Shown here piece by piece: positions 1-64,000 of a stretch of 64,000 nt of DNA. The number at the start of each line of letters is the position of its first letter. Position 1 is the first letter of the stretch. The stretch is from NCBI RefSeq assembly GCF_006345805.1, contig NC_043014.1, positions 25,048,001 to 25,112,000 on the forward strand, given 5' to 3'. The notes below the pieces were generated by a model, which was not told the origin of the DNA, did not search any database, and saw nothing but the letters and a program-made list of their open reading frames with translations. Position numbers and translations under genes: made by a program. The DNA comes from Octopus sinensis. Taxonomy: Eukaryota.

Positions 1-575
1 TTTTCTAATGTGCCACCGGCACTGGTACCACAAGGATACAAATTCCATTGATGTTCATCTATTTTGATTTGGTTTGACTTGATTCGATTTGACTTTGATT
101 TGACTTGCCTCAACAGGTCTTCACAAGTGTCACAAGCAGGAAGGTATGCACAGGCGGACTGACTACGTCCCAGGTAGGGGCCACGGGTTATGGCTTCACT
201 AGTCTTGCCGGGTCTTCTGACGCACAGCATACTTCCATAGGTCTCGGTCTCTGGTCATTTCCATGGTGAGACCTAATGTTCGAAGGTCGTGCTTCACCAC
301 CTCGTCCCAGGTTTTCCTGGGTCTACCTCTTCCACGGGTTCCCTCAACTGCTAGGGATTGGCACTTTCTCACACACCTATCTTCATCCATTCTCGCCACA
401 TGACCATACCATCGCAATCGTCTCTCTTGCACGCAACAACTGATGCTTCTTAGGTACAACATTTCTCTTAGGGAACTAACACTCTGTCGAGTAAGTACAC
501 TGACATTACACATCCATCGGAGCATACTGGCTTCATTCCTCATGAGCTTACGCATGTCCTCAGCAGTCACGGCAC
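1..575 (-). mobile_element. RTE-clade LINE 3' fragment (ORF C-terminus plus part of 3' UTR)
   Basis: ORF 199..672 contains RRLRWYGHVARM...GTRGRGRPRKTW, the typical RTE C-terminus; closely similar to 2891..3472; 5'-truncated at a microsatellite. Confidence 0.92.
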
Positions 576-1050
576 ATATAACTTTACTTATACATATATA
601 CAAGTACACACAATCATATAGACACTTACACACACTCACAAATATACGTATAATCTTAAAGTATACACACATGTATGCTTATCCATCTCTACACATATAT
701 ATATATGACACTATTTTCAAGGACAATGGTTAAAATTCAAATTTGCTTTATTTTATTCTTTTCATTCTTAAAAAAATTTTTTTTTTACACGCATACATAT
801 ACAATAAATACATATATCTACACATGCTCATATGTGCATACATGTACATACTCATACACTAACATACACAACACATACGCACATGTACACACATACATAC
901 GTACATATGTATCAAACTATGTACGTTCATACGGTTATATACATTTCAACATGTATGTATGGATTTCCACATGTAAATGAGAGAGAGGGGTGGCTATAGA
1001 AGGTTGTATACACACACATATACATGTATATAGACACACACACATGTGTG
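576..1050. repeat. degenerate (TA)n/(CA)n microsatellite
   Basis: direct reading. Confidence 0.85.
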
Positions 1051-1064
1051 TGCATTTGTCCCTC

Positions 1065-2340
1065 TCACCACCGTCTAACAGTAACCTGGATGTTACCCCA
1101 TTCGGATTTATGGTTGAGAGTGGGTTTGTATTCTTGTATACAGACAGCTTCAGTGACTTGTCTCAGCATTGGATCAGTGGATTAGATGTTTAACTTTAGT
1201 CTCCCTAAGGAGCCCTTGTGACAGTCTACAGCATGCTGATAGAAGATGGAGTCTGGTTTCTTTTCAATGTAGTTGTCTAGGTGTTCTTTGAACCTCTCAT
1301 TGATACTCCTAGAAGTCTCATCAATGTATGACTCTGGGTTAGCTGTGCAAGCTCCTTCTTGGCACTTAATCTGGTATACAGTGCTCTTGGTTTTGCAGTT
1401 CACATGTGGGTTTGTAGAACATACTGCACAATTATTTTGACACGTGATTCAATCAAATGGATATGATCTACATAATACAGATTTGATAGTCCTACCTGTC
1501 TTTTCTACAACTTTGATGTTAAGGCCAGTTGTGCGCAGGATTTTCTTGAATGCCTTACTTAATTCGTTCTTAGGTGTCGCGTCAACAAACATTACACTGT
1601 GAAATTTCTTGTTATCATACCAACTATTGTTTTTATTTCTTTTGTTCGTGTCCCTCTCTAACCTATTCCAGAACTTGTTGCGATATAGGAGGCAACTATA
1701 TCTTTTAGAATGCATTTGAATCTTGTTTTCACTCCTTTATACACTCTGATTCTATCATACTGTGTGTATCCAGAATGTTGCATTCAGAATATGTAGTGCT
1801 GGATGTGTGGTTGGCATAGTGGGGATACATCCTCATTACTCTAACTCTGCCATGAGGATGTTGATCTTTGTAGTACTCAACATCACTGAGTCACTACGGA
1901 TTACCAGTGGATTAGCCATAGGTTAACAAAAGTGTGAGTGGAGTAAACAGGGTTTAACATTTCTGTTAACCATAGTCTTTTCTATCCACAGCTCAGTATC
2001 TAGGACAGGTAATCTATTACTGGGTTGTTTAGAGGGATAGTCTATGGTAACCTTTATACTGCTATGGATAGAGTCAGCTATGTGTTGTATAGCTGTCATC
2101 ACCTGTTCTTCATTTAATAGAGTGTCTATATCTGTATTACTATTACATTTCATGACAAGGTTAATGTCATCAACGTATTGAGAGTACATAGCTAAGTGGA
2201 TGTTATGGGTCGCTAGGCACTGTTTAAAATATCTGTTCCACCATACCATGAAGAGGTTAGAAACATCACCGGTGATCCCTACTCCAATAGCACCGCTTTT
2301 CATCTGTTTATATAGTTTATTGTTAAACTTAAACTTGTAT
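1065..2340 (-). mobile_element. Penelope-like retroelement remnant (RT C-terminal half plus GIY-YIG endonuclease), with stops and frameshifts
   Basis: RT motifs GAIGVGITGDVSNLFMVWW...YVDDIN...RLPVLD (1923..2340); linker SVMFVDATP...IKVVEKTG; EN CAVC...VYQIKC...YIDETSRSINERFKEH...RQVTEAVCI...LNHKSEW; possibly Naiad-type (clade uncertain). Confidence 0.88.
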
Positions 2341-2360
2341 ATGTATATATATATATATAT

Positions 2361-3900
2361 ATCATCATCATCATCATCATCATCGTTTAGCGTCCACTTT
2401 CCATGCTGGCATGGGTTGGACAGTTCAACTGGGGTCTGGGAAGCCAGAAGGCTGCACCAGGCCCAGTCTGATCTGGCAATGTTTCTACAGCTGGATGCCC
2501 TTCCTAACGCCAATCACTCCATGAGTGTAGTGGGTGCTTTTTACATGTCACCGGCACAGGTGCCAGACGAGGCTGGTAAACGGCCATGATCGGATGGTGC
2601 TTTTTACATGCCACCGGCACGGAGGCCAGGTGGGGCTGGCAACGGCCATGATTGGATGGTGCTTTTTACGTGCCACCGGCACGGAGGCAAGTCAAGGCGG
2701 TGCTGGCAACGGTCACGTTCAGATGGTTCTCTTATATGCCACTGGCACGGGTATCACAGCTACAATTTCCATTGATGTTGATCGATTTTGATTTTGATTT
2801 TCACTTGCCTCAACAGGTCTTCACAAGTAGAGTTTTGTGTCCCAAGAAGGAAAGGTATGCATAAGTGGACTGAGGCCATGGGTTATGGTCTCACTTGTCC
2901 TGCCGGGTCTTCTCACGCACAGCATACTTCCAAACATCTCGGTCTCTAGTCATTTCCTCGTTGAGACCTAAAGTTTGAAGGTAGTGCTTCACCACCTCGT
3001 CCCAGGTTTTCCTGGGTCTGCCTCTTCCACAGGTTCCCTCAACCGCTAGGGTGTGGCACTTTTTCACACAACTATCTTCATCTATTCTCACCACATGACC
3101 ATACCAGCGCAAACGTCTCTCTTGCACACCACAACTGATGCTTCTTAGGTCCAACTTTTCTCTCAAGGTACTTACACTCTGTCGAGTATGAACACTGATA
3201 TTACACATCCATTGGAGCATACTGGTTTCATTTCTTGGGAGCTTACGCATATCCTCAGCAGTCACGGCCCATGTTTCACTGCCATGTAACATGGCTGTTC
3301 GTACACATGCGTCATACAGTCTGCCTTTTACTCTGAGCGAGAGACCTTTTGCCCCTAGCAGAGGTAAGAGCTCTCTGAACTTTGCCCAGGCTATTCTTAC
3401 TCTAGCAGTTACACTTTCAACACACCTGCCCCCGGTACTGACTTGGTCACCTAGGTAACGGAACCTATACACTATTTCTAGTTTTTCTCCCTGGAAGTTG
3501 GTCTCAGAACATTTTCAGTGTTTATTGCTCCTGAGCATCTGCCACATACAAAAACTATCTTCCTAGTTAACCTTCCTTTGACATTGCTGCACCCCTTATG
3601 TGTCCATAGCTTACACTTGGTGCATCTTATAGAGTTTCTACCTACGCCTTTTCTACAGATCAAACAGGGCCATCTACTTGAAGGCTTAGCTAGGTTGACT
3701 TTCAATTCTAATCCTTGCTTCCACACCTGAAACTTCTCCCCCAGTGACTCAGTGACTCAGCAATTAGAGCAAGGTCATCAGCATAGAGGAGCTCCCAGGG
3801 GCATCCTGTCTTGAATTCCTCCATTATTGCCTGGAGGACTATAATAAATAGGAGGGGGCTGAATACTGAACCTTGGTTGACGCCTACCTCTACCTGGAAT
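2361..3900 (-). mobile_element. 5'-truncated RTE LINE with (GAT)n tail
   Basis: RT QGSVFSPLLF...YADD (3708..3900), PHD-like Cys cluster (3478..3726), C-terminus 2891..3472, 3' UTR with hairpin repeats, tail seen as (CAT)n at 2361-2383. Confidence 0.93.
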
Positions 3901-4117
3901 ATACATATATATATATGTATGTATATATGTGTATGTATGTACATATATATATTTATGTATATATATATATATATTTATGTATAGGTATATATATGCATGT
4001 ACATATATATATCAATAATAAAGTGATTGTTTCTTATCTGGAACAAAATGTTTAATAGGACTGCTATAGAAGTGCTCAATTAAATGAGACAAATGTATTA
4101 AACTATGGTTGCAGAAC

Positions 4118-4816
4118 AAACAAATATAAGGTCATCCACATAACATTTCATATCTCGAACATTTAATCACATAATGCTTTTTCTTTCACATAGAATATAC
4201 ATGTATAAAATCACGGAAGATGAAACACAATTCATCAATACAAGTATATAAGAAAAATGTGTGAATACAGTCCATCGCGGTTAAAAGTTAATGATTAATA
4301 CTTTAGCTACTAAAAAAAAAATATTTTTTAACATTACATCTAGAATAATAAATACATAAAAATATAAAGAATATGGTTTCTTCTTTTTTGCTTGGACACT
4401 GGCTTTTAACAATAGGTTTCCCTTATCTTGAAAAGTAATTTTTAATCGAAAAAATTTCTAAACAATGAATTTTTATCTTACCTTATATATTATTTATTTA
4501 TATGTTTCCTATATATATGTATTTTTATATCTTTTTATATATCTATATATTTATATTTTTATGTATTTATTATTCTAGATGTTGTAATGTTAAAAAATAT
4601 ATATTTTTTTTAGTCGCTAAAGTATTAATCATTAACTTTTAACCGCGATGGACTGTATTCACACATTTTTCTTATATTTTTCTTATATGCTTGTATTGAT
4701 GAGTTGTGTTTCATCTTCCATGATTTTATGCATGTATATTCTATGTGAAAGAAAAAGCATTATGTGATTAAATGTTCGAGATATAAAATATTACGTGGAT
4801 GACCTTATATTTGTTT
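4118..4816. repeat. long inverted repeat, arms ~4118-4368 and ~4550-4816
   Basis: e.g. tataaggtcatccac...cagtccatcgcggttaaaag in the left arm and its reverse complement cttttaaccgcgatggactg...gtggatgaccttata in the right arm. Confidence 0.9.
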
Positions 4817-4847
4817 TATATATATATATTTATGTATATGTATATAT

Positions 4848-4985
4848 GGGCGCAGGTGTGCCTGTGTGGTAAGGAGCTTATTTCCTAACCATATGATTCC
4901 AGGTTCAGTCACACTACATGGCACCTTGAGCTAGTGTCTTCTACTATAGCCTTGGTCTGACCAAAGCCTTGTGAGTGGATTCTTT
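4848..4985 (+). mobile_element. tRNA-derived SINE (family A)
   Basis: A-box-like gtgtggtaagg and B-box-like ggttcagtc; body shared with the minus-strand copy at 45028-45190. Confidence 0.8.
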
Positions 4986-5159
4986 TCAGATCCCATCAAA
5001 TATATATATATATATATGCTATTGGTCTCTTTTGCCAATAAAATAAGTACTGGGCTTACAAAGAAGAAGTCCTGGCATCAGTTTCTTTGACTAAAGGCAC
5101 AGTCAAATGACTGAAACAAATAAACGAATGTATATATGTGTATTTATATATATATAAAT

Positions 5160-5388
5160 ATAAGGTGATGTTATGTTGCCAAATTAATGTGGCAGTCCCA
5201 TGAAAGAGAAGAATGCTACTGCTATTTAGCCCTAGGATATACTGTTTCATGTTGGCCTTGATACATTTCCTGTGTCCTTATATTTTCAAAGGGGAGATAA
5301 GCACCTCCTCTCAGCAAAACCAGCATTCAGAGACTAGTTTCAGAGACATTACTCATCATCAGTCTGGAGTAGCATGGCTTGCTAGCTG
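5160..5388 (-). repeat. partial ~345-bp hammerhead-containing repeat unit (retrozyme-like), left flank of the Tx1 LINE
   Basis: homologous to 10570-10793 and to the inverted copy in 10807-11250. Confidence 0.88.
5325..5368 (-). ncRNA. minimal type I hammerhead ribozyme, GUC cleavage triplet
   Basis: minus strand tccaga-CTGATGA-tgagtaatgtctct-GAAAC-TA-GTC-tctgaa; palindromic stem III ACTAGT. Confidence 0.8.
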
Positions 5389-5390
5389 AA

Positions 5391-8300
5391 TTTTTTGTTA
5401 AGACAATAAATGTCACACATAGATGGTACAGCACAGGACAACACATGCCAAAAAGTTAATATGAGTTCAAATGATCCTTATTTAAAAATTTTAATGAAAT
5501 GATTAATTTTAATATATAGCCTTTTTCCTTTTGGGGAGAGGTTTATGCCTGGTTACCTCAAAGGCCCAGCAACTACTCCTTTCCTTTTTTTTCCAATGCA
5601 GATTAAGTAGGGTTACTTGCACCTACATTTCTTAACACAGACTTCCATCTTTCCTCAAACACACTTCACGACAGGATCCTCCTCTCCAGCCCTATCTTGC
5701 TCTTCAGATGATATCTGAAGAATTGTAGCAAACCAGGGCCAGAGATGAAGGATCCTGTCATGAGTCCTTGCATTCTAGTCTTCCACACACATTCTTTCAG
5801 CACAACAACTGTACAGAAAAGACATACCTCACCTTCCTTCAAGAGTCCAGTTGGTAATACAATCTATATTATAGATTTCACCAATAGCTGTACTCTTCCC
5901 AAAAATGTGCTGGATGGTTTCATCGTCCAGCCCACATCTTGGACACGTTATTGGCACTGACATTCTGTGTCTGGATAACTTATCATGAACAGGTAAAGCA
6001 TTCCTGTAGCACTGCCAGGCCAGAGATTTTTGGTAAATATCCAATTACCCTGGTCCGAAAGTTTTTTCAAACAGGTTGGTAAGTTGGTTCTCATCGAACC
6101 CCAGAGCCCTTCCTAGGGCGCCATCGTTTTTGTACTCTACCAGCCTTCTTTACAAAACTAAGGTGATATTCCCACTGCCGGCATTGCCCATCTTGTGGAT
6201 AAGCATGAGTGCCTGTCAACACTCCTTTTGCTATTCAGTCAGATTACATCTTTTAATGAAACTAGGTTTAAATTGCTTCAAAGAGGCTCGTCGTGGAAAG
6301 AATTCCTCTGCCAGCAGATTCCACACCTTATCACCCTCCAGGTAATGCAAGAGATACCTCAGCCTCAACGCATGCCTGCACATCATTAACCAGAGCATCC
6401 CTAAACCACTCTTTAATGGTTCCTGGCAGCAAATGGAGCACCTCACAAGTGGCTTTCCTCCCTTCCACAAAAAGCAGAAAAGGAGGCACTCCAACTTGTT
6501 TATCCACAAATTGGGGCAAGGGACAACAGTCAGGTACTAGGTGATGACATGCAATAAACATCTGTACCACCTCTGCCCTTCCTTTCAAGGACACAGCCCT
6601 TTGTTCCAAGTCCGTACTAGAGTCTCTACCTTGTCTGCCACCTGTTCCAATTCTTCTCCAACTGGGAGTCTGGTCCAAACCAAACTCCAAGCAACTTAAC
6701 TGGACCATCTGTCCAGTGACTCATGACACTGGATGATATCGACTTGCTCCTCCAGGTGCCGAGGCACAAGCTAATGGACTTGTCCTTGTTAACATTTGCC
6801 CCTACCACTGCCTCGTATCCTTTGATAGCACCCTTTACTCAAGGTAACTGCACTTCATTGGACACGATGAAGGTGATGTCATCCGCATAAGCAGAAACAG
6901 ACTTACCGCATCTGATTTCATTAGGATTGCCTCTCAACTTCTCCAACTTCCGCAGCAATGGCTCAAGAGCCAAAATGTACAGAAGTGGAGACAGGCAACA
7001 CCCTTGACAAACTGAGTGCTTGATTGAAAACAGCTCTGATAGATAAACGGTTGTTTATCTGGATGGTGGATTTGATGTCGCTGTACATGCCGGAGATCCA
7101 CCTATGGATGTCCAGGCCCAGCCCAGCCACTTTGAGGACCACTGCCAGTTACTGGTGGTTTACCCTATCAAATGCTTTACTTTGGGCTAAATGGACCATT
7201 GCCTCACCTTTACTGGATAATTTACCAACCCTGTCTAAGGTGTAGCATATAAGGTAAAGATTGTCCTGGATCAACCTGCCTGGGATGGCACATGTCTGTG
7301 CCTTTCCTACAAGTTTCTCCACGACAGCTGTCAACCTTTTGGCAAACACCTTGGCCAAAAGCTTTAACTCTACATTAAGTAGAGTTATGGGCCTATAATT
7401 ACTATTATACCCCTTTCTTGGATCCTTCTGGATCAATGTCACCACTCACAGAGCTGGGAATCCTCCCATTCCATTGCTAGTTTGTGTAGACGCTGGCCAG
7501 CAGGTCCCCAAACAAGTCCGGCATGCTACGATAAAACTCATAGAGTAGATCATCCAGCCCTGGCACACTTGGCCAACACCTCTTTTACTTCCGCAGGAGT
7601 AATCGGTCCTTCACAGCACTTCGCCTCCTGTGCCAAGAGTCATGGCCCACCAGCTAGAAAGTCCTTTAAGGGCTCCCCAAGCTCAAGTGCTCTGCTTTAC
7701 CCAAACAACCGGGTGAAATGCTGGTGAAAGGCCCTTTGCATCATTTCCTGTCCATAGATCTTGCACCTCTGTTTGTCAGTTAAAAACTTTATAGAGGCTT
7801 TTTCGCCCTTATAACTCTCCACACAACTTGCCCATCCAGCAATGTTAACACTTCCTCAACCCTGCATGTAACTTAGCTCTAACTGTGCTACCTTCATGTT
7901 TGGCTTTGAGGTGACGGTACAAGGTCATTGTCGCTGCCTGCACTCTTGAAGCAGAGCCAGAGTCCATAGCCTCATCTAAATTCTTAACTAATTCCCCTTC
8001 TCTTCTAGATCTATCCAAACTTAGCTGATTGCTAAATCTAATAGGCTCTAAACGAATGGCTCTCTTGGAGGCATGCTACCATCTATTATTAATGATGGTG
8101 TCACATAGTGCCCTCTGTACTAACTCCTTAATCCGGGCACGGAAGACTTTACAAGTCAAAATAAACTTGTTCATCTCCAAGTACCCAGGTCCCTGTCTTT
8201 GACATTTATCTGCGTACCTCACACATCACAAATTTGTGGTCCATGTAAGGTACAATAAAAAATCATGGACATCTAAATGTATCCCTATCTCTAACAAATA

Positions 8301-10434
8301 CCCTATCTATAGAAGATCTGTGAAGCCGTCGTTATTACTCCACGTCCACTGTGGAATGCTTGGTTCATCCAGTCTATAACGGTCTACTAGATTATAGCTC
8401 TCTAGTAGTCTTTGAGGCCAGGATTTCCTTTCCTATCAGTTGAGCCAACACCATCCACCCGTGCATCAAGGATAGTATTAAAGTCTTCTAACAGAACTAC
8501 TGTTTTTGACATCACTAGAAACTGCTCCAGGTCTCAAAAAAAACCAGACTGCCCACACTCGTTAGGAGCATAGACAGCTACCAACCTGATGGACTGTTTA
8601 ATCTTGTGGGTCACATCCAGGATGACCAGCCTACCTTCTGGATCCAGAAAGACAGTACTAACTTGTACATCCAAGTTCTTCCTGAATAAGACCACCACAC
8701 CCCCTCCTCCTTGTCAGCTAGGAGCAATAAATTTTTCATAGCCATTCAAGAGAGGCAAGAACGCTTGTGGTCCACTCATTTTGGACTCAGTTACGATGCA
8801 CACATCTATATCATGTAACCTGAGGTCATCCAAGAAACAAGTTTGTTTCCATTACGACCCCAGACTGCACACATTCATGCACCCTAACTTAATCGACATG
8901 GTATAAAAATTTTAAAGGGGTACTTACAATTTAAGTTGGGGGAGGGGCTGCACAAATCCGCCTACCTCCCCATCTTTCTCTTTAGATGGTGTAGCTGCTG
9001 GGCTTTTTCTAGGTGTGGCAGCTGGACTTACAATAAGCCTCCCCTCTGTCACATCAGAGCTAACATCTCTTATATCCTCATGATAGTGAGATTTCAGCTC
9101 TGGAAAAAGGGTTCTCTCCATTTTAGCAAATCTTACATCTTTTGGTTTGTCTTTATTTTGTTTATAAGTTCTCACCATGTGATGGTGTTTGATCACTTTT
9201 GCTAATGGTTCATTATTTTCCTTGAACATCACAATTTTTCTTGTATTTTGGGGAGGAGTTTGGCAAATGGGGTTGGATTGGGGAATTTGGTTTTGTGTGT
9301 TTGCTGTCATTTTTGTTGATTTTTTTTTTGTTTGGGGAGGGAGTTGCAAATGTGTATTTTTTCTTCTCTTATGGGTGACTGTGGGGAGGTCCATTTCTTC
9401 GTTGTCTTTACTCGTGTCTGCTTTAGTTTCTACTTCATCTTTCTTTTTTTGCATTTTACTCTTTGTTGTTCACTTCCTTTGTCATGTTCTTTTCCTTCTT
9501 CCCGTTTGCAGCTTTTTGGGGAGGGGCCTCACCATCTTTTTTTTGGCGCATTTGGAACGGATGTAGCCTTCTCTCCACATTTGAAGCATCTGAGCCTATG
9601 TCCTTCTACCAACATATGAATTGTATGCCCCTCCCCTACAACACCCTATCAGGTAAATTTTGGCCGCTTGAATGACCATTTCCAAGGATTGTCCTCACCA
9701 GTTTACCACATCTTTTTTCCTCATTTGTAGGATTGAAATTTCTTCCTCCACATCGTACACTACTGCAGCTACTACCCACTTTAACTCATACCCTACCGAG
9801 ATCTCTTCCACTGTCACTTTTGTGGTCCTGCGACCCAAGTCAGTGGGCAGCAGCATTATCTCTTCATTCTTCAACGTTTGTGTTGATACCTCCTTGGCTA
9901 TGCTAGCCAACTCGAAATGTGACTCAATTGGGGCACTTCTTGCTCCTCAGCTAACGTAGCGTACTTTATTCCAGATAGGTGCCATACATTTTTTTACTGC
10001 TTCATTTTTTTACATCCATTATACACTTTTCTTTGATGTTATAGGCTTTGTACCCAACTGTTTTCACATTAATGGCTTGTACTGTCTCAAGGGGTGGCAA
10101 CAACTTGGTCTCCACTCCACTTTTTTTAATTAGATTTCTAAGCTTGAAAAGCTGGTCCATTGTTACTTCAAGTTCTGTAGCATTGCCGCCCATGCGGTTG
10201 AAAAACTCTGTTTTTCCTTTGTATCCTGCTGGTTCACAGTTGCATTTCCTTTTCCTATCTCAGGAAAATCCTTTTTCTGCCCCGTAGGGTGAAAATTACA
10301 GTTTGTCAAAAGACAACAGTTCAAATTCGGGTAAGGTATATAACAAATAGCACAAATGTACAAGAAACAGATAGAAACGAACTCACATAACGCAGGATAG
10401 CAAAATGAAAATAACGTGTCACAGACGAAGAAAG
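5391..10434 (-). mobile_element. near full-length L1/Tx1-clade LINE, inactivated by many stops and frameshifts; 15-bp TSD gcatggcttgctagc (5372-5386 and 10435-10449)
   Basis: ORF1 with CCHC-type knuckle CFKCGEKGYIRSKC (~9545-9590); ORF2 from ATG ~8899 with APE endonuclease, RT (YRPITLLNVELKLLAKV, KAFDRVNH, YADD ~6880) and C-terminal CPRCGLDDETIQHIF; short A-tail at 5391-5396. Confidence 0.9.
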
Positions 10435-10734
10435 GCATGGCTTGCTAGCAGTCGATGCTCATTCGCCTTTGAAAACAAATATATTTCAAATGAAATACCT
10501 TCACTCATTTCAAAAATAGAAATATTGCATTTCTAAATCCCTCAGAGATATTTATACAGTAGCAGCATGATAAGGTGATGTTATGTTGCCAACTTAATGT
10601 GGCAGTCCCATGAAAGGGAAGAATGCTACTGCTATTTAGCCCTAGGAAACACCGTTTCCATTTGGTCATGACACATCTGTGTCTTTAGGTTTTCAAAGGG
10701 GGAGATAAGCACCTCCACCCAGCAAAGCCAGCAC

Positions 10735-10776
10735 CCAGAAACTAGTTTCAGAATCATTGCTCATCATCAGTCTGGA
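10735..10776 (-). ncRNA. minimal type I hammerhead ribozyme, GUU triplet
   Basis: minus strand ccaga-CTGATGA-tgagcaatgattct-GAAAC-TA-GTT-tctgg. Confidence 0.75.
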
Positions 10777-11000
10777 GTAGCATGGCTTGCTAAGTGTTCA
10801 TGCTCATAGCATTCTTCCCTTTCATGGGACTGCCACATTAAGTTGGAAAAATAACATTACCTTGTACTGCTACAGTATAAATCTCTCTGAGAGATTTAGA
10901 AATGCAATATTTCTATTTTTGAAATCAGTGAATGTATTTCACTTGAAATATATTTGTTTTCAAAGGTGAATGAGCATCTACAGCTAGCAAGCCATGCTAC

Positions 11001-11043
11001 TCCAGACTGATGATGAGCAATGACTCTGAAACTAGTTTCTGGA
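11001..11043 (+). ncRNA. minimal type I hammerhead ribozyme, GUU triplet
   Basis: tccaga-CTGATGA-tgagcaatgactct-GAAAC-TA-GTT-tctgga; stem I 6 bp, stem II gag/ctc. Confidence 0.78.
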
Positions 11044-11430
11044 TGCTGGCTTTGCTGGTTGGAGGTGCTTATATCCCCCTGTGAAAACACAAGGACATAG
11101 AAAATGTGTTCATGGCCAACTGGAAACAGTGTTTCCTGGGGCTAAATAGCAGTAGCATTCTTCCCTTTCATGGGACTGCCACATTAAGTTGGCAACATAA
11201 CATCACCTTATCGTACTGCTACTGTATAAATTCTCTGAGAGATTTAGAAATGCATTTCCTTCTTTCCTGAGCGTCCAATAATACTATATTTGTTACACGT
11301 CCTCGCGTTGTTGTGTTTTTTTTGTGCTTTCTTGTTTGGATTAACTTCATATATATATATATATATATATTGGTAAATATATCTGTTAAATTGAAATGTC
11401 AGTGTTATTTTCATTTTTGTGTAATTTAGA

Positions 11431-53700: not shown

Positions 53701-54300
53701 TATTGCCAAAATGCTAGTGTTTCACTGGGTTTCATGTTTTTGCACACCTGCGATGATCACCATCAGTTCAATTCCCACCTCTTCACCGAGCTGACTTGTC
53801 TCCTTGGATGTAAGCACACCCACACAACAGCATACCACCCCACAGCAAATGGCATGGTCGAACGCTTTCGCCATCAGCTTAAGGCAGCTGTAAGAGTATA
53901 TCCAGATTGATCTAACTGGCTGGAATATCTTCCACTTGTCCTCCTTGGTATTTGATCCATGGTTAAGGAGAGAGTCAGACATACTCCACCTGAACTTGTT
54001 AATGGCACAGCACTGACTTTACCCGGTCAAATGCTAACAGGATCTTCCTGATCCTTCAAAATATGCGTTGTTTGTGGATATCTATATCCCATCTTTCACC
54101 TGACAACAGAATGTCACTACACATATCTCAGAGGACATCAATACATGGAAATATGTTTTTGTTTGGAATGATGGTATCCCTTAGCAACTACCAAGTAATC
54201 AATAGGAAACCAAAATATTTCATTCTGGATATAAACAGAAAGCAAAATACTGTCAGCAACATATCTCTGCACCTAATCCATCCATACCAAGGTTCTTTCC
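50800..54300 (+). mobile_element. decayed CsRn1-like Gypsy element (gag-PR-RT-IN; RNase H largely deleted)
   Basis: tRNA-Trp-type PBS; CHCC gag motif CRYHCTFGTQVQMCMPLC; FLVDTSAEV; MPFGLCNAAQTFQ; HPG...CVACQK...HIDIVGPLP; NGMVERF. Confidence 0.88.
50960..50972 (+). promoter_or_regulatory. primer-binding site complementary to tRNA-Trp 3' end
   Basis: tggtgactccgac immediately after LTR-like end ...gctaca. Confidence 0.75.
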
Positions 54301-54329
54301 ATTATTCATTATCATTATAACCACTTTTA

Positions 54330-55365
54330 TTTCTACAGCATGTACAGCATTGGGCCTTCAAGGAAACTGATGTATCAACCTACCCCATCTAAGCTTTATA
54401 TGGAACCTTTTGTAACTAAATATGGACAAAGGCTAGAAGATATCACCAACTTCATGTATTTAGGAAGTACTCTAAGTTTTGATAATGAAATTTCATATAG
54501 AATCAGCAAGGCTAGTGATGCTTTCGGTAAGCTTGACAAACAGCTCTGGTCATATCTATCTGAATTAAAGTTAAGGTTTATAACACATGTTCTACCATCA
54601 TTGCTCTATGAAAGTGAGACAGGTTATTTATCGTAAACATTTGAAGCATTTAGAATTCTTAGGATAAACTGGAGAATGGTGATCAGTGATGTAGAGGAAC
54701 TTGAGAAAAGTTGTAGTAGGTATGTAGAATTGATCATTCTACAAAGTTGTTTGAGGTGGAGTAGACATCTGGTGAGAATAAGGGATAAAAGAATTCCTAA
54801 GCAAATTTTGTATTGTGAGCTGAAAGATTGTGAAAGGCCAGCACATAAACCTAAAATGAGGCTCAAAGTCTGCCTTAAAGCTACTTTGGCACAAAGGGAA
54901 TTTCAAATGTTGATTGGGAGAGAGAAGCACAAGACTGAAGTAGATGAAGGAAAAGAGTGCACAGTGATTGCTTGAAGCTTGAAAGAGAGAGAATGAAGCA
55001 TGAAAAGATCAGGAGAAACCTTAGAAAGAATGAACCAGTAGAAAATGAAGGAGTGTTGATTTTCATTTATGTGATTTGTAAGAAGCAATGCTTAAGTTGT
55101 GTAGGCTTGGTCAACAATCAAAGAAGCCACAAGAATTGACCCTTGTAAATTATGATACAGCAATTGTTGACAACAGAACATGTGTAAGCTGTGGAAAGGT
55201 GTGTCGTTCAGTTGGAGGATTAAAAAGACATGTCAAAAGACTTCATACTGTGGCACCTGTTCCTTCTGCCAGCCAGCACAACTGTGCATTATGCAATAAA
55301 ATGTGCAAATCTTTTGATGGGGCTCAAGAGTCAAATAATGGCCTCACATTGCATTATCACTGACT
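54330..55365 (+). mobile_element. decayed RTE-type LINE 3' part with C-terminal C2H2 fingers
   Basis: FMYLGSTLS...[16 protein letters not shown]...LLYESET; LRWSRHLVRIRDKRIPKQILYCEL; CVSCGKVCRSVGGLKRHVKRLH. Confidence 0.82.
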
Positions 55366-56134
55366 CATTTCAATGATTCATTTTAGCCATGTATGTATGT
55401 AATTGTATGACCAAGTATCTAAGTGTAGGAAGTTTGTAAGCTTTGAGGAGTTTGTGGTAGATGTAAAAAAACAGCACTCAAGAACAATGATAATTTATTG
55501 GCATTGAAGGTTGTAAGCTGTTCCCATACGGAAGTCTAAGCTGAAAAAAATTTTCTATAGCTCACGGTTAGCAAGTTGAGTTGCTATGAGTGCAAATGCA
55601 AATCCAAATTGAGGGAATGGAGTGAGAGAAATTAAGGCTACATATGCTTCCTACCAAGCAGATCATTTGATATAATAATTACTCAACAAGGGGGACTCAG
55701 CTAGCTACTCATCAGACTAAAGATACCTTAATTATATGAAGTTTACACTATCATTAGGGAATCCCAAGTTAACTCACCAAAGATATAATTTGAAATGAGG
55801 GGCAAAGTCAGAAGAACAGAGTTGAAAAATCAAATGAAATATAGATAAAAGAAATTAAAAAAAAGCAAATGCTTGAAGAAATAATATGATCAGTAAGTAA
55901 GAAAAGTGGGAGAAGAGGTTAAATATTTGGGAGTGAAGAATTGTCTAAAGTTAATCAGAATAAAGAAAATGAGAAGTGGGAGAGAGATGGATTTAGAATA
56001 GATAGATCCTGACTTTAGGAGAAGGGTCTTCGTAAAAATTAAGTTGGGCCACTTTTGGTGCACTCATTCCTAAACAAGCAAAAATGCTAGTTCTAAAATC
56101 TCTCGAAGAGATCAACGAAGTAGTTTTACTGACA

Positions 56135-56224
56135 AGTAATATTTGTAGCCACTTTAACATGGCTGTTCATTTGAAAGAGTCTGTTCGAATGGACAGTCAT
56201 GTTAAAGTGGTTACGAATATTACT
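56135..56224. repeat. imperfect ~40-bp-arm hairpin
   Basis: agtaatatttgtagccactttaacatggctgttcatt...aatggacagtcatgttaaagtggttacgaatattact. Confidence 0.8.
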
Positions 56225-56479
56225 CATTCCTAAACATTTATACAGAAAAAATTTTATAAAGATGAAATGGTTAAGAATAAGAAAAAAAAGAGGAGAGGTC
56301 AAAAATTTAAAAGTGGGAGTTGGATGGAGTTGTTATGAAAGAAGAGGAGGGAAAGAAAAAGCAGAAGATAAGAGTTGAAGGTTGTATTCTTAAGGGGAAC
56401 ACAATAGTTTTAGTTAAAGTTGGTTGCTTATTACCTCATAGTAAATATACATACATATTCACATACCTGCCCATGCACA

Positions 56480-57130
56480 CGTATACTCTTTACCATAAAT
56501 CCAGGGAAAGCTTAAATTATGTTAACTTTTCTTCAAATCATACCCCTTCTGTCCCAAAATCCATCATGGACAGTGTGTGTCCTCTAGGATATCATTCCTA
56601 TCTGCTAATAAGGAAATATGTGAGCAATATGCAGAATTTTACAACAGCATCCTACACCGCACGGTATATAAAAATTCAATCAGATATCTCCCTTTGTGGA
56701 GTGCCCCCCACCCGGACCTGACATTGCAGATACCTCTGTCTCCTTAGATAAAACCTGGGGTATCCTCCGTATTTTCCCCTTCCCCCACCCCCCAAATTTA
56801 ACCTTAGTAACAAACTCAATGCGCACTCCTGGAAGTTGGGATCCCAAATTTACTGTTGCCTATCAACATTCATGTAAACGTGCGCTTCCTCACCCCAAGC
56901 CATATGTGGGTAACCCCCTAGAAATAAATAAATGGAGTAGGATACACAACATTATCTGGTTTCCCCCCTCACTACACTCTTAATGCTCAGACCAACTATC
57001 TAACCTTTTCTTTGCTCTACTTGAAAAACATCTCCCTAGTTCCAATACCCATAGGAATATCTTCAACCCCTAATCTATTAAATTTTTCTACTCCACCACT
57101 ACTAACATTGCTGATATAATCTGGTGAGTT
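56480..57130 (+). mobile_element. highly decayed Penelope-like thumb/linker fragment
   Basis: YHKSRESLNYVNFSSNHTPSV resembles YHKPNESLNI...SNHP at ~24990-25040. Confidence 0.6.
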
Positions 57131-58152
57131 AATGATAAGCTACAGAACCAACAATTAGTTAACTTTTATCATACAAATTATTGTGGCAGACGCTGGTCCA
57201 CTACTAATAAATAGTGAACTGACACAGTCAGTAATGTCAGTCAGCAAGGTACACTGTTTGGGCCAGTTCTGTAGAGACAATGAAATACATTGTCATAATG
57301 TGGGACATAACAGTGGCGATGGGGATTTGTAGCTCACACCACCACTGATATGTAGATGCGGGACATAACAGTGGCAATGAGGATACCATCCACTGTATAA
57401 AGGTGTTGTTATAACAGTGGTAATGAGTTTACGAACACTTGTAGGAGTGTCAAAATGGAAGACTTACATTCAAGAACAATGAAAGAACATTTGAAGGATT
57501 TGAACTCTAACACAGAATTGAACTTCACACAGTGAAAAGTAATATACACACAGGGAAAAATATATATATAAAAGATTCTGAAGAAGAAAAAAACGCTAAC
57601 ACAGAATTGAACTACACATGGTGAAAAGTAATATACAAACAGTGAAAAACATATATATAAAAAAAAATATCCTGAAGAAAACACTGTCTGATAAAACTGG
57701 AACTCTACACAGAACTGAAACGACACATGGTGAAAAATAATTCATTTTGAGAAAAAAAAGTCCATTCAAAGTATTTATTAGTCAGGTTGCTATATATAGT
57801 AGCACTACCAATAATAATGTTGACTTGGTTACTACCTGCAGCATTTTGAGAACCAAAAAATCTATGGTTCTGTGTGGGGGATAAAAATAATAAGTCCGTT
57901 TGAAGGATTTATAAGTCAGGTTGCTATATGCAGTAGCGCTACCAGTAATAATGTAGACTTGGTACTACCTGCAGCATTTTGAAAAAAAAACTATGGCTCA
58001 GTATGGAACAAAAAATGATGATAATAATAATAAGTCCATTCAAAGGATTTATAAGTAATTTTGAAAAATAATGGTTCTGTGTGGAACAAAAAATAATTCT
58101 GGTTAGAAGAAAAAAAAAATGAAAAAGAATTAACAATACATTAAATTGAGTC

Positions 58153-58512
58153 ATGTCAGAAGATTTAAAAATGGAAAATGAACCAGTTGCTAAGAACGTT
58201 AAAATGGACAAAGCAAATGCAAGCCATTTTGTGATTGAGGATACTAAACAAGTCCTCCTTGAAAAGACTCCAGATGAAATGTCAATTGACGTGACTAGTG
58301 AAGAACACGTAGAAAATTCTGAAATTAGAGAATCTGAGCCATCTGTTACAGGAAAAGGTCCTTCTACTGAAAATGCTTCATTGAGGAATCGTTTTAATGC
58401 AAACACTTTAAAAGATAATGAAAGTTTGCAGGTAACCGTTCCAGTTTCTGTAACAAAAGGAAAAGTCATAGAAATGAAAAATATATATATAATAATGCTG
58501 TGTAATCTTTGA
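58153..58512 (+). other. unassigned 119-aa acidic ORF in a locally duplicated region
   Basis: non-microsatellite ORF with an overlapping antisense ORF; no recognisable domain. Confidence 0.25.
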
Positions 58513-58959
58513 AGAAACAAAAATATATATATAATTCTGTGTGGAACAAGAAAAAAATCTAAATAAGAAAAATAATTTTGGTTAGAAAAAAAAGTTTAAA
58601 AAAAGGTGTCGAAAAAAATCTCAAAGAGGGAAGGTGTTGTGGCAGATGCCCCCAGGTGAGAAATGGGCTGGTCCACTACTAATAAATAGTGGACTGACAC
58701 AGTCAGTAATGTTAGTCAGCAAGGCACACTTTTTGGGCCAGTCCCACAGAGATGATGAAATATTTCATAATAATGTGGGACATAACACAAATACAGCACA
58801 CTATAACCCCCAGCCCCCCAACTATAGCCATAAGACATCATTAAACTCCTTAACAACGTTGACCCTCACCTCACTAGCACCAATCCTAATACTCCACCCA
58901 ATCCTCTTAACCATCCTAATGATCCAGGAATAATAGGAATAATATTATAGGTACTATAA

Positions 58960-59330
58960 GCTACACTCCTGGGATAGCTCTCTCATAACCACAACCAATA
59001 CCAATCCTAATGCTGAAGCTAATACTAAATATAAGAGCCAATTAACCACAGGTAATCATAGGCCCACAAACTCTACTTTAGCACCCTATTGAAGTCTATG
59101 CAGCTGTAGCTGCCCCACCTGTCCCTTGGAAAATAATGCCTCATGAAAAATATAGTATATCAGTGTACAGTCTCCATGGAAGATTCCAAAGTACGTATAT
59201 GTAGCAGGCTGAATGTGACATATCACGTTGATATGGTAGCTATAGCCCACTACCAAATATAGTGTGTTGATGTAACACTTAAAGGTTCTTGTATTGGAGT
59301 AACCAGTGAACATCAAAGAATTAACACCAA
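58960..59330 (+). mobile_element. possible highly decayed Penelope GIY-YIG region
   Basis: CSCPTCPL remnant similar to CNCPDKTTCPL at ~25467. Confidence 0.35.
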
Positions 59331-59695
59331 GAAGGAAGAAATATTATTTACATATATTTATTTGTTTGCCCAACAATTCTCATGATAGTGATGGCTCACT
59401 GGTTAATAGTTGATAGTGTTGAAAAAGGTTGTCTGTCAGTAGAGAAAGAAAGAGTAAAGAATGCATGGTGCTGACTAAGAAAGGATAAATGTGGCATCAT
59501 CTTTCTTCATAAATGTCCTGAAAATTCCACACAGCCTTGGCTTTCTTGTCTCATTTTATTTAACAGATACATGTTCATACCAGACTCACATTAGACTCCT
59601 CACTCATATAATTATCAAACCCAGAGTTTAACTACAGTCCTTCCATAGCACTTACATAGCGTTACCTGCCACCTTGGATCTCTCATATACATATA

Positions 59696-59838
<143 letters not shown>

Positions 59839-59855
59839 TATATATATGTATATAC

Positions 59856-60590
59856 TCGGGACCTATTGAAAGACAATATTCATCCTCACTTATCGACGAG
59901 GGAATTAAACGTGCCAAACAATTAGACACAAAAACACTAAAAACAACAAAGCATAACACCAAACCTCAACTCAAAACATTACTATTTATATCAACACACA
60001 ATCCCAGAAACAGTGAGGCATTCAACACTATTGTACAAACTTCTTCCTTTACTAACTAGAGATCCAAAGATGAACGACATCCTGAAAACACACAAACTCA
60101 TCAAATGCAAAAAAACAAGACAAATCGCTAAAGAGACTACTTACAAATGCGAAGCTTCACAAAACAACCACGAAACCAATGGTTGAAAAATATGGACGCC
60201 CAAACTGTGGAACCTGCCCCAACCTGCTTGAAGACTCAGTTTTCCTTTTCAAACAATGACAGAGGCTCACAATTAAAATTAGTTTCACTTGTGCCTCTGA
60301 AAACCTAAGTTATGCAATAACCTGCTCAGGTTGCAGACACCACTATATTGGACAAACGAGTATGACCTTGAGAAAGAGAACCACTCTACATAAAGAGCAA
60401 ATCCGTTTCCCACAATACAGACAAATTCCTCTCAGTAAGCATATAGAAAAATGAGCAGGTAACATCAAACCGAATTTCACAGTCTTCCCCTTCTACCAGT
60501 GCAAATACGTAATCTCTCCACTAGAACGTTTAAATAAAGAAACTTTTTTCATTGAAAAATACAGAACACGTCTTAATATGCACGCATAAC
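59856..60590 (+). mobile_element. Penelope-like (Neptune-type) 3' fragment: linker Zn finger plus GIY-YIG
   Basis: FISTHNP...GRPNCGTCP...FTCASENLSYAITCSGCRHHYIGQTSMTLRKR...H; frameshifted. Confidence 0.85.
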
Positions 60591-61026
60591 CAACTTTTAG
60601 TTTTTTACATATTTCAATTCACGATTACATCACTGTACATAAATCTCATCACTAAACAAGGTTTTCGAAACTTGTCTTTGTACATATATATTCCCCTCCC
60701 ATTACCGAAAGTTGAACAGTTATCTCCCTTACTCACAGCAATAACAATAATAACGATAACCAATTACCTCCCTTTTTTATCTACTTGTGAAGTCATTCAC
60801 TCGTGAATTTCATCACATCACACACAACATGGACAAAATTTCTTCTTAAGAAAAAATGCATATTCAAATAAGTAAAACATAATATGAATAGTGATAGCGA
60901 AACCGGTTGATATATTAAAAATTATATTAAAACTATGTAAGTGTGCGTATTTTCCTTTTTTAATTTCTTATATACATTACAAATCACCACGTGGGGATAA
61001 TCGAAATCCCTCTTTTCTGCTGCTAC

Positions 61027-61104
<78 letters not shown>

Positions 61105-61112
<8 letters not shown>

Positions 61113-61735
61113 TTGGGCAAACCACTAGGTGGATAACCATACTCTAGAATAAGATCACATACGATCTAACTACAAAGAAAAAATGTTCTCTAGAGAAAAT
61201 TCAGCAAATACCAGAACATAAGCGGGCAAGACAGATGAAAATTAAATAAAAATCAAGAATTAATCGTATATCAGTTTCGTGTGTTACTGAATAAATTACT
61301 TACGTAATCCTTCGTCCCCAGAACTCGTCAGTACGATCGTTCCAATTTCAATATAATTTGAAAAACTAAACACTATTTGTCCATATAAAACTAGACATGT
61401 GCTTAGTTCTACCGATTATATTGGGGTTATTTTCAAATGTCTAAGTTCTGGAGTGCTAAATTCCGGAAACAGTTCTGCAGCAGATAATTTACTGCAGTTA
61501 ATGTTGCCAATTAGAGAACACAAGTAATTTATTCAGTAAGTAATTTATTCGGTAACAGACGAAACCGGTATACGATTAATTCTTGATTTATATTTAATTT
61601 TCATCTGTCTTGCCCGCTTATGTTCTGGTGTTCACTGAATTTTCTCTGGAGAATATTTTTTCTTTGTAGTTAGATCGTATGTGATCTTCTTCTAGCGTAT
61701 GGTTATCCACCAAGTGGTTTGCCTAAATATACACA
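61105..61735. repeat. long inverted repeat, arms ~61105-61301 and ~61537-61735 (probable inverted PLE terminal repeat)
   Basis: gcaaaccactaggtggataaccatac...gaataaattactta and its reverse complement. Confidence 0.9.
61263..61337 (-). ncRNA. type I hammerhead-like motif with long stem II insert
   Basis: minus strand atcgta-CTGACGA-gttctg...acac-GAAAC-TG-ATA-tacgat; the right arm keeps the canonical 3' half GAAACCGGTA-tacgat (61561-61576). Confidence 0.62.
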
Positions 61736-61843
61736 TGTACTGAAATTTTTTCTGATTTTTCAGGTTTTTTATATATGCTAGGCTACTGGTTTTAAATTGA
61801 TATTAATTAAATTAATATTCAATTTATCTCCTTCATTATTTAA

Positions 61844-61931
<88 letters not shown>

Positions 61932-62158
61932 TATATATATATATATGTACATATATATAATTAATCCAAAAAACTGAGGAAAAGCACACGAAAAACAACA
62001 AAAAACAAAACAGCGAAAGGACGTGGTATAGGCAAAGTATTAGCAGATGCTCAGACAAGGAAAGAGAAGTAGTTTTACGATTAAAGCAAAGCTTTTTGTC
62101 ACAAACAGGAGACGGAAGAAAGACCAAGAGAAAACGAAGATGGAGGACTATATATATA

Positions 62159-62233
<75 letters not shown>

Positions 62234-62235
62234 CA

Positions 62236-63929
62236 CACCTCTATTTAGCTTTCATGGACTTGGAGAAAGCCTTTGACAGGGTCTCCCGATCCCTTATCTG
62301 GTGGGCAATGCAGAAACTGGAGATTGATGAATGGTTAATAAGGGCAGTACAGGCAGTACAGAGAGGCTGTTAGTAAGGTTAGGATTGGCAATGAGTATAG
62401 TGAAGAATTCTCGGTAGAAGTAATGGTCCACTAAGGTTCAGCCCTCAGTCCCCTTTTATTCATCATAGTCCTCCAGGCAATAACAGAGAAATTCAAGACG
62501 GGTTGCCCCTAGGAGCTCCTCTATGCTGATGATCTGGACCTCAGCAGAATCACTACTGGAACTAGAAAAGAAATTTCGGGTGTGGAATCTAGGTTTAGAA
62601 TCAAAAGGCCTTAGAGTCAATCTAGCAAAGACCAAATTTATAGTAAGTATGAAGGTGAACTCAGGTAGGTGGCCCTGCTTGATCTGTAGAAAAAGGGTAG
62701 GTAAAAACTCCATAAGATGTACCCAGTGTAAGCTATGGACACATAAGAGGTGCAGCAACATCATGTGCGGCAGATGCACAGGGGCAATAGACACCACAGA
62801 TACTCAGAAAACAGGGGTAGAAACTAGAAGTAGTTGATAGTTTCTGCTACCAATGTGACCAAGTTAGTGGGGGGTGTTGGATGCTCAGAGAGTGTTACCA
62901 CTAGAATACGAATAGCCTGAGCAAAATTTAGAAAGCTTCTACCCCTACTGATGACAAAGGGTATCTCGTTCAGAGTGAAAGGTAGATTGTACGGCGCATG
63001 TGTGCGAACTGACATGCTCCACGGTATTGAAACATGGGCTGTGACTGCAGAGAACATACGTAGGCTTGAAAGAAATTAAGCTAGCATGATCCGCTGGATG
63101 TGTAATGTCAGTGTGCACACACGACAGAGTCTGAGCGCCGTGAGAGAAATGCTGGACATAAGAAGCATCGGATTTGACCTGCAAGAGAGACGTTTGCGCT
63201 GGTATGGTCATATACTATGGATGGATAAGGAGAGCTGTGTGAAGAAGTGACACTTCCAAACAGTTGAAGGGATCTGGGGTAGAGGCAGACCCAGGAAGAC
63301 ATGGGATGAGGTGGTCAAGCATGACCATCGAATGTTGGGGCTCACAGAGGCAATGACGAAAGACCGAGATCTCTGGAGATATGCTATGACTGCAAAGACC
63401 AGACAAATAATGTGATTTCATGGCTGCCTCCTGCACCAGTTTTGCATAGCCCCAGCCCATCCAAAGTACCTTGGATTGCAGGATGAACTGCTGTGCTTAC
63501 CTTGGATCGTAGGGTGACCTGCTGTGCTTGAGGAGACCTATGGAGTCAAGTACATCAACATCAAAATAAAAATCAAATGGAAATTGTAGTTGTGATACCT
63601 GTGCCGTTGGCACGTAAAAAGCACGATCTGAACGTGGCAGATGCCAGTGCCGCCTTGACTGGCTTCCGTGCAGGTGGCACGTAAAAAGCACCAACCGATC
63701 ATGACCATTGCCAGCCTCCACTAGCACCTGTGCCGGTGGCACGTAAAAAGCACCCACCACACACACGGAGTGGTTGGCGTTAGGAAGGGCATCCAGCTTC
63801 CACAAAGTGTTTCTACAAACACTGCCAAATCAGACTGGAACCTGGTGCAGCCTCCTGGCTTCCCAGACCCCGGTCGAACCGTCCAACCCTTGCTACCATG
63901 GAAAATGGACGTTAAACGATGATGATGAT
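62236..63929 (+). mobile_element. 5'-truncated RTE LINE with (GAT)n tail
   Basis: [36 protein letters not shown]-like cluster, GRPRKTW, 3' UTR hairpin repeats, tail gatgatgatgat at 63918-63929. Confidence 0.93.
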
Positions 63930-64000
63930 ATATATATATATATGCATTATATATACATATATACATACATATATTTATATATACATATGTGTATACACAC

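What the first reader, a model, noticed from the sequence alone, without database searches (positions are those of the whole stretch)
5160..11252. Tx1/L1 LINE inserted a few bases upstream of a hammerhead inside a 345-bp retrozyme array, in the same orientation
Seen: the 15-bp TSD gcatggcttgctagc flanks the 5-kb LINE. The uninterrupted target is visible in the inverted unit at ~10975-11000. On the minus strand the LINE is bracketed by an HHR ~300 nt upstream (10735-10776) and another starting ~20 nt after its 3' end (5325-5368). Known: many Tx1-clade LINEs are target-specific for multicopy sequences (U2 snRNA, 5S rRNA, tRNA spacers, other transposons), and R2 uses a ribozyme to release itself from co-transcripts. 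Inference: this may be a Tx1 family that targets retrozymes and borrows their transcription and ribozymes to excise, and possibly circularise, its RNA.
Basis: partly seen in the sequence, partly recalled or inferred. Interest (0 to 1): 0.8.

Follow-up and report, generated by a model that had tools for sequence, protein, structure and literature searches.

The report
LINE landing on retrozyme start sites
A jumping-gene family in this animal genome inserts again and again at one exact base of short ribozyme-carrying repeats, and once at the first base of a U1 RNA gene; that base is likely the start site of a small-RNA-type promoter that the element likely borrows to be transcribed.

Summary
Observation confirmed. 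A decayed 5,048-bp APE-type LINE (5387-10434, minus) sits between 15-bp duplications in a hammerhead (HHR) retrozyme cluster. Targeting is real: 38 of 39 intact 3' ends of older relatives and 37 of 40 of a young sister subfamily abut the same site, in five retrozyme families whose cut-site sequences differ (chance ~2e-7 per insertion). Insertions are independent (fresh TSDs, truncated in-target copies, flanks match their own cluster). New: a motif built only from U1/U2 upstream DNA, also present in held-out U4/U5 genes, lies ~60 bp upstream of the insertion point, so the LINE lands at the equivalent of +1 of an snRNA-type promoter. Basal relatives of the young subfamily sit at U1 +1 or ATACTT look-alikes; one carries U1 nt 1-17 into a non-U1 site, implying its RNA began at the host's +1. 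Best reading: promoter-start targeting with borrowed transcription, target choice possibly steered by read-through RNA. Two-ribozyme excision and circularisation are not supported; a role for the downstream HHR in 3'-end formation is open. No RNA-end data; Tx1 membership untested by phylogeny.

The parts
5160..5386 (-). Downstream part of the retrozyme unit (starts with the 3' TSD, holds the HHR, ends at a (TA)n tract)
   Evidence: 89% to the empty unit; same end position as free units
5326..5368 (-). Type I hammerhead 19 nt after the LINE 3' end; predicted cut between 5332 and 5331 (GUC); one stem I mismatch, U-U at the base of stem II
   Evidence: sequence; weak fold, z -0.4; activity untested
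5372..5386 (-). 3' copy of the target-site duplication (17 bp, 5372-5388, if the shared CA is counted)
5387..10434 (-). Full-length but decayed L1/Tx1-type LINE; AATAAA-type 3' end without poly(A)
5597..8893 (-). ORF2 remnant: APE endonuclease, RT, C-terminal zinc knuckle; at least 8 pieces in different frames
   Evidence: tblastn with ORF pieces of a young relative, 58-80% identity; Pfam on that relative; RVT_1 on the window piece
8960..10270 (-). ORF1 remnant (CCHC zinc knuckle in the young relative)
10435..10449 (-). 5' copy of the TSD = inferred first nucleotides of the retrozyme transcript
10498..10511 (-). PSE-like element, 62 bp upstream of the 15-bp TSD (60 from the 17-bp TSD)
   Evidence: best site for a matrix built only from U1/U2 upstream DNA, 12.1 bits, 4 of 200 shuffles as good
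10697..10712 (-). Weak match to the distal U1 element, at -263
   Evidence: 8.5 bits, 30 of 200 shuffles as good; 22 bits at -273 in the young retrozyme family
10734..10776 (-). Upstream type I hammerhead (GUU), upstream of the PSE-like element
10435..10807 (-). Upstream 1.1 retrozyme units
10807..11254 (+). Inverted, head-to-head arm of the retrozyme cluster (Penelope-style)
10921..10934 (+). PSE-like element of the empty unit
   Evidence: 17.4 bits, 0 of 200 shuffles
10981..10997 (+). Empty target site
11001..11043 (+). Type I hammerhead of the empty unit (GUU)

Best explanation
This is a decayed copy of an L1/Tx1-type LINE lineage that inserts repeatedly and independently at one base of hammerhead retrozymes, a base that is likely the transcription start of an snRNA-type RNA polymerase II promoter inside the retrozyme, so that the LINE would be transcribed from the host promoter. 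Shown: recurrent site-specific insertion with 15-18-bp duplications; a U1/U2/U4/U5-type upstream motif about 60 bp before the site; one relative at +1 of a real U1 gene; one relative carrying U1 nt 1-17 into a non-U1 site. Inferred: the RNA is [17-nt target leader]-LINE-[read-through target trailer]; the endonuclease nicks at promoter-occupied +1 sites; the trailer pairs with the nicked strand and primes reverse transcription at the LINE's own 3' end, which would favour the same target family as the donor copy. The duplication keeps the downstream HHR whole, so the HHR may cut the trailer about 55-62 nt past the LINE end (untested); a cleavage directed by the nearby AATAAA is the alternative.
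For: Older W/P/T/Q relatives: of 39 intact 3' ends, 32 run into an HHR unit, 6 into the 13-16-nt target start plus another LINE 5' end, 1 into neither; 4 further pieces had no intact 3' end. 17 of 18 distinct 5' ends follow a target half. Young subfamily Y: 37 of 40 matches on target, 35 of 40 full length; genome-wide, 34 of 39 exact 3' ends are in unit Y against 1,061 exact empty sites, 2e-7 per random insertion. Truncated in-target copies keep the upstream half and TSD (L017, L129, L198, L193). Motif from 12 U1 + 2 U2 flanks sits at -59..-61; its best plus-strand site is at -58..-65 in 13 of 17 filled targets and -54..-62 in 17 of 19 free W units; its ATCAGTG core is at -57..-59 in 11 of 12 U5 and 9 of 10 U4 loci and in 0 of 12 U6 loci at that place. 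Counting the shared CA puts the TSD start at -60/-61 spacing in W, P, T, Y and U1. L292 abuts Rfam U1 at +1 with the U1 promoter upstream. L294's six empty paralogs lack U1 sequence. In both direct LINE-TSD-LINE pairs the promoter-side copy has fewer private changes (1 vs 20; 7 vs 11). L294's endonuclease differs from Y at about 12 of 240 residues and not in the beta-hairpin.
Against: No RNA ends were seen: the four runs laid were contigs of uncertain kind. Promoter function is inferred from motif and spacing; Y, T_L094 and P_L095 sites do not beat shuffles singly (15-111 of 200), three P sites and one W site were not best hits, and many rows are near-copies. Four of six Z copies sit at ATACTT/TATA look-alikes with no motif at -60, so a promoter is not required. 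Only 1 of 30 U1 loci and none of 22 U4/U5 loci fetched hold this LINE. 24 older truncated copies lack the upstream target half. Copy-age evidence rests on two pairs.
Confidence: 0.68

Rival explanations
1. Classical DNA-sequence recognition: each sub-lineage's endonuclease reads a short sequence at the site (as for Tx1L or R1Bm); the +1 position is kept only because copies landing there get expressed.
For: Z copies hit ATACTT-like sites without the promoter motif; LINE clades track target families (10 label changes vs 23.7 shuffled, 0 of 200) and cross mainly between P and T, which share CTCTAGC; a 66%-identical sister LINE sits in (TATC)n tracts.
Against: W/P/T, Y and U1 sites share no sequence in register; the endonuclease barely changed across the U1-to-Y switch; Y nests within the Z grade (100/98), so the switch was recent.
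Confidence: 0.2
2. One reading: a multimeric retrozyme co-transcript is cut by the HHRs on both sides, releasing and possibly circularising the LINE RNA.
For: All in-target copies are in the retrozyme's sense with an HHR downstream; 35 of 40 young copies are full length; some arrays alternate LINE and unit with no empty site, one of five copies head-to-head.
Against: Upstream units are never converted to a donor variant (9 of 432 vs 31%); array copies differ by 3-13 (C3 array), 8 and 37 shared variants (assembly polishing could blur this); U1-associated relatives transpose without any HHR; cluster 5' ends are not enriched at the HHR cut (3 of 88 at 60-64).
Confidence: 0.08
3. One ancient fusion: LINE plus retrozyme move together as a composite carried by Penelope-like machinery.
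For: 24 old truncated copies have a downstream unit but no upstream half; head-to-head LINE ends at L125 and L116 and an inverted unit abutting the LINE at L108.
Against: TSD pairs match within each locus but differ wholly between families; no composite TSD above chance (mean longest match 5.6 vs 5.4); none of the young copies shows this form; P and T targets are mixed on the LINE tree. Occasional co-transport is not excluded.
Confidence: 0.04

Closest known systems
Target-specific Tx1-clade LINEs: Tx1L (into Tx1D), Keno (U2 snRNA), Tx1-Mar (Mariner-N4_AMi), Kibi/Koshi (microsatellites) (PMC4494074, passages read)
   Same: APE+RT LINE with CCHC ORF1; one fixed site in a multicopy repeat; tandem re-insertion; microsatellite-targeting sister lineage.
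   Different: Target is an HHR retrozyme, five families plus U1 in one genome, and the site coincides with a promoter +1 rather than a conserved internal sequence. The passages seen list U2, U5, 5S, satellites, microsatellites and transposons as Tx1 targets, not retrozymes or U1.
Non-LTR retrozymes (PMC7229834, passages; bioRxiv 10.64898/2026.07.22.740005, abstract, introduction and part of methods)
   Same: 345-362-bp tandem units, GC 38-45%, one type I HHR, no ORF, monomers to ~22-mers.
   Different: Here they carry a U1/U2-type promoter motif and serve as a LINE's landing site; neither appears in the passages seen.
Newt satellite 2 (snRNA promoter, Pol II; seen only as a citing passage in PMC2220036; the original was not held)
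   Same: HHR repeat with an internal snRNA-type promoter.
   Different: Vertebrate; no targeting LINE mentioned in the passage. Suggests the promoter type is shared across phyla.
R2, R1Bm and SART1 (PMC5035012, PMC4494074, PMC7265360, passages)
   Same: Dependence on host transcription; downstream target sequence on the RNA improves accurate priming.
   Different: R2 encodes its own HDV-like 5' ribozyme and uses a restriction-like nuclease; this element encodes no ribozyme found here and would need none at the 5' end.
Penelope-like elements (PMC8557442, passages)
   Same: The retrozyme clusters show partial tandems, an inverted 5' arm and (TA)n ends; intact RT+GIY-YIG elements with an HHR-like core near the 3' end exist in the genome.
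   Different: No unit was found as the terminal repeat of an autonomous element in the 50 loci examined.
Ty3 and Dictyostelium TRE5 (recalled, no call)
   Same: Position set relative to a small-RNA gene's start.
   Different: Those use Pol III factors at tRNA genes; here the motif is the Pol II snRNA type and absent from U6 loci.

Membership tests
L1-group LINE (L1/Tx1) | ORF2 with N-terminal APE endonuclease, RT and C-terminal zinc knuckle | tested here: met
   Exo_endo_phos, RVT_1, zf-RVT on young relatives; best PDB match human L1 ORF2p, E 1.5e-39; window copy maps to these
L1-group LINE (L1/Tx1) | Separate ORF1; target-site duplication | tested here: met
   511-aa frame with zf-CCHC; 15-18-bp TSDs
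Tx1 clade | RT phylogeny grouping with named Tx1 elements | not testable with these tools
   No protein named Tx1 among the 120 and 45 hits listed or in the Atlas
Tx1 clade | Target preference (over 20% of flanks one sequence type, PMC4494074) | tested here: met
   38 of 39 and 37 of 40
Non-LTR retrozyme (target) | Tandem 170-400-nt non-coding units, GC under 45%, each with a type I HHR | tested here: met
   W and Y passed my strict HHR pattern, P/T/Q were read by eye
Non-LTR retrozyme (target) | Self-cleavage and circular RNA | not testable with these tools
   only contigs available
Penelope pseudo-LTR (target) | Unit is the terminal repeat of an RT+GIY-YIG element | tested here: inconclusive
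   not seen in 30+20 GIY-YIG loci out of 5,029 candidates; insertion geometry is Penelope-like
Pol II snRNA-type promoter | Proximal element about 60 bp before +1, shared with U1/U2/U4/U5 | tested here: met
   the label PSE is by position and recall
Pol II snRNA-type promoter | Drives transcription from that +1 | not testable with these tools
   indirect only: copied U1 leader in L294
R2-like ribozyme-released element | 5' end made by ribozyme cleavage of a co-transcript | tested here: not met
   no Rfam ribozyme in the window; no leader conversion; copied leader starts at +1. DNA-level test only

The most novel reading that the evidence does not exclude
Target choice is inherited through RNA: the LINE is brought to active snRNA-type promoters, and the read-through trailer of the donor copy, trimmed by the host repeat's hammerhead, pairs with the nicked +1 site. 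A copy that lands in a new promoter-bearing repeat thereby founds a lineage with a new target without changing its endonuclease, as in the recent U1-to-retrozyme-Y switch. The target would then be reprogrammable by changing about 17 nt of RNA.
Probability: 0.3. Interest if true: 0.9.

Novelty: new variant of a known kind. Interest (0 to 1): 0.74.

Why it matters
It adds a target class for site-specific LINEs (ribozyme retroelements: a parasite of a parasite), shows target switching in progress with an almost unchanged endonuclease, and points to the promoter and start site of invertebrate retrozymes, which the passages read leave open. A young subfamily (97-99% identical copies, mostly full length) makes the old question of how non-LTR elements change targets directly testable, with possible use for site-directed insertion. 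Ten paper searches gave no report of a retrozyme-targeting or start-site-targeting LINE; Repbase entries, subscription journals and the papers' supplements were not seen and may hold such annotations.

Tried and rejected
Rfam scan of the window: no HHR hit. Metagenome scan for related loci: 28 pattern hits, none confirmed, so the range outside this genome is not established; closest named proteins are cephalopod. Run search: no RNA holder listed; contigs of four runs from three coded organisms cover the Y element and some show the empty site, but give no RNA ends. A 14-nt 3'-end pattern was swamped by chance matches. Search for W/P/T-type 3' ends at U1: 0 matches. First motif search found the distal element instead of the proximal one and was rerun limited to -80..-30; for the matrix 12 of 30 U1 loci were used (near-identical cluster copies thinned; L329 and L353 left out). 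U6 did not validate the motif, which limits it to Pol II snRNA genes. Rolling-circle origin of the five-copy C3 array, first favoured for its head-to-head form and apparent 15-bp outer duplication, was dropped on haplotypes. No pLTR link. Earlier findings of the scan: none. No complex or structure prediction was run.

Full report
OBSERVATION. The 15-mer lies at 5372-5386 and 10435-10449 and inverted at 10983-10997. Between them is a minus-strand LINE whose ORF1 and ORF2 map in pieces to a young relative that carries zf-CCHC, APE, RT and zf-RVT domains; human L1 ORF2p is the best solved match. The TSD is the 5' strand of the extended stem I, so the downstream HHR stays whole after insertion. 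The host is a 2.7-Gb animal genome; the closest named proteins are from cephalopods.

TARGETING. A search with the LINE 3' end gave 44 matches among 1,152 candidates, 40 scored. In the stretches fetched, 39 intact 3' ends were found: 32 run into an HHR unit, 6 into the target start followed by another LINE 5' end, 1 into neither. Units fall into families W (this window), P, T and Q, 70% alike or less; the P, T and Q references were taken from these same flanks. 17 of 18 5' ends follow a target half. A young subfamily Y (about 80% to the window copy in ORF2) uses a fifth family, a 362-bp unit whose HHR has U3:A8: 37 of 40 matches on target, 35 full length; genome-wide 34 of 39 exact 3' ends against 1,061 exact empty sites, 2e-7 per random insertion.

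INDEPENDENT INSERTIONS. TSD pairs match within a locus and differ between families. Truncated copies in the target keep the upstream half. Upstream units agree with their own cluster at 423 of 432 variable sites, while clusters differ at 31%. LINE haplotypes are spread over unit variants, with some association, and copies in one array differ. Against this, 24 old truncated copies lack the upstream half; they show no composite TSD and often (TA)n on one side only, which fits later deletion but does not exclude occasional co-transport.

THE TARGET. Free units form partial tandems with an inverted arm and end at fixed positions in (TA)n, as described for Penelope-like elements (PMC8557442, passages) and fitting non-LTR retrozymes (PMC7229834, passages; bioRxiv 10.64898/2026.07.22.740005, first part). 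Intact RT+GIY-YIG elements exist here, but none of 50 loci had a unit as terminal repeat.

WHAT FIXES THE SITE. The apparent off-target Y copies form a basal grade, Z, below a monophyletic Y (100/98). L292 ends at +1 of an Rfam U1 gene with the U1 promoter upstream. L294 is full length at an ATACTT site between two U2 genes; six empty paralogs lack U1 sequence, yet U1 nt 1-17 precede the LINE, so its RNA most likely began at U1 +1. The other four sit at ATACTT- or TATA-like sites without promoter motif. This prompted a promoter test. A 14-nt matrix from 12 U1 and 2 U2 flanks (-59..-61) has its best plus-strand site at -58..-65 in 13 of 17 filled retrozyme targets (my note said 12 of 16, a miscount) and in 17 of 19 free W units; three P sites show the core at -63 with low scores. 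Held-out U5 (11 of 12) and U4 (9 of 10, near-identical) carry the ATCAGTG core at the same spacing, U6 (0 of 12) does not. The distal U1 motif (-257..-273) recurs at -273 in Y (22 bits, 0 of 200 shuffles) and -272 in one W unit. With the shared CA counted, TSDs are 17-18 bp and start at the +1 spacing in W, P, T, Y and U1. In both direct LINE-LINE pairs the promoter-side copy looks younger, i.e. insertion recurred where only the 17-nt start, not the HHR, follows the promoter. Newt satellite 2 is a precedent for an snRNA promoter in an HHR repeat (citing passage, PMC2220036).

MECHANISM. Shown: site, TSD, independence, motif spacing, copied leader. Inferred: promoter function, transcription of the LINE from it, nicking at occupied +1 sites, priming by the read-through trailer (precedent for R1Bm and SART1, PMC7265360 passages; an extra A at L293's 3' junction fits). 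Open: whether the downstream HHR or AATAAA ends the RNA. The upstream HHR lies outside a transcript started at +1, so two-sided excision is unnecessary, and DNA traces of circles were not found. RNA data were uninformative.

COMPARISON AND VERDICT. It works like target-specific Tx1 elements (PMC4494074, passages) with R2-like dependence on host transcription, but the target class, the +1 rule and the U1-retrozyme switching were not found in ten paper searches; Repbase and supplements were not seen. L1-group membership is met; Tx1 membership is untested. New variant of a known kind; interest 0.74.

Noticed in passing
L292:6859-7022; L294:1560-6854: LINE relatives at +1 of a U1 snRNA gene, and in a U2 cluster with a copied 17-nt U1 leader.
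   Followed up: yes
G000:C3:72500871-72529901 (L123, L081-L083, L121): 29-kb cluster in which all five target sites hold full-length LINEs of different haplotypes, although only about 3-4% of Y sites are filled genome-wide; a possible hot spot.
   Followed up: partly
L102:345-2790; L131:140-2620: A 66%-identical sister LINE ends in (TATC)n microsatellites.
   Followed up: partly
L116, L126, L132 (after the LINE 3' end): A further LINE family (ORF1 starting MGEVV) follows the same target start, so more lineages use these sites.
   Followed up: no
L241-L249, L255: Intact 775-781-aa RT+GIY-YIG Penelope-like elements ending in (TA)n, with an HHR-like core of the same U3:A8 type as unit Y; candidate mobilisers of the retrozymes.
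   Followed up: partly
unit Y positions 99-107 (L262-L289 and others): 10 of 88 cluster-arm 5' ends fall in this 9-nt stretch, at the end of the distal promoter-like motif; unexplained.
   Followed up: no
L366, L371, L374-L377: U6 loci carry a different upstream motif (ATGCAAAT-like near -78, TATA near -30) from U1/U2/U4/U5.
   Followed up: no
L125 (G000:C5:40736400-40737450); L108; L116: Head-to-head LINE 3' ends or an inverted unit abutting a truncated LINE; deletion or rare co-transport.
   Followed up: partly
window 2891-3974 (-) and 30773-31261 (-): A fragment that reads like the C-terminus of another LINE ORF2 (no Pfam hit), and a distant ORF1 relative (38%).
   Followed up: no
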